Positions 1 to 64,000 are shown, counted from the stretch's first letter. The stretch is DNA of 64,000 nucleotides from Candidatus Bathyarchaeia archaeon (GCA_038883715.1 JAVZLS010000003.1:1-64000); one strand, 5' to 3'. The notes: generated from the letters alone by a model not told the origin. Numbers and translations: made by a program.

Positions 1-355
1 TTGAAGGGTCTCTTTTGGGCTTAGCAGAAACATCATCCTCAAAGGCTTTGTTTTCAGCAAGTTTTATTGGATTCTTAAGTTTTTGACCGGCAACTTTCGC
101 CATCCTGCAAGCCTCTGAGGCGGCACTGACCAAAGTTTTTGTGTCAAGTGAGCATGAAGATGCGAAACCCCACGCGCCGTTGACAAGCACTCTTATAGCG
201 GCACCATTCTCAATGCCCTCTTTCGCCGCTTCAACTTTCTCCTCTTTAATGGTAAGCATGGTCTTGAAAAGTTTCTGCGCGCGCACCTCCACATGCTCGG
301 CGCCAAACTTGTCGACAGCAGTATTAACAACCTCGACTAAAGTGTCTTTCAACAT
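1..355 (-). CDS. TldD/PmbA family protein, N-terminal part (runs off window start)
   Basis: Manual translation from ATG at 355: MLKDTLVEVVNTAVDKFGAEHVEVRAQK...GAAIRVLVNGAWGFASS, the typical TldD/PmbA N-terminal motif. Confidence 0.85.
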   Translation of the reverse strand, partial: MLKDTLVEVVNTAVDKFGAEHVEVRAQKLFKTMLTIKEEKVEAAKEGIENGAAIRVLVNGAWGFASSCSLDTKTLVSAASEACRMAKVAGQKLKNPIKLAENKAFEDDVSAKPKRDPS

Positions 356-440
356 CCCCCTTCCTAGTGTAGCCTTTAGAGGGATGTAATCACGAAAACG
401 GTGTTAATAAAAATTGCCCAGAATATTGAAAATAGAAATT

Positions 441-782
441 TTAAGCTTTCCGCATGAGAAGTTTCACTTGACTGGCAAAGTCGCTTTCTCGAAGCTTCCC
501 CAACTCGATTCTTCGGAGCAAACCATAACTTGAGTATATGTCCTCCAAAATCTTCCGCTCAATGACATAAGCCCCAGACTTCAAAAAATCTTCAAGCCCC
601 TTCGCAAACAAATCAATTTTATCTGCAATCTCATCCCGCCGAACAGAGTAATTGCTCTCCAAATAACGATAAATTAGGCGAGTAGCCTCGTCTCCAAAAA
701 CCTGCCTCATGACACGGTCAATTATTTTGCAGACTTTCTCATTTTCTCTACGCGTCTGCTGATTTGTTGTTGCGATGTTCAT
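441..782 (-). CDS. Small helical hypothetical protein (DUF3227/NitrOD5-like)
   Basis: 113 aa ORF; pattern IDRVMRQVFGDEATRLIYRYLE...FAKGLEDFLKSGAYVIERKILEDIY resembles archaeal DUF3227-like domains. Confidence 0.6.
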   Translation of the reverse strand: MNIATTNQQTRRENEKVCKIIDRVMRQVFGDEATRLIYRYLESNYSVRRDEIADKIDLFAKGLEDFLKSGAYVIERKILEDIYSSYGLLRRIELGKLRESDFASQVKLLMRKA

Positions 783-876
783 GGAAAATCAATGTATCGT
801 GTGTATTGCGACTTAATAAGCTTTGCCGTGTACACGTCCAACACACATACACAACAAAAACGTACAGAAGACACCA

Positions 877-2166
877 TTACATGAAATCGGTAAGATTCAA
901 CTGTTGAACTTTTTCCGAAACACTTTTCGCAACTGAAGCTTCATCCCCAAAAATTATCGGGCGACCATAGACCCCGTCGTATCCAGGCATAACCTTGATT
1001 CTGTCTTCCCTGACCCTAATTATGGCCTCGGCAATCCTCCTATCCACAACCGATTCTAAAGCTTCTCTCGGCGCGTCGATAAGCACGGAATATTCATCCC
1101 CGAACTTTTCCACCAACCTATTGTAGATGCTCCAAACCTGCTGTGTTGATGGAGAATCAACATTTAAAACCGTCGCAATAATCTCTGAAAGAGGCAGCAG
1201 ATGCAAATACCCTATGGCATTTTCAGGCTTAAAGCCGGCTGGGCGATCCGCGAGTTCCTCAACTCTTTGTTCAACGCCTTTAGTCAGTTTTTTGCGGCAG
1301 ACGGGGCAAATATTACTAAGTTTAATGGCTTCTTTTGGTGAAAGTGAGATGTTGCAGTTTCTGTGTCCAGTCCAATGATACTTTCCATAAGCGGGATCAG
1401 TTTCAACCGTGAATTTGAACCTCGCCTTGTCCTTGTTTTTTATGGCTTCTACAACTTCCCAGTAACTTGGGCTTTTCAACTCAAAAACATTGGCCTCTCT
1501 CCCCATGCGCCACGGCCAGAAGCTGTGGCTGTCGCTGTTCGAAACTAATGTGAACTTGTCGAGTTTGCTCAGGCGCCAGTTCATGGGCGGGTCTGATGAC
1601 AAGCCAGTTTCGAGAGCGTAAATATGTTTTGCCATGTCTTGGTAACACTCTTCAACACTGTTGAAGCCGCTAAAGGCTCCAAATATGCTGAACCAAGGCG
1701 TCCAAGCGTGGGCTGGAAAAACCATGTTATCCTTCGAAACTTCCATAACCTCCTCCACAAGTTGGGGAGCAGACATGTCAAGGGTTGGTCTCCCATCAAC
1801 CGACAAATCTCCATACTTGGCGAGACGCTCATTTACTTGGACAGCTGTTTCTATGCTTGGCGTAAGTATAACATGATGAATCTTTTTCACGTCATTTTCG
1901 AAGGTGAATATTGTGCTGACCTCTGTAGTTACCATAAAATAAACTGGAAAGTCAGGATTCTTGGCAACCTTGTATAATCCAGTTCCAGCCTCTTCTACTA
2001 ATGTTTCTTGTAGTTCCTTAAGCCATTTGGGATGAGTGAAGTCTCCGGTGCCGACGAGATTTAAGCCTTTAACTTTTGCGAAATGGGCAATTTCCTCGAT
2101 GCTCATTTTCTGGCTTGTGGCACGACTGTACCGCCCATGGATGTGAAGGTCGGCTATAACCCTCAT
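877..2166 (-). CDS. Endonuclease Q family protein (PHP domain + Zn finger)
   Basis: ADLHIHGRYS, GTGDFTHP, PAHAWTPW, SNSDSHS, GKYHWTGHRNC, CPVC motifs; C-terminal PIP-box-like QQLNLTDF. Confidence 0.9.
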   Translation of the reverse strand: MRVIADLHIHGRYSRATSQKMSIEEIAHFAKVKGLNLVGTGDFTHPKWLKELQETLVEEAGTGLYKVAKNPDFPVYFMVTTEVSTIFTFENDVKKIHHVILTPSIETAVQVNERLAKYGDLSVDGRPTLDMSAPQLVEEVMEVSKDNMVFPAHAWTPWFSIFGAFSGFNSVEECYQDMAKHIYALETGLSSDPPMNWRLSKLDKFTLVSNSDSHSFWPWRMGREANVFELKSPSYWEVVEAIKNKDKARFKFTVETDPAYGKYHWTGHRNCNISLSPKEAIKLSNICPVCRKKLTKGVEQRVEELADRPAGFKPENAIGYLHLLPLSEIIATVLNVDSPSTQQVWSIYNRLVEKFGDEYSVLIDAPREALESVVDRRIAEAIIRVREDRIKVMPGYDGVYGRPIIFGDEASVAKSVSEKVQQLNLTDFM

Positions 2167-2257
2167 TATTCTCGTTAAACCTCATAGTGTTTAATGCTTA
2201 AGTCATTTGCGGAAAATGGTTTATAGGTAGCCATCAAAACTTTGTACTGCGATAATC

Positions 2258-3379
2258 ATGAAAATGGGCTTTATTGTTAATCCGATTGCTGGCATGGGCG
2301 GGAGAGTTGGGCTTAAGGGAACTGATGGTGTTTTAGAGGAGGCTATTGCAAGAGGGGCTAAACCAGTATCTCCAAAAAGGGCCGTAGAGTTCCTCCAAGA
2401 ACTTAAGGAAAACACGCATGGAAACTTCATTAAAATAATAACGTGTCCCGGGGTTATGGGCGCGAAGGAAGCAAAAGAAGCTAGCGTTCATGTGGAAATT
2501 TTGCCCATGGAAATCGAAGCAAAGACAACGGCAGAAGATACAAAAAGAGCTGTGGAGCTTTTGGCAGACAAAAAAGTAGACTTGATAGTATTTGTTGGTG
2601 GAGATGGCACTGCAAAAGATATTTTGGACGCGATGAAAAAGAAAGGCGTTGAACTGCCAGTTTTAGGAATTCCTTCAGGCGTGAAAATGTATAGTGGCGT
2701 TTTTGCCGTTAACCCTTCGGACGCCGTTGAAGTTGTCTTAGCCTATGCTAGGGGTGAGGCGGAAACAACTGAGTTTGAGGTTATGGATGCTGATGAGGCT
2801 GCTATTAGAAGCGACACTTTCGCGGTTAGGCTTTATGGTTTTTTGAAAGGACCTTTCCTTCCCTTAAGGATTCAAGGAAGCAAACAGGTTAGCCCAGAAA
2901 CAGTTGACGAAAAAGAGAATCAGATGGCAATAGCCAAATCAATAGTTGAGGAAATGCAGCCCAACGCCACCTACATCCTTGGACCAGGAACAACCGTGAA
3001 ATGTGTAGCCAAACTGCTTAAAGTCCCAAAAACAGTGCTGGGTGTTGACATTTACAAAAATGGCAAAGTCATATTGGACGTAGATGAGAAGAAGATTTTA
3101 GAAAACGTGGAAGACTGGCAGAACACTTGGATAATTTTGTCGCCAATAGGGAGACAAGGCATCCTTTTAGGCAGAGGAAACCAGCAAATAAGCCCAGAAA
3201 TCATAAAACGAGTTGGGAAAAACAAGATAATCGTCGCGGCAACAAAGAGTAAGCTCCGCGACATAGAAGGCGGAATTTTAAGGGTTGACACCGGAGACGT
3301 TGAAACAGACAAAATGCTTAGAGGATATATCAAAGTGGTTGCGGACTATCGAGAATGGCGCCTCATGCCAGTGCAATGA
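2258..3379 (+). CDS. ATP-NAD kinase family protein (AcoX-like)
   Basis: NPIAGMGG, GGDGT, GIPSGVKMYSGVFA, GRGNQQISP motifs. Confidence 0.85.
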   Translation: MKMGFIVNPIAGMGGRVGLKGTDGVLEEAIARGAKPVSPKRAVEFLQELKENTHGNFIKIITCPGVMGAKEAKEASVHVEILPMEIEAKTTAEDTKRAVELLADKKVDLIVFVGGDGTAKDILDAMKKKGVELPVLGIPSGVKMYSGVFAVNPSDAVEVVLAYARGEAETTEFEVMDADEAAIRSDTFAVRLYGFLKGPFLPLRIQGSKQVSPETVDEKENQMAIAKSIVEEMQPNATYILGPGTTVKCVAKLLKVPKTVLGVDIYKNGKVILDVDEKKILENVEDWQNTWIILSPIGRQGILLGRGNQQISPEIIKRVGKNKIIVAATKSKLRDIEGGILRVDTGDVETDKMLRGYIKVVADYREWRLMPVQ

Positions 3380-4618
3380 CTAGGCACCGAACTTTTTAAC
3401 CCTGCCAACAAAATTCATCAAGATTGGCATCAAGTCTTTTCCTCTAACTCTTCCCAAACCGCCCTTTGCACATGCTCTCTCGCCAAATTCCTCAACGTCA
3501 TCACTACGCACGTAGGGACCCATTATGGCCACTGGAACAGGGTCGCCTTCATGATTACCCGTTACACATGATGTTGTGTGGTCAGCCGTCAAAGCCATAT
3601 AAGTTTCACCTAAATCAACCTTGTTAAGTATGTAGGAAAGCATTCGGTCAATTTTCTCGATAACCTCAACCTTCTGCCTAACATTTCCATCATGGCTGGC
3701 AACATCCGGAGCCTTCACATGCAACAAAACCAAATCATTTTCCTCTAACGCTTGAACAGCCGCCTTCGCCTTAGCAATGTAATCTGTCTGCGGCGTTCCA
3801 GTGGCATCCTCAACAGTTAATAGCCGCATACCAGCAGCCCTACATACACCACGAATCAGCGAAGTTGCAGCTACACATACAGCTTTAACACCATAGATCT
3901 CGCTAAGCGGTCTAATTTTCGGCAGAGTGCCAGCCCCCCTAAATAGAATGATGTTTGCCGGCGGCAGTCCATGTGCAACCCTTTCCTTATTTACTGGATG
4001 CTCTTTTAGAACCTCGTGGAATTTCTCCATAAGCTCATTGAGGATTTTGGCTGTATACTTTGCCTCAGAACTATCGTCTAATGGTTTAACTTCCAAAACT
4101 TTTTCTCCGGTAACACCAGGGTCGGAGTCACTAACGGCTCGCGAAAGTTTTGAACCGCGTAAAACAAGAACCGCACGATGCTGAACCGTATTAGCGAACA
4201 AGAATTTAGTTGAAGAGTCTGAAAGTTTGACTTTTTTGAGGCTTTCAGCAAGTTTAGAAGCGTCAGAGTTGGCTATTCTACCAGCTCTCCTATCTAAAAT
4301 CACAAAGTTCTCATCCACTGTTGCGAAGTTGCACCTAAAACAGACGTCTCCCTCCATGACGTCCATTCTGGACCCTAACGCTTCAAAGGCGCCCCTACCC
4401 GAATAAACTTCAAAAGCGTCATAACCCAAAAGTGCAAGCGTAGCAGTGTCGCTTCCCGGCGGAATTCCGGGTGCTATTGGGTCCATTATTCCACAGATAC
4501 CAACACTTGCCATGTGGTTCATTGAGGGTTTTCGGGCAGCCTCCAGTGGGGTTTTCCAGCTCAGCTCTTTTAATGGTCTGTCAGCCATTCCATCTCCAAT
4601 TATGAGGAGAACTTTCAA
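3380..4618 (-). CDS. apgM: 2,3-bisphosphoglycerate-independent phosphoglycerate mutase, archaeal type
   Basis: GDGMADRP, PGSDTA, YSGRG, HVKAPDVASHDG, TADHTT motifs. Confidence 0.92.
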   Translation of the reverse strand: MKVLLIIGDGMADRPLKELSWKTPLEAARKPSMNHMASVGICGIMDPIAPGIPPGSDTATLALLGYDAFEVYSGRGAFEALGSRMDVMEGDVCFRCNFATVDENFVILDRRAGRIANSDASKLAESLKKVKLSDSSTKFLFANTVQHRAVLVLRGSKLSRAVSDSDPGVTGEKVLEVKPLDDSSEAKYTAKILNELMEKFHEVLKEHPVNKERVAHGLPPANIILFRGAGTLPKIRPLSEIYGVKAVCVAATSLIRGVCRAAGMRLLTVEDATGTPQTDYIAKAKAAVQALEENDLVLLHVKAPDVASHDGNVRQKVEVIEKIDRMLSYILNKVDLGETYMALTADHTTSCVTGNHEGDPVPVAIMGPYVRSDDVEEFGERACAKGGLGRVRGKDLMPILMNFVGRVKKFGA

Positions 4619-4702
4619 CCTTACCAGCCTTCAATACACTTTTGGTCTTTAATGTTGTCCGTTGTTGGTTAAAACGCTTATCGCTAGTTTCTTCTTATCG
4701 AA

Positions 4703-4716
4703 AGAAACTTTAAATA
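4703..4716 (+). promoter_or_regulatory. Putative BRE/TATA promoter for the proS leader
   Basis: AGAAAC-TTTAAATA about 20 nt upstream of the structured leader beginning at 4736. Confidence 0.45.
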
Positions 4717-4864
4717 ATTTGATTGCATTTTTAGGATGCGAGTGGTTGGAAATGGGCGATTACGTTCCACTTTGCTAAACTTCTTCAGAAAACGCCTAGC
4801 ACAGAGACCAGCCCCGCATTAGAATTATATTCAACAAACAACCAAAAGCAAAGGAGAGGATGAA

Positions 4865-6307
4865 ATGTCAGATCTAGGAATAACTGTCAAAAAGTCTGAA
4901 GACTTTTCCGAATGGTACACCCAAGTCGTGCTGAAATCTGGTCTTGCAGACTACGCGCCAATAAAGGGATGCATGATCTTCAGAGAGCTCTCATACGCCA
5001 TATGGGAAAAAATCCAAGAAATCTTCAATGCAAAAATAAAAAAAACAGAACATAAAAACGTGTACTTCCCCCTCTTCATACCCGAAAGCTTCCTAAGGAA
5101 AGAGGCGGAACACTTTGCAGGTTTCGTGCCAGAAGTCGCATGGGTCACCATGGGCGGCGACACACCATTAGAAGAAAGACTCGCTATAAGACCAACATCT
5201 GAAACCATAATTTATGCAACATACGCCAAATGGATTAGAAGCTGGAGAGACTTACCGATTAAGCTGAATCAGTGGTGCAGCGTTGTAAGGTGGGAAACAA
5301 AAGCCACCAAACTTTTCCTCAGAACTAGGGAGTTCTTGTGGCAGGAGGGACACACAGCCCACGCGACAAAGGAAGAGGCAGATAAAGAAGTTATGGAGAT
5401 CCTCAACGAATACAAAGACCTGATGGAGAATTATTTAGCCATCCCCGTGCTTATTGGCAGGAAAACTGAAAGCGAGAAGTTTGCCGGAGCCCTTTACACA
5501 ACAACTTTGGAGGCAATAATGCCCGACGGCAGAGCACTGCAAATGGGCACATCGCATAATCTTGGGCAAAACTTCTCAAAAGTTTTCAACATTAAATTCA
5601 TAGGCGAAGACGAAAAGGAGCATTACGTTTGGCAAACTTCGTGGGGCATGTCAACACGAGTTATAGGCGCACTGGTAATGGTCCACGGAGACGACAAGGG
5701 ACTGGTCCTACCGCCAAAAATAGCTCCAATACAAGCTGTTATAATCCCTATACCATATAAAGATGCGGACACAAGCACAATACTGACAAAAGCAAGGGAA
5801 ATCCACGAAAAACTGCAAAAAGCGGGAATTTCCACAATCCTAGATGATAGGAAAGAGTACACTCCCGGATGGAAATTTAACGATTGGGAACTAAAAGGCG
5901 TGCCACTGCGAATCGAGATAGGACCAAGAGATGTGAAACAGGGACAAGTAACGATTGCCAGAAGAGACACCTTCGAAAAACAAGTCGTAAAGGAGGAAAA
6001 ACTTATTGAAACGGTGCAGCAACTTTTAGAGACTATTCAAAGCAACCTATTTAACAAAGCCAAAAAGTTCTTGGAAGAAATGATAACACCGGTAAAAAAT
6101 TACGAGGAATTCAAGCAGGTCTTAAAAGAGAAGGGTGGGTTCATAAAGGCTTGTTGGTGCGGCAGCCGAGAATGCGAGGAAAAAATAAAGGAGGAGACAA
6201 CTGCAACCATTAGGCTTATCCCGTTTGAAAGAGAAGAGCCATTCTCCAACTGCATCTATTGCAGCAAAGAGGCGAAAGAAGTCGTTTACTTTGCCAAATC
6301 ATACTAG
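4865..6307 (+). CDS. proS: Proline--tRNA ligase (archaeal/eukaryotic type)
   Basis: FSEWY, RPTSET, VVRWE, FLRTREFLWQEGHT, GTSHNLGQNF, C-terminal Zn-binding Cys. Confidence 0.97.
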   Translation: MSDLGITVKKSEDFSEWYTQVVLKSGLADYAPIKGCMIFRELSYAIWEKIQEIFNAKIKKTEHKNVYFPLFIPESFLRKEAEHFAGFVPEVAWVTMGGDTPLEERLAIRPTSETIIYATYAKWIRSWRDLPIKLNQWCSVVRWETKATKLFLRTREFLWQEGHTAHATKEEADKEVMEILNEYKDLMENYLAIPVLIGRKTESEKFAGALYTTTLEAIMPDGRALQMGTSHNLGQNFSKVFNIKFIGEDEKEHYVWQTSWGMSTRVIGALVMVHGDDKGLVLPPKIAPIQAVIIPIPYKDADTSTILTKAREIHEKLQKAGISTILDDRKEYTPGWKFNDWELKGVPLRIEIGPRDVKQGQVTIARRDTFEKQVVKEEKLIETVQQLLETIQSNLFNKAKKFLEEMITPVKNYEEFKQVLKEKGGFIKACWCGSRECEEKIKEETTATIRLIPFEREEPFSNCIYCSKEAKEVVYFAKSY

Positions 6308-6332
6308 CATCAAATCGACCGTTTGCCGTTTT

Positions 6333-8165
6333 TCACTCCCACAATTTAACACGCTTCTTAAGCTGTTTAGCAACATCCTTTAAACCAAGCTTCTCAAGGG
6401 TAGTTTTTGTTGGAATCCCCCTTTCATCCCATCCTCTTTTTCGATAGTACATATTGAGCATAACCTCATACCTCGCCCTGTCAAGCTTTGCGCCTTTCAA
6501 ATCTCCCTTTGTTAGCGGTTCCTCAAACCATCTAGCTGGCGGAAAGTCCATTTCCCGACTCCAGTTCCTGCCGTACTCCCGTATCCAAAACGCTCGAATC
6601 AAATTGTAAACTCTGTCAGCTATTAGGTTTAGCTCGTCCCAGCTAATCTCAAAGCCTGTTGCAGCGTGCAAAAACTTTGGGTACCATTCAAGCTCAAAGC
6701 CAAGCTCAACCCATGGAAACCTGCAAACAGTGGCACACTCGAAAAAGCCTCCTCGAATGCGTTGTAACTCGATAACTTTGTCAACTTTTTCTTCACTGTA
6801 TCGCTCTCTACCAACTTTAACTTCCCAAGATATTATCCACGCATCTTTATGATGAGCCCCGATGGGGCTGGTGGCATAAGAAAGAGCCATCGCCGGCGCA
6901 GCATGGCAGTCATAAGCTGAAATCTCTAATCCCTTAACATGCATAGCCCAGCGGCTTGAATTCCCTCCAATTTTTTCAGCTGCAAAACGTACACCTTCCG
7001 CAAGAGTTGCACCAATACCACGTTTATAGGCAATATCCTCAATCAAAGCCCTAGCAGCCTTATAATTTCCCCATGGAATTTTTTCGCTAATCAACCCATT
7101 TTCAGAAGCCTCCATAGCGAAGCCAATAGCATTGCCAAGCGAAATCGTATCCAAGCCGAATTCATCAGCCAACCTATTAAGAACTGCAACCTTTTTCAAA
7201 TCGCCGACGCTAATGTTGGAACCCAGCATGGCGACATTCTCATAGTCAAGTTCAGACTCTTTGCGGTCAGCGTCCTTAACAACGTTGCCGCATGTCATGT
7301 TACAGTTGGGACACCCTTTTTGGGAAGACTTAATCTTCTCCATTGAAAAGCCGCCTATAGCCTCTGCATCCTCAAAAACCCCCTCACTAAAATTGTATGT
7401 GGGTAGTACGCTGTTTTCCTGGCTCCACTCAATCACCATCATAGTACCTTGACGTTTCCAGAAGGCATAATTCGGCTTTGTCAAAACCTCCCTATACGCT
7501 TCTGCACCGAGCTCCTTCAAATCCTTAGGATAAGCAGCTTGTAACTCACCACTGCCAACTATAACAACAGCTTTAAGGTTCTTAGAACCCATAACAGCAC
7601 CCATCCCGGATCTCCCACCGGCCCGCCCCCTTTGAGAGACAATGTTAGCAAACCGCACAAGGTTTTCGCCGCCTTGCCCGATTACAAGGATCCCAGCGGT
7701 CGTTCCATAAGTGCCTCGCAATCTATCTTCGGTTTCGAAAGCATTTAGACCCCAAAGTTCCTCTGCATCCAAAAATTCTACTATATTGTCTTCAATGAGT
7801 AGAACGGTTGGTCCTTCAGCCTTCCCTTCAATGATTACTGCATCATAACCTGCTTTGCGCAGTTGAACAGCGGCGTAAGTTCCAATATTTCCATCGCCAT
7901 AGCCGCCTGTTAATGGACTTTTAGCTGCAACAACCATTTTTCCACTGCTCGGTAAAGCAAAACCAGTTAAAGGTCCCGCTGCAAATATCAGCCTATTCTC
8001 CGGCGAAAAAGGATCTACACCGGGTTTTAATTCATCCCACAAAATTTTGGCGGCAAACCCTCTGCCTCCAAGAAAATTCCTTGCAAACACAGAATCATAC
8101 TCTTTAATAACAGCCTTCTGTTTAGTTAAGTTAATCCTTAAGAATTTACCATTCCAACCATACAT
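6333..8165 (-). CDS. Tungsten-dependent aldehyde:ferredoxin oxidoreductase family protein
   Basis: MYGWNGKFLRINL, GGRG, KSPLTGG, GMGAVMGSKNLKAV, CxxCxxxC, DEFGLDTIS, YYRKRGWDERGIP. Confidence 0.93.
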   Translation of the reverse strand: MYGWNGKFLRINLTKQKAVIKEYDSVFARNFLGGRGFAAKILWDELKPGVDPFSPENRLIFAAGPLTGFALPSSGKMVVAAKSPLTGGYGDGNIGTYAAVQLRKAGYDAVIIEGKAEGPTVLLIEDNIVEFLDAEELWGLNAFETEDRLRGTYGTTAGILVIGQGGENLVRFANIVSQRGRAGGRSGMGAVMGSKNLKAVVIVGSGELQAAYPKDLKELGAEAYREVLTKPNYAFWKRQGTMMVIEWSQENSVLPTYNFSEGVFEDAEAIGGFSMEKIKSSQKGCPNCNMTCGNVVKDADRKESELDYENVAMLGSNISVGDLKKVAVLNRLADEFGLDTISLGNAIGFAMEASENGLISEKIPWGNYKAARALIEDIAYKRGIGATLAEGVRFAAEKIGGNSSRWAMHVKGLEISAYDCHAAPAMALSYATSPIGAHHKDAWIISWEVKVGRERYSEEKVDKVIELQRIRGGFFECATVCRFPWVELGFELEWYPKFLHAATGFEISWDELNLIADRVYNLIRAFWIREYGRNWSREMDFPPARWFEEPLTKGDLKGAKLDRARYEVMLNMYYRKRGWDERGIPTKTTLEKLGLKDVAKQLKKRVKLWE

Positions 8166-8238
8166 AACGCATCATCTTTAATACAGACAGCATACGGTAT
8201 CACATCTCACTGTTAATAAAATTCACTGTTCAAAACCA

Positions 8239-9525
8239 CTAAATTTGCAGCCTTTCAGGCTCAACACGTCTTTCCTTTATGCTTAAATCACTGACTTTAA
8301 ATTTTCTATCACCAAAAAGAAGCGCATACTCCTCGCCATTATAAAGGGCTGCAGCTATCCTACCAATAGCATCCGCCTTCATAATACCACTTCCACTGGC
8401 ACCGCCAACGACAATTAAATCCCTCTCCTCAAAAATCACCGGATGCCCATCCAAAGTGTTAATCTCATAAAGCCCAGCAAAAGCAGAATATGGACGGCAA
8501 TCCCTAAACTGAGGAAAGTACTTTACAAGAACCTGATATATCCCATACTGATAGAAGTTCTTCTCAGGCTGAGGATCCTCCTCAAGCTTAAAGGCCCTTG
8601 GAAAATCATCAGCATAACTAAGCCAAAAAACACCTTCTGTTGGAAACGGCCTTATTAAAACTCTCGGTTTTGGCAGAATAGTGAAGGGCAAACAACCGAC
8701 AGAATTAAAACTTTCTGCGAAAAGCAAACGCCTCAAAAGGGGATTTTTGGCTTCCACAGCAAAAACTTGCCTCTTTTTAGGCTTTATAAAACACTCAATC
8801 CCTACACCGTCTAAAATTTGAGGAATCCAAGCACCAGCTGCCAAAATAGTTTTCTTTGCCTTAATTATCCCGGAATCCGTTTTTACGCCCGAAACTCTCG
8901 ACTCCTGCCAGAAGAAAGGTTCTCCAGCTATTCCGATGGGTTTACATGCTTCAACAGTTAAATCTTGGACTTTAACGCCGTAATGAATCTCCCCGCCAAG
9001 TCGCAAAAATTCTTCCTCATAAAACTTGACGACGCAATCAGCGTCAACAATTCCGGCTTTTGGAATAAAAATTCCCTTATAAACGTCTTTTAATCCCATA
9101 AGCTCAGCCTCCTCATCCCCGCGCAAACGTATGTTCAAGCCAAGCGGCTTAGCGAGTTCTTCAGCTTCATACTCTCTATATTTTAGGCCTTTGGCTGCTA
9201 ACTCTTTCAAAATTGGAGACATCTCTGCAAAATCATCCTCTCCTAAAAGCCACAAATATCCCACAAAAAACAATTTTAAGTCGACGCCAAGTTCCGTTTG
9301 CACATAATTATAGAAGTCAACAGAAGAGTCGGAAAGAACATAATTTATTGGAGAAGAGAATAAACATCGGAAGGCGGACATGCTTTTTGCAGTGCTTCCC
9401 TGCCCCGCCGCGCTAAACTTGTCAACAACTAATATTTTCAAATTTGGATTTTGCCTCTTAATGTGATAGGCTGTTGATAAGCCGATAACGCCGGCTCCAA
9501 CTATAACCGCGTCATATTCGGTCAC
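8239..9525 (-). CDS. FAD-dependent oxidoreductase (DAO / sarcosine oxidase beta / proline dehydrogenase family)
   Basis: IVGAGVIG FAD-binding motif, AAGAW, GASGSGIMKADAIG. Confidence 0.85.
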   Translation of the reverse strand: MTEYDAVIVGAGVIGLSTAYHIKRQNPNLKILVVDKFSAAGQGSTAKSMSAFRCLFSSPINYVLSDSSVDFYNYVQTELGVDLKLFFVGYLWLLGEDDFAEMSPILKELAAKGLKYREYEAEELAKPLGLNIRLRGDEEAELMGLKDVYKGIFIPKAGIVDADCVVKFYEEEFLRLGGEIHYGVKVQDLTVEACKPIGIAGEPFFWQESRVSGVKTDSGIIKAKKTILAAGAWIPQILDGVGIECFIKPKKRQVFAVEAKNPLLRRLLFAESFNSVGCLPFTILPKPRVLIRPFPTEGVFWLSYADDFPRAFKLEEDPQPEKNFYQYGIYQVLVKYFPQFRDCRPYSAFAGLYEINTLDGHPVIFEERDLIVVGGASGSGIMKADAIGRIAAALYNGEEYALLFGDRKFKVSDLSIKERRVEPERLQI

Positions 9526-9662
9526 GAGACTCCCTCTTGGACATGCAGATTTTTAAGAACGATCAAAACATGTATTATAAATTTGCCTTTAGAAATTGCC
9601 TAAAAGGAATGTTTATCTATTTCAAAGGAATATGAGTCTAGAAACGCTAGGACGGGAAGGTT

Positions 9663-11387
9663 ATGAACTGGCGAATAGACATAAAAGCAGCCTCAACCCT
9701 TGTAATTATAATTCTTATAATAATTTCCGCGATAATAGGTGGGATAATATCCTACGCTTTCACAATTGCATATTATACTAAGACGGCTCCTGCCATAACA
9801 ATCACTGACATTTACATAAATAAAGAGGATGTCACCTCGTTTACAATAGGCGTTTTAAACCCGTCTTACTCGCCAAGAAATGCAATTATATCCAGAATTG
9901 CAATAAGCTTGAAAGGAGAAACACAGTTATACGACGTTATTCAAACGGAGCCCCCTATCGAAAACGGAATTGTTCTTCAAATAGGTGAATCCCGAAATAT
10001 AACATGCAAAAGGATAAAGAGGGAAAACGCGAACCTTACCTTAGGAGACCTTATAGGCAGTTATGGTTTCGCTGGCAAAACCATGATTGTACATATATTT
10101 TCCTCTGATTTTCCAGCCACAAGCAAGGAAGCGAAGCTGCCTTATGTCAAACTTGACATAACAGAAGATTTCAACTCAAAATATTCGTTCGAAAAATTTA
10201 ACATAACTCTGACAAATGACCAACAATCAGAGGTTAACATAACCCTCAGCAGAATGCTTATCGGTGTGGTAAATTATTCTCAAGTAGATCCTCCCATTGA
10301 GGGGTATATTATTCCAATAGGCGAGTCTGTTCGTTTCAATTTTATTGGAAACTGGTATGGAGTTACAGCGGCTAGGATCGACGTAAACACAAGGCAGGGG
10401 TATAATTTCCGCAAAGAGATAGAAACAAAATGGGTTTATGCAGCAATCCAAAGCGTAAACTTTGACATACAACATACAGACCACTTTAATGTCACAGTTT
10501 TCAACGCTGCGGAGTCTGATCATTATGTGAACATTACAAAAATTACATGTAAACTGTACGACGGAACAGATCCTGACCCGCTTGAATGCGGTTCAGTTGG
10601 GATATTACCAAATACGTCCATGACGTTTAAATTTGAGTGGAGTTGGAGAGACTACAGAGGGCGAAACGTTACAATTACAGCATATTTCCTTCAAGATTTT
10701 TCAGCCGCCCTGAATGTCACAACGCCACCGCCAATAATAGTTAATGCCAACGGAAGCATTTTTGATCTAAAGGACATAGGACATTTTAATATAACTATAC
10801 TTAATCATGTTTCATCACTTGAGCCCATAAACATTACACAAATTAAGATTAAGAAAACTGGACAAATACTAAATGGAACTACGGAAGTTAGCCCGCAACT
10901 TCCTTATGGACCAATTGCTCCCGGTGAGAATAAGACGTTAAGCTGCACATTTGATTGGGCAGAATACATTAAAGATTACAATGACAAGAGTTTGACTCTA
11001 ACAATAAATGTTACAACAAACGCGACTCCGTCAAGAAGCTACTCATTTGATTTTACATTCGTTCTTCCAGTGGCAGAAATCAATGCAACTGTGTACTTTA
11101 AAACTGATGAAACGAGATATGTCAACGTGACTATAGTCATTAAAAACTTAGAGCATTCTCTCTGGAATCTCACGTTGTCAGAAGTTGTTTTAACAGTTAA
11201 TGCTTCAGCAGGCTCGTTTGAATATAAATATACTTTCCCAGAAGGTGAAGTGATCAACGTTGGTGGTGATATCGTTTTGCTGTTTGCCTTAGACAAGCAG
11301 AAATGCTCGGGTAACACTTTGACTTTAACGGTCATCACAGAAGAGTTGGGAGAAATAAAAATTCCATTTTCTTGGCTCGTTCCATAA
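9663..11387 (+). CDS. Large membrane-anchored surface glycoprotein with tandem beta-rich repeats (pilin-like N-terminus)
   Basis: 574 aa; KAAS followed by a hydrophobic stretch; repeated FNITxxN...VNITxI units; many N-x-S/T sequons. Confidence 0.7.
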   Translation: MNWRIDIKAASTLVIIILIIISAIIGGIISYAFTIAYYTKTAPAITITDIYINKEDVTSFTIGVLNPSYSPRNAIISRIAISLKGETQLYDVIQTEPPIENGIVLQIGESRNITCKRIKRENANLTLGDLIGSYGFAGKTMIVHIFSSDFPATSKEAKLPYVKLDITEDFNSKYSFEKFNITLTNDQQSEVNITLSRMLIGVVNYSQVDPPIEGYIIPIGESVRFNFIGNWYGVTAARIDVNTRQGYNFRKEIETKWVYAAIQSVNFDIQHTDHFNVTVFNAAESDHYVNITKITCKLYDGTDPDPLECGSVGILPNTSMTFKFEWSWRDYRGRNVTITAYFLQDFSAALNVTTPPPIIVNANGSIFDLKDIGHFNITILNHVSSLEPINITQIKIKKTGQILNGTTEVSPQLPYGPIAPGENKTLSCTFDWAEYIKDYNDKSLTLTINVTTNATPSRSYSFDFTFVLPVAEINATVYFKTDETRYVNVTIVIKNLEHSLWNLTLSEVVLTVNASAGSFEYKYTFPEGEVINVGGDIVLLFALDKQKCSGNTLTLTVITEELGEIKIPFSWLVP

Positions 11388-11766
11388 TAACGAATCATAA
11401 ACTTTTATCTCTTTAAACTGAAAGCCTTTGTTCAAGGGAGGCTAAGAATTGACATGTGTAAAAGTTACTGAGACCCAATAGCTTTTGATTGATACGTCGG
11501 AACATATTAAGTAAGCCTTGTTTGAAGTCGTTGAAGTGGAACCAATGCTTACTTGCTTTTAAGGTTGTCTGACTGCTGAGAGGCTTAAGCGATTTTTTAG
11601 ACAATGTTACGTATCATTTTGGGTCATAATAACTGGAAACTGCGAGTTTTTAAAATGATTATAGCTCGTGTAGTTTGAACTTCACTGAACTACGTATCGA
11701 AAGTTTCTCTTTTTGGCAAAAAGGTTATTTTATTCTAGGGAACAAATGGTTGCTCGATGATGTGGT

Positions 11767-12762
11767 TTGGAAACTCTCATATTAACGGATAATGAAGTAA
11801 AAACGCTGATTTCTATGGGGGAAGTTATCGAAAGCGTTGAGTTGGCATTTAGAGAGAAGGGCCTGAAAAGGGTTCAAATGCCAGCGAAGATTTACCTTTT
11901 CTACTCAAAGTATAACGGCGATTTAAGAGCCATGCCTTCATATCTTGAGGAGCTGGATATATCGGCTGTAAAAGTGGTGAATGTTCATGTGGATAACAGA
12001 GAGAAGTATGGTCTTCCAACAGTGATGGCTGTTATAGTGTTAGTGGATCCTAAGACAGGATTTCCGCTTGCAATCATGGGCGGCAAAACTATAACAGACG
12101 TTAGAACGGGAGCTGCTGGAGGGGTGGCCGCTAAATATCTCGCAAGAGAGGATTCAAAAATCTTAGCGTTTATCGGAGCTGGTGCCCAAGCGAAAACCCA
12201 ATTAGCAGCCATTCTCGAAGTTTATAAGAACATTGAGGAAGTTAGAGTTTGGAGTAGAAGTAGAGAAACCATAGAGAAATTTTTAGCCGAGGCAAATGAA
12301 TTGTATAGACGCTTATTCAGGCTTGTACCCATGGCGGATGTGAAAGAGGCGGTGGATGGAGCCGACATAGTTATAACGACTACTCCTTCGAGGCAGCCAA
12401 TTATCATGAATCACATGGTTTCTCTGGGAACGCACTTTAACTGTATAGGGGCGGACGCGCCTGGAAAAGAGGAGTTGGACCCTATGATTTTAAAGAGGGC
12501 TAAAATAGTTGTGGATGATTGGGAGCAAGCCTCCCATAGTGGAGAGATAAATGTTCCATTGAGCCAGGGGATTATAACAAAAGAAAATGTCTGGGCTGAA
12601 ATAGGCGAAATTGTCGCAGGTTTGAAACCTGGAAGGGAAAAAGAAGACGAGATTACAGTTTTCACATCAACGGGATTGGCAATTCAAGATGCCATTGTTG
12701 CAAAACTTATATACGATAAAGCATTGAAAAAGGGAGTAGGAAAATTTATGCAAATAATATGA
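11767..12762 (+). CDS. ala: Alanine dehydrogenase (ornithine cyclodeaminase/mu-crystallin family)
   Basis: GDLRAMPSY, KVVNVH, RTGAAGGVAAKYLAR, IGAGAQA, IGADAPGKEELDP, STGLAIQD. Confidence 0.85.
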   Translation: METLILTDNEVKTLISMGEVIESVELAFREKGLKRVQMPAKIYLFYSKYNGDLRAMPSYLEELDISAVKVVNVHVDNREKYGLPTVMAVIVLVDPKTGFPLAIMGGKTITDVRTGAAGGVAAKYLAREDSKILAFIGAGAQAKTQLAAILEVYKNIEEVRVWSRSRETIEKFLAEANELYRRLFRLVPMADVKEAVDGADIVITTTPSRQPIIMNHMVSLGTHFNCIGADAPGKEELDPMILKRAKIVVDDWEQASHSGEINVPLSQGIITKENVWAEIGEIVAGLKPGREKEDEITVFTSTGLAIQDAIVAKLIYDKALKKGVGKFMQII

Positions 12763-12899
12763 TCACACGATATTTGATATGGACTCATAGTTATCTTGAA
12801 TAAGTTGTTAGTGTTTTTCAATCCATTTAACTTGAAAATTTTAATTTGTTTAATTCAAAAAAGGGTGTTGCGTGACTTCTATAATTAGCTTGAGTAGTG

Positions 12900-13790
12900 C
12901 TAGTTGTAAATTGGTATTCCATTTTTTGGGTCTTGGACAATCTTTGTGAACTCTTCCATAAGTCTTTTTGTTACCGGCCCTGGTTTTCCATCTCCTATCT
13001 GCCTCTTATTTATCTCTCTAACTGGTATAATTTCTGCTGCTGTTCCTGTGAAGAATACTTCATCTGCTGTGAAGAGTTCGTAGGGGGTTATGTTTTTTTC
13101 TATAACTTCGTACTCGAGGTTTTTGGCTAGTTCTTTTACTGTTTCGGCTGTTATTCCGGGCAAGGCTCCGGTGTAGCTTGGCGGTGTATATATTCGTCCA
13201 TTTTTTACTATGAATATGTTTTCTGCTACGCCTTCGCATATGAATCCGTTTTTGTCTAGGCATATGGCTTCGTCTACGCCGTTTATGTTTGCCTCTATTT
13301 TGGCGAGTATGCTGTTTAGGTAGTTCAGTGATTTTATTTCGTGGCTTGTTGCGTCTACGGGGTCTCTTTTCACCCATGTTAGCATTGCTGTTATGCCTTT
13401 TTCTTTTGCCTCGCTCTTGTGAAGCGCAATTGTATCCGTTATCACGATTATTGTTGGTTTTGAGCATTTTCTCGGGTCTAGTCCAAGGTCGCCCACGCCT
13501 CTTGTTACCACTAGGCGTATGTAGGCGTCTTTTAGGTTGTTTTTGCGGAGGGTTTCCAGAACTATGTTTATCATCTCCTCCTTTGTTATTGGGATTTGTA
13601 GCATTATGGCGTGGGCTGAACGGTAAAGCCTGTCAATATGTTCTTTTAGTTTGAATACCACGCCGTTGTAGGCGCGGATTCCTTCGAAGACTCCGTCGCC
13701 GTACAAAAGTCCATGATCATAGACTGATATTTTAGCTTGCGATTTTGGGTAATATTCGCCATCTATATATACAAGTAGCTCTTTATCCAA
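12900..13790 (-). CDS. ilvE: Branched-chain amino acid aminotransferase
   Basis: [52 protein letters not shown]. Confidence 0.95.
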
Positions 13791-13874
13791 TTTGATTCCC
13801 CTTCTCGGAGAACAGAAATTTTCTACTTAGGGTTGATATGTGTTTTGGCGGTTCCAGTTGACTTCCATTGTTCT

Positions 13875-15740
13875 TTAGCCGTAGAATTGTGGTCTTTTTG
13901 AGACATGTTTTGGCAGGGGCAGAGGCTTGAAGGGTTTGTCTTGCATGTGGCTTTTAATTTCACTTATGAGTTCTTCAAGCTTCATTTCGCGTATTTGCTT
14001 AGTCTTTCTGTCTCTGACTGGAAGCAACTGCGACTCTACTTCCTTTTGTCCCGCAACTATTATGTATGGTATCCATTCCATTTCGGCTTCTCTAACGCGT
14101 TTTTGCAGTGTTAATGGTCTGTCGTCTATGTCTACTCGGATTTGGTTGGCTTCAAGTTTTTCAGCTAGTTTTTCGCAGTGCTCGATGTATTTGTCTGACA
14201 TGGGGATTATGCGCACCTGTGTTGGTGAGAGCCAGACTGGAAGCATTGGTGGTTCGCCCTTTTGTTGTTGTTTGTAGGCTTTTTCTAAAAGCGCGTATAT
14301 GCAGCGTTCCACGGCGCCGCTTGGTGAACAGTGCAGTATAAGCGGATGATGCCTTTGGCCCTTTTCATCCACATAGGTTATGTCGTATCTTTTTGCGTTT
14401 TCAACGTCTATCTGGTCCGTTGACAGCGCTGCAGCTTTGTCTTGGTTGTCGACGAAGTTGAAGTCCCATTTTAGCCTAAAATAGAAAAAGGGTTCCTTCC
14501 ACATTTCAACAAGGACTGGCTTGCCGAAGATTTTTGCTAAGTCTACGATGAAGTCTTTGTTTTCTTCGTAGAAGTCTTTTGTGAAGCGGATTGCCGCCTC
14601 ATAATCCTCTTTTGATAAGCCTATGCCCTCCAGCACTTCCATGCAGAGCTTAAATCTTGTGACAAACTCTTTTTTGGCCTGTTCTAGGTCTGCGCAGAAG
14701 GCGTGGCAGTCCGGCATTGTGAAGGCCCTAAGTCTTCTTAAGCCTACAACCTCGCCGCTTTTTTCTCTTCTGAAGCTGTAGTGGGTTAGCTCGTAAACTT
14801 TTAGGGGCATATGCCTATAGGAGAACTGTGTGTCGTGAACCATCAGGAACTGCCCAAAACACGCGGCGAACCGTAGGAAAAGCGCCTTATCCTCTGATTT
14901 TAGGAGGTATTGTCTCGCTGGAAAACGGTTTAGATAATCGGCTAGGCTTGGATGGCTGAAATCATACATGACAGGGGTTTCAACTTCCATCGCTCCGTAT
15001 TCTATAACTTTGGCTGTCACGTACTGTTCTATGAGTGATTTTATGAGCCTACCTTTTGGGTACCAGCGGATATTTCCAGGGTCACTTCCAGCCTCGTAGT
15101 CAGCTATTTCAAGCCTCTTCATCAGAGGCACGTGAGGTGGCATCTGTTGGCTAGCCCTAACCTTTGAAATTTCATATTTAGCAAACTTTTCAAGGTTCTC
15201 GTGTCCACGGAAGTCAAACTCTTCCACTGGAACCATTTTGCCGTCAGGCTGGAGAATGTACCAGAAGGACTCTAGTTTTTCTTCAGCTTTTAGCGCCTCT
15301 GAAACTTTTTCGGCTTCCTTTTCCTCCTTTGCTGGCATTATAACGCGGGACTGCTCTGCTAAAGGATGCCCTTTTATTGATATTGTGAATTGCTTGTTCC
15401 AGCCGAAAGGCGCACGGTATGTTTCTATGCCCTCGGCTTTTGCATAAGCCTCCATAGCCCTTACAACTTTTAGCGCCTCTGATGGTTTTGCGAGGTTGCT
15501 GCTGAGGTGGGCATAGGGATATATTAGAATGCGGTTTACTTTCAGTTTTTCAAGGAAGGATTTAACCTCTTCAATGGCCCTTTTAGCTACTGTTTCGTCG
15601 TCGCCTTCTTCTACTGCCGTGAACAAAACAACAATTTCTTCTAGTCGCCTTACTTCCTTGTCTGTTTCTTCGGCTATGGCGATTTCTTTCTGGATGGGCT
15701 TATACTCGATATAGTTGGAGTGCAGTTGCAGTATCCGCAT
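13875..15740 (-). CDS. thrS: Threonine--tRNA ligase (archaeal type with N-terminal editing domain)
   Basis: MRILQLH, YPYAHLS, APFGW editing domain; LRFAACFG, FRREKSGE, RLRAFTMPDCH, LHCSPSG. Confidence 0.97.
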   Translation of the reverse strand: MRILQLHSNYIEYKPIQKEIAIAEETDKEVRRLEEIVVLFTAVEEGDDETVAKRAIEEVKSFLEKLKVNRILIYPYAHLSSNLAKPSEALKVVRAMEAYAKAEGIETYRAPFGWNKQFTISIKGHPLAEQSRVIMPAKEEKEAEKVSEALKAEEKLESFWYILQPDGKMVPVEEFDFRGHENLEKFAKYEISKVRASQQMPPHVPLMKRLEIADYEAGSDPGNIRWYPKGRLIKSLIEQYVTAKVIEYGAMEVETPVMYDFSHPSLADYLNRFPARQYLLKSEDKALFLRFAACFGQFLMVHDTQFSYRHMPLKVYELTHYSFRREKSGEVVGLRRLRAFTMPDCHAFCADLEQAKKEFVTRFKLCMEVLEGIGLSKEDYEAAIRFTKDFYEENKDFIVDLAKIFGKPVLVEMWKEPFFYFRLKWDFNFVDNQDKAAALSTDQIDVENAKRYDITYVDEKGQRHHPLILHCSPSGAVERCIYALLEKAYKQQQKGEPPMLPVWLSPTQVRIIPMSDKYIEHCEKLAEKLEANQIRVDIDDRPLTLQKRVREAEMEWIPYIIVAGQKEVESQLLPVRDRKTKQIREMKLEELISEIKSHMQDKPFKPLPLPKHVSKRPQFYG

Positions 15741-15763
15741 TTTCGCCTCCCCTCTCTAGTTTT

Positions 15764-15976
15764 TTACACGCCTTTATACCGCCACTGCTCAATTTTCCTC
15801 TCCTTCTTCGTTCGCTTCTTAAATTCCTTGTAATGGTTTTCGCATAGGTATGCGCGTCTTTCGCTGCTGCCTATGCTTAATCCAGCCATTCTAACTTTGG
15901 CTGCCGAAAGGGAGCGTTTAGCCTCTTTGTCACATCCTGAGACGCTGCATTTAACGCCCTTTGCAACACGCCCCAA
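15764..15976 (-). CDS. Small basic Zn-binding hypothetical protein (probable TTG start at 15976)
   Basis: MGRVAKGVKCSVSGC...AYLCENHYKEFKK, C3H ligand set, Lys/Arg-rich; directly upstream of thrS. Confidence 0.7.
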   Translation of the reverse strand: MGRVAKGVKCSVSGCDKEAKRSLSAAKVRMAGLSIGSSERRAYLCENHYKEFKKRTKKERKIEQWRYKGV

Positions 15977-16034
15977 AGGCTTAACCTCACATTGACTCAT
16001 GCCATTTTCAGGCTTTAACAGAATACAATGCACT

Positions 16035-16984
16035 TCAATGCTTAATTCCTTTTTCGTACAGCACGCTTGCCCTTCGGTAAATCTCGTCTTTATCGCCAAA
16101 GAAAGTTGGACCAATACCTTCAACAACCGTTGAGGCTACAGCGGAACCAACACACGCACACCACGAGGCTTCTTTGCCGCGGACATATTCTGCCAAGAAA
16201 CCACCAATAAACGCGTCTCCAGCACCAGTCGGGTCTACAAGCTTGTTGGGCGTAAATGCTGGGATTTCATACGCTGCTCCACCTATTGATAGCACCGCAC
16301 CTTTCATGCCCATGGTTACTATTACTATTTCCGCGCCGAAGTCGTGGACAGCCTTTATGGCAGACTGCAAATCAGCTACACCAGTGACGGCTTCAATCTC
16401 CTCTCTTGAAGACTTGTATACGTCTATAAGTTCTAGTATGCGCTTATCTTTTAACGGCTCATTTACCACAAACCCATTCTCATCAAAGATTCGAACAAGT
16501 CCTTGAGGGTCTAGGGATACTACTTCAGCGGACTTTGCCAGCTTTTCGGCAACCTCGTATGAGATTTCGTTGGCTACTGGGGCGAGATGAACAGCTTTAG
16601 CCTGCAGAGAGTTAGGCAAGTCTTCAACCTGTATTGGAGGTGCTTTACCGGCAAGTCTCATGGTGCGGTTTGACAGGTCAATGTTATAATTTAGCTCAAA
16701 TTTTGTGGTCCTTTCATGCTTAATTTTGGCTACTTTTGAAATGACTATGCCTTCTTGGCTAAGCCACCATAAGTAGGCTTCTGGGAAGTCTCCGCCGACC
16801 TTTGAAATTATAGAAACATTTGCGCCCAAACGTTTAGCTGAAAGTGAAACATAAGCCACTGAACCGCCCAAAATAACATACGGTCTTTGTCTGTTCGGCA
16901 AACTTATCAGGTCTATACAGAAGTGTCCCGCTGAAACTATGTCAAACTGTTGGAATTCTGTTTCCTCCTTACTTTTGGTAACAA
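16035..16984 (-). CDS. PfkB family carbohydrate/nucleoside kinase (5' end appears frameshifted near 16946)
   Basis: GG motif and VDPTGAGDAFIGG signature; conserved FDIVSAGHFCID lies upstream of the called start; nearest upstream TTG (16984) is one base out of frame. Confidence 0.85.
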
Positions 16985-17173
16985 GTTTAAGTTTTAGCTA
17001 ATGTATTTTGCTGCTTTCGCAAAGCTTTTATGGACAGAAATGTGAAGTTCTCTATGCCCTCTTTTCAGGGGGCGATCAAAGTGAACCCCATATAACATTC
17101 CGAATTCGCGTCTTTGGGCGCGCTTTCAAATCTCGTTAGAAACTGTTTGTTAATGTTAAAGAGTGGTTAGGAG

Positions 17174-17544
17174 GTGATGTTTATGTTCAAAATCCGAAAC
17201 ATGAAAATTGGTGATGTGGAAACTGTAGCAAGGATTGTTGCTCTAGACCATAGCGATGATTATGAAGAGGGTTTCAGAATAGCTTTCGAGCACACCATGG
17301 ACCATTTGAAGATAGTACCTGAATATTGTTACGTGGTGGAGAAAGCTGGAGAAATTGTTGCAGCCATGGTTCTTCATCCTCAAGAAGAGTTTTTGAAATT
17401 GAAGACTTTCATGTGAAAGAAGTTCAACAAAATAAAGAAGCACTGGCTTTACTGAAAGCAAAGTTGATGACGTACCTGGAAAATGTTAAGACAGAAGTTC
17501 TATGCTGCCCCTACGCACTGAGAAGACTTATTGCATCGCCCTAA
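17174..17544 (+). pseudogene. GNAT-like protein split by a frame break near 17390 (or sequencing error)
   Basis: N-part FKIRNMKIGDVETV...CYVVEKAGEIVAAMVLHP continues in the -1 frame as VFEIEDFHV; GGAGGTG Shine-Dalgarno at the start; T5 run at the junction. Confidence 0.55.
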
Positions 17545-17894
17545 ATCTTTGACTGAAGCAGAAGGATAGCCTTAGCCAAGTCTCCATCGCATTCCTCTAG
17601 CGCTTTTCTTGCCTCTTCCAGGCTTTTTCCAGTTTGGTTCGCCACAAGCCTCGCATCCTCCTCAAGTATAGTCAATTTGCGCTCAACAGCTTTTTCTGTT
17701 ATTTTTCCACCTGCCACTTGAAACATTTTCTGCCCTTGAATGTCAACAACCGCCACTTCAGGATTCTCGATAACTATTTCTTTGCCGCTGGTTTTTATGA
17801 CAACTCGTTCAACGTCTGGAATAGCGTCCATGCTTAAGCCCATACGTTGCATCATCCGCTTGGCTTCTCGGGGGCTTATTCTTCTACGCATCAA
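17541..17894 (-). CDS. nac: Nascent polypeptide-associated complex protein
   Basis: PREAKRMMQRMG, IENPEV, C-terminal UBA-like EEARKALEECDGDLAKAIL. Confidence 0.93.
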   Translation of the reverse strand: MMRRRISPREAKRMMQRMGLSMDAIPDVERVVIKTSGKEIVIENPEVAVVDIQGQKMFQVAGGKITEKAVERKLTILEEDARLVANQTGKSLEEARKALEECDGDLAKAILLLQSKI

Positions 17895-17943
17895 CAGCCT
17901 TTAGCCTCCATTTAACCACTAAACTTAGTCATTCTTCTTATAC

Positions 17944-18426
17944 TTAACCTTCTTCCGAACTGCCACGTCTAACTTTGACCGCCACACCAACTTTAAACGC
18001 CGTCATCTCCTCTCCGGATAACACGGCTTTGCCAACGGCTAAAACCTCACCCCTTTCGTTAACCACGATGACCTCGTCTTTTGGGCGAATTTCACCATCC
18101 GCCTTCAAAACATGTATGGCGAAAACGTCGCCGCCTTCAGCAATAAATTTGGAAACATCATTTTTAACGGTGACTATGCATTTAGCCGGAACGCCACTCT
18201 CTAGTATTCTTTTCGCTCCTTCAATGCTTAGGGAGAATAGCCCATCCATTGGGCGCATTGTGGCAAGCCTCTTTCCATTCAGAAAGACATAACGTATTCT
18301 TCCAGTACGTTTTGAGTAGGCTATTTCCACGTTTTGCGGAAAGAGCACTTCGCCAACATCTTTCCCAAATTGATAATCCGCAACACTTCTGATTCGCCGT
18401 AGGGCATTTTCCAAACAAACCACCAT
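17944..18426 (-). CDS. PUA-domain protein (resembles C-terminal domains of archaeosine tRNA-guanine transglycosylase)
   Basis: ADYQFG, SKRTGRIRYV, PUA motif GGDVFA...IRPKDEVIVV...AVGKA...GVAVKVR. Confidence 0.85.
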   Translation of the reverse strand: MVVCLENALRRIRSVADYQFGKDVGEVLFPQNVEIAYSKRTGRIRYVFLNGKRLATMRPMDGLFSLSIEGAKRILESGVPAKCIVTVKNDVSKFIAEGGDVFAIHVLKADGEIRPKDEVIVVNERGEVLAVGKAVLSGEEMTAFKVGVAVKVRRGSSEEG

Positions 18427-18510
18427 TCATACAGCAAGCTGCAATTCGACAACTATAAACATAACCAAATGCCAAGTATTAAAGAGTTAAAGAGGAGCGC
18501 GCTACGAAGA

Positions 18511-19047
18511 TTGCGCTGCGAAGTTTGTGGACGAAAAATTCATGGCAAACCCATAAGAGCCCTAATTGAAGGGGCAAAACTAACAGTTTGCAGCGAATGC
18601 TCAAAGCACGGCACAATAATTTGGGAAGAAGAGGTAAAGCAGACTCCCACGCCCAAGATTAAACCAAAAGCAACACTACCCCAAGCACCAAAAGCCCAAG
18701 CCGCAAGTAAGGCGCAAGCAGTTTTTGAGAGCCCTCTTGAACTTGTTGATGATTACGACGTTAGGGTAAGGCAAGCAAGGGAAAAATTGGGCTTAACCCA
18801 TGAAGAATTGGGTAAAAAGATAAATGAAAAAGTGTCTGTTCTCAAAAAAGTTGAGACTAGAAAAATTAAGCCAGACGACAAACTGGCAGTCAAACTGGAA
18901 CACGCGCTAAAAATTAAGCTTTTAGTGCCTGCCGCACAAGAAAAAGTTCCGGTACCAATTGCTTCCAAACAACCAAGTCGCAGTCTCACATTGGGGGATA
19001 TCATACAACTCGGTAAGGACAAGGATGAAGCGGAGGAAAGAGCTTAA
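18511..19047 (+). CDS. mbf1: Multiprotein bridging factor aMBF1 (probable TTG start)
   Basis: Zn ribbon CEVCG...VCSEC plus HTH AREKLGLTHEELGKKINEK...KLEHALKI, C-terminal LTLGD. Confidence 0.92.
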   Translation: MRCEVCGRKIHGKPIRALIEGAKLTVCSECSKHGTIIWEEEVKQTPTPKIKPKATLPQAPKAQAASKAQAVFESPLELVDDYDVRVRQAREKLGLTHEELGKKINEKVSVLKKVETRKIKPDDKLAVKLEHALKIKLLVPAAQEKVPVPIASKQPSRSLTLGDIIQLGKDKDEAEERA

Positions 19048-20312
19048 CGAAAGCCATAATAGTACAACGCCGAAGGTCCTTCGAGCCGTCCACCCTTGAC
19101 GAGCTTAAAAGCCTAGCCGAGTCAGCCGGTTATACGGTTGTTGGCAAAATAGAGCAGATAAGAGCCCCAGACCCCCGATACCAAATAGGCTATGGAAAAA
19201 TTAAAGAACTCGCCGAGCTTGTGAGGGAGACTGGCGCGCAAAAAATAATTTTTGACAATCCATTAAGACCTGTCCAAGCATACAACATTGCCAAAGAAAC
19301 TGGTGTGGAAGCAATAGACCGTTTCCAACTTATACTGGAAATTTTTGCAAGAAGAGCCACCACGACGGAGGCGAAGCTGCAAATTCAGCTAGCCAAACTC
19401 AAATACGAGTTGGCAAGGGCAAAAGAAAAAGTGCGGTTAGCAAAGCTTGGAGAGCAGCCCGGGTTTATGGGGCTTGGCGCATACGAGGTTGACGTATACT
19501 ATGAAACAGTCAAAAGACAAATACAAACTATTATAGAGAAGCTCAGAAAAATCAGAAGAAAACGCGTGCTGCACCGAGAAAGGAGAACTGAACTAGGTTT
19601 TCCCTCAATCTCTCTGGCTGGATACACAAACGCTGGAAAAAGCTCCTTATTCACGGCGCTTACAGAGGAAGAGGTCCCAATTGATGACGCTCTTTTCACA
19701 ACTCTTTCAACAACCACAAGGCTTGTAAAGTTTTCAAGAAAAAAGTTCCTCTTAACAGATACTGTAGGCTTCATAGATCGCCTACCACTCACACTTATAG
19801 AGGCTTTCCGCTCAACACTGGAGGAAACCATATACTCTGATCTGATACTGCTCGTTGTGGATATCAGCGAACCACTAGCCACGGTCGAAAAGAAGCTCTC
19901 CGTATGCCTGGAAACAATAGAACGCATAGGAGCCTCCGGCATCCCAATAATAACAGCCTTAAACAAAATCGACTTATTATCCGAAACGGAAATGCAACAA
20001 AAATTTGAAGCCCTCAAAGATAAAGCGCCAAAACCAGTGCTGATATCCGCTCTTTATGGACTTAACTTAGACCGGTTGAAGGAAGAAATAGCCAAAACTC
20101 TGCGAAATTATGTTCAAGCATCCTTTGCCTTGCCGCTTTCAAATGAGGCAATGTCCTTCCTCTCATGGCTTTTCAGTCGTGCGGATGTCCAAGAAATTAG
20201 ATATGAGGGCGATGCCGCCCATGTAACATTTGAGGCTGTTCCATGGTTTGCTGAAAAAGTGAAAAGCCGCGTTGAAGAACTCGGTGGAAAAATTGAAAGC
20301 TTCAAACACTGA
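19047..20312 (+). CDS. hflX: GTPase HflX (true start uncertain, upstream of called GTG 19221)
   Basis: [49 protein letters not shown]; N-terminal [14 protein letters not shown]...IGYGK is in frame from about 19047. Confidence 0.93.
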
Positions 20313-20316
20313 AAAC

Positions 20317-20892
20317 ATGCCAAAAATTTTTGTTTTAAGATGGGGACACCGACCAAAAAGAGACTTGCGCCTAACAACCCACGTGGCATTAACCGCCAGA
20401 GCCCTAGGAGCCTCTGGGTTCATACTCTCTGACATAGAAGACGAAAAAATAAGGGCGACTGTGGAAAAGGTTGTGAAAAATTGGGGTGGACCTTTCCATT
20501 TCGAGATGGGGACCCCTTGGAAAAAAGTTGTAAAAGAATGGAAAGCAAAGGGCGGAATCGTTGTTCACTTAACAGCCTATGGCGAAAACATCGAAACAAG
20601 CGACGTGCTGCAAAGGATTAAAGCGCTAAACAAGGATATACTGGTCATCGTTGGAAGTCAAAAAGTTCCCGGCGAATTTTTCTCAGAAGATGTTTCAGAC
20701 TTTAATGTGGCAATTGGAAACCAACCTCACTCCGAATGTGCAAGCCTCGCAGTCTTTCTGGACAGATTTTTTGAGGGTAAGGAGTTAGCCAAGAACTTTG
20801 AGAATGCCAGGCTTATGATTATTCCACAAAAAAGAGGTAAAAAAGTGACTAGAAAGTTTAATTCCGAATCCGAAACCAGAAAAGAGATTTAA
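20317..20892 (+). CDS. trm56: tRNA (cytidine56-2'-O)-methyltransferase
   Basis: [52 protein letters not shown]. Confidence 0.95.
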
Positions 20893-20957
20893 ATTAAAGC
20901 TTGCATATATAAGGTAGGATAAAAGGGAATCGACGACCGATGCAGAAAAGGGTCGCT

Positions 20958-21470
20958 ATGTTATCAACAATTGATGACGCCACCTTAATGAAGGTTGCTG
21001 AGGCACTCGGCGAAGAAGAAGCCGTAAAACTAATCGAGATATTGAAGAATTCAGACGAAATAACAGACGATGAACTGGCAAACAAGACTGGCATAAGACT
21101 TAACAACGTGCGCAAAATCCTCTACAAGCTCTACGACCACTCACTCGTAAGCTTACGGCGAACAAGAGATCCAAAAACAGGATGGTTCATATTCCACTGG
21201 AAACTGCAACCAGACCAGCTGGAAGGCTTCATACTAAGCCAAAAACGAAGGGTCTTCGAAAAACTAAACATCCGTCTAGAATACGAGAAAAACCACGACT
21301 TCTACTACTGCTACACGCCGGGATGCAAACGAGTGCCCTTCGAAGAAGCCGTTGAACTAGTTTTTAAATGCCCCACATGCGGCAAACCACTAATGCATTA
21401 CAACAACGAGAAAATAGTCAAAGTTCTAACCGAAAAAGTTGAACAATTGAGGAAGGAGCTGGGTGAGTGA
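20958..21470 (+). CDS. tfe: Transcription factor E (TFE alpha)
   Basis: Winged helix TDDELANKTGIRLNNVRKILYKL, GWFIFHW, Zn ribbon C...FEEA...FKCPTCG. Confidence 0.93.
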   Translation: MLSTIDDATLMKVAEALGEEEAVKLIEILKNSDEITDDELANKTGIRLNNVRKILYKLYDHSLVSLRRTRDPKTGWFIFHWKLQPDQLEGFILSQKRRVFEKLNIRLEYEKNHDFYYCYTPGCKRVPFEEAVELVFKCPTCGKPLMHYNNEKIVKVLTEKVEQLRKELGE

Positions 21471-22002
21471 AAAGCTCCCGACAAAAGAACAAGCCCTACA
21501 ACTTCTACGGGAAAGCGGCTGCTCAGAAAACGTCATAAGACACTGTGAGGCAGTAACGGAACTCGCTGTTGAAATTGCAAAAGCATGCAAAGAAAAAGGA
21601 TTAAACGTCAACCTGGAACTTGTTGAAATAGGCGCCCTTCTCCACGATATTGGACGCTCAAAAACCCACAGCGTTCACCACGCCGTGGCTGGAGTGCAAA
21701 TAGCCAAAAGCTTAGGCTTGCCGGAACCCATAATCTCAATAATTAAGAGGCATGTGGGCGGCGGCATAACCCAACGAGAAGCGAAAAACCTCGGATGGCC
21801 CAAAGACGTTTATGTTCCCCAAACTCTTGAAGAAAAAATAGTTGCCTACGCAGACAAACTCATTGAAGGATCAAAAAGAGTCCCAATCGAAAAGACCATA
21901 AAAAAACTTTCCAGAGAACTGCCCCCATCAGCAATTGCACGAATACGAAGACTGCACGAAGAAATGTCAACAATGATCGGAGACTGCAAATGCCTACCGT
22001 GA
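21463..22002 (+). CDS. HD/HDIG-domain phosphohydrolase (TIGR00295-like)
   Basis: VIRHC, ALLHDIGRS, HAVAG, RHVGGGI, PQTLEEKIVAYADKL. Confidence 0.88.
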   Translation: MSEKLPTKEQALQLLRESGCSENVIRHCEAVTELAVEIAKACKEKGLNVNLELVEIGALLHDIGRSKTHSVHHAVAGVQIAKSLGLPEPIISIIKRHVGGGITQREAKNLGWPKDVYVPQTLEEKIVAYADKLIEGSKRVPIEKTIKKLSRELPPSAIARIRRLHEEMSTMIGDCKCLP

Positions 22003-22748
22003 CGCTATCCTCAAAAATCTATAACGATAATCAGCTGAAAAACGTTGAAGAACACCTAAAGTCCTCCCTAAAAGGCTTAAAGGTTAAGATAGAAATCATC
22101 AAAGCCGCACCGCAAGGCTGGATCCAAGCAACCCTTTCAGGCGAGGACGAAAAGGCGGCGTTAAGCTTTCTAGAAAACACAGTTGGATTGTGCCCAACCC
22201 ATATCAGCAATATAACAAAATTCTCGATGATAAGAGGGTACATAACAAGCTTAGGCAAAAGGGAAGAACAACTCCAACTGGACATCGGACCAAATATCGT
22301 AAACGTCGCAGTACCGCTGCAGCACTTACAAGCACAGCTAACGGACGGGAGAAAAATTGCCCTCAAAAAAATCGTTGAGCTTTATGGTTTCTGTGAAAAT
22401 ATGCCCTTAAAAGCAAAAATAATCAGCGCCAACGGAAAATGTTTAAAGGCTGCCTTAGCTGAAAATCAGCTGAGACAGTACAAAAGATGGATAAAGTCGC
22501 TCTTTGATAGGCTAATAGTTTTAGGCGCATCCCAACAAGAAATAAAAACAGCAGTAAAAGAGGCTAAGTGCCAAAATGATATTGTGGGAATTGAACAATT
22601 GGGACTATTTGAACACGTCATTATCTGCAAACTTGGAACAGACGCCATTGGATTAATTCCAAAAGTCGGTAAAAAACTGTCAAACGCCACTTTAAGCGTT
22701 TTCTCTCCAAAAAAGATTCTAGAAATCTTACCAGACATCATTTACTAA
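21990..22748 (+). CDS. Conserved archaeal protein (DUF2110-like)
   Basis: Position after tfe/HD gene; GEDE motif, EQLGLFEHVIICKLGTDAIGLIPKVG. Confidence 0.75.
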   Translation: MPTVTLSSKIYNDNQLKNVEEHLKSSLKGLKVKIEIIKAAPQGWIQATLSGEDEKAALSFLENTVGLCPTHISNITKFSMIRGYITSLGKREEQLQLDIGPNIVNVAVPLQHLQAQLTDGRKIALKKIVELYGFCENMPLKAKIISANGKCLKAALAENQLRQYKRWIKSLFDRLIVLGASQQEIKTAVKEAKCQNDIVGIEQLGLFEHVIICKLGTDAIGLIPKVGKKLSNATLSVFSPKKILEILPDIIY

Positions 22749-22759
22749 GCGGAAAATTT

Positions 22760-22837
22760 TGGTGGGCCGGGCCGGAGTTGAACCGGCGACCTCAGCCTCG
22801 TAAGGGCTGCGTCCTAACCAAGCTAGACGACCGGCCC
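22760..22837 (-). tRNA. tRNA-Val(TAC), CCA encoded, no intron
   Basis: Reverse complement GGGCCGG-TC-GTCTAGCTTGGTTAGGAC-G-CAGCC CT TAC GA GGCTG-AGGTC-GCCGG TTCAACT CCGGC-CCGGCCC-A-CCA folds as a cloverleaf. Confidence 0.96.
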
Positions 22838-22852
22838 GCGAATCTGCAGTTG

Positions 22853-23242
22853 CTATATGAAGATTGTTATTACCCCGTATTCTCTGGACGCTTCTGCTTG
22901 CTCCTTGTCTGATGTTAATAGTGGTGCACTGGTGTTTATTGCTAAAGCTATGAAGAGGGCGTCGTAAATTGTGATTTTATGTTTAACTGCTATTTCTAAA
23001 GCTTTTGGGAAATGTTCTACTTGCGATGTCATCTTGACTATTTTTGGTATATGATTTATTATCTCCTGGGCAGTCTCGATGTCAACCTCGCCTTTAAGCA
23101 TCTTTTTTATCAGCGCATTTGCTGCCTCTTTTAAGGCTAAATTTAATGTTGCACAGCCTTCTTTTAAATGCTTTTCAACGTTTTCCCAGCCTTCCTCTTT
23201 AACTATATATTTTATTAACGCTGAAGAATCAATGACTTTCAC
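22853..23242 (-). CDS. vapC: VapC-type PIN-domain toxin
   Basis: VIDSSALIKY, E in LALKEAANAL, ITIYDALFIALA, LLTSDKEQ. Confidence 0.9.
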   Translation of the reverse strand: MKVIDSSALIKYIVKEEGWENVEKHLKEGCATLNLALKEAANALIKKMLKGEVDIETAQEIINHIPKIVKMTSQVEHFPKALEIAVKHKITIYDALFIALAINTSAPLLTSDKEQAEASREYGVITIFI

Positions 23243-23459
23243 GGTCTTCCCTCACAGACTTTTCGGCGAACCCTTTCTCGGAAGGTTTAACTTTTTCAAG
23301 AAGCTTCTTCATAGTTTCTGTTTCCTCTTTTAATCTGATTTTCCAGAATAACTCCTCTAAGTGTTTTCTAACGGTTTCTGATATGTTGACGCCTGCTTTC
23401 TCGAGGGTTTCCTTAATCTCTTTTTTAATGCGGACAGCTATTGTTGATGTTTGCGTCAT
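23229..23459 (-). CDS. vapB: VapB-type antitoxin (ribbon-helix-helix-like)
   Basis: STIAVRIKKEIKETLEKAGVNISETVRKHLEE, C-terminal SVREDRE; overlaps vapC start. Confidence 0.85.
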   Translation of the reverse strand: MTQTSTIAVRIKKEIKETLEKAGVNISETVRKHLEELFWKIRLKEETETMKKLLEKVKPSEKGFAEKSVREDRESH

Positions 23460-23564
23460 GTTTACTCATTGTATACTTACAGTAAACAAGCTATAAATGT
23501 TCCGATTATCTAGACCAGCCGAGCGCACAAAATATTAAAAACATAGTTAAACATTATTTCGGCG

Positions 23565-24665
23565 ATGGCTAAAGGTGGTGCCTTGAAAAAAATCATAACT
23601 ACAGGTGCTGGTGGACCTGCTGGAATAAATTTTATAATGTCTCTTCGCCTTGCCCCGGAGAAGATTTTCATAGTGGGAACTGAAGCGAACGAGCATTTTA
23701 TTTATTTGGCGCCAGCTGATAGGAAGTATCTGGTTCCAAGGGCTGAAGAGGAGAACTATATCGAAAGGTTAAATGAGATTATCTGGAAAGAGAAGGCTGA
23801 GTTTTTGCATGCGCAAACCGACACTGAAGTGGCTGTTGTTTCGGAAAATCGTGAGAAGATTGAGGCTGATGTGTTTTTGCCTTCGAAAGAGACTGTGAAG
23901 ATATGTCAAGATAAGCTTGAATCTGCCAAAATTTGGATGAAGAAGGGTGTTCCAGTGGCAAAAACTGTGGAAATTCGAAATGAAAAGGATGTTGATAAAG
24001 CTTTTGAGGAGTTGGGTAGTTCCATTTGGATAAGGGCGCGGCACGGCGCTGGTGGAAGAGGAAGCACACCAGCCTACAATAAAGAGACGGCTCTTTCATG
24101 GATAAACTATTGGAGGGCGCGTGGCATGAAATGGGATTTCATAGCCCAAGAACGCCTGCCGGGAAGAAACATAGGCTTCCACAGCCTTTGGAAGGATGGG
24201 GAGCTTGTGACCTCTATGGCTAGAGAACGCATTGAATACATATATCCACATCTTGCGCCTTCTGGAGTGACAGGCACGCCGGCTGTTCAAAGGACCATAC
24301 ATAATGATAATGTGAATAGGATTGCAACGGAGGCTGTTCTCGCCATAGACCCAAACTTTAATGGGATAGCATGTGTGGATCTGAAAGAGAACAGAAATGG
24401 TGTTCCATGTGTTACAGAGATTAACGCCGCAAGAATGTTCACCACATCATTTTTCTTCTCCTACGCTAGCAAAGTCCTGCGTAAGGATCACCACGCGAAT
24501 ATTCCATATTTGTATGTTAAACTAGCCTATAAGGAGAGCATTCCAGAAATCCCAAAATATAATATTCTGCCAGAAAATATTTTCTGGATACGCCATATCG
24601 ACGCGCCAGCAAAACTGGTTACGAATGGCAAAATCGTTGGAGAAATGTACCGTTGGTGTGAATGA
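23565..24665 (+). CDS. ATP-grasp carboxylate-amine ligase in glycan cluster
   Basis: TGAGGPAG, CQDKLES, RARHGAGGRGS, AQERLPG, VDLKE...VTEINAAR. Confidence 0.8.
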   Translation: MAKGGALKKIITTGAGGPAGINFIMSLRLAPEKIFIVGTEANEHFIYLAPADRKYLVPRAEEENYIERLNEIIWKEKAEFLHAQTDTEVAVVSENREKIEADVFLPSKETVKICQDKLESAKIWMKKGVPVAKTVEIRNEKDVDKAFEELGSSIWIRARHGAGGRGSTPAYNKETALSWINYWRARGMKWDFIAQERLPGRNIGFHSLWKDGELVTSMARERIEYIYPHLAPSGVTGTPAVQRTIHNDNVNRIATEAVLAIDPNFNGIACVDLKENRNGVPCVTEINAARMFTTSFFFSYASKVLRKDHHANIPYLYVKLAYKESIPEIPKYNILPENIFWIRHIDAPAKLVTNGKIVGEMYRWCE

Positions 24666-25642
24666 TGCGTGTATGGTATGACGCATGCACTGGAAAACAC
24701 GTGCGTTACGGCGTTGCCATAGCAAGAAGACTTAGGGAAATGGGACACGAGGTCGTATTAACTACCCGCAAACATCCAGACACCGTGCCCCTTGCAAAAC
24801 TCTTGAATGAAAATTTCATTGTTGTTGGAAAATATAATCCAAAGTCCTTACTTTCGAGACTTAAAGAGAGCGCTCGGCGTCAACTATCGTTTTGCAAAAT
24901 TTTTGGAGAGAATGCCCCGGACGTTGCTCTCTCACATGGTTCTGTGGATCAAATCCGGGTGGCTTTTGGGTTAAAAATTCCGACTATAACAACCCTTGAC
25001 ACACCTTATGCTGATGCTGTGCATAGGCTTACCTTGCCGCTTGCAGACTACATTGTCGTTTCAAAGGCTATTCCAGAGGAAACCCTACAAAAATACAACG
25101 TTAAGGGTAAGATAATACACTTTGATGGTGTCGATGAGGTTGCATGGATAAAGGGTTTTAAACCTTTAATGAAGTATGATTTTGAAAAGCCACTTATTGT
25201 TGTTAGGGAGGTTGAAGAAAGAGCCGTATATGTCGAAGGGAAGTTCTCCTTTGTTAATTTGGCAAAAAAGTTGACGCGACTGGGCAATGTTGTTTTTCTC
25301 CCGAGATATCGACGGAGAGCTATCAAAGGCTTAATTGTTCCGAAGGGATTTGTTGATTCTGCGAGTTTGGTGGCGCAGGCGGACTTGTTTGTTGGGGCTG
25401 GTGGAACCATTACGAGGGAAGCCGCGTTACAAGGAACACCAGCCATTGTGGTGGACATGTTTCAGGAGCAGTACGTGAACGACTATTTAGCTGAGAAGGG
25501 ATTTCCAATATTTAGGACGGAGTTGGCCTCTGCTTATAATTTAGCAAGGGAAGTTTTAGGCAGCAAGAAGGATACAGGTGATTTATTGGCTAAGCTTGAG
25601 AATCCCGTTGATGTAATTGCGAGTATTGTGGAAAAGGGCTGA
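24662..25642 (+). CDS. DUF354 family GT-B glycosyltransferase-like protein
   Basis: MRVWYD...KHV, GHEVVLTTR, SHGS, GAGGTITREAALQGTP. Confidence 0.8.
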   Translation: MMRVWYDACTGKHVRYGVAIARRLREMGHEVVLTTRKHPDTVPLAKLLNENFIVVGKYNPKSLLSRLKESARRQLSFCKIFGENAPDVALSHGSVDQIRVAFGLKIPTITTLDTPYADAVHRLTLPLADYIVVSKAIPEETLQKYNVKGKIIHFDGVDEVAWIKGFKPLMKYDFEKPLIVVREVEERAVYVEGKFSFVNLAKKLTRLGNVVFLPRYRRRAIKGLIVPKGFVDSASLVAQADLFVGAGGTITREAALQGTPAIVVDMFQEQYVNDYLAEKGFPIFRTELASAYNLAREVLGSKKDTGDLLAKLENPVDVIASIVEKG

Positions 25643-25651
25643 GCGAAGTGG

Positions 25652-26158
25652 TTAAAGTTTCTTTTTAGCTTCGATGAATTCTTTCCTTTTGGTCTCGTAT
25701 TCTTGTCTGGTCATCATTGGTTTTGCTGGTATTCCCTTTACAACAGTGTTGGGTGCCACGTCCCTTGTGACTACGCTTCCGGCTGCTACTACAGAATTTT
25801 CATGAACTGTTACGTTTGGGAGTACGGTTACGCATCCGCCTATGACGACGTTATCCTTTATTATTGATGGAGTTAGGCATCGGCTATGGGGGAATTTGTC
25901 GTTTAGTAGGCTGGTGTTAGGGCCTATGAAGACATTATCGCCTATTTGGCACTCGTTTGATATTGTTACGTGGGCTTGAATTATGCAGTTTTTGCCTATA
26001 ACAACATTTTTGCCTATATCGCAGAAACTACCTATGCGTGTTCCATCGCCTATTCGTGTGTTGTCGCCTATAACCACATAATTCCAGATAGTAACGTCTT
26101 TGCCGAATTGAACGTTTTCACCTATTATTACGCCTTTACCTGTTTTAGGTTTGGACAT
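25652..26158 (-). CDS. Hexapeptide-repeat sugar N-acetyltransferase (WbpD-like)
   Basis: Left-handed beta-helix repeats, VFIGPN..LLND, VAAGSVVTRDV...GIPAK. Confidence 0.85.
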   Translation of the reverse strand: MSKPKTGKGVIIGENVQFGKDVTIWNYVVIGDNTRIGDGTRIGSFCDIGKNVVIGKNCIIQAHVTISNECQIGDNVFIGPNTSLLNDKFPHSRCLTPSIIKDNVVIGGCVTVLPNVTVHENSVVAAGSVVTRDVAPNTVVKGIPAKPMMTRQEYETKRKEFIEAKKKL

Positions 26159-26250
26159 TGTTGGTTCTCCTTTGCTGTTTTACTATAGCTGTGAAGTTTA
26201 AATAGTTTGGTGGTTTCAATTGTTTTGGCTGGAGTAAGGTTGGTCTGGGA

Positions 26251-27126
26251 ATGGTTAAGGAGAAGGTTTTAGTTGTGGGTTTGGGGGAGGTTGGTCGACC
26301 ACTCTTCGAACTTTTGAGGGAAAGTGGAAAGTTTGAGGTTTATGGTTATGATTTAGATGAGGGTAAGATGCGGGATGTTGGGCAGTTTGCTGCTTTGCCA
26401 GACAGGTTTGATGTTATGCATGTTTGTATTCCATGCCGTGACAAGGAGGAGTTTGTGGAAATTGTGGCTGGTTATGTGGAGCGTTTTAAGCCTAAGTTAG
26501 TTATTATTAACAGCACGGTTGCTCCTGGCACAACAATGGATGTTTATAGACGGGTTAAAGGCGCTTGTCTCCTGGTGCATTCACCTGTTCGTGGTGTGCA
26601 TAAAAGTTTAGAACATATGAAGTGGGAGTTGAGGCGTTGGACGAAGTATGTTGGCGGTATTAATGAGAAATCTGCGGAAGCTGCCAAAAGACATTTAGAA
26701 AAGGCTGGGTTGAAAACTAATGTTTTAAAGAGTTGCTTTGAAACGGAGTTGGCTAAGCTTTTTGAAACTACTTACAGGGCTTGGATGATTGCTTGTTTTC
26801 AGGAAATGCATAGGATTAGCCGGCATTTTGGTGCTGATTTTAATGATGTGGTTGATTTTATCGAAGATACACACCGTGTGAGATTCGACAGACCAGTTAT
26901 GTTTCCAGGAGTTATTGGTGGACACTGCCTAATACCAAACACAGAACTCCTGTTGAAAGCTTATGATTCGGAGTTTTTAAGGTTAATATTGAAATCGAAT
27001 GAGAGACGCAAAAAAGAGGTCGAAGATGAGCATGTGAGAAGGGAGATTGAGAAAATTAGGGGGAGGGTTGTGGCCCTTGAAAGGGATATTGCAATGTTGA
27101 CGGCTCGCTGTGAAGGGAGTTTTTAA
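26251..27126 (+). CDS. UDP-glucose/GDP-mannose dehydrogenase family protein (short form)
   Basis: VVGLGEVG, INSTVAPGTT, HSPVRG, ELAKLFET, catalytic GGHCL. Confidence 0.85.
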   Translation: MVKEKVLVVGLGEVGRPLFELLRESGKFEVYGYDLDEGKMRDVGQFAALPDRFDVMHVCIPCRDKEEFVEIVAGYVERFKPKLVIINSTVAPGTTMDVYRRVKGACLLVHSPVRGVHKSLEHMKWELRRWTKYVGGINEKSAEAAKRHLEKAGLKTNVLKSCFETELAKLFETTYRAWMIACFQEMHRISRHFGADFNDVVDFIEDTHRVRFDRPVMFPGVIGGHCLIPNTELLLKAYDSEFLRLILKSNERRKKEVEDEHVRREIEKIRGRVVALERDIAMLTARCEGSF

Positions 27127-27131
27127 CGGGT

Positions 27132-28076
27132 GTGAAAATGAGGGTGGTTATGGTTAATGATTGTGCTTTTGTTGGCGAAACCTTACTGAAGTATATGCCA
27201 GGTGATGTGGAGAAGTTGCATATTAGGCGGACGAGGGGTTTTTGGAGTAAAACTTTTGGTTTAGCCTATAAAATTTTGAGGGCTAAGGGTGACGTTTATC
27301 ATGTGCATTATCTTCTTCAGGATTGTTATATGGCGGCGCGTTTTGGGAAAAAACCTTTAGTTGGGCATGCCCACGGCAGCGATTTAAGAGCAGCTCTTCG
27401 GCATCCTATTTGGGGCAGAATAGTTAAGCACAATCTAATGAATTGCGACAAAGTTTTGGTTAGTACGCCGGACATTCTTGCCATAGCTAAAAAGTTTAGA
27501 GAAGATGCTGAGTACTTGCCAAATCCGGTGGACATGGAGATTTTTTATCCAAAGCCTATAATTGAACATGGCGGTAAAAAGAGGGTGCTTATTGCAAGTG
27601 ATTGTAATTGGGCTGTTAAGGGCACGGATATTGCAGTAAGGGCTTTAAGCAAAATTAAGGACGAGGTTGAAGTTAGCATTATTAAACACGGCGTGAATTT
27701 TGAAAAAACCTTGGCTTTGGCACGTTCCCTAGGCTTACATTTAAACATACTTCCAAAAGTTCCACATGAAAAGGTCCGCGAATACTATTGGAACGCTGAT
27801 GTTGTGATTGACCGGTTCAAATTGGGATCGCTTGGGATGGTTTCTTTAGAGGCTATAGCATGCGGCAGACCAGCAATAACATACGCATCATCAGAATATC
27901 CGCAGTATGAAGATTATCCCTTGAAGGATATTTGCGAAGAAAGCGCGATAGCTGAAGTTGTATTAACTTCAGGTGAGGAATTGTGGCGGAAGCAGTTTAA
28001 TTACATTAAAAGACATCATGAAGCGAAAAATATAGTTAAGCAATTATTAAGCGAATATAATGAGGTGAAACGATGA
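27132..28076 (+). CDS. Glycosyltransferase family 4
   Basis: HAHGSDLR, PNPVD, KGTD, LGMVSLEAIACGRP. Confidence 0.9.
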   Translation: MKMRVVMVNDCAFVGETLLKYMPGDVEKLHIRRTRGFWSKTFGLAYKILRAKGDVYHVHYLLQDCYMAARFGKKPLVGHAHGSDLRAALRHPIWGRIVKHNLMNCDKVLVSTPDILAIAKKFREDAEYLPNPVDMEIFYPKPIIEHGGKKRVLIASDCNWAVKGTDIAVRALSKIKDEVEVSIIKHGVNFEKTLALARSLGLHLNILPKVPHEKVREYYWNADVVIDRFKLGSLGMVSLEAIACGRPAITYASSEYPQYEDYPLKDICEESAIAEVVLTSGEELWRKQFNYIKRHHEAKNIVKQLLSEYNEVKR

Positions 28077-28867
28077 GGATCGATGTAATTTTACTTACCA
28101 AGAACAGTTTAAAACCATGTTTAAATGATTGCCTAAAAAGCATCTACTCAAATGTACCAGTAAACCGCTTGATAGTAGTCGATGGAGGCAGTAGTGATGG
28201 AACCATAGATTTAATTTCAAAGTTTCCAAAAGTCAAAGTAATTAATGATTCTAAGGGCAACAGAGCAACCGCCCGACAAAAGGGTATAGACGCTGTTGAA
28301 ACTGAATGGCATCTCCACGTGGATTCAGATGTAATATTGTGCAAAGATTGGTTTAAAAAAGCGTCTAAGTATTTAAAAGACGACGTCGGGGCTATATGGG
28401 GAGTAGCGATCCCAATAGAAAAACATAGTTTTAACATAGTTTATGCCATGAGTAAACTTTATCGCCTACCAATAAAGGACTTGCTTTTAAAACAAATAAG
28501 ATCTGAAAGATATAATACACATGATACTTTAATTCGGACCGAAGCTGTGAGAGGAATACGAATACCAAAAGACCTTCATGTCTGGGAGGATGATTACATT
28601 GGAAGATACGTCATTAAAAAGGGATTTAAGTTTTTAAAAGTGAAGAACCCCTACTGCCTTCATAACGTCTCTGAAAAAAGGCTCGACGCACTTCAAGGTT
28701 ATCTAATTCACAAGCATCAAATTTGGAACTTTAGAAAAACTTTTATGCACTTCCTTTTAGGGATTCCGAAGGCTGCATGTATATACGCACTTACAATGGA
28801 CTTTGAAGCTGCAAAGCGGCAAGCATTAGCATGTATAATGCTTATGAAAGGATGGTTATCTTTTTGA
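28073..28867 (+). CDS. Glycosyltransferase family 2
   Basis: IVVDGGSSDGT, ARQKG, HVDSDV, WEDD. Confidence 0.9.
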   Translation: MRIDVILLTKNSLKPCLNDCLKSIYSNVPVNRLIVVDGGSSDGTIDLISKFPKVKVINDSKGNRATARQKGIDAVETEWHLHVDSDVILCKDWFKKASKYLKDDVGAIWGVAIPIEKHSFNIVYAMSKLYRLPIKDLLLKQIRSERYNTHDTLIRTEAVRGIRIPKDLHVWEDDYIGRYVIKKGFKFLKVKNPYCLHNVSEKRLDALQGYLIHKHQIWNFRKTFMHFLLGIPKAACIYALTMDFEAAKRQALACIMLMKGWLSF

Positions 28868-29391
28868 AAAATCAACATAGAAGAAAAATCACACTTGATA
28901 TTGGGTGCGGCTTTAGCGCTAAGAGCAAAATTGGAGAGAAATACATCGCTAAACCAAGAGGAGACGTAAATATCGACACAGGCAAACCTGAGCTAAAAAT
29001 CCATAACTTTGTTCGAGCATCTGCAGAAAAATTGCCCTTCAGAGAAGGGGTTTTTGATGAGGTTTACATGATTCATGTAATTGAACATTTAAACAACCCT
29101 TTAAACGCTCTAAAAGAAATTTTCAAAGTATTGAAAAAAAATGGAAAACTAATTTTGGTTACTCCTAATATATATTCAAAGTCCTCATATACCGATCCTA
29201 CACATAAATGGCATTTCGATGCACGCTCGCTCAAAGAATGTTTCAAAGCGTCTGGTTTTTTTATTAGCATCAAGGTGAGGGGGGAGGGGGGATGTTGGAT
29301 CCCAATAAAGGGAAATACGAGGCTTTGGGGAAAATTTTTAGGAAAAATTCACTTTTTAGCCAAGGATTTAGTAGTCACATGCCGGAAATAA
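28831..29391 (+). CDS. Class I SAM-dependent methyltransferase
   Basis: LDIGCG, ASAEKLPF...FDEVYMIHVIEHL, LKKNGKLILVTPN, DPTHKWHF; real start may be 28852 or 28864. Confidence 0.85.
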   Translation: MYNAYERMVIFLKNQHRRKITLDIGCGFSAKSKIGEKYIAKPRGDVNIDTGKPELKIHNFVRASAEKLPFREGVFDEVYMIHVIEHLNNPLNALKEIFKVLKKNGKLILVTPNIYSKSSYTDPTHKWHFDARSLKECFKASGFFISIKVRGEGGCWIPIKGNTRLWGKFLGKIHFLAKDLVVTCRK

Positions 29392-29415
29392 GGTTGAGGT
29401 AAAAAAGGTGAAATT

Positions 29416-30951
29416 TTGAGTAAAAATGAAATTAGGGTTCAGTATTCTGGTTTTGTTATTTTTGCTGCGAAGTTGTTGAGTGTTGCCACTGGTTTGGCTT
29501 TCCAGTATATGATAGCCCGTTCCACTCGTCCGTCGGAGTATGGGGTTTGGTTTAACATAAATGATGTGCTTGCCTACTTCACAATCCTCGCTGGAATATT
29601 GCCCTTCTGGACTATGCGTTTTGTAGCCAGACAAGAAAAAGGAGCCGTTAAAACTGGCATAGTTGCAAACTTAGCCGTTTCCATAGCCGCAACAATCATT
29701 TATTTACCGCTTATACCATTGATAGTAACAGCACTTGGTGTGCAAAATTACATAAGCCTTTACATGCTGGTCTCAATTCAAATAGTTGAACTCCACCTGC
29801 TAAATGCTTTTGAAGCTTGCTTAAGAGCCAAAAAACCCCAGACTCTCGGCTATGGACTCTTAATAGCGGAAATATGCAAAGTATTGCTTGGATACATCCT
29901 TATAATCAAGCTTCAAAAACCATTAGAAGGGGCCATAATAAGCCTAACCACAGCCATCGCCACACAAATAATCTTCTACCTGAAACTGCTTGCCGAAGAC
30001 CTTAAACAAAACGTTAAATGGGCTTACGTGAAAGAGTGGGTAAAGGGCTCGGTTGCAAACATCTACAATGTTCTTGGCAACCAAATAGCTTCCTTCATCT
30101 TCATAATGCTCTTCACTTACGGGGGAGAAACAGCCAGAAGCAATTACGGTGCAGCCTTCCAAATAGCAAACATAATAACATACTCGTCTTTCCTAGCCTT
30201 CGCTTTATATCCAAAACTTTTGGTGGAAAAAAGCAGCCAAGACATCACAACATCCATAAAGACAGTCTTGATGTTCGCAATCCCCATGACCGCCGGAGCT
30301 CTAACATTACCAGAACTATATCTAACTATCCTCAAAAAAGAATATACAGAAGCTTGGTTAGTACTAACCGTTTTAGCCATAGACTCCCTTGTTGTTACAA
30401 TCTCTACACTTTACAGCTTTGTACTCTACGGGTATGAAAGAATAGACGAAGAGGCGAAAATACCCTTCAAAGAACTCATAAAAAGCAGACTGTTTATAGC
30501 CTTCTCGCTACCCTATATCCACTCGGCAATAACCATACCACTCACATACTATGTACTAACTACTTACACGCCAAACCAGCCCGTGCAATCAGCGCTTGCA
30601 GTTGCCATAATAAATTCGGCAGCCCGCTTCGCAATGTTCTTGATATTATATGCCATGGTCCAAAAAATGGTAAAAATGGAAATCCCGTGGAAAAATATTG
30701 CTAAATATGCTTTTGTCTCAATAATCATGAGCGGAGTTCTTTTCTTAACTAAAGAGGCGTTTGGGCTTCAACCAGGCAAAGCCAAAGTTCATCAGATTTT
30801 AGGCTTAACAGCCTTTGGCGGAATCTGCTACTTTGCACTACTTTCCACGATAGATGCGGATGCAAGGATGCTTACAAAGGCAGTTTGGCAAGAAATAAAG
30901 ATTAAAATGAGCAAGTTAAAATTCATGCATCGTTGTTCCACAACTCGTTAA
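29416..30951 (+). CDS. Oligosaccharide flippase (MOP/Wzx-like)
   Basis: About 14 hydrophobic segments, IARS...EYGVW; located at end of a GT cluster. Confidence 0.8.
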   Translation: MSKNEIRVQYSGFVIFAAKLLSVATGLAFQYMIARSTRPSEYGVWFNINDVLAYFTILAGILPFWTMRFVARQEKGAVKTGIVANLAVSIAATIIYLPLIPLIVTALGVQNYISLYMLVSIQIVELHLLNAFEACLRAKKPQTLGYGLLIAEICKVLLGYILIIKLQKPLEGAIISLTTAIATQIIFYLKLLAEDLKQNVKWAYVKEWVKGSVANIYNVLGNQIASFIFIMLFTYGGETARSNYGAAFQIANIITYSSFLAFALYPKLLVEKSSQDITTSIKTVLMFAIPMTAGALTLPELYLTILKKEYTEAWLVLTVLAIDSLVVTISTLYSFVLYGYERIDEEAKIPFKELIKSRLFIAFSLPYIHSAITIPLTYYVLTTYTPNQPVQSALAVAIINSAARFAMFLILYAMVQKMVKMEIPWKNIAKYAFVSIIMSGVLFLTKEAFGLQPGKAKVHQILGLTAFGGICYFALLSTIDADARMLTKAVWQEIKIKMSKLKFMHRCSTTR

Positions 30952-31794
30952 AGAGCGTTTTTAGGGCTTTTATGAAAGCGTCGTAGTTCGTCCATAAGGC
31001 TGCAACTTTCTTTTTGCCATTCTCCTTTCTAATTAGGAGGAGTAGGTGTTCGCTGTCTGCCAAAATAAAGGTCGGCAGTTCATCAGCATTTAAGCGCGAA
31101 TACCTCGCCCTTTTCAGCTTTGTTTTTTCCAAGAAGAAGCACGTCTTAGGCGAGTAAGTGGTTAAAAGCTGAACGTTTATGCCTCTTCTTTGATGTTTCT
31201 CAAGCTTGTCCAAAAACCCGAATGATAAAAGTTTGCAATGTCATATTCCGAAATGAAGACGAGGATTTCACTTTCAGCCTTGCTAATTATCTCGTCTGCC
31301 TTCAAGCTTATTTGTTCCTCACCCTCCAATATCTGGAAAACCTCTTTCCTTTCAAGCTCAACTTCAGGCTTTGGCAGCGAAAGCCATAAATCGACAAGGT
31401 TCTGCCTCTTTTTCTCAAGAAGGTTTAGCTTCATTCTTTTGGTTTCGATAAGTATGTCCAAAGCCTTCTCAAACGGCGTGGCGATAAATTTCAACGGTTT
31501 TTCAAAAACTGATGATATTAGCCCTCTTTTCTCCAAATCCCGCAAAATTCTGTAGGTCTCAGTCCTATGCAACGACAAAGCCTCGGAAATATCACTAGCC
31601 TTATGCTCACCCGTTCTGGCTAAGTAAACGTAAACCTTCACTTCATTCTTTGATAAGCCTAATCCACGAAGCGCCTTTTCAATGATTTCTATGGATTTGG
31701 TTGGTCCCTTATCCGCCTTTACGAAGCGCCACAGTCCACTATTTTCATCGTAGAGCTTTACGATGCTTTCGGGCTTTTCAACGGATAATTCCAT
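30923..31794 (-). CDS. TrmB family transcriptional regulator, split into two frames at about 31213
   Basis: HTH LGLSKNEVKVYVYL...HRTETYRILRDLEKRGLI; C-terminal domain (FILADSEHLLL...ALWTN...LFNELW) continues in the -1 frame after G GGT TTT. Confidence 0.85.
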
Positions 31795-31860
31795 TTAAAC
31801 CCCTTTTATTTTCAGCCTACTCCTCTTCAAATTCAGAGTCAGAAATCGAATCGGTATACG

Positions 31861-31902
31861 CCATATTTTATACTTCTGAATTCAAAATATGGATTCAAAA
31901 TA
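31861..31902. promoter_or_regulatory. Putative operator in divergent trmB / membrane-gene promoter
   Basis: Perfect 9-bp inverted repeat CCATATTTT(31861-69)-N14-AAAATATGG(31884-92) overlapping direct repeat ATTCAAAATA at 31880 and 31893. Confidence 0.5.
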
Positions 31903-31966
31903 CAGTTGACACCACCAAAACCTTAAAGGCAATAAAGCCCAACGCCAAGGTGGAGAACGGAGGGAA

Positions 31967-32434
31967 ATGGAGAGGCTAGGCTTATCCATAAATCTAAAGC
32001 ACTTCATACTCCCGAAAAATAATCACTGGTTAAGGAGAATAATTCTCATATTCACCTTTATCCTCTTCGACTGCCTTTCAACGATGCTTTTCTGCCGTGC
32101 ACCATCAGAAGAGGCGAATATTTATGCACAGGCTTTTATGGAAGTTTTCGGCATTCCAGCTGGACTAGCATTGTTTGTCTTGACAGCTAACCTTCCAATT
32201 TACATGGTGCTAAGCCTAGACTCCCATATTGTCAAATTTCCAGCGAATATGGCTATGTTTATAGAGTTATTTACCGATCTTGTCTTCGCATGGTTCATAG
32301 CAGGCTTACACTTCAGTGGAGGAACAAGCTGGTTTTGGCGCATCTCAGACATTGAACGCCAATTTATCGGCATGATGCTTTATCTCTGTGCAGCCCTCAT
32401 TTTTGTAAAGCCGCATAAACCACAATATGATTAA
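31967..32434 (+). CDS. Membrane protein (DUF5658-like)
   Basis: About four TM segments; FDCLST...EEAN motif. Confidence 0.6.
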   Translation: MERLGLSINLKHFILPKNNHWLRRIILIFTFILFDCLSTMLFCRAPSEEANIYAQAFMEVFGIPAGLALFVLTANLPIYMVLSLDSHIVKFPANMAMFIELFTDLVFAWFIAGLHFSGGTSWFWRISDIERQFIGMMLYLCAALIFVKPHKPQYD

Positions 32435-32532
32435 AAAGAGCCTAGTGCGTAACAGTTCGCCACATACTTAACTCTATTATCCGGCGCTTCTTTTGTAGTT
32501 AACTGTACTATTTAAAATGCTGGGGCTGTTTC

Positions 32533-33198
32533 ATGGAAAAAAAGGACGTAAAAGCAAACGAGAACGATAAGTCCACAGAGGCTAAGCCTACAGAAAGCCA
32601 AGAAGAGGTTGTAGAAGAAGCTTATTTTTTCCATCCCCTCCAATTTTCAGAAAGTGAAGAAGTTCTAAAGGCAGAAGAAATTGAAAAGCATAAGGTGGAA
32701 CTGGAGCAGAAACTACAAGAGCTGTTGAAAAGCATAAGCGAGGAAACCCTTCAACTAAGCGAGTTTTTAATGGAAGAAGATAAACTAATTAGAGATCTCT
32801 GCACGTCCATGAGGCAGATTCTGAAAAAATTAAATGTCTCATTCAACATTCCGCCGCGAGAAATACCAATAAAGGCTAGGGTGAAAAAGGTCATTTTAAA
32901 CGAGGAATGTAATCTCATACTTGTCTACGAAAAGGGTGAAGTGCATTCTGCCTTTTTGGCTGAGTACCCGCCCGAAATTGTTATGGCCACTTTGATGGTA
33001 ATAATGCCTGAACTAGCCGAAGTTATAATGCTTTACAGAAAGAAAATAAGCACGCGTGTAAGCCTCTTCGCCAAGATAAAGAAGGAGCTTAAGAGCGTTG
33101 TAAAAGCTATAGTTGGAAGCAAGGAAGCGGAAACATCAGAAAAAGAATCGATGGATGTTGTCAAGGACTCGCTGCAAAACGAAAACCAAGAAAGCTGA
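32533..33198 (+). CDS. Hypothetical coiled-coil protein with acidic N-terminus
   Basis: 221 aa, helix / beta insert / helix pattern; 2 nt from next gene. Confidence 0.7.
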   Translation: MEKKDVKANENDKSTEAKPTESQEEVVEEAYFFHPLQFSESEEVLKAEEIEKHKVELEQKLQELLKSISEETLQLSEFLMEEDKLIRDLCTSMRQILKKLNVSFNIPPREIPIKARVKKVILNEECNLILVYEKGEVHSAFLAEYPPEIVMATLMVIMPELAEVIMLYRKKISTRVSLFAKIKKELKSVVKAIVGSKEAETSEKESMDVVKDSLQNENQES

Positions 33199-33200
33199 AG

Positions 33201-33734
33201 GTGGCAAAAATGGATGGTATAACAACTGAAATCAGAACCTTCTACTCAGCAAGAGAAATACGAGAGGCTGTTGAAGCTGAAATAAACCAGTATAAAACTT
33301 TGCTGGACGATTACAGCCAATGGCTCGGAACCCTCCTAAGAAGCCCGGAAACCTCCAAAAATCAAGAATGGACAAAAAAGGCGTCAGATTTACAGAAAAT
33401 CTTAAGGAGCGGTGGCAGAAAGGGCGAAAGAAAGGAGAAACCAGCCTTAGCAGAGTGGGTTAAGTTTAAGGATCTGATGCTCTGCGCCGATGACTTCGGA
33501 GAAGTGGAAATAATTTTTGAGGCAGTCGAAGAGCTTAAGAATAAACTTGACAAGCTTGAAAAGGTTAAGGCTTCCCTCATGGAACTTGAACGCTACGGTT
33601 TAGGGAAAAACATCGTTTATGTCACATTCATACACGATGGAATCCCAGAAAAAATAGCTGTAAAGCCAAAAAAGGAGTTAGAGGAAGAAAAGTTCAAGTT
33701 TATTGTCGATTTTTCAGTGATAAAACAGCTGTAA
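33201..33734 (+). CDS. Hypothetical coiled-coil protein
   Basis: 177 aa, two heptad-rich helices around an insert, C-terminal beta segment with DGIPEKI. Confidence 0.7.
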   Translation: MAKMDGITTEIRTFYSAREIREAVEAEINQYKTLLDDYSQWLGTLLRSPETSKNQEWTKKASDLQKILRSGGRKGERKEKPALAEWVKFKDLMLCADDFGEVEIIFEAVEELKNKLDKLEKVKASLMELERYGLGKNIVYVTFIHDGIPEKIAVKPKKELEEEKFKFIVDFSVIKQL

Positions 33735-33745
33735 AACAACGCCAA

Positions 33746-35437
33746 TTAACTTGCGCTATATTCTATGAACGCTTTAGTGAACTTCTTCATTAAATCGAAG
33801 GGACTTTCAACAACACAATGCGTTCTAATGTAACGTTTAACAGCGGTGCTGTTGACCCCTATACCTATTAAGCCGACGCCCATCCGCTCAACTTTTTTAA
33901 TGTTCTCCTTCAACTTTTCTTCCGCGTCATCATACCCTGTGGGGTAAAAGTCTGAAACCACAACTAAGACCCGTGCCTCTTCTAAGCGGCGCGTCAAAGC
34001 TTGAGCTGCTAGCAAGATGGCGTCTGACAAAAAGGTAAAACCACCATGGGTTAAGCCTCCAATTCTCGCTCTGACGCGAGCATCATACTTTTCTGTGAAG
34101 TCTTTTATTACGTAAAATTTGTTGTTGAAGGCGTACATTCCCCAAGAGTTCTGGTTTAGGATGAGCATCCTAGCGACTTCGGCTAAGCAGAGGGCTATGC
34201 CCCTAACCTCACCCTTAAACATGTTTAGGCTGTGGCTTGCATCGATAAGTATGGACCACGCATCCTCTCTTGTTTGAAGTTCCTCGCGAACAAAAATATC
34301 CGTCCGTTGACTTTTGCTTGCAATAACTTGTATAGCCTCTTGTAAATCGATGAACCCGCTTTCTTGCTTAAAGTCTTCACCGCTGATATTCTTTAGAAGC
34401 CTTAATTGATGGAGAACCCGCCTAATGGGACTGCTTAAAATTTCCCTTCGTCTTTGAAATTCAGCGTAATCCTCAACTGGAAAGGAGAAATCCTCAAATT
34501 CTGTATCCTTCCCACTTTCCTTGTAACCATTTAAAATTTTAATTTGTGCTTTTTCGCGTTCTAACCAGGCTGTTAAAGCGCGGTTTGCATCGTTACCATC
34601 TAAGGATTGAAGAGCCGAGTTTAGTTTTTGTTCGTCCATAAACTCTGGGTCAACTTTTTGCAACATTTCGATTAAGAGGTTCTGTATTTCGTCTTCTTTT
34701 GGCAATTTCTCCTTATAGAAGGGATCGTTTGTTCCGTGACTTTCAGTGTATAAAAGTGAGGGCACTTCAAAAGCTTGACCGAAAAGGGACAGGGCATCGT
34801 AAATTTTGTTCGCACAATCTATCTTGTCATTTACACTTGGATTTTCTTGAATATTCTGCAGAATGGATGTTATGGCTTCAACCTCTGTTAGGACTTCGTC
34901 TTTAAGCGCCCCTTTAACTTTCCCAAGATTATAGTTTAAGAGAGTTAAAGCCATCACCCGCGAAATGTCATTTGAAAGTTCTTCAGCGCTTTTCATTCGG
35001 AGGTAGGAGATAACGTTTGCATAGGTTATTTCTGGAAGCATCCACCTAAAAGACTGCTTCAAGTTTTTGTTGATTACCGCGTCTTCAACGAGGCTAACAG
35101 CGAAGGTGGATAGGCTTGGTTGTTTTCCCTTTGCCCAATGTGAGTAAATGGAAAAATCTGACAAGAGGGCGTGTAAGCTTAGATGATAAACAGATGCTTT
35201 AAACAAGTACCAAATAATCTTTCTATGAGTTGGATTTTGGAGGTCAAATTTTAACCCTTGGAAGACAACGTGGTTGTCATTCAGTCTTAAAGGTTTGATT
35301 AAATGAAGGACATATCCTCTTGCATCCTTCCCAAGATAAGGATATCTCAAATCATCGTGGAGAAGAACCTTAAGTTCGTTATAGGATTTCTTGGTGACTT
35401 GAAGAGCTGCTGACCAGGCAAAATCAAAAAAGTTCAA
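33746..35437 (-). CDS. VWA-domain protein (NorD/CbbO-like AAA+ adaptor)
   Basis: MIDAS ILIDASHS, GGFT, VVVSD; N-terminal degenerate HxxxH...ED (HLSLH...LVEDAVIN). Confidence 0.85.
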   Translation of the reverse strand: MNFFDFAWSAALQVTKKSYNELKVLLHDDLRYPYLGKDARGYVLHLIKPLRLNDNHVVFQGLKFDLQNPTHRKIIWYLFKASVYHLSLHALLSDFSIYSHWAKGKQPSLSTFAVSLVEDAVINKNLKQSFRWMLPEITYANVISYLRMKSAEELSNDISRVMALTLLNYNLGKVKGALKDEVLTEVEAITSILQNIQENPSVNDKIDCANKIYDALSLFGQAFEVPSLLYTESHGTNDPFYKEKLPKEDEIQNLLIEMLQKVDPEFMDEQKLNSALQSLDGNDANRALTAWLEREKAQIKILNGYKESGKDTEFEDFSFPVEDYAEFQRRREILSSPIRRVLHQLRLLKNISGEDFKQESGFIDLQEAIQVIASKSQRTDIFVREELQTREDAWSILIDASHSLNMFKGEVRGIALCLAEVARMLILNQNSWGMYAFNNKFYVIKDFTEKYDARVRARIGGLTHGGFTFLSDAILLAAQALTRRLEEARVLVVVSDFYPTGYDDAEEKLKENIKKVERMGVGLIGIGVNSTAVKRYIRTHCVVESPFDLMKKFTKAFIEYSAS

Positions 35438-35450
35438 GGCATAACCCGCT

Positions 35451-36536
35451 CTAGGATGAGCCGAATATAGATTCGATCACTCGCTTTACTGCGGCCTGAA
35501 TTTCTACGTCATCGCTTGTTGTTCCCACAATTGTTTCAACCGCCGCCTCAATAGGTGGGCTTCCATCAACTATTAACGTTGCCCAGTTTATGAGGTCACC
35601 GGGGGAGGGCCCATATGGTAAGTCGCCATTTTTATACTGCCTCCGAAGTTCGGCGCCCACACGAACTATTTTTTCTGCAGTTTTTACGTCAATGCCTGTT
35701 CTCTTTACAATTAGTTCTACTTCTTCGGGGGCTATTTTGTCTCCGACACTTAGGTAGTCGAAGTTTATCCAGACCGACATTCGCCTTCTTAAAGCGGCGT
35801 TTAGTGGTTTTGTTCCAACGAACTCCGCTGAAAAGGGGTTCATTGAGATTATTAAATAGCCGTAAGGGTGCCTCTTCACAATTTCATTATCCTTCTCCGT
35901 TAAAACTATGTGGCCCCGGGTATCCAGAACCGGGTTAAGTCTTGAGGCTATGTCCTGTTTCATCATGTTTGCCTCGTCAAGGTACAGAATGCCTCCATTT
36001 CTGCACCACATTACAATTTGCCCATCAATCCAGTTCTCCTTCCCAAGGCCAATATACCGCCCAAACAGGTCATAGGCAGAAGTCTGCAAACCACAGTTTA
36101 TTTCCCAAATAGGCAGTCCACACAACTCCGCGATGAGGTAGACTATGTGAGTTTTTCCAGTTCCGCTGGGACCAACCAAAGCGCACTGCTTAAAATAATA
36201 CAACGCACGCACTATCCTTTCAACATAATTGAAGCCTCTATCTACATATTCCGGAGTATTTCGTGGTATAAGGGAACGCACCGACTCTGGAAAAGCATAA
36301 CCTGGATGAAGGTCATACTTATCTATACGATACTTCTTCCTTAACTCGGCGGTCGTGTAATCTTCAACCGTAGCTGTTTTCGTTATCGAAACTGATATCC
36401 TTGTATCCTTGATCTCGGCCTTCGTCTGCTCTTCAGTTACATATACGGCGTTGCCTTGCTTCTTTCTACCGCCTTGATGCCCGAAACCAACGAGTGCCAC
36501 TGGTTCCTCTTCTAATTTTTGCTTGTTTTGCGACAA
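35451..36536 (-). CDS. MoxR-family AAA+ ATPase (CbbQ/NirQ/NorQ type)
   Basis: Walker A GPSGTGKT, WIDG, Walker B LYLDE, SMNP, LNAALRRR, CbbQ_C-like GPSPGDLINWA. Confidence 0.9.
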   Translation of the reverse strand: MSQNKQKLEEEPVALVGFGHQGGRKKQGNAVYVTEEQTKAEIKDTRISVSITKTATVEDYTTAELRKKYRIDKYDLHPGYAFPESVRSLIPRNTPEYVDRGFNYVERIVRALYYFKQCALVGPSGTGKTHIVYLIAELCGLPIWEINCGLQTSAYDLFGRYIGLGKENWIDGQIVMWCRNGGILYLDEANMMKQDIASRLNPVLDTRGHIVLTEKDNEIVKRHPYGYLIISMNPFSAEFVGTKPLNAALRRRMSVWINFDYLSVGDKIAPEEVELIVKRTGIDVKTAEKIVRVGAELRRQYKNGDLPYGPSPGDLINWATLIVDGSPPIEAAVETIVGTTSDDVEIQAAVKRVIESIFGSS

Positions 36537-36630
36537 TTCGTTCCCTCCGTTTTCAATTATTGGTGCGCTGGCTTTTCATTTAAATATTGCTTCTCACTAT
36601 TCAATACACTTAATTAATAGACCACGAAAC

Positions 36631-37305
36631 CTAAGTAATCACAAAACCATCTCGCATTTTATAAACCACATCTGAAGCTCTTGTTATTCTTTCATCATGC
36701 GTAGCAACAACAACTGTTATTTTGCGCTCTTTACATAACTTATAAAGTAGCTCGATAATTTCTTTTCCAGTTACGGAATCAAGTTCTCCTGTTGGTTCGT
36801 CAGCGATAACAACTTCGGGATTGTTGGCTAGAGCTCTGGCTATAGCAACTCGCTGCATTTCGCCCATACTTAACTTGCTTGGGAGATGATCTTTCCTATT
36901 TTCCATTCCGACAAGTTCAAGAAGATGACTTGCCCTTTCACGCTGTTCTTCGGAGGATTTCCCCGCAAGCATTAGGGGCAACTCAACATTTTCTAGGCTT
37001 GTCAATGTCGGCAGCAAATTAAAGTTCTGGAAAACAAAACCTATGCGAAGGAGCCTTATTTTTCTCCTTTCCTTATCGCTGATTTTCGTCATGTCTTTTC
37101 CGTTAAAGAATATTTGACCATAGGTTGGCTTATCATTTAACCCTAAAAGATTAAGGAATGTCGTTTTGCCTGATCCGGATGGTCCGACAATAGATACAAA
37201 GCTAGCCTCTTTTACTTCCAAGTTTACATTTCTTACAGCCACTACATCGATTGAGCCAGCATGGAAAATTTTTGTTAAATTAACAGTTTTGATGTGCAAT
37301 CTCAA
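36631..37305 (-). CDS. ABC transporter ATP-binding protein (LolD/MacB type)
   Basis: GPSGSGKT, IGFVFQNFNLL, LSMGEMQRVAIARAL, ADEPTGELD, ATHD. Confidence 0.93.
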   Translation of the reverse strand: MRLHIKTVNLTKIFHAGSIDVVAVRNVNLEVKEASFVSIVGPSGSGKTTFLNLLGLNDKPTYGQIFFNGKDMTKISDKERRKIRLLRIGFVFQNFNLLPTLTSLENVELPLMLAGKSSEEQRERASHLLELVGMENRKDHLPSKLSMGEMQRVAIARALANNPEVVIADEPTGELDSVTGKEIIELLYKLCKERKITVVVATHDERITRASDVVYKMRDGFVIT

Positions 37306-38468
37306 TGCTCGCCCCTTAGAATTTCTATAGTAAGCTCTCTGTTTGCTATGAGTGAAGAGATAATTCCACCGAGGCAGCTGAAAGTTGTTGTCAATGTTAT
37401 AGTTTCTAAGGCTAATGAAAGGGGTAATAGGTCGATTACGTTTGGCATGAATAGCTGAACTGGAATACTGGTATATCTACTTACAATGAATAGCGCTGCG
37501 ATAATCCCCAGAACTAATCCCATGAGGCTGCCAAATAGTCCGATAGTCATAGTCTCAATTACAACCATACGCAAAGTGATGGATTTCGGCGCACCAATAG
37601 CGCCAAGAATGGCAAACTCCCTTTTCCTTTCAGATATGCTCATAAAAGTGATTGTTGCAACAAGGCACATTGTCAAAGTTAATAATGCGACAGTGACACC
37701 AAAGTTCCAATTCTTTAGTTCGTTAAGCAAAGGTCGAATAAAGTCGTTTCGCTCTTCTTCTGTTAGAGCCTTAACACCTGTTATTTCGTTTTCAATATCT
37801 CTTGATAGCACATCCCCGTTTATAGTCTCGTCGGGCTCTACCACTATCATGCTTACTAGTCCGTCAAATTTGTAAATTTTTTGGGCTGTCCTTAATGGCA
37901 TGATTACCGCTTGCGAAAGAATCGCTATTCTTATGTCAAGAACACCGACAACTTCCATTATGTGATTTTTAATGTCCACTTTCGAGCCTACGCTTAAACC
38001 ATATTGGTCAGCAAGCGACAACCCAACAACAATTTCTTCAGCGGTGTCGTTTTGAGGCCACCTTCCAGCTTTTAAAGGGATATTTCCAACTAGAACATGC
38101 CAGCTATCGGAAGGCATTCCAATCGTCACATTTGATGGTAAAAGTGCGTCCTCGCTTTCTCTGAAGTTTAATTGGAAAAACAATGGTGTGATGTTTTTAA
38201 CTCCTTGAATTTGGCTAATTTCCTCTAAAATATTCTCGGGTATCGCACCTCCTATAGGGAAGGCTTGAATCACAAATACTCCTCTTGCAACTACAAGAAT
38301 TTTCCCTTTGAAAAGTGAACTCATCTCTTCAACAAGGTTTGTGCACCTTGTTATTGTAGTGCCAATGCCTATTAACATCATTGTGGATAATGCTACCCCT
38401 AAAATGCATAACATTGTGCGAAGTTTTCGACGTCGAAGATTTCGAAAACTCATTGTGAGTAGGTGCAA
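37302..38468 (-). CDS. ABC transporter permease (MacB/FtsX type)
   Basis: FRNLRRRKLRT + TM, extracytoplasmic domain, SISERKREFAILGAIGA, three C-terminal TMs. Confidence 0.9.
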   Translation of the reverse strand: MHLLTMSFRNLRRRKLRTMLCILGVALSTMMLIGIGTTITRCTNLVEEMSSLFKGKILVVARGVFVIQAFPIGGAIPENILEEISQIQGVKNITPLFFQLNFRESEDALLPSNVTIGMPSDSWHVLVGNIPLKAGRWPQNDTAEEIVVGLSLADQYGLSVGSKVDIKNHIMEVVGVLDIRIAILSQAVIMPLRTAQKIYKFDGLVSMIVVEPDETINGDVLSRDIENEITGVKALTEEERNDFIRPLLNELKNWNFGVTVALLTLTMCLVATITFMSISERKREFAILGAIGAPKSITLRMVVIETMTIGLFGSLMGLVLGIIAALFIVSRYTSIPVQLFMPNVIDLLPLSLALETITLTTTFSCLGGIISSLIANRELTIEILRGEH

Positions 38469-38527
38469 GGTTACTCCTCTTTACACAGAATCTATTAAAC
38501 ACTTTTATATACATCTCTTCTAACTAA

Positions 38528-40762
38528 ATGTCTAATGATAAGGTGGAAGTTATGATAAAGAAAATGCTCACAGTATTAATGTGTTTGCTAATTCTTTCAA
38601 TAACGCTAAGGTTTGCAAGCAGTTTTGATAGAGCAGTTGCGCAGTATTATCAATCAACAATTAATGGAAAGATAACAGTTTATCCAAGTGGAAAAGTTGC
38701 CCTAGCAGGCAATATGAGCCAAGTGCTGACAGGAATAAACCCAACTATTCACAGTGCTGTGCGGCTCTCCCAAAGCGGTGGAAAAGTCAAGGTTGAAGGG
38801 GAAACGTCGATGACAATACCATACGAAATGGAAAGCCAATTTCCATTTGAAACCATCGATATAAATTCTAATGCGCAATTTTCAAATGACCTATATAATT
38901 CATCCGCAACAATATCCTTTAGAGTTAAATCACAAATAGACTCGCAACTGAACGTTTCAGATTTTTCGGCTAATGGAAGATTCGACAACGGCAATTTTGT
39001 CGGATCCATCGCAGTTCATTTGATACCAGGCTCCTCGTTGGGACAAGTTGAAATGGATTTTTATGGAAACCAATCGTATATACACATTTCTGGCAACACT
39101 ACCGTGTATTACACCGGCGGCATCACACCCGACATGGTAAATGATGTTATCACATATTTGGAAGCAAACGTGACTGGGAGAGGCCCGTACTCGCTTTATA
39201 ATATGACGCTGGGAGCTTTTGAGTGCATAACTCTCGATATAACCAATTCGTCTTTACCAAATGGAGTTTTCGTTAGCTTTGAAGCGGCAATTGTCTCGTT
39301 GCAAGGAACCTTTTTTGATTCTACACTTTACTTGTTAACAGCATTTCTTACCAATGAGGTACCTTCTCCATACATGTATAGCACTGTCATCGTACCTCTA
39401 ATAGCGTGTGTGACTATTTTACCGCTGTCTATGATCTGCGAAACATCGACAAATGGGTCTTTCCAAGCAGTTTATGCTCATTCAACAAGACAATTTTCAA
39501 TGAGCACAAATATTGCTGCAAACTATGATGCAGTCATAGAAAGAATTATTGGGATTATTTCAGAGCTGAGCACTATTCCAAGCTTTCCACCAGAATTAGT
39601 TCTCTTGTTACCTCGCCTAGAAAACATTCTACGACAGGAATATTGCCATATCGAGTCTAGCACGGCTACATTCCATTACGCAAACAGCATCCTCAATTAT
39701 CAAGGAGTTGAATACATAGCCGGAGATTTAAACGCGGCTGTAAACCATGCAAAAGCAGAGTTGTTTGAATGGTTAAAAATCATATTCTTGCCAAACTGGA
39801 ACTGGCAACTTGACTATTTAAATCAGACAACAATAGACATTACATCCTTCAAATACGGATACGATATTGCAGGGAACCAGTTAATTATGCATTTTGAAAA
39901 CTTTGTCCTCCGGCCACCAGTGGACATTCAAACAGCAACGAGTTTCCAGTTAAAGAGATTCTTCAATCTTACCTACGGCATGCCTCCACCTCCGATTCAG
40001 TTTACTTTGACAATTGAGGGAGGAAGTAACGTAACTCATTATGTAACAATAACAAGGCCGACCAGCGTTCCCCCTCCCAGCAGCAGTTCACCTGATGGAA
40101 AATCAATGACGTGGAGCAATCCAATTATAAGCAGCCTTCAAGACTTGACTTTTAACGTAAACCACGACCCGACTGCTATAGGATTCTCGATTACTAATCC
40201 TGCAAGTCTAAGTGAAACTAATCCCTTCGTCTGCGATGCAACCGAACTGGTTTCTGTGGTAATATTTGTTAAGCAAGCATCTTGTTCGATGTCTATAGTT
40301 GTAAGAAACTTGACAGGCCCGCCCTCTGGCGGCGATGCCCCTCCCAGCGGCTTCAAATTTTTAGGAAAGTATGTTGAAATTGTATGCGAACCAAGCGATG
40401 TGTCTGTGCAAGCAATAATAAGATTTTGCTATACGGATGAGCAGCTCAAAGCTGCAAACATTGACGAAGCATCATTAAAAGTTTTTTACTGGAATACAGC
40501 CTCTAATCAATGGGAGGAATATCCATCAACAATTAATATGGCAGAAAATTATGTTGAAATTAACGTTACACACTTTAGCGTATGGGCTTTAATGGGACAA
40601 CCGCCAACTCCAATCTGGAGTCAACCTTGGTTCATCGCCACAATAGCAGCGATAATAATAACAGTAGCGGCTGTTGCCATTTTTGCTGCAAAACGTAGAA
40701 AACCAAAAGTTCTGGAAGCACCACCATTCACGCCGTCAACGTCCTCAACGGAAAACCAATAA
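38528..40762 (+). CDS. Large secreted surface glycoprotein with C-terminal TM anchor
   Basis: Signal peptide, many NxS/T, C-terminal domain YTDEQL...IDEASLKVFYWN...W...NYVEINVTHFSVWAL, TM followed by KRRK. Confidence 0.75.
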   Translation: MSNDKVEVMIKKMLTVLMCLLILSITLRFASSFDRAVAQYYQSTINGKITVYPSGKVALAGNMSQVLTGINPTIHSAVRLSQSGGKVKVEGETSMTIPYEMESQFPFETIDINSNAQFSNDLYNSSATISFRVKSQIDSQLNVSDFSANGRFDNGNFVGSIAVHLIPGSSLGQVEMDFYGNQSYIHISGNTTVYYTGGITPDMVNDVITYLEANVTGRGPYSLYNMTLGAFECITLDITNSSLPNGVFVSFEAAIVSLQGTFFDSTLYLLTAFLTNEVPSPYMYSTVIVPLIACVTILPLSMICETSTNGSFQAVYAHSTRQFSMSTNIAANYDAVIERIIGIISELSTIPSFPPELVLLLPRLENILRQEYCHIESSTATFHYANSILNYQGVEYIAGDLNAAVNHAKAELFEWLKIIFLPNWNWQLDYLNQTTIDITSFKYGYDIAGNQLIMHFENFVLRPPVDIQTATSFQLKRFFNLTYGMPPPPIQFTLTIEGGSNVTHYVTITRPTSVPPPSSSSPDGKSMTWSNPIISSLQDLTFNVNHDPTAIGFSITNPASLSETNPFVCDATELVSVVIFVKQASCSMSIVVRNLTGPPSGGDAPPSGFKFLGKYVEIVCEPSDVSVQAIIRFCYTDEQLKAANIDEASLKVFYWNTASNQWEEYPSTINMAENYVEINVTHFSVWALMGQPPTPIWSQPWFIATIAAIIITVAAVAIFAAKRRKPKVLEAPPFTPSTSSTENQ

Positions 40763-40810
40763 CCCGCTTTATTTAAAACATCCCTCTTTTAAATTTTAGA
40801 GACATTTAAT

Positions 40811-41129
40811 GGACTGGCGTGTTGGCTGTAACCCGCCTTCTGTTTTAAGTGGCATTCGGCTAATCGGGCTACCTGCGCTTCGGGTAGAGGCTTCATCAGC
40901 GCTTGTTTGCCCTTTCCACGTGCAGGACGGCCGTTTCACCGTTTCCACCCAGCATTCTCGACAACTTAGCATGCCTCATTGGCATCTGGTTGGGTGGACG
41001 TTTCGTTTCTGCTCCGTTGCCAAGGCTCTCGCCTTACGCCCTTGCGGGCGTTGCACTTCTACTTGTGGGCGGAGTTTCCTCAAGCCTCATGATGTCCGGC
41101 TCGAAAGCCACACGCCAACTCGCCAGCCC
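40811..41129 (-). ncRNA. rnpB: RNase P RNA
   Basis: Minus strand has CR-I GAGGAAACTCCGCCC and CR-V AACAGAAGGCGGGTTA; termini GGGCTGGCG / CGCCAGTCC pair as P1. Confidence 0.92.
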
Positions 41130-41210
41130 TAATATTTCATACATCATGCTGTGCAATAAAAGTTTTGGAAAACTTATTTCATTGTAAAACATTTATGCTG
41201 GTGATGACGG

Positions 41211-41810
41211 GTGTCTGCTTTGAATAAGCTTGTTATCTTAATCACTGGGACCCCTTGTGTTGGGAAAACTTCCGTGGCACGTTTGCTTGCCGTGAGGCTT
41301 AATGCTGTTTATGTGAACTTAACGGAATTTGCCACGAAAAATAACCTTGTTATAGGTGCGGATGAAAGGAGGGGCGGTTCTCTAATAGTTGATGAAAGAC
41401 GCTTAAAAAAGGCTGTAACTAGGCTGGTAGAAGAGGTGGGCGAACAAAGCGTTGTCATAGATGGGCATTACGCTGCAGATGTAATTCCGAAAAAGCTTGT
41501 AACACATGCTTTTGTTTTGCGACGTGACCCAGTTGAGCTGCGGAGTTTTATGGAAAAAGCTGGGTTTTCCGGAAATAAGTTATGGGAAAATTTGGCTTCT
41601 GAAATTCTGGATGTCTGCTTGGTCGACGCATTAAACGCGTATGGAAAAGAAAGGGTCTGCGAAATCAATGCTACCGGGAAAAGCGTTGAAGATACCGTTG
41701 AGGATATTCTGTCAATTTTAAATGGTTCCAAAAAGTGCCGTGTAGGCGTGGTTGATTGGCTTGGCAAGCTGGAAAGCGAAGGGTTACTAAACGAATATTT
41801 GAGGATTTAA
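41211..41810 (+). CDS. AK6/Fap7-type adenylate kinase / NTPase
   Basis: ITGTPCVGKT, IDGHYA, VLRRDP, KLWENLASEIL, VDWL. Confidence 0.88.
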   Translation: MSALNKLVILITGTPCVGKTSVARLLAVRLNAVYVNLTEFATKNNLVIGADERRGGSLIVDERRLKKAVTRLVEEVGEQSVVIDGHYAADVIPKKLVTHAFVLRRDPVELRSFMEKAGFSGNKLWENLASEILDVCLVDALNAYGKERVCEINATGKSVEDTVEDILSILNGSKKCRVGVVDWLGKLESEGLLNEYLRI

Positions 41811-41831
41811 GGAAAGCTTATTGCTTTGTCT

Positions 41832-42197
41832 TTATGCTTTTAGGCTCTGTAAAATCTGCCTTGTTGTTAAAATCATTATTTTTCTTCTATTTGCGTAAGC
41901 TTTCGCGTGATCGCTGAATTTTTCTCCGACTATGACGGGGTTGGACAGCCCCACCTCTTCTGAGGCTTTGTCAAGGTTTATTATGACGTTTATGCCTATC
42001 GTTCTTTTCCAGTCTTTTATCCAAACGCCTTGTATTAGGCGCCCCTTCTGAATTATTAGGTCAAAGTTTCGGGGTATCCCCCTGTAACCTTCAAGGCTGA
42101 CGTTCTCCTCCACCTTATAGCCTTTCTTTCTGAAGTATTGCATTACTGATTGTTTTAAGTCGGATGATTTTTCCGGCTTTGTCTCTTCACTGCCCAT
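41832..42197 (-). CDS. Mrr-like PD-(D/E)XK restriction-endonuclease-fold protein
   Basis: YFRKKGYKVEENV.LEG, FDLII, IKDWKRTIG, FSDHAKAYA. Confidence 0.7.
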   Translation of the reverse strand: MGSEETKPEKSSDLKQSVMQYFRKKGYKVEENVSLEGYRGIPRNFDLIIQKGRLIQGVWIKDWKRTIGINVIINLDKASEEVGLSNPVIVGEKFSDHAKAYANRRKIMILTTRQILQSLKA

Positions 42198-42262
42198 CGG
42201 AATCCTCTTGCATTAAGCGTTATTTACCAGTTTAGTGAAAAGGTTTTCGGAGCGAGCAAGCA

Positions 42263-42490
42263 TTGACAAACTACATAATTGTTGTCTGTAGTGAATGTGA
42301 AGGCTACCTTCTCGCTAAAGCAAGTCAAAAATCAAGAACTTGCCCTTACTGCGGGTCAAGAGTTTTGCTGGAAAAGGCTCGAAAGGTTGCCTCTGCCGAA
42401 AAAGCTGATGAAGCATCAATGATATTACGTAAGTTAAAGGAGAGAGCCGCCGAAAAACATGGGAAGGCTAGGCTTAACAGGCTATTTTAA
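42263..42490 (+). CDS. Small Zn-ribbon protein (DUF1922-like)
   Basis: CSECEG...KSRTCPYCG. Confidence 0.75.
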   Translation: MTNYIIVVCSECEGYLLAKASQKSRTCPYCGSRVLLEKARKVASAEKADEASMILRKLKERAAEKHGKARLNRLF

Positions 42491-43214
42491 GGAAAGCCAT
42501 TAATCCTATTCCAAGAAGGATTACAAAGAGTTGAATAACAGACTCGCCAGCATGTGACTTTTTGTGTAGTTCTGGCATAAGGTCCGTAGCCGCTATATAA
42601 ATGAAGCCGCCAGCAGCAAAAGGAACTAGCAGAGTTTCTATGCTTCTAAGGTAAGTCAGAAAATAAGTTGCCAACGCTCCCAGAATAGCTGTCACGGCTG
42701 AAATGAAATTGTAAGTTAATGCCTTTTTTCTGCTTAATCCTCCGTAGACCAGCACGCCAAAGTCGCCTATCTCTTGAGGGACCTCATGAAAGATTACAGC
42801 CAAAGTGGTGGCAAAACCTAGCTCAAAGCTAACCATAAAGGTTGCAGCTATGACCATTCCGTCAATAAAGTTATGAATTCCATCCCCGAGAAGATTTAGG
42901 TAAACGAAAGTGTGGGTTGGGCACTCTTTTTCGTGGCAGTGGCGCCAATAAAGGAACTTCTCTAACGCGAAAAATGAGATTATTCCGATTATAACGTACC
43001 AGAAGACGGTTGTTGCGTCATTTTCGGGTGTTAGGGATTCTGGAAGTAGATGGAGAAATGCTCCGCCTATAAGAGTGCCAGAGGCAAAGCCCACCAAAAC
43101 CATTGTTAGACGTTTTAGTTTATCCTCTTTTAATCCGATGAAAATTATTCCTATTAAGGCGATGAGACTTACGGCTGTCACTGATGCCAAAATTGCAATT
43201 AAATCGTTCATCAA
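42474..43214 (-). CDS. ZIP family metal transporter
   Basis: GAFLHLLPE, WRHCH, DGIHNFIDG, HEVPQEIGDFGVL, FIYIAATDLMPELH. Confidence 0.93.
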   Translation of the reverse strand: MMNDLIAILASVTAVSLIALIGIIFIGLKEDKLKRLTMVLVGFASGTLIGGAFLHLLPESLTPENDATTVFWYVIIGIISFFALEKFLYWRHCHEKECPTHTFVYLNLLGDGIHNFIDGMVIAATFMVSFELGFATTLAVIFHEVPQEIGDFGVLVYGGLSRKKALTYNFISAVTAILGALATYFLTYLRSIETLLVPFAAGGFIYIAATDLMPELHKKSHAGESVIQLFVILLGIGLMAFLKIAC

Positions 43215-43224
43215 TCCTCAATGG

Positions 43225-44208
43225 TTAAAGCCTAAACTTATTAGAGTATCGGTTTTCGCCCCTAACTTTCTGGAGCATTTCACAAGCCTTACACAATATT
43301 TGCGTTGTTGGCTCCCCACATTCGGCGCATTCCCTTAAAGTTTCTGCCTTTTCGATTTTTTGTATGGCTAGTCTAAGTTTTTCCGCCGCCTTGAAAATTG
43401 TGTATTTTATGCCAGCATGTTTTTCCTCCATCCTATTTAGAAAGTTTCGCACATCGTTCCTTAAGGCTTCTGGGGCGTAGGGACATGGAATACTTTGAAA
43501 CTTTATCTTTTGGATGTAGGCGTAGAGTGCCGTTTCCCTTTCCGGAATTTCACAGAAGGGCTTTACCCGTACCACAAGTTTTAGATGGGTTTCGTCCGTC
43601 ACTGGTTTTTCCCTCGCGATTCGATAAGGATCGCCATGAAGCATGTTAAGCAGAACTGTTTGGACTTCATCATCCAATGTGTGGGCTGTTGCAAGCTTGT
43701 CCGCATTAACCTTTCTCGCAATTATGTTTAATGCTTTCCTTCTCAAAACACCACAGTAAGCACACGGCGATAATTCGCCTTCATTTTTGCTTTTTAACCT
43801 TTTAACAATTTCATCAAGCGTAAAACCATAAAGCTCTTTAAAGGAAATTGTGTAATGTTCCACACCAAGTTTTCTGCAGTTTTCCCCGGCAATTTTTATC
43901 GCTTCGTCCCTGTATCCAGCAATTCCTTCATCCACAGAAACCGCAACAAGCGAAGCCTTCGGATAGCCTCGCTCTATTTTAGACAAAATGTGCAAGAGGC
44001 TCACGCTGTCCTTTCCGCCAGAAACAGCCACAGCTATTCTATCGTCAAACTCAAACATGCCATATTTAGCTATGGTGGCTCTAACTTTATTTTCAATTGA
44101 TTTAACGAAGCAGCCTTTACATAGCCTCTCTCCAGAGTATGGTCTAAAGAAAAAGGCTTCCTTTCGCTTGCAGATGCTACAGAGCGCTTCGTTGCCAGCA
44201 TTTTCCAC
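43225..44208 (-). CDS. ncsA: tRNA 2-thiolation protein (TtuA/NcsA/Ctu1 family); start uncertain
   Basis: N- and C-terminal Zn fingers, PP-loop SGGKDS, CAYCGVLRR, AHTLDD, CPY. Confidence 0.88.
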   Translation of the reverse strand: MENAGNEALCSICKRKEAFFFRPYSGERLCKGCFVKSIENKVRATIAKYGMFEFDDRIAVAVSGGKDSVSLLHILSKIERGYPKASLVAVSVDEGIAGYRDEAIKIAGENCRKLGVEHYTISFKELYGFTLDEIVKRLKSKNEGELSPCAYCGVLRRKALNIIARKVNADKLATAHTLDDEVQTVLLNMLHGDPYRIAREKPVTDETHLKLVVRVKPFCEIPERETALYAYIQKIKFQSIPCPYAPEALRNDVRNFLNRMEEKHAGIKYTIFKAAEKLRLAIQKIEKAETLRECAECGEPTTQILCKACEMLQKVRGENRYSNKFRL

Positions 44209-44321
44209 TTTAATCAGTCTTCCATGCATCGTGAAGTTGCTAAGGAAATACTTTTCAAGGCGAAATTTAACGCTTCTTGAACACAGAAGAGTTTTCAAGG
44301 GTAAAATGGAATATCTAATGG

Positions 44322-45038
44322 TTGGATGCCATGGCTAAGAAACCTTCAAGGCTTCCAGAGGCTCTGGAAGTCGTTTACAGCACAGAACGTTGGGCTTTGC
44401 TCAAGAAACTTAGGGCAAAGGCTTTGCAATTAATGGAGGCGCTTGCAAAGTTTAATATAGAAGCCATAACCCACGGCAGCATTGCGAGAGGAGATGTGAC
44501 AGAGAAAAGCGATGTTGACATTTTCACACCCCATCCACCATCATCCTTTCTAGTTGAAACAGCTCTTGAACAGGCGGGAATACCGATAAACAGGCGACTC
44601 GTTGTGCAAGCGACACCTGCATACGCAATGAAAGGCTACATCGAAATTGACGAAAGAACCAGTGTCTCGTTTCCATTAATGAATATGCGAAGGATTGAAA
44701 GGGAATTTTACAAGTTCGGTGGTGAAGCGACATTTGAAGTTTTGAAATCTGGAGCGCGGGTTGCCGGCGTGGATAAACGCCTAATGCTCATTGAGCCCAC
44801 TGAGAAAGGACATAAAGAAAGCGGGATAATTGGCCGAGAAGAACATGTTGCCAAAACGTTGAAAATTTCTGTAGAAACAGTTCTTGATAGGGTTCACGCC
44901 CTTCTGAGAAGGAACGATGTGGGCAGAACTGGTGTTTTTCTCCAAAAGGAGCTAGCTGAGGGCGAAACCTTCGAGTTAGCTTTGAAAAAATTGGCAGAAG
45001 AAAATCCAGCCATTCGAAGGAGACTAAAAACCGTTTAA
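44322..45038 (+). CDS. Pol-beta superfamily nucleotidyltransferase (archaeal)
   Basis: HGSIARGDV..SDVDIF, EREFYKFGG, RVAGVDKRLMLIEP, VGRTGVF. Confidence 0.85.
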   Translation: MDAMAKKPSRLPEALEVVYSTERWALLKKLRAKALQLMEALAKFNIEAITHGSIARGDVTEKSDVDIFTPHPPSSFLVETALEQAGIPINRRLVVQATPAYAMKGYIEIDERTSVSFPLMNMRRIEREFYKFGGEATFEVLKSGARVAGVDKRLMLIEPTEKGHKESGIIGREEHVAKTLKISVETVLDRVHALLRRNDVGRTGVFLQKELAEGETFELALKKLAEENPAIRRRLKTV

Positions 45039-46123
45039 GCCAACTGCATTGGCGGTGCAAACCTTAGAAGGGCAGCCACCCCGCCTAAAGCAACAAGTTT
45101 TGCTCCAGCCTCGTGTTCTGTGCTTATAACCATGACTTTTCCGCCTTTCTGCTCCACGTCCTTCATTAACTGCTCCAAGGATAAGCGCTCCTCATCCTCC
45201 GCCCTCCGCAATATTATGTCGGCCAAAACTAGTACACCAACAGCTCCATATTCCGAGACCTTCTGAACCTCGTCTAAACCGTAAACCACTGTTCGCTCGC
45301 CTTTGCCGAGCCTTTTCAGGATTTCCTCAACAACTTCGGTTTCCTCAGCGATTCTCAAATGCTTCATAGTCTTTGTTAGGACTCCTGAGCGGATAGCCTC
45401 ATAAATGCCTGCGACACCACTGTTGTTTACGCTTTTCACGTCGGCGACTGATTTGGCCATTTCTGGATCTTCTTTCTCCAAAAACTTTGCAAAGTCGTTT
45501 TTTATGAAACCTACGCCAATTATGGCGATTGGGCTGCGGGCTTCGCTCCATATTTGGCGCAAATTGTTGAACACGTTTTGGAAGAACTCTTTGACCGCCG
45601 CGCTTCTTTTTTCAGCCTCAAGTTTTCCCGGAAGCCTTGTCCGTTCCTCCACTTTTACTTCAACGCCATACTGAGTCGTTGTGGCTATTGCAAAGCCTTC
45701 ATCATCTATCGCCACAATTATTATGGGCTTTTCAGAAGTTTTCCTGGCTATCTCCAATCTTTCAAGATGGTGACTCGCCCACTCCTCCTTTACAATAGTT
45801 ACTGGCAAATTCAATGTAATATTCAACGTGTGATGTGCACCTGCTGGAATTATTTCTGGTGCATGGCATATTGTTCCATGAACCCTAAGTCTTCCGAGGA
45901 GCTTGTCCCAAGCAACCTTTTCCACCTTAACGCCCATGAAAACTGAAACCCTTTCGCCCCGCTTCCCCCTAGAATATTTCTCGTCCTGTTTTATCTCTCG
46001 TGATGTGTAGGCGTAAACCTCGTCGCCCACATAGATAATGTTGTAGAGATGCCACAGATCGTCAAGAGTTTCGGGAATAACCTTTACAAAGCCCTTTTTT
46101 AAGTTCATCTCCAGAATCTTCAA
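45035..46123 (-). CDS. pelA: mRNA surveillance protein Pelota
   Basis: PETLDDLWHLYNII, RLRVHG, GAHHTL, YGLDEV, STEHEAG..L.ALGGVAALLRF. Confidence 0.95.
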   Translation of the reverse strand: MKILEMNLKKGFVKVIPETLDDLWHLYNIIYVGDEVYAYTSREIKQDEKYSRGKRGERVSVFMGVKVEKVAWDKLLGRLRVHGTICHAPEIIPAGAHHTLNITLNLPVTIVKEEWASHHLERLEIARKTSEKPIIIVAIDDEGFAIATTTQYGVEVKVEERTRLPGKLEAEKRSAAVKEFFQNVFNNLRQIWSEARSPIAIIGVGFIKNDFAKFLEKEDPEMAKSVADVKSVNNSGVAGIYEAIRSGVLTKTMKHLRIAEETEVVEEILKRLGKGERTVVYGLDEVQKVSEYGAVGVLVLADIILRRAEDEERLSLEQLMKDVEQKGGKVMVISTEHEAGAKLVALGGVAALLRFAPPMQLA

Positions 46124-46153
46124 CAGATTTTCCTCTTCCGTTAGTCGCTTAAT

Positions 46154-46621
46154 TCAATACTTGCGGGTGTGGGGTCTTACAAGCTCTTCTAATATACTGA
46201 GCATGTCTGGAACCTTTGTCACAATGTCGGTAAAAGTGATAATGCCCACAAGCTCATCGTTATTTCTTGTAACAAGGAGCCGCTTAATGCCTTTTTTCGC
46301 CATCAGCTTGGCAGCCTCATTTATACTTGCATTCTCATCAATTGTTACCACGGGGCTTGTCATAATCTGCCTAGCCGTCAAAGTTTCCGGCGCCAAACAA
46401 GGCTCAACAATCCTCCTTAAAATATCCCGCTCAGTAATTATCCCGACCGGTCTATCGCCTTGAACAACCACAACAGAGCCTATATCAAACTTGTTCATTG
46501 TAGCAACAACCTCTTTAACACTCGAGTCGGGACGCACAACGCGAACGTTCTTTGACATGACATCCCTAACAAGAACAATTCCAGCCAAACCAGCAACCTC
46601 CAAACTATGGATACTGCCCAA
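46154..46621 (-). CDS. CBS-domain pair protein
   Basis: VRDVMS, IGSVVV...VGIITERD, IMTSPV, LVGIITFTD. Confidence 0.9.
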   Translation of the reverse strand: MGSIHSLEVAGLAGIVLVRDVMSKNVRVVRPDSSVKEVVATMNKFDIGSVVVVQGDRPVGIITERDILRRIVEPCLAPETLTARQIMTSPVVTIDENASINEAAKLMAKKGIKRLLVTRNNDELVGIITFTDIVTKVPDMLSILEELVRPHTRKY

Positions 46622-46681
46622 AGTATTAAACTATTCCTACAGCAAAATCCTTAATAAACGTCTTTGTAACGTTTACATCTT

Positions 46682-46759
46682 GGGCCGGTAGATCAGCTTG
46701 GAATGATCGCAGCGTTGGCATCGCTGAGGTCGCGGGTTCAAATCCCGCCCGGTCCACCA
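46682..46759 (+). tRNA. tRNA-Ala(GGC), CCA encoded, no intron
   Basis: GGGCCGG...CAGCG TT GGC AT CGCTG...GCGGG TTCAAAT CCCGC CCGGTCC A CCA; G3:U70 alanine identity pair. Confidence 0.96.
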
Positions 46760-46815
46760 TAATTTTCAAGATTTTAAAGGAAAATTTGGCTGAGTAACTT
46801 TTATATTCTTCTTGG

Positions 46816-48312
46816 ATGGATAATCCATCCAATAGAAAGGTGGAGGACTTGAAAGAAAAAAAGCTTGTAACGTTACTTGTAGTTGTTTGTTTTTGCACGG
46901 CATTGTATTGTCCGCAAGTAAAAATATGCGCCGCCCAAGGCTCCAGTTTTAAACTAGTGGATGTACTACTGGATTATGGAAATGGAACACGTACGTGGGC
47001 TTCATGCATACTGCAACCCGGTGCCGACACCGTATACAATGCAACACGACTGGTCGCATCATCTTTAAATGTCACATGGTATGATGGTTTAGCCTTCGTG
47101 GACGCCATAGATGGTGTTCGGAATAGTTATCCCTACTTTTGGATTTGGTGGTATTGGAACAGATCCGAATCCCAGTGGGTTATGGGACCGGTGGCATGTA
47201 ACCAGTATGTCCTTGAAGACTGCAACATAGTGGCATGGTACTATGAAGACTGTAGCAGTTGGCCTCCTAGCCCTCCGCCAGATCCTCCCGTGACAAAAGT
47301 TGATGTTTTACTAGATTACGGAAATGGAACCATAACTTGGTATGAAAATTTAGAAGTGCTTGGCTTCGCTTCGGTTTTGAAAGCTACAAAGGCCGTTGCC
47401 ACTGTGGAATATTCTTTGTGGGGCACCGACGTCTTTGTTGACGCCATAGACAACGTCTGGAATGACTACATCTCATTCGTCTACTTCTGGATTTACTGGT
47501 ACTGGAACCACTCGGCTAAGTGCTGGGAGGTAGGAGCTGTTGCATGCAACAAGCACCTGCTTTCTAGTGGGGACATCATAGCATGGTACTATGAAGACTG
47601 CACCACGTGGCCGTTGGCACCGCCAACTCTAACACCGCATCCTAAAGCCAGCTTCACATGGGCGCCCGATATTCCCAAGGTTGGCCAAACTGTAGCCTTT
47701 GACGCTTCAGCCTCAAAGCCTAACGGAGGCACTATAATTGACTATGCATGGAATTTTGGAGATGGAAGCGTAGCCCATGGCAAAATTGTTGCCCATACTT
47801 ACAATGGTCCAGGAACATATATTGTAACTCTAAATGTCACAGACAGCAACGGTCTATGGGACGTTGAACAGAAACAGATAATGGTGGTTCAGCCTTACGG
47901 TCCTAAAGCGAACTTTGAGGCTTTCCCGGAAATCGCAATGGTTGGAGAAAAAATAAAGTTTGATGCTTCAGCTTCCCTCTCGGGATGGAATGGAACACGC
48001 ACGATGCCGATAACAGAGTACCGCTGGAACTTCGGCGACGGAAACATAACAGTCACAAACCAGCCAATAGTATACCATAGCTATAGCGCGGCGGGAAACT
48101 ATTACGTAACATTGACCGTTTATGCACCCGGCGCAACCCCAGATACAGATTCTGCAACGGTGAAAGTAACAGTGTTCGCGGTGCCTGTTGGAGGCCAATC
48201 GGTTTCCGTGGAAACGCCTGCCGCAGAAAAAGGCCTAGCGGCTTATCTGGTTTTGGTGGCGGTTATTACTGCCACTTTTGCAGTTTTAAAGCGCAAGCCC
48301 ATAAGAAGATGA
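46816..48312 (+). CDS. Surface protein with 2x transcobalamin-C-like (DUF4430) and 2x PKD domains, C-terminal anchor
   Basis: Duplicated VDVLLDYGNGT...FVDAIDxV.N...W.W.YWN...VAC..Y.L...D.IAWYYE unit; two FDAS.S...Y.WNFGDG...H.Y...G.Y.VTL.V PKD repeats; PVGG + TM + KRK. Confidence 0.8.
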   Translation: MDNPSNRKVEDLKEKKLVTLLVVVCFCTALYCPQVKICAAQGSSFKLVDVLLDYGNGTRTWASCILQPGADTVYNATRLVASSLNVTWYDGLAFVDAIDGVRNSYPYFWIWWYWNRSESQWVMGPVACNQYVLEDCNIVAWYYEDCSSWPPSPPPDPPVTKVDVLLDYGNGTITWYENLEVLGFASVLKATKAVATVEYSLWGTDVFVDAIDNVWNDYISFVYFWIYWYWNHSAKCWEVGAVACNKHLLSSGDIIAWYYEDCTTWPLAPPTLTPHPKASFTWAPDIPKVGQTVAFDASASKPNGGTIIDYAWNFGDGSVAHGKIVAHTYNGPGTYIVTLNVTDSNGLWDVEQKQIMVVQPYGPKANFEAFPEIAMVGEKIKFDASASLSGWNGTRTMPITEYRWNFGDGNITVTNQPIVYHSYSAAGNYYVTLTVYAPGATPDTDSATVKVTVFAVPVGGQSVSVETPAAEKGLAAYLVLVAVITATFAVLKRKPIRR

Positions 48313-50105
48313 TACGTATGAAAAAGTCCGGAAACACCCATTACATATTGGTCCTCGGCTTCCTACTCCTGTTACTGCTTTTCTCCCTTCTATTTCTTGT
48401 TGGAAAGAATAACGGGGCAACATCTGACGTGGAAGGAGAAACTTCACGAGAGAGTGATGCTGAGGATCACGTCTCCGTTTCTGAAACAACACCATTTAGT
48501 GGGGAAAACCCCTTGTCTAAAGCCTTAAACTATTTGAAAAACATTCAACAATCCGACGGCAAAATATCAGATTTCGCAACCTCATGTTGGGCGGTTATGG
48601 CGATTGCCGCCTCTGGCGAAAACCCCTACAGCTGGAAGGGATCGAGCGGAAAATCCATAGTTGACTACCTAATCGAGAACAGAGGCCAAGTTAATTTGAA
48701 CGTTCCCACGGATGTTGCACGGTTTATTTTGGCAATGACCGCCGCTGGAGAGAATCCAAGAAACATAGGCGGCACAAATTATGTTGAAATTCTTAAAGGC
48801 TTCTTTTCCAATGGACAAATTGGAAGCGAGTCGCAATTAAATGATGATTTTTGGGCTGCTATGGCGCTGGTTTCAGCTGGCGAGGCTGCAAACTCAACAA
48901 TTATTCAAGGGTCAGTTAACTTTATTAAAGCACATCAGAATGCTGATGGTGGTTGGAGCTGGGCTGTTGGCGGGACAAGCGACGTGGACGACACAGCCGC
49001 AGCGATTATGGCTTTAATCTCCGCTGGCGAGGACAACTCAACAAGCACCATTGTAAATGCGCTGCAGTTCTTAAGAGGTCAGCAACAATCCAACGGGGGA
49101 TTTCCATGCTTTGGCGTTATAAACAGTGCTTCTGACTCTTGGGCTATAGGCGCCATATGCAGCGCTGGGCAAAAACCAGGAGACTGGAAAGTGAACAACA
49201 TAAGCGTAATTGACCACCTCTTAAGTCTCCAAAATGCTGATGGCTCGTTTAATTGGACGACGAACACTCCAGCCAATAAGGCGCTTATGACGTCCTATGC
49301 CATCGTCGCTCTATGTTCGAGACAGTATCCAACCAACGGCTTACCCGTCTACGTTAGAATCGAAGGAAAGCAGATAACCATTTGGCGGCGCAAGGTTTTC
49401 GTGGCGGCATCCATAATCGTCGACGACGCCGGACAGACGCACTATCTGCCAAAGCCAACGGTGCTTGGAGCCTTAGACAAGGCGTCTGAAATCGGCGGAT
49501 TCGCTTATAAAGTTAGACAAACAGCCTTAGGCTTGTACGTCTACTTAATAGCTGGAGAGGAAGCCACTGGACTATCCGGGTGGATGTACCGTGTAGACTA
49601 TTACATGCCTAATGTTGGCATGGCTGATTTTGAATGGAATGTTACATCGCCTCCAAATCCGCCCCACAAGGAACTGCTAATTTATTATGGTGATTGGACC
49701 AGTATGCCGCTGAAAATTTGGGTGGACAAGACTGAAGTACATCTTGGAGAAAACATAACGGTGCTTGTGACATACTACAATGACACAAACGGTGGTTGGC
49801 ACCCCCTCCAAGGAGCAGCGGTTCACTTCCTAAACAGAAGATACACAACCAATGCAACAGGCTATGTGACCATTACCGTGAGATACGATCCGCCCGTCTG
49901 GGCTGAAAAGGAAGGTTTCATACGAAGTGACATAATCGAAGTTAAGATAATCAACAATCCAATAAGCTCTAACACAGCAAGTAATCAACAAAATTCTGAA
50001 AATACAACTCAAAAGAACGAAATAAACTCCTCCCTTTCTTTCGGGTTTCTTGAGAGGCAGCTAGCTTGGCTAACATTTCAGTTTTGTGAAATAATAATCC
50101 GCTGA
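48309..50105 (+). CDS. Prenyltransferase-like alpha/alpha-barrel repeats + DUF4430-like domain surface protein
   Basis: Repeats QQSDG, HQNADGGW, QQSNGGF, LQNADGSF; then TVLGALD...GLYVYLIAG...GWMYRVD; N-terminal TM. Confidence 0.8.
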   Translation: MIRMKKSGNTHYILVLGFLLLLLLFSLLFLVGKNNGATSDVEGETSRESDAEDHVSVSETTPFSGENPLSKALNYLKNIQQSDGKISDFATSCWAVMAIAASGENPYSWKGSSGKSIVDYLIENRGQVNLNVPTDVARFILAMTAAGENPRNIGGTNYVEILKGFFSNGQIGSESQLNDDFWAAMALVSAGEAANSTIIQGSVNFIKAHQNADGGWSWAVGGTSDVDDTAAAIMALISAGEDNSTSTIVNALQFLRGQQQSNGGFPCFGVINSASDSWAIGAICSAGQKPGDWKVNNISVIDHLLSLQNADGSFNWTTNTPANKALMTSYAIVALCSRQYPTNGLPVYVRIEGKQITIWRRKVFVAASIIVDDAGQTHYLPKPTVLGALDKASEIGGFAYKVRQTALGLYVYLIAGEEATGLSGWMYRVDYYMPNVGMADFEWNVTSPPNPPHKELLIYYGDWTSMPLKIWVDKTEVHLGENITVLVTYYNDTNGGWHPLQGAAVHFLNRRYTTNATGYVTITVRYDPPVWAEKEGFIRSDIIEVKIINNPISSNTASNQQNSENTTQKNEINSSLSFGFLERQLAWLTFQFCEIIIR

Positions 50106-50120
50106 ATCTAACACGAGCTG

Positions 50121-50687
50121 GTGGGCTGGATGGATTGCAGACGTGTTGCAATGTTGGCGATACTGACGGCATTATGTGTTGCGCTTCAGATAACCCCAAG
50201 GCTACCTAACGTTGAGGCCACATCCCTCATCTCCTTTTTGGTTGGATTCTTGTTCGGCGCAAGCTTCGGAGCTATTTTAGGAGCCTTAACAATGTTTATT
50301 AACGGATTTCTTTCGCCATGGGGTCTTGCCGGGATAATAATGCCTTTCCAAATGGCTGGAATGGCCCTAATAGGGCTCGCTGGAGGAGTTTACCGCAAAG
50401 TTTTAGGTGGAAATCCCAAAGAGGCAGTCAATACAACAAAAATTTTAAAATTGGAAGTTTCATTCCTTGCGGCTTTCCTCACTCTCATATATGATATACT
50501 GACGAATATTGGTTGGGCTTTGCCTTCAGAAACACCAATTATTGCCGCATTAATCCAAGGCGTATGGTACAGCGTAATCCACGTAGTGTCGAATGCCGTG
50601 TTTTTCGGAGGGGCATTTTTTATTCTGGTTAGGATCATAGGTAATTTGCTAGGTGAAAATCTATGGAGATCACAAAAAGAAGTTTAG
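50121..50687 (+). CDS. ECF transporter S component (CbrT-like)
   Basis: LAILTALCVALQ, LPNVE, G...G pattern, PFQMAG, LTLIYD, HVVSNAVF. Confidence 0.8.
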   Translation: MGWMDCRRVAMLAILTALCVALQITPRLPNVEATSLISFLVGFLFGASFGAILGALTMFINGFLSPWGLAGIIMPFQMAGMALIGLAGGVYRKVLGGNPKEAVNTTKILKLEVSFLAAFLTLIYDILTNIGWALPSETPIIAALIQGVWYSVIHVVSNAVFFGGAFFILVRIIGNLLGENLWRSQKEV

Positions 50688-51127
50688 TGATATTTGGCTT
50701 AGGATGGCTAACCTCCCTTGTGCTTATAGGCTGTATTGCCGGATACTATTACGTAGAATACCAAAACTTGCTCAAAAGATTTGAAGAGTACAAGCGCCAG
50801 CCCTTGTTTATGCGCGTCAATATATGCATTAATTACGCTGAGTGGAACGGAACCTTAGTTTGGTATAATAACACGTTTGTACCTTTAGGGTGCAGCCTTT
50901 TAAATGCAACCCGGATGATCGCAGTTGTAAGCTTTACTTATTGGAAATCGTATGATGCAAGTTTTGTAGACGCCATAAACAACATCGCAAACAACGGAAG
51001 TAGGTACTGGATGTGGTACCGTTGGACAGGTAGCCGTTGGGAATACGGGCATGTCGGTGCAGATAAATATGTTTTATCCCCTGAAGAGACAGTGATGTGG
51101 CGATACGAGACTCCACATTACCCATGA
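50663..51127 (+). CDS. Membrane-anchored single DUF4430-domain protein
   Basis: N-terminal TM; SLLNATRMIA, FVDAINNIAN...YWMWYRW...WEYGHVGADKYVL...VMWRY. Confidence 0.8.
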   Translation: MEITKRSLVIFGLGWLTSLVLIGCIAGYYYVEYQNLLKRFEEYKRQPLFMRVNICINYAEWNGTLVWYNNTFVPLGCSLLNATRMIAVVSFTYWKSYDASFVDAINNIANNGSRYWMWYRWTGSRWEYGHVGADKYVLSPEETVMWRYETPHYP

Positions 51128-51140
51128 GGAGACAATGCTT

Positions 51141-52415
51141 CTACTCTTGCATTTTGAAGCGTAGAATGGCTGCTATTCCGCCGAATGAATTTTTAAGCAT
51201 CTGTCCCTCTTCAGTTTCTTCAGAGATTATTTCGACTTCTGTGTTTGCGTATTCGGCTAGTTGGGCGAAGTTTTCTATCAACTCCTGCTTTTCAACAATG
51301 TTTAACGATGGGGCCTTACATTTTGGGCATGGTTTTCCAATAAGGCTTTGCTCGAAACTTGCTAGCATGGGGCTTTTAACTGTATGCTGCTCCTCATAAC
51401 TGCATGCACTGCACTTGACCTTCACACGCGCGATATCGAGACCTTCTGAAAGCAATAGAGTCTTGACGGCGCCAGCTTCCAAGGCTTTTCTAACGGCTTC
51501 TTCCCCATAAGTGGCAAAACCAGTATCGTGACCAATTTCGTATAGGAACTGCTGCATTATTTGCCTCTCTTCTATGTAACGGATTTTCCTCATAATCTCT
51601 GGCGCCTTGTCCACTATTTCCTTTACCCCTTGTTCGTCAACGTAAGCCGTGTCAACAGTGTCAATGATTTTCTCCTTCAGCTGGTAATTTAGGTAGTCGC
51701 CTTTCTCGAAGTCGTATTTAGTTGGTCCGGGTCCACCAATTATTATGCCCTTCAAATTCTCTATGGGAAGGAAAACTTCGTTTGCATGTTCGCCCACACG
51801 TCTAAAATACTCTTGGAGACGCATTTCCCTAAGCCTTTCAAACCTTCTGGCAGATTGTCCTCCGGCACGAGTTTTTCCCGGAACACCGGATGTCACTTCC
51901 CTAACTATTTCGAGTCTTCGGCCCTGAAGGGTTGCAAGGGTTGCGGCTGTCGCGTCTATGAGGAGAATGCCATAAGTCTCTTTTTCTCGCAAAAGCTCTT
52001 GCAAATGTTCAGTGTGGAAGCGGGAGTCGCATCTGTAAAGGTATATGTTTATGGGCTCCGGCGGTATAATCACGTACGTCTCGATTTTTTCGCTTCCGGC
52101 GCCATTTTGGGGAACCGCCCCACAAAATATTACAAGTCCGTTTTCTGGAGTTTCCTTGAAAAGTTTTAGGCGCTGCTGAACCTTGACAATGGCGTCTTGG
52201 ACATTTTTGCGGGTTGTTGTGGACTTTATGTTGGAAGCGGTGCCGTATTCCTCCCTAAGCATGTTCATGACTTCGCTTATCTGCTTCCCTGGTGGAATGT
52301 AAAGCGAAATGAGTTCTGTTCCTCGTCCCTCTTTATTGGCTAGCGTGTTCAGTATCTTTTTTAACCGAAAGATTTCGAGGGACGTCCTTCTTTTAGGAGT
52401 GCTCAAATTTTTCAC
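51141..52415 (-). CDS. prf1: Peptide chain release factor aRF1
   Basis: GTELISLYIPP, ASNIKS, YRCDSRF, GGQSARRF, Zn minidomain CSAC...CPKC, FGGIAAILRF. Confidence 0.97.
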   Translation of the reverse strand: MKNLSTPKRRTSLEIFRLKKILNTLANKEGRGTELISLYIPPGKQISEVMNMLREEYGTASNIKSTTTRKNVQDAIVKVQQRLKLFKETPENGLVIFCGAVPQNGAGSEKIETYVIIPPEPINIYLYRCDSRFHTEHLQELLREKETYGILLIDATAATLATLQGRRLEIVREVTSGVPGKTRAGGQSARRFERLREMRLQEYFRRVGEHANEVFLPIENLKGIIIGGPGPTKYDFEKGDYLNYQLKEKIIDTVDTAYVDEQGVKEIVDKAPEIMRKIRYIEERQIMQQFLYEIGHDTGFATYGEEAVRKALEAGAVKTLLLSEGLDIARVKVKCSACSYEEQHTVKSPMLASFEQSLIGKPCPKCKAPSLNIVEKQELIENFAQLAEYANTEVEIISEETEEGQMLKNSFGGIAAILRFKMQE

Positions 52416-52479
52416 TTAAAGCTTAATGCTATAAGGCTACATGGCAACGAGCCAAATAAAAATATTGGACAAATAAAGG

Positions 52480-53463
52480 TTAGGACAAGCCTAAAACTTC
52501 TCTCAGAAAAGCCTTATATGGTCCAAGTTTTCCACCATAGTTGCCAGCTGAAATTCGCAGAACGCCTGGAACATTTATGGCCGCCTTTATGCCTTCTCCC
52601 ATAGCCTTCTTAACAGCTTCAACCGTCAAGCCGTTAATGACTATTTCATAGACGGCGTTAACGTCTTCTGGCAGCTGAGAGTCTTCCACAACTTTCTTCA
52701 GTGTTGGACAGAAGGGATGGTTTGTTGAAGCTTTAAGCTTATATTTTAAGGAGCCAGCTTTAGAGCCGGATCGGCAGACTCCGCCTGGAAAAGGCATTAT
52801 AACTCCGCTTGCGCCATTTTTTATTGCTTTTACGGCTTCCTCTGCGGCTTGCAGTCCCGAGTTTTTGTCCTTTGCCAGTATGAGGAAGTTCCCCCCGGCA
52901 ACAGCCTCTACAACACCAAAAGCGTCTTCCACTATGAATTCACCTTCCATAACCGGGATTCTCCAAACCTTTCTGCCACCAACAATGCCCTTCCTTTGGA
53001 AGCCATCACCAAAATAGCGGAGGCTTCGCCCAACTTTCACCCTTCTTTTTGCTTCTAGCAAAGCGTCGAAAGCCGCCGTTGTTGGACAAGTCATTATGCA
53101 CTGTCCAATGCGTAGAACCATTTGATTCTTCAGATCAAAACGATTCCTATTGTAGATTTGAATTAAGGCGCCCACCCTTCCATCGGGAGTTTTTTCTCCA
53201 GAAACAAGCCCTTCAATTCCAGCTTCAGCGGGAGCCATAATGACGCTTGTGGCAAAGCCTGTTGCCACTTCAGCGGCGGTTAAAGCCCATTTTTCGCTGT
53301 CTGCCGTGATGAGCACTCTCCCAGCCCACATGGGGAATATTTCGGCGAAGGTGTCTGAAACTTTTACGGTGTGACCCCCTTGGGACTTTATTATGAGGCA
53401 TGGTCCAAACTTGTCCTTTTCATCGCAGCCGACTATTTCAAGTTTGGCTTCGCTTGGCACCAT
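52480..53463 (-). CDS. ftr: Formylmethanofuran--tetrahydromethanopterin N-formyltransferase
   Basis: DTFAEIF, TGFATSVI, EAGIE, TPDGR, RIGQCIMTCPTTA, FGDGFQ, GGNFLI, PFPGGVCRSGSK, ASTN, AGNYGGKLG. Confidence 0.95.
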   Translation of the reverse strand: MVPSEAKLEIVGCDEKDKFGPCLIIKSQGGHTVKVSDTFAEIFPMWAGRVLITADSEKWALTAAEVATGFATSVIMAPAEAGIEGLVSGEKTPDGRVGALIQIYNRNRFDLKNQMVLRIGQCIMTCPTTAAFDALLEAKRRVKVGRSLRYFGDGFQRKGIVGGRKVWRIPVMEGEFIVEDAFGVVEAVAGGNFLILAKDKNSGLQAAEEAVKAIKNGASGVIMPFPGGVCRSGSKAGSLKYKLKASTNHPFCPTLKKVVEDSQLPEDVNAVYEIVINGLTVEAVKKAMGEGIKAAINVPGVLRISAGNYGGKLGPYKAFLREVLGLS

Positions 53464-53606
53464 ATTCAAACCTAGCTTTGAGGATAGGCATAATCTCATT
53501 TAAGACTTTTCGCTACAAGCGGCGGAATGCCATGTTAGCAGCTTTAAATGGATAATTGCCAAACAGCCTTTAGAAGCCTAAACTATTTATTCCTTAACTC
53601 TATAAG

Positions 53607-54665
53607 GTGCTAACCATGAAAACTGCCAAAGTTAGCTTTGAAGAGTCCATAGCTGAGGCTGTTGTCAAAACTGGAAAATGCGTTTGCTGCGGCACATGCG
53701 TGCTTGTTTGCCCTTTCAACTGCCTTGAGTATGCTGAAGAAAAGCCTAACCTAGTAAAAGAATGCAAAGTTTGCGGCATATGCGCGCAAGCATGCCCCCA
53801 ATACGACTTTCCACTATCAAAAATTGAGAATTTTGTGTTTGAAAAAGAACGAAAGCCCAATGAAGCTTTTGGAATTTACAAAAGACTCGCCTTAGCAAGG
53901 GCTACTGACAAACAAATTTTAGAAAAATGCCAAGACGGCGGAGCTGTGACGGCTTTACTTTTATTCGCCCTAAAAAATGGCATTATTGACGGGGCAATAG
54001 TTGCGAAGAGCGAGCGGGAAAAGCCATTCTACCCGCATCCGACACTTGCCACATCAGCCGATGATATATTACAAGCGGCCGGAACGAAGTACTTTTACTC
54101 GCCAAATGTCCTTGCTATAACAAAAGCTTTGGAACAGAAACTTGGAAAAATAGCGTTAGTCGGAACACCATGCCAAATTCGCGCAGTAAGAAAAATGCAG
54201 TTTGTCGGGCTTAAGAAATATATCACTCCATTAAAATTTCTAATCGGGCTAGCATGCTCCGAGTGTTTCATTTATGACGGACTTATGAAACAGCACATCA
54301 TCGGAAAGCTGGGAGTAGACCCAAATCGCATCAGGAAAATCAACATTAAGGGCAAAATGCTGTTGACACTAGAGACTGAAACGGTGGCAATACCACTCAC
54401 GGAAGCAAAACAATACGCAAGAAAAAGCTGCCACTTCTGCGAAGACTTCAGTTCAGAGTTGGCTGACATTTCTGTCGGCGGACTTGGCCTTGAAGGATGG
54501 ACCTTTGCGATTATACGCACAAAGCAAGGCGAAGAACTATTTTCCAGCGCGGAAAAAGCTGGAGCTATTATAACCAAAGAGGCAAGCACCGAAGCAAACG
54601 CCCTAAACTTACTGATTAAACTTTCTGCGAAGAAAAGAACCGCAGCTAAAGAGTTGGCAAAATAA
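53607..54665 (+). CDS. FrhB/FpoF-like F420-dependent oxidoreductase subunit with N-terminal 2[4Fe-4S] domain
   Basis: CVCCGTCVLVCP and CKVCGICAQACP; QDGGAVTALL, AAGTKY, VGTPCQ, IGLACSECF, CHFCEDFSSELADISVG. Confidence 0.9.
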   Translation: MLTMKTAKVSFEESIAEAVVKTGKCVCCGTCVLVCPFNCLEYAEEKPNLVKECKVCGICAQACPQYDFPLSKIENFVFEKERKPNEAFGIYKRLALARATDKQILEKCQDGGAVTALLLFALKNGIIDGAIVAKSEREKPFYPHPTLATSADDILQAAGTKYFYSPNVLAITKALEQKLGKIALVGTPCQIRAVRKMQFVGLKKYITPLKFLIGLACSECFIYDGLMKQHIIGKLGVDPNRIRKINIKGKMLLTLETETVAIPLTEAKQYARKSCHFCEDFSSELADISVGGLGLEGWTFAIIRTKQGEELFSSAEKAGAIITKEASTEANALNLLIKLSAKKRTAAKELAK

Positions 54666-54743
54666 AGTGAGGCTGGCACACGCTTTTCTGAAATACTTAT
54701 AAACATTGTTTTCTAAATATGGCTTCAAGCTCGATGCCTTAAG

Positions 54744-55643
54744 GTGCGCTCCGTGAAGAAGGTCAAGATCGGCGTCTTCAAATGTGGCAACATTGGAACT
54801 GCACCCTTGCTTGAACTTCTTTTCGATGAGTTGGCCGATAGAGAGGACATAAGCGTTCGAACGATAACAACTGGAGCGAAAATGCTTGCGGAAGAAGTCG
54901 CAGAAGCCTTACCAAAAATCTTTAACTTCAATCCAGACTTCATAATTTTCATTTCGCCAAACCCGGCGGTTCAAGGACCCAGAAAAGCCATGGAAATCCT
55001 CTCGGAAAAGAAGATTCCGAGCATCTTCATCTCCGACGCCCCGGGCAAACGCCTAAAAGAGGAATTTGAAAAACAAGGCTTCGGTTACATCATAGTTATG
55101 GGTGACCCTCTTATAGGGGCTAGAAAAGAGTTTCTAGATCCGACTGAAATGGCGATTTTCAATTCAAATGTGATAAAGGTGCTGGCAATCACAGGTGCCT
55201 ACAGAATGATTTACCAAGAAATCGACCGAATCATCCACTGCTGCAAGGAAGACATAGCGTTTGAACCGCCACGTCTAATCATAGACACCGACAATATTAG
55301 GGATAGTTCTGACTTTAGGAACCCATATGCTCTTGCAAAGGCTATGGCAGCTTACGAGCTGACAAAGAAAATTGCGGAAATAAATACACGAGCATGTTTT
55401 ATGGAAAAAGATAAGGAGAAATATATCCCGTTGGTGGCGTGCGCCCATGAAATCGCGCAAGTTGCAGCCAGCCTTGCCGAAGAGGCTAGAGAAATTGAGA
55501 AGTATGCGGATACTCTTGTTAGGAGACCCCACTCTAGGGAGGGAAAATTAAAAGTTAAGGACAAGTTGATGTTGCCTCCTACTTTTGATGAGGAAATTTA
55601 CCAGAAATGGCTTAAGACGTTGAAGCTGAGAGGCAACCCATAG
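54744..55643 (+). CDS. mtd: F420-dependent methylene-H4MPT dehydrogenase
   Basis: KCGNIGT, DELADREDI, GAKM, SPNPA..GP, DPLIGARKEFLDPTEMAIFN, F.NPYA.AKAMAA, AHE, AREIEK, RRPH. Confidence 0.93.
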   Translation: MRSVKKVKIGVFKCGNIGTAPLLELLFDELADREDISVRTITTGAKMLAEEVAEALPKIFNFNPDFIIFISPNPAVQGPRKAMEILSEKKIPSIFISDAPGKRLKEEFEKQGFGYIIVMGDPLIGARKEFLDPTEMAIFNSNVIKVLAITGAYRMIYQEIDRIIHCCKEDIAFEPPRLIIDTDNIRDSSDFRNPYALAKAMAAYELTKKIAEINTRACFMEKDKEKYIPLVACAHEIAQVAASLAEEAREIEKYADTLVRRPHSREGKLKVKDKLMLPPTFDEEIYQKWLKTLKLRGNP

Positions 55644-55722
55644 TTTTGTATATACGCCATTAATACATATATATGATATTTCGAATAAGTATATATTTTC
55701 CGCCTTCTATTTTAGCTCTCAG

Positions 55723-57444
55723 GTGAAAACAATGAAAGCTCTTGAAATAACACCTTTAGAAGGAAAAACTTTAAGGGTAATAATAGTCGAGAAAGAATAC
55801 AGCGAACCATTCTGGATCGCAGAGCCCACAAACAATCACACACCAAAAAACATCCTGTCATCCAGATTTAAGCCATCCGTTGCCTTTTGCAGCTTCTTCG
55901 AAAAACTAATAGACGAAGTTAAACCAGACTTCATAACAGAAGAGCTAGGAAACCGCTCACCAAAAGAGTTTAACGAAAACAATGTGCTTGTCCAAATAAG
56001 CCAGAAAACGAAAATCCCCTTCTTCGCCGTCGACATCGACGAAAATGCACGAGGTTATGTGGCTTCTCTAATCGAAGAGAAAAGACAGCTTAGAGACAAA
56101 ATATTGAAGGCATTGGAGGAAATGCCTGAAAACAGCGCCGAAAAGGAGTACTTAATAGCCTATGGGCAATGCTTACAACAGGAAATTGAGGAGTTAGAGC
56201 GTGAAGCGAAGTTTTCAGTTAGGGAAAGCTGGATAGCTATGGGAATTCTTGAAAATGCGAGAAGCCTAGAAAAAACAGAGGTTACATGCCTACACATATC
56301 AAGTCCAGAACATGTAGGCGGAGTCAAAAAGCTTTTAGAGTCCGTGGATGTTGATGTAGAGACAATTCAGCCGACAAAAAAGTTGGTCCTCACAAAGGAG
56401 AAAGCGCCGATGGCTGAGATTGAGGATTTACTCAAATCCATGCAAATCCAAGTTAAACCAGTTATCAGAACAACATCCGAAGAGGCCCCTTACATCCTCT
56501 TCTTCCTAGACACAGACAAGAGGGCAAGCCCCTTCGATATTTGCATGGCCTACGACGCCGGATTCAGCGTTGTAGTCCCATATGAAAACGTAACCACCGA
56601 CGAAGCAAAGAAAATAGTGCAAGACGCCATCTTCTCCAGAGACCCAAAGGGGATTAAGCGCACATGCTTCTTCATAGGCGGAAAAGACATGGAAAAAGCA
56701 GAAGATGTCCTAAAAGTTGTGCGCGAAACCATGTTCCCACCATTCCAAGCCAACACTATAATCGACCCTGCCGGTGCCTACACAACGGCTGCAGCCATGG
56801 TGGCTAAAGTTGAAGATGCCATAGCAAAAGCCAAACTTGGAAACTTGAAGGATAAGCGAGTGGCAATTTTTGGCACAGGAGCCGTTGGAAGGGTTGCAGC
56901 CATTTTATTGGCTAAGCTTGGATGCGCCGTCAAGATTGTCAGCCCAAACCCTGACAGAAAAGATGGAGACGAATATGTTTCAAAGCTGTCCGCTCTACTC
57001 CGTGAAAGATATGGCGTGGATGTTGAAGGCGTTTTCGCTCCAACACCGGAGAAAAAGGTTGAGGTTATAAATGATGCAGACATTATTCTCTGCGCTTCCG
57101 TTGCTGGCGTCCGCATAATAACTAAAGACATGCTGGAATCAGTGAAATTTGTCAAAGTTATAGCTGATGTCAATGCTGTCCCACCACTTGGAGTGGAAGG
57201 AATGAAACTTGACGATGACATGAGAGAATTTGCCCCAGGAATCTTCGGCATAGGCCCATTAACAATTGGGCGACTCAAGTACAAGCTCGAACGCGAAATC
57301 TTGAGAGAAGCAAGAAGAAATGGTAAAGGAACAGTCTACAACTATAACTACGCAATGGAGTTAGCAAGAAAAATATTGAAGGGCGAACTTCCAGCCGCCA
57401 AGCTTACTGTTACGGTTAGTTATCCTTCAAAGGAACGAAAGTAA
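55723..57444 (+). CDS. NAD(P)-dependent methylene-H4MPT dehydrogenase (MtdB/MtdA-like) with extra N-terminal TraB/Tiki-like domain
   Basis: C-terminal about 320 aa: SPFDICMAYDAG, QDAIFSR, FFIGG, PPF, DPAGAYTTAAAMV, GTGAVG, DVNAVPPLG, IGPLTIG..KY, matching remembered methylotroph MtdB motifs. Confidence 0.88.
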   Translation: MKTMKALEITPLEGKTLRVIIVEKEYSEPFWIAEPTNNHTPKNILSSRFKPSVAFCSFFEKLIDEVKPDFITEELGNRSPKEFNENNVLVQISQKTKIPFFAVDIDENARGYVASLIEEKRQLRDKILKALEEMPENSAEKEYLIAYGQCLQQEIEELEREAKFSVRESWIAMGILENARSLEKTEVTCLHISSPEHVGGVKKLLESVDVDVETIQPTKKLVLTKEKAPMAEIEDLLKSMQIQVKPVIRTTSEEAPYILFFLDTDKRASPFDICMAYDAGFSVVVPYENVTTDEAKKIVQDAIFSRDPKGIKRTCFFIGGKDMEKAEDVLKVVRETMFPPFQANTIIDPAGAYTTAAAMVAKVEDAIAKAKLGNLKDKRVAIFGTGAVGRVAAILLAKLGCAVKIVSPNPDRKDGDEYVSKLSALLRERYGVDVEGVFAPTPEKKVEVINDADIILCASVAGVRIITKDMLESVKFVKVIADVNAVPPLGVEGMKLDDDMREFAPGIFGIGPLTIGRLKYKLEREILREARRNGKGTVYNYNYAMELARKILKGELPAAKLTVTVSYPSKERK

Positions 57445-57457
57445 GCCGTAGCAAAGG

Positions 57458-58474
57458 TTAAGATGGGACCTTAAAGGACTGGTTGATGGTAATTTCTGCA
57501 ATGTCCGCCGAATACTCCGCTATGCGCTGGATGCCGTCCCTAATGGAGCAGCACGCGCAAATAACCTCAGTGTCTTTTTCCTTCAAAAATGCTAGGGATG
57601 CTATCTCCCTATCCAATTTCTCTATTTTAGCCTGATTCTCAATAACCTCATTTGCCGTTTTCACATCCTTTGCGAAAAGGGAATTTACAGCGTTATCATA
57701 AAGCGCTAATGCGTCGCATCCAGCCGAATACATTTTCTCTAATAAGGGCCTTGAAACTTCTTTTCCGCCCCCTTCCATCATAATTACGTGTTTTGCTACA
57801 TTGGCGGCTTGATCTGAAACTTGTTCTATGCGGTGAATAAGCGTCTGATAATCTAAGCAGTCGATGGGTTCTACGGCAAGCTGGTTAGCCAACGCAGGAT
57901 CAACAGCTGCCCTACGCACTAGCCTCAGCAAGAAGAAGGAGAAGTGGTCAACCTCATCGTCTATCATATAAACTGACTTGGCAAGGGCTGCATCTTGTTC
58001 TTTAAGGGCTGTGAAGGCATCCCGGCACATCGAGCTTGATATTTTATACATCCTATTAATCCCGGTTTCAATGGACGCTTTAGACTCGTCTATGAGGGTT
58101 GCAATGTGCATCTCTTTGGTGTCTGCTTCCATTATCCGCATGTAAAGCATCTGCACAATCCTTCGAATGGCTTTCTGCTGAGGCACAGTGAAAAATTTGT
58201 CTGAAACAAGTCTAATGTTGGAATAACCATTTAAATAGCAGGCAATTATGCTGCGGATGACAAAGGATATGTCCTTCTCCGATTCAACACGGAGAGTTAT
58301 CTTGGCTGGTTCCCGCTCCTTCCGCGCCCCGGGAAAAACAACAAGGGAGCGGTCTCGGTTCATCGCAATGGAGACAACGTCGCCACTTTTAAGCTCATTT
58401 AACTCTGTCCAATATTTTGGAAGCGAAATGACAAGCGAAGAACGCCCGAGAGACATTATTTTACGCTGTTCCAT
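57458..58474 (-). CDS. AbrB-PhoU fusion regulator (archaeal phosphate-uptake-regulator type)
   Basis: RKIMSLGRSSLVISLPKYW AbrB domain, RSIIACYLNG, DDEVD, IEQVSD, RIAEYSADIAE. Confidence 0.88.
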   Translation of the reverse strand: MEQRKIMSLGRSSLVISLPKYWTELNELKSGDVVSIAMNRDRSLVVFPGARKEREPAKITLRVESEKDISFVIRSIIACYLNGYSNIRLVSDKFFTVPQQKAIRRIVQMLYMRIMEADTKEMHIATLIDESKASIETGINRMYKISSSMCRDAFTALKEQDAALAKSVYMIDDEVDHFSFFLLRLVRRAAVDPALANQLAVEPIDCLDYQTLIHRIEQVSDQAANVAKHVIMMEGGGKEVSRPLLEKMYSAGCDALALYDNAVNSLFAKDVKTANEVIENQAKIEKLDREIASLAFLKEKDTEVICACCSIRDGIQRIAEYSADIAEITINQSFKVPS

Positions 58475-58630
58475 CTAAACCTACCATGAAAACATTAACT
58501 AGAAAAGCCAAATATATATTTCTATAGACAATATAAGTTCAAGTTTTCCTCGGATTCTATTCGAATAGCTTAAATAGTTAAAATGAGGGATTTCCACCAA
58601 GGACTTAACAATGTTGGGTGGTGGAAAAGC

Positions 58631-58846
58631 TTGACCGAAGTTGTTGAGAAGGGTTTAAGGAAAATCGGGATAACGGTTTCCAAGCCAGTTTTAGCCATTA
58701 TATGCATAATTTTTGGCATAATAGTTATAGCGTGGAAGGAATCCCTAAACTTAATAGTTGGCATATTTCTGATAATTGAGGGCGTCTTAATGATAACAGA
58801 ATATCTGGAACTTAAAAGACAGCAACCGCCTCCCCCACCAACATAA
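58631..58846 (+). CDS. Small two-TM membrane protein (DUF3096-like)
   Basis: AIICIIFGIIVI...LNLIVGIFLIIEGVL; BRE/TATA CGAATAG-CTTAAATA at about 58562-58576 favours TTG 58631 over ATG 58583. Confidence 0.65.
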   Translation: MTEVVEKGLRKIGITVSKPVLAIICIIFGIIVIAWKESLNLIVGIFLIIEGVLMITEYLELKRQQPPPPPT

Positions 58847-58864
58847 ATTTACTCTTCCCATTTT

Positions 58865-60118
58865 TTGGCTCTTCCATTTCTGCAAAGTGGAGCAAGCTTG
58901 CCGTTGACAATCACAAAAATACGGAACTTCTTGGTTATAGGCATAGACACAACTTTTATTGCCGCTTCTGCAAAAAGCGCCGGATACAACGTTTACGCCG
59001 TTGACTATTTCGACGACGTTGACCTACAATGGACCTGCGACGATTACGAGTCCGCAATAAAGCATCGCAAAAGCGAAGGTGACGGAGATAAGAGCACCTT
59101 TTTTAACCCACAAGTTCTCTTTAAACTGGCAAAAAATTTTGTGAAAAAGCATAATATAGATGCAATTTTGCTCTCCTCAGGTCTTGACGACCAGTTCGAC
59201 ATCCTTTACGAGCTGAATCTCATAGCGCCGATACTGGGGAATTCGCCCAACATCATCAGAAAAGTTCGCGAAAAACAGAGATTCTTTAAAGAACTCAAGG
59301 CGCTAGGCATCCCCCATCCTGAAACAGTCGTTGTTAAAAGCTTTTTGAAAGCGAAGGAAGCCGCCGCCAAGATTGGGTACCCTATCGTCATTAAACCAAC
59401 CAGTGGCTTTGGAGGAATAGGAATAAAAGTTGCATCAAATTTTTCAGAACTAGCGGAAGCTTTATCATCAGCGTTTAAAACGGCTGGCAGAGTTGTTATC
59501 CAAAAACTGATTAGAGGCTTTCATGCAAGCATATCCCTTTTGGCTAATAAAAAAGAGGTTAAGATTTTGTCCATAAATGAGCAACTGTTAGGGTTGCCAT
59601 CGGTTTTTCAAGAGGAGCCTTTTGGCTATTGCGGTAATATCGTGCCTCTTCAAACAACCGAGTCACTTTTAGCAAAGTGTCAATTTATAGCTGAAAAAAT
59701 CGCCTTGCAATTTGACCTTATAGGTTCGAATGGCATTGACATTGTCATTTCAGAAGATGGAACACCATACGTGATAGAGGTTAACCCGCGGTTTCAGGGA
59801 ACTTTGGGCTGCATGGAGAGAGTTTTAGGAATAAATCTCGTCGATGCCCATGTCAAAGCTTGCCTACATAATGAACTGCCAACAGTAAAGCCGCCCTTAA
59901 ATTTTTGCACACGCCTCGTCTTGTATGCTCCTAAGCGCGCCGTGGTTCCAGACCTTACAACAATAAAAGAGGCGCGGAATATTCCTCCTCCTCAAAGCAT
60001 AATTGAAAAGGGAGAACCTTTATGCTCAGTTTTGGCTGAAGGGGAAAGCCGAGAAACATCCTTGCAAAAGGCCAGCGACCTAGCCAAGGCGATTTACAGT
60101 AAGTTACAGCCACTTTAA
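58865..60118 (+). CDS. ATP-grasp protein of the type found in H4MPT/methanofuran gene clusters
   Basis: AGYNVYAVDYFDDVDL, LGNSP, KPTSGFGG, QKLIRG..ASI, NEQLLG, FGYCGNIVP, GSNGID, EVNPRFQG. Confidence 0.8.
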   Translation: MALPFLQSGASLPLTITKIRNFLVIGIDTTFIAASAKSAGYNVYAVDYFDDVDLQWTCDDYESAIKHRKSEGDGDKSTFFNPQVLFKLAKNFVKKHNIDAILLSSGLDDQFDILYELNLIAPILGNSPNIIRKVREKQRFFKELKALGIPHPETVVVKSFLKAKEAAAKIGYPIVIKPTSGFGGIGIKVASNFSELAEALSSAFKTAGRVVIQKLIRGFHASISLLANKKEVKILSINEQLLGLPSVFQEEPFGYCGNIVPLQTTESLLAKCQFIAEKIALQFDLIGSNGIDIVISEDGTPYVIEVNPRFQGTLGCMERVLGINLVDAHVKACLHNELPTVKPPLNFCTRLVLYAPKRAVVPDLTTIKEARNIPPPQSIIEKGEPLCSVLAEGESRETSLQKASDLAKAIYSKLQPL

Positions 60119-60840
60119 ACGGGTAATTTCAATTTACGTGTGGCATTAATTATTGATGGACCTACTATGGATGTTATAAAAGCGGACAAACCCACTTTTA
60201 TTGGAGTTTCAACAGCCCCCAGCGCCCATATGGCTTGAAGCCCTCTGACTTCGATGCCGTAAAATAAATTATAGGTTTGGCATGGCACAAAAATGAAGAT
60301 GCGGAAGAGAACATCAGCCTCTAAGCCGATAAACACGCTTAAGGCGAGAATATAAATTAAACGTTTTTTGGAGTCAGTATCCCACAAACTTTTCCATTTT
60401 GACGTAACAACTGCCAAAAAGATTAAAGTGGCAAAGGCTAGGTAGACGTCCCACATCCCCCAAAATGGAAGTTGCCAAGAAACTGGCGCCGCGAAAAAGC
60501 CTCCTAAAAGGGCTAGGTAATATGTTAAAACTATGCCCCATCTTTTCCTAAAAGCGAATGCTGAAATCATAGCTCCAAGGGGAGCACCAAGGGTGAAAAG
60601 AAACTCGTATACATCAATGTAATTTATGAAGTGCCCAATCATGACTCCGATGAGGGTTGAAAGGAAGCCGGCCCATGGTCCAAGCAATATTCCAGTTATC
60701 GACTCAGATATGAAAATCCAGCTTAACCAGACTCCAGAATAGGGCAAAATTGGTGGAACAATCAGTGAGTCGCAAATTATATTGAAGGCGGCGCAAACAG
60801 AAATCAACGCGATGAAAGTTGACTTTCCAAGCTTTCCCAA
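60115..60840 (-). CDS. ECF S-component-like membrane protein
   Basis: Several TMs, GILLGPWAGFLSTLIG motif typical of S components. Confidence 0.6.
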   Translation of the reverse strand: MGKLGKSTFIALISVCAAFNIICDSLIVPPILPYSGVWLSWIFISESITGILLGPWAGFLSTLIGVMIGHFINYIDVYEFLFTLGAPLGAMISAFAFRKRWGIVLTYYLALLGGFFAAPVSWQLPFWGMWDVYLAFATLIFLAVVTSKWKSLWDTDSKKRLIYILALSVFIGLEADVLFRIFIFVPCQTYNLFYGIEVRGLQAIWALGAVETPIKVGLSAFITSIVGPSIINATRKLKLPV

Positions 60841-60904
60841 TTGAATTCCTTCACCGTCTTATTTTCTCCAACTAAAACATACCCGCATTTAATAATTTTC
60901 AATT

Positions 60905-61521
60905 TCAGCCTAGAAAAAGTTGGATGAGGAACATGATTAGTGCTGTTAATGCACCTACAGTTAACATTGCTATTCCGTAGAGCCATCTGTTCTCCTTTGC
61001 TATTTTGCCTAGGTATATGCCTAAAAGGAAAAGAACCGTCAAAGAAAGTGGTGTTGAAGCAATGTAAGCGTTAAATATGGAGATTATCCTCATGGATGCC
61101 AGAATGAAAGGTGTTAGCGAGATTATGGCTGTTAAGGCTGGCGATAATCCATCTATTAACGCTACATAGAAAACCACGAAGCGTGCCGCTTCATAATGTA
61201 CTGGGTCAACATGGTTTCTTGTTTTTTCCTCCATTTCCTTTAAGTGACGTTCTCTTTCGGCTTTTTCAGCCATAAAAGCCCGAAAAACCCGGAAACTCCC
61301 ATGGCAAGGCATGCGCCAAATCCGGCTAGCAAAATAACTTCTGGCTTTGCAACTCCAGCCATCCATGAGCCTAAAACTATGCCGAAGATTGTCATGGCGC
61401 CGTCAAAACCGTTCATTACAAAGTATCTTCTAGCCAATCCACTTGCCTTGGTTACATGGAGGTAAATCCTAACTTTCCTAAAGAGCTTTTTAAGAGAATT
61501 ACCCAACTGTTGACTTTTCAC
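60905..61521 (-). pseudogene. VIT1/CCC1 family metal transporter split by a frame break at about 61280 (or sequencing error)
   Basis: ARRYFVMNGFDG...LAMGVSGFFG continues in the -1 frame as AFMAEKAERE...DGLSP...LFLLGIYLGKI. Confidence 0.75.
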
Positions 61522-61632
61522 CCTTTAAGGGCGGATAGTTAAAGCCCATGTTTCAAACGCGGTTTTAATACCACAACTGTTTAATATAAAGCTTTAGAAT
61601 TCTCACTCAACTCTTTAAAAGGAGGAAAATAT

Positions 61633-62676
61633 GTGACCCTTGCAGAAACTTTGGAAAAACTCTCAAACGCTTGCGGAGTAGCCGGGAGAGAGGAGGAAGT
61701 CAGAAAACTCATGAAAAACATGCTAAAGCCCTATGTGGACGAAGTTAAGGAAGACAAGCTTGGAAATGTTATAGGCGTTAAAAAGGGCAAAAAAGACGCG
61801 CCTAAGGTTATGCTAGCAGCTCACATGGACGAGATCGGACTGTTTGTCAAGACTATTTCAAAAGAGGGATTCCTCCAGTTCACAAAAATCGGCGGCATAG
61901 ACGATCGAATACTACTCGCCCAAAAAGTGATAGTCCACACGGAAAAAGGTCCCTTGCATGGAATAATCGGCTCTAAGCCTCCTCACATACAAAAGGAGGA
62001 GGAACGCAAAAAGGTCATGACTTACGACGAACTTTTCATAGACATCGGGGCGGAAAACCAGGAAGAAGCCAAAAAGATGGGCGTAAAAATCGGAGACCCT
62101 GTAAGCTTTGACATAAAATTCGCCAAAATGAGCGACGACATAGTTATCGGAAAAGCCTTCGACGACCGAGTCGGCTGCGCAGTAATGGTTGAAGCAATGA
62201 AACAGCTCAAAGAGGCAGAATGCACAGTTTACGCTGTTGGAACAGTGCAAGAAGAGGTAGGCTTAAGAGGGGCAACAACAGCGGCATTTGGCATATACCC
62301 CGACGTGGGCATAGCCCTAGACGTTACCATAGCCGGCGACGTCCCAGGCGTAAAAGAGGTGGAAGCTCCGGTAAAGCTTCGGAAAGGTCCATCAATAACC
62401 GTTGCTGACTACGGGCTTATAACCCATCCAAAAGTTTTGCGGTTACTGGTTGACGTGGCAGAGGAAAACAAAATTCCATACCAACTTGAAACTGGTTTAC
62501 AGGGCTCAACAGACGCTGCCCGCATATCCCTAACAAGGGAAGGCGTTCCCAGTGGCGTCATATCGGTGCCGACACGCTACATTCACAGTCCGGCATCCCT
62601 ATTAAGCCTAAAGGATGCTGAAAATGCCGTCAAGCTAACAGTGGCAGCCATCAAAAAAATTCCAAAATGCTTCTAA
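61633..62676 (+). CDS. M42 family (TET) aminopeptidase
   Basis: AAHMDEIG, IGGID, GSKPPH, LFIDIGA, KAFDDRVG, VQEEVGLRGA, STDA, PTRYIHS. Confidence 0.95.
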   Translation: MTLAETLEKLSNACGVAGREEEVRKLMKNMLKPYVDEVKEDKLGNVIGVKKGKKDAPKVMLAAHMDEIGLFVKTISKEGFLQFTKIGGIDDRILLAQKVIVHTEKGPLHGIIGSKPPHIQKEEERKKVMTYDELFIDIGAENQEEAKKMGVKIGDPVSFDIKFAKMSDDIVIGKAFDDRVGCAVMVEAMKQLKEAECTVYAVGTVQEEVGLRGATTAAFGIYPDVGIALDVTIAGDVPGVKEVEAPVKLRKGPSITVADYGLITHPKVLRLLVDVAEENKIPYQLETGLQGSTDAARISLTREGVPSGVISVPTRYIHSPASLLSLKDAENAVKLTVAAIKKIPKCF

Positions 62677-62763
62677 ACTTCTTCATAAAATCGCTAATCC
62701 CCTTCATTTGTTGAACATAAAACAATTTAAAATCACAAGGCTTTTACTAATATCGACAAGGCT

Positions 62764-63201
62764 ATGCCAAGGAAAAGAAACTTTGAGTTTCTCGAACATA
62801 TGGCAGATGCGTATATCGCTGCCTACGGAAGAGACCTAGCTGAAGCTTTTGAAAACGCTGCCGCCGCCATGTTTGAGGTGATGACAGACATTGAGAAGGT
62901 AAACCCTGAAAACGAAGATTATGTTGAAGTTGAAGCGGCAGATGAGCATGCCCTACTTTATAACTGGCTTGAAGAACTCCTTGTTAAATCAGAGATCAAC
63001 GAAATGCTATATTCAAAATTCAAAATATTTGAGGTAACCAAAACGGCGGATGGTTTTAGGCTCAAAGCCAAAATATGGGGTGAGAAGTTTAACCCAGAAA
63101 AGCACCCTCAGAAGGTTGGCGTCAAGGCTGTCACATACCATCAAATGGAGATAATTCGGGAGCCAGATAAGACAACTGTGAAGTTTATACTTGACATTTA
63201 A
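62764..63201 (+). CDS. Archease
   Basis: FLEHMAD, AFENAA, LLYNWLEEL, GEKF, VKAVTYH, FILDI. Confidence 0.93.
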   Translation: MPRKRNFEFLEHMADAYIAAYGRDLAEAFENAAAAMFEVMTDIEKVNPENEDYVEVEAADEHALLYNWLEELLVKSEINEMLYSKFKIFEVTKTADGFRLKAKIWGEKFNPEKHPQKVGVKAVTYHQMEIIREPDKTTVKFILDI

Positions 63202-63854
63202 GCTAGGCCCAGTCTCTTCAACCCTTTTAAAATCTCTTGGACTATGACTTCTGGCGGTGTTTCTAGTTTTTCGCATTTAACTTCCACAAACGGAACCTTT
63301 TTCTTCCTATAATATTCTAGTAGGGGCTGTGTTTGCTTTTCATAAACCTCTATACGCTGTTTAATAACTTCGGGCTTGTCGTCTGAACGCTGATATAATG
63401 GTCCGCCACAGTGGTCGCAAACCATGTCGTTTTTTGGCTTTAAGAAGAGTAGGTTGTAGATGGCTCCACAGTTTTTGCATATCCTCCTAGAAGACAAACG
63501 TTTAATAATTATCCAGTCAGGAACTATGAGGTGGATTATTGCGTCTATTTTGGCTATTTCGCCAAGAGCCTTGGCTTGCTCAGTTGTTCTAGGATAGCCA
63601 TCTAAAATGAAGCCTTTGCCCTTTGGAATCTTAGTCAAGTTCTCCTTTAAAACTTCAAAGGTTATGTCATCCGGGACAAGCCAGCCCTTCTCCACATAAG
63701 CTTTCACTTTTATTCCTAACGGTGTATTCTCTTTTATCATTTCCCGAAAGATGTCGCCGGTGGCTATGACTGCAACGTTAAGTACATCCTTTAACCTTGA
63801 GGCATACGTTCCTTTCCCTGACCCCGGCGCGCCAAAGATTATCAGATTGACCAT
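63198..63854 (-). CDS. adk: Adenylate kinase (long type with Zn-binding LID)
   Basis: GAPGSGKGT, TGDIFR, LVPD, GFILDGYPRT, RRICKNCG...CDHCGG.LYQRSDD. Confidence 0.93.
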   Translation of the reverse strand: MVNLIIFGAPGSGKGTYASRLKDVLNVAVIATGDIFREMIKENTPLGIKVKAYVEKGWLVPDDITFEVLKENLTKIPKGKGFILDGYPRTTEQAKALGEIAKIDAIIHLIVPDWIIIKRLSSRRICKNCGAIYNLLFLKPKNDMVCDHCGGPLYQRSDDKPEVIKQRIEVYEKQTQPLLEYYRKKKVPFVEVKCEKLETPPEVIVQEILKGLKRLGLA

Positions 63855-63939
63855 CGCTTAACAGCATCCTTTCTTTGGTAATCTTGTAAGAGATTGAATA
63901 GAATTAAAAATATTTGCACGACCTGCATCCCATTCGGGG

Positions 63940-64000
63940 TTAACGGATGAGGAAAGATATCTCTTTAACAAGCGTTTCCGGGATTATTGCTTTACCCTTC
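63940..64000 (-). CDS. Possible C-terminus of a gene extending beyond the window
   Basis: Open frame ...KGKAIIPETLVKEISFLIR* ending at TAA 63940; too short to identify. Confidence 0.3.
   Translation of the reverse strand, partial: KGKAIIPETLVKEISFLIR

Follow-up and report, generated by a model that had tools for sequence, protein, structure and literature searches.

An archaeal gene cluster pairing F420-dependent Mtd with an MtdA-like methylene-H4MPT dehydrogenase fused to an undescribed module

RESULTS AND DISCUSSION

Two unrelated enzymes for the same C1 step are encoded side by side in one archaeon, Candidatus Bathyarchaeia archaeon, and the NAD(P)-type enzyme of the pair carries an N-terminal module belonging to an undescribed family. 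Across Bathyarchaeia and Asgard genomes this module tracks the co-existence of the MtdA-like enzyme with F420-dependent Mtd, being kept almost only where Mtd is present. The genes lie at 52480..57444 of the window, by which we mean the whole 64,000-nucleotide stretch analyzed (GCA_038883715.1, JAVZLS010000003.1:1-64000). A sequence-only reading of this DNA had placed ftr divergent from an FrhB-like gene with two [4Fe-4S] motifs, followed by mtd and an MtdA/B/C-type gene; family profiles and sequence matches to solved structures bear out the four identities and their arrangement. We propose, as a tentative but quite possibly correct reading, that the cluster is a methenyl/methylene-H4MPT node wired to three electron carriers, at which F420 and NADP would exchange electrons with the module as an adaptor. 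The features are as follows.

52480..53499, minus strand: ftr, formylmethanofuran:H4MPT formyltransferase (Pfam FTR 184.9 bits, FTR_C 212.2 bits; TIGR03119)
53607..54665, plus strand: FrhB-type F420 reductase, ferredoxin domain with 2x[4Fe-4S] at its N terminus (352 aa; Pfam FrhB_FdhB_N, FrhB_FdhB_C)
54744..55643, plus strand: mtd, F420-dependent methylene-H4MPT dehydrogenase (PF01993; NF002162)
55723..57444, plus strand: fused gene, module plus MtdA-like domain (573 aa)
55723..56493, plus strand: N-terminal module of the fused gene, residues 1-257 (AF2 model; no Pfam or PDB sequence match)
56494..57444, plus strand: MtdA/B/C-type NAD(P) methylene-H4MPT dehydrogenase domain, residues 258-573 (PDB MtdA matches; Mpt_N)
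57458..58474, minus strand: AbrB/MazE-like protein with two PhoU domains (Pfam PhoU in two stretches, weak MazE_antitoxin match)

Layout of the gene cluster

A 107-bp spacer separates ftr from the divergent FrhB-like gene, which is followed on the plus strand by mtd and then by the fused gene. GGTG motifs resembling ribosome-binding sites occur in the spacers of these three genes, and from their positions the true starts are likely 53616 (FrhB-like), 54753 (mtd), and 55732 (fused gene). Each of the three also has an AT-rich, TATA-like stretch of its own in the 78- to 79-bp spacers, so co-transcription is not assured. The AbrB/MazE-PhoU gene lies tail to tail with the fused gene, their stop codons 13 bp apart. 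This neighbor is conserved, being found beside the fused gene at 15 of the 18 Bathyarchaeia loci (window included) and at four Asgard loci (L038, L039, L043, and L044); possibly it encodes a regulator.

The Ftr protein scores 405.5 bits against TIGR03119, above the equivalog cutoff of 292.6, with the family match beginning at ORF residue 44, so that the true ftr start may lie further in. Mtd matches PF01993 at 386.2 bits (cutoff, 25) over profile positions 1 to 273 of 274 and exceeds the cutoff of the equivalog model NF002162 (378.3 bits versus 297). It is thus a full-length member of the F420-dependent Mtd family of methanogens and Archaeoglobus, an ordinary protein in unusual company.

An F420 reductase subunit resembling those of CODH and Fwd

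The FrhB-type protein, the sole FrhB homologue found in a search of its own genome, carries two CxxCxxCxxxCP motifs in its translation (residues ∼24 to 35 and ∼53 to 64), and FrhB_FdhB_N and FrhB_FdhB_C together span residues 96 to 327. It had been likened to FpoF of Methanosarcina, the input subunit of F420H2 dehydrogenase and a soluble ferredoxin:F420 oxidoreductase, in which, as here, a ferredoxin domain precedes an FrhB-like domain. That label is not supported, as the FpoF models NF006808 and NF040616 return only 123.5 and 118.2 bits against cutoffs of 444 and 475. Models for the FrhB subunit of F420-reducing hydrogenase stay below cutoff as well (NF006807, 253.7 bits versus a cutoff of 269; TIGR03289, 228.9 versus 331.5), and no FrhA or FrhG partner was found beside the gene, whose neighbors at the locus are ftr and mtd.

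In sequence and architecture, its nearest counterparts are the F420-reductase subunits of F420-reducing CODH (PDB 8riu_B, E = 2.2e-51, residues 18-334 to 15-330) and Fwd (8rja_E, E = 3.4e-48). Lemaire et al. (2024; PMC11493965) describe such subunits on two enzymes of Ca. Ethanoperedens thermophilum, the CODH (zeta, 8RIU) and Fwd (8RJA); they are ∼350 to 370 aa long and built, like the window protein, of a ferredoxin domain with 2x[4Fe-4S] followed by an FrhB-type FAD/[4Fe-4S] domain, and the zeta subunit has a 20-aa C-terminal dimerization extension. The setting differs, in that the window gene sits with ftr and mtd rather than with cdh or fwd genes, and the FwdA and CdhC genes of the same genome are on other contigs. 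At least 21 of the 131 Mtd genomes have, by coordinates, an FrhB-like gene no more than 600 bp from mtd.

An archaeal MtdA-like dehydrogenase domain

Residues 258 to 558 of the fused protein align end to end with the MtdA structures 6tlk, 6tge, and 1lu9 (E = 1e-35 to 2.4e-35), with Pfam Mpt_N at residues 270 to 350 (106.4 bits) and a GTGAVG Rossmann motif at residue 384. A Ser ends strand β2 and is followed by a conserved Arg, from which a preference for NADP is predicted for the window domain under the general Rossmann rule; some clades of the family instead have a Glu at this position, as in NAD-using enzymes, which suggests that cofactor use varies within the family. The NADP-dependent MtdA of Methylorubrum extorquens shares the Mpt_N and Rossmann (GxGxxG) domains but is a stand-alone protein of ∼288 to 290 aa, whereas the window protein has 573 aa with 257 extra N-terminal residues. 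It differs further from MtdA and its paralogues MtdB and MtdC in being archaeal and in occurring alongside F420-dependent Mtd. The closest bacterial-named relatives of the domain are Methylomirabilis-labelled proteins (∼48% identity). The family occurs widely in archaea, with 47 of the 201 sampled Bathyarchaeia genomes and 37 of the 121 from Asgard encoding it; "bacterial-type," as this gene had been called, survives as a historical label only.

The N-terminal module

The 257 N-terminal residues form an extra domain that the sequence-only reading overlooked. The module folds separately and represents an undescribed family; no Pfam or PDB sequence match was found for it, and a search of 1.84 billion representatives yielded just 76 clusters at E ≤ 1e-3. 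Its AF2 model (pLDDT 89.4, pTM 0.79) predicts an α/β core with a long inserted helical hairpin. The best whole-domain fold matches are 8b6h_DQ (Z = 8.9) and ChaN (2g5g; Z = 8.8 and rmsd 4.3 over 147 aligned residues), with tetrapyrrole-methylase N-domains nearly as good as ChaN (Z = 7 to 8.7; CbiL and SUMT, unrelated α/β folds, 7.9 to 8.7), while a Foldseek search with the module returned nothing at E ≤ 1e-3. The rank of ChaN among the best fold matches may hint at a relation to the TraB/GumN/ChaN (TIKI) superfamily, and of the Atlas clusters that bear a Pfam family, TraB/GumN is the nearest (score 0.79). PF01963 was absent from the 25 most-matched of the 44 Pfam families obtained with 30 module members at E ≤ 1, and the GxxH-type metal motif of that superfamily is not evident on strand 1 of the module. 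In the full-length model of the fused protein (pTM 0.57), residues ∼220 to 257 form a low-confidence linker and no fixed arrangement of module and dehydrogenase is predicted.

Co-occurrence of the module with both dehydrogenases

We surveyed 201 Bathyarchaeia and 121 Asgard genomes. The fused form is present in 18 of the Bathyarchaeia, all 18 of which also encode Mtd. Another 29 have an MtdA-like gene without the module (27 short forms and 2 Mer fusions), and among these Mtd scored over cutoff in none, with one sub-threshold match. The Asgard genomes repeat the pattern, Mtd being found in 29 of 31 with both module and MtdA-like domain and in 2 of 6 with the MtdA-like domain alone, which gives 47/49 versus 2/35 for both lineages together. 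Since 11 of the 18 Bathyarchaeia loci have mtd beside the fused gene (at one locus, one gene removed from it), the arrangement is not chance, and the two dehydrogenases first seen in tandem here prove to be linked by co-occurrence and adjacency far beyond the window.

The association of module and MtdA-like domain takes several forms. They are fused in that order in the window protein and in the reverse order in another (P0142), and Asgard genomes have Ndom-Ndom-MtdA-like gene triplets (5 loci retrieved; 8 genomes by coordinates). All six long module-bearing proteins tested contain Mpt_N.

A putative F420/NADP exchange node

We hypothesize that the FrhB-type protein would pass electrons between F420 and an iron-sulfur donor, which could be free ferredoxin or the electron wires of Fwd/CODH, on which such subunits dock in Ethanoperedens. 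Mtd would equilibrate the methenyl/methylene-H4MPT couple with F420H2, and the MtdA-like domain would equilibrate the same couple with NADP(H), so that both together would carry out F420H2 + NADP+ -> F420 + NADPH with H4MPT as a catalytic mediator. By standard potentials this reaction is downhill by ∼8 kJ/mol. The module would act as an adaptor or tethered partner for the MtdA-like enzyme, docking it to Mtd or controlling the cycle. We infer the cycle, its cofactor specificity and direction of flux, and any physical complex from these gene-level observations.

The same net reaction is that of Fno (F420H2:NADP+ oxidoreductase, TIGR01915), which differs in being one small enzyme that transfers hydride directly. 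A functional analogy is the Hmd/Mtd cycle reportedly run by hydrogenotrophic methanogens (work associated with Afting and Thauer and with Hendrickson and Leigh), in which two nonhomologous enzymes act on the methenyl/methylene-H4MPT couple to move reducing power between carriers. The carriers in that cycle are H2 and F420, whereas the cycle inferred here would join F420 and NAD(P) without Hmd.

Genes for redox exchange neighbor the locus in several relatives: NfnA-like and NfnB-like genes (L038), an NfnA-like gene with an FrhB::NfnB fusion (L040 and L041), FrhB and NuoF-like genes (L017), and HdrA-MvhD, MvhG, and MvhA (L035). They support a carrier-exchange reading. The redox hub originally envisaged for these genes is upheld in part, in its gene identities, in the linkage of Mtd to the MtdA-like enzyme, and in these neighbors, but not in its FpoF component or in the bacterial character given to the second dehydrogenase. 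When the whole fused protein was folded with Mtd, the score was 0.47 against 0.00 for the best control, a band in which, by the tool's own account, a pairing proves wrong more often than right if it was not already likely. Its verdict was "weak support." Of the solved complexes, 116 of 157 attain that mark, as do 2 of 215 mismatches, but at scores of ≤0.60 only 18 of the 157 complexes attain it, along with both of the passing mismatches. The model weakly supports a contact between the fused protein and Mtd.

The window genome holds FwdA, Ftr, Mch, and CdhC (Fwd, CODH/ACS) together with CofD and CofE. Mer, any luciferase-like protein, MTHFR, Fno, FolD, Fhs, and CofH were not found in it; at 90.3% completeness, the portion absent from the assembly could still encode Mer, Fno, or CofH. 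On this inventory no route was found by which methylene-H4MPT could proceed to the methyl level, nor any consumer of F420H2 besides Mtd. Mer is present in 6 of the 18 fusion genomes, where the node can accordingly feed a full Wood-Ljungdahl pathway. Fno is over cutoff in 1/18 fusion genomes versus 30/113 other Mtd genomes, a weak contrast confounded by phylogeny, and 83 Mtd genomes lack both Fno and an MtdA-like gene, so the enzyme pair is not needed for NADPH supply generally.

Alternative explanations

The two enzymes may instead divide the labor without any cycle, an alternative that we consider a serious one though on balance doubtful. They would operate in opposite directions or under different conditions, with the NAD(P) enzyme oxidizing methylene-H4MPT derived from serine, glycine, or formaldehyde and Mtd working in CO2 reduction, with the module as a brake or an oligomerization domain against futile cycling. 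MtdB in methylotrophs runs oxidatively on methylene-H4MPT, and by standard potentials the NAD(P) reaction is exergonic in that direction. A genome without Mer, MTHFR, or a luciferase-like protein suits oxidation or biosynthesis better than acetogenesis, the separate TATA-like spacers and the conserved AbrB-PhoU-type neighbor are in keeping with separate regulation, and confinement of the module to genomes where both enzymes co-exist would be expected of a control device too. However, the two enzymes draw on one pool and each runs freely in either direction, so that net exchange occurs regardless if both are active together; the transhydrogenase-type modules beside the locus in relatives and, weakly, the fold with Mtd also speak for the exchange node.

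An unlikely alternative is that the tandem is inherited synteny of C1 genes, indicating pathway membership only, with the module having an unrelated task, such as that of a ligand binder or of a TraB/ChaN-like hydrolase that has degenerated. Related genomes do not count as independent observations, mtd does not adjoin the fused gene in 7 of the 18 Bathyarchaeia genomes and in Asgard mostly lies on another contig or >3 kb away, and the fold matches of the module are middling and generic to α/β proteins. Against this stand the near-perfect split by Mtd in two archaeal lineages, the spread of fused forms over several separate clades of a domain tree (covering archaeal forms plus Methylomirabilis-labelled and other short forms), and the fact that, among the module-bearing proteins examined, the module is fused to the MtdA-like domain and to nothing else.

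Action of the MtdA-like domain on another substrate (methylene-H4F, another pterin, or another compound), sharing no pool with Mtd, is improbable: Methylorubrum MtdA is bifunctional for H4MPT and H4F and its PDB entry is named "Bifunctional," but the H4F option raised for these genes at the outset is disfavored by the lack of detectable FolD, Fhs, and MTHFR in the window genome and of FolD and Fhs in G351, at 97% the most complete among the sampled genomes of the genus, and the family is placed in the H4MPT pathway by module-free forms of other Bathyarchaeia that occur in place of Mtd beside Ftr or Mch (L059, L061, L062, and L070), by the MtdA-like fusions to Mer in two Bathyarchaeia genomes, and by the same reading of MtdA-like for Bathy-6 by Loh et al. 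(2021; PMC7886697).

A gene cluster encoding two methylene-H4MPT dehydrogenases

The genome carrying the window (1.33 Mb, 90.3% complete, class Bathyarchaeia) encodes, within 52480-57444, both an F420-dependent methylene-H4MPT dehydrogenase (Mtd) and an MtdA-like protein, that is, an NAD(P)-dependent methylene-H4MPT dehydrogenase of the MtdA/B/C type, marked by the Pfam domain Mpt_N. All four genes of this cluster lie exactly where the sequence-only reading had placed them, and they are listed here with the gene that follows:

52480-53499, - strand: ftr (TIGR03119, 405.5 bits; cut-off, 292.6)
53607-54665, + strand: FrhB-like gene, 352 aa, with two CxxCxxCxxxCP motifs ahead of FrhB_FdhB_N and FrhB_FdhB_C
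54744-55643, + strand: mtd, full-length F420 type (PF01993, 386 bits; NF002162, 378 bits; cut-off, 297)
55723-57444, + strand: fused gene, 573 aa, residues 258-558 of which align with solved MtdA enzymes (E 1e-35)
57458-58474, - strand: AbrB/MazE-like gene with two PhoU domains

The ftr and FrhB-like genes are divergent, with 107 bp between them, and spacers of 78 and 79 bp precede mtd and the fused gene, respectively. Both spacers contain AT-rich TATA-like stretches, so that the genes may have their own promoters, together with GGTG motifs resembling ribosome-binding sites, from which the true starts are likely 53616, 54753, and 55732. No reads aligned from the 12% that was read of one true RNA run; two other runs consist of contigs and probably derive from DNA. 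The AbrB/PhoU gene and the fused gene converge with 13 bp between their ends, and the two are neighbors in 15 of 18 Bathyarchaeia loci (convergent in 14) as well as in four Asgard loci; the former may encode a regulator.

The FrhB-like protein had been read as FpoF/FrhB-like; its scores lie far below the FpoF cut-offs and just below that for the FrhB subfamily. Its best full-length solved relatives are 8riu_B (E 2.2e-51) and 8rja_E (E 3.4e-48), which the sections consulted of Lemaire et al. 2024 (PMC11493965) describe as F420-reductase subunits on the CODH and formylmethanofuran dehydrogenase of "Ca. Ethanoperedens," with a ferredoxin domain (residues 1-83) and an FAD/[4Fe-4S] F420-reductase domain (residues 84-349). 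The cluster's gene is the single FrhB homologue found in the window genome. Relatives at E≤1e-20 occur in 171 of 201 Bathyarchaeia genomes and, by printed coordinates, lie ≤600 bp from mtd in at least 21 of 131 Mtd genomes, while in three Mtd-less genomes (loci L054, L066, and L067) the gene instead adjoins an MtdA-like gene that lacks the module described below. We note that in the closest relative (G145; L014:5151-6077, + strand) CofD-family and nitroreductase-family genes stand between mtd and the FrhB-like gene.

An undescribed module accompanies the MtdA-like dehydrogenase

The first 257 residues of the fused protein form a module that matched no Pfam family or PDB sequence, whether searched by itself or as a profile of 30 members, and a search of 1.84 billion representatives yielded no more than 76 clusters at E≤1e-3, which include both fused proteins (550-580 aa) and stand-alone ones (200-265 aa). 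The module goes with the MtdA-like dehydrogenase. The window gene fuses them in this order and protein P0142 (496 aa; Mpt_N at residues 16-95, module at 321-487) in the reverse order; two module genes and an MtdA-like gene adjoin one another in the Asgard loci L041, L042, L045, and L046; and a stand-alone module copy precedes the fused gene in L035, L036, L040, and L047-L049. Each of the six long proteins with the module that were tested has Mpt_N and no further domain. At one relative locus (L025, G199:C7) the fused gene is seemingly split into two frames close to its 3' end (ORFs of 515 and 69 aa), which may reflect a frameshift or an assembly error.

The structure of the module was modeled confidently (pLDDT 89.4, pTM 0.79), with a predicted five-stranded alpha/beta core into which a long helical hairpin is inserted at residues 107-180. 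Foldseek returned nothing from the PDB at E≤1e-3, and most rows from VIA-align covered only hairpin residues 105-165, with middling whole-domain rows for a Tetrahymena complex IV subunit (Z 8.9), ChaN (Z 8.8 over 147 residues), and CbiL (Z 8.7). Given these middling matches and the empty Foldseek search, a TraB/ChaN-like origin of the module is possible, not more; no PF01963 protein was found in the window's own genome. Polar residues conserved across 33 fused proteins are E8, S52, E74, R78, Y112, R167, W170, and H197. A model of the whole protein (pLDDT 84) shows two confident halves joined by a poorly defined linker (residues ∼220-257); with a pTM of 0.57, the module is predicted to be tethered, with no confident packing between the domains. 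Substitution of the module for Mch was rejected, as Mch is present in the window genome, and a role as a substitute for the luciferase-like Mer, which acts at the next H4MPT step, is unsupported, since Mer occurs in 6 of 18 fusion genomes.

The module-bearing form co-occurs with Mtd

We surveyed 201 Bathyarchaeia and 121 Asgard genomes, the latter reached through a single locus (L006) found with a single-protein query; the genomes counted are relatives and not independent samples. Among Bathyarchaeia, 47 genomes have Mpt_N, 131 have Mtd, and 20 have the module. Every genome with a module-bearing MtdA-like gene, confirmed as a fusion ORF by ORF, also encodes Mtd (18/18), and mtd adjoins the fused gene in 11 of these 18, counting one locus with one gene between. 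Genomes with a plain MtdA-like gene, lacking the module, have no Mtd over the cut-off (0/29; one has a match at E 5e-4). The other two module genomes, one with a contig-end fragment and one with a stand-alone copy, both encode Mtd. In the Asgard genomes (module in 33, Mpt_N in 37, Mtd in 78), Mtd is present in 29 of 31 with both module and MtdA-like gene and in 2 of 6 with the MtdA-like gene alone. The resulting rule, that the module-bearing NAD(P) dehydrogenase goes with F420-dependent Mtd and the plain form without it (with exceptions in Asgard), can be checked in any genome, provides a first functional context for an undescribed family of ∼255-aa proteins, and offers a concrete candidate for the coupling of F420 and NAD(P) pools.

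In a quick tree of the MtdA-like domain, with midpoint root and SH-aLRT support only, fused forms are spread over several separate clades, and the window's clade (21 rows, SH-aLRT 97) contains sequences from both Bathyarchaeia and Asgard.

Redox genes surround the dehydrogenase genes in relatives. NfnA-like and NfnB-like genes follow the fused gene in L038, with the same gene sizes and places in L039. In the Asgard loci L041 (10993-14668, + strand) and L040 (10235-13901), an NfnA-like gene (DHODB_Fe-S_bind, 295-298 aa) directly follows the MtdA-like gene and is itself followed by a gene of 922-928 aa, the L041 copy of which is by Pfam a fusion of two [4Fe-4S] domains, FrhB, and an NfnB/GltD-like part, making this protein with its NfnA-like partner a candidate F420-linked Nfn-type enzyme. 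L017 encodes an FrhB protein with a 2Fe-2S domain and a NuoF-like protein two genes away. In L035 (4531-9139, + strand) the neighbors of the module and MtdA-like genes encode an HdrA-like protein that ends in an MvhD (FlpD) domain, an MvhG-like protein, and a [NiFe] hydrogenase subunit resembling MvhA, and these gene sizes and this order are repeated in L033, L034, L036, L041, L042, L045, L046, and L048-L050. Two genomes of one Bathyarchaeia family (L031:8233-10152, - strand, and L069) carry a fusion of the plain MtdA-like domain with a Mer-type one, in a 643-aa ORF for which a Pfam check on L031 placed Mpt_N at residues 20-100 and Bac_luciferase at 321-612. This fusion adjoins an FrhB-like gene, and neither genome encodes F420-dependent Mtd; judged by its domains, the chain would carry two successive H4MPT steps, one NAD(P)-linked and one F420-linked.

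A possible route between the F420 and NAD(P) pools

The window genome encodes Mch and FwdA (adjacent, on contig C13), CdhC, CofD, and three to four CofE-type genes, while Mer or any luciferase-like protein, MTHFR, Fno (F420H2:NADP+ oxidoreductase), CofH, FolD, and Fhs were not found in the 90.3% of the genome that is available; these absences are provisional because 10% is missing. The C1 carrier is therefore H4MPT and not H4F, and with CofD and CofE present F420 can be completed at least from its precursor. Despite CdhC (CODH/ACS), no route from methylene-H4MPT to the methyl level was found in this genome, and the only F420H2 consumer found in it is Mtd.

The standard potentials of the couples involved are about -390 mV for methenyl/methylene-H4MPT, -360 mV for F420, and -320 mV for NADP. 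By these values the Mtd reaction lies close to equilibrium and oxidation is the exergonic direction for the NAD(P) enzyme, so that the two together would carry out F420H2 + NADP+ -> F420 + NADPH, the same net reaction as that of Fno. The cluster would most likely be a node joining ferredoxin-level electrons, F420, and NADP(H) through the methenyl/methylene-H4MPT couple. A transhydrogenation cycle of this kind had been proposed from the sequence alone and is partly supported; the gene identities on which it drew hold apart from the likeness to FpoF, and the mechanism is plausible but unproven. At the end of Rossmann strand beta2 the window's clade has Ser...Arg (NADP-like), and some Asgard clades have Glu (NAD-like).

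Because it is kept where Mtd co-exists (18/18 Bathyarchaeia, 29/31 Asgard), we read the module as a probable docking or control device for the co-existence of the two enzymes. Folding of the whole fused protein with Mtd gave a score of 0.47 (runs, 0.43, 0.47, and 0.51) versus 0.00 for the best control, which the prediction tool grades as weak support. Fno is over the cut-off in 1 of 18 fusion genomes versus 30 of 113 other Mtd genomes, a weak difference confounded by phylogeny. The strongest version of the proposal, in which the module-bearing MtdA-like protein and Mtd, docked by the module, form a dedicated complex that replaces Fno and, with bound methenyl/methylene-H4MPT as the shuttle, provides non-methanogenic Wood-Ljungdahl archaea (Bathyarchaeia and Asgard) with their F420H2:NAD(P)+ transhydrogenase, we regard as rather unlikely.

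These observations bear on how Bathyarchaeia and Asgard keep ferredoxin, F420, and NAD(P)H in balance in running the H4MPT Wood-Ljungdahl pathway. In the excerpts consulted of Loh et al. 2021 (PMC7886697), where F420H2 comes from "remains unclear" for the Bathyarchaeia studied there. The form that these excerpts describe corresponds to the plain, Mtd-less MtdA-like class; excerpts of PMC3505017 give background on MtdA/B/C. Our search of freely accessible articles found nothing on the co-existence of both dehydrogenases, the module, or the fusion, and such co-occurrence is absent from the portions covered of PMC10974373, PMC12533140, PMC10321748, and PMC8498797. The link between module and Mtd, the redox neighborhoods, and the identity of the FrhB-type protein are new here.

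Other genes in the window

An ATP-grasp_3 protein of 417 aa (58865-60118, + strand) recurs near the MtdA-like gene in L015, L053, and L055 (55-58% identity) and may have a role in cofactor biosynthesis, an MptN-type H4MPT:glutamate ligase being among its weak matches. NAD kinase (2258-3379, + strand) and aldehyde:ferredoxin oxidoreductase (6333-8165, - strand) are relevant to NADP and ferredoxin supply, without a link to the cluster. Two eRF1-family genes are present (45035-46123 and 51141-52415, both - strand), one of them aRF1 (TIGR03676, 558 bits) and the other pelota-like, matching eRF1 domains 1 and 3.
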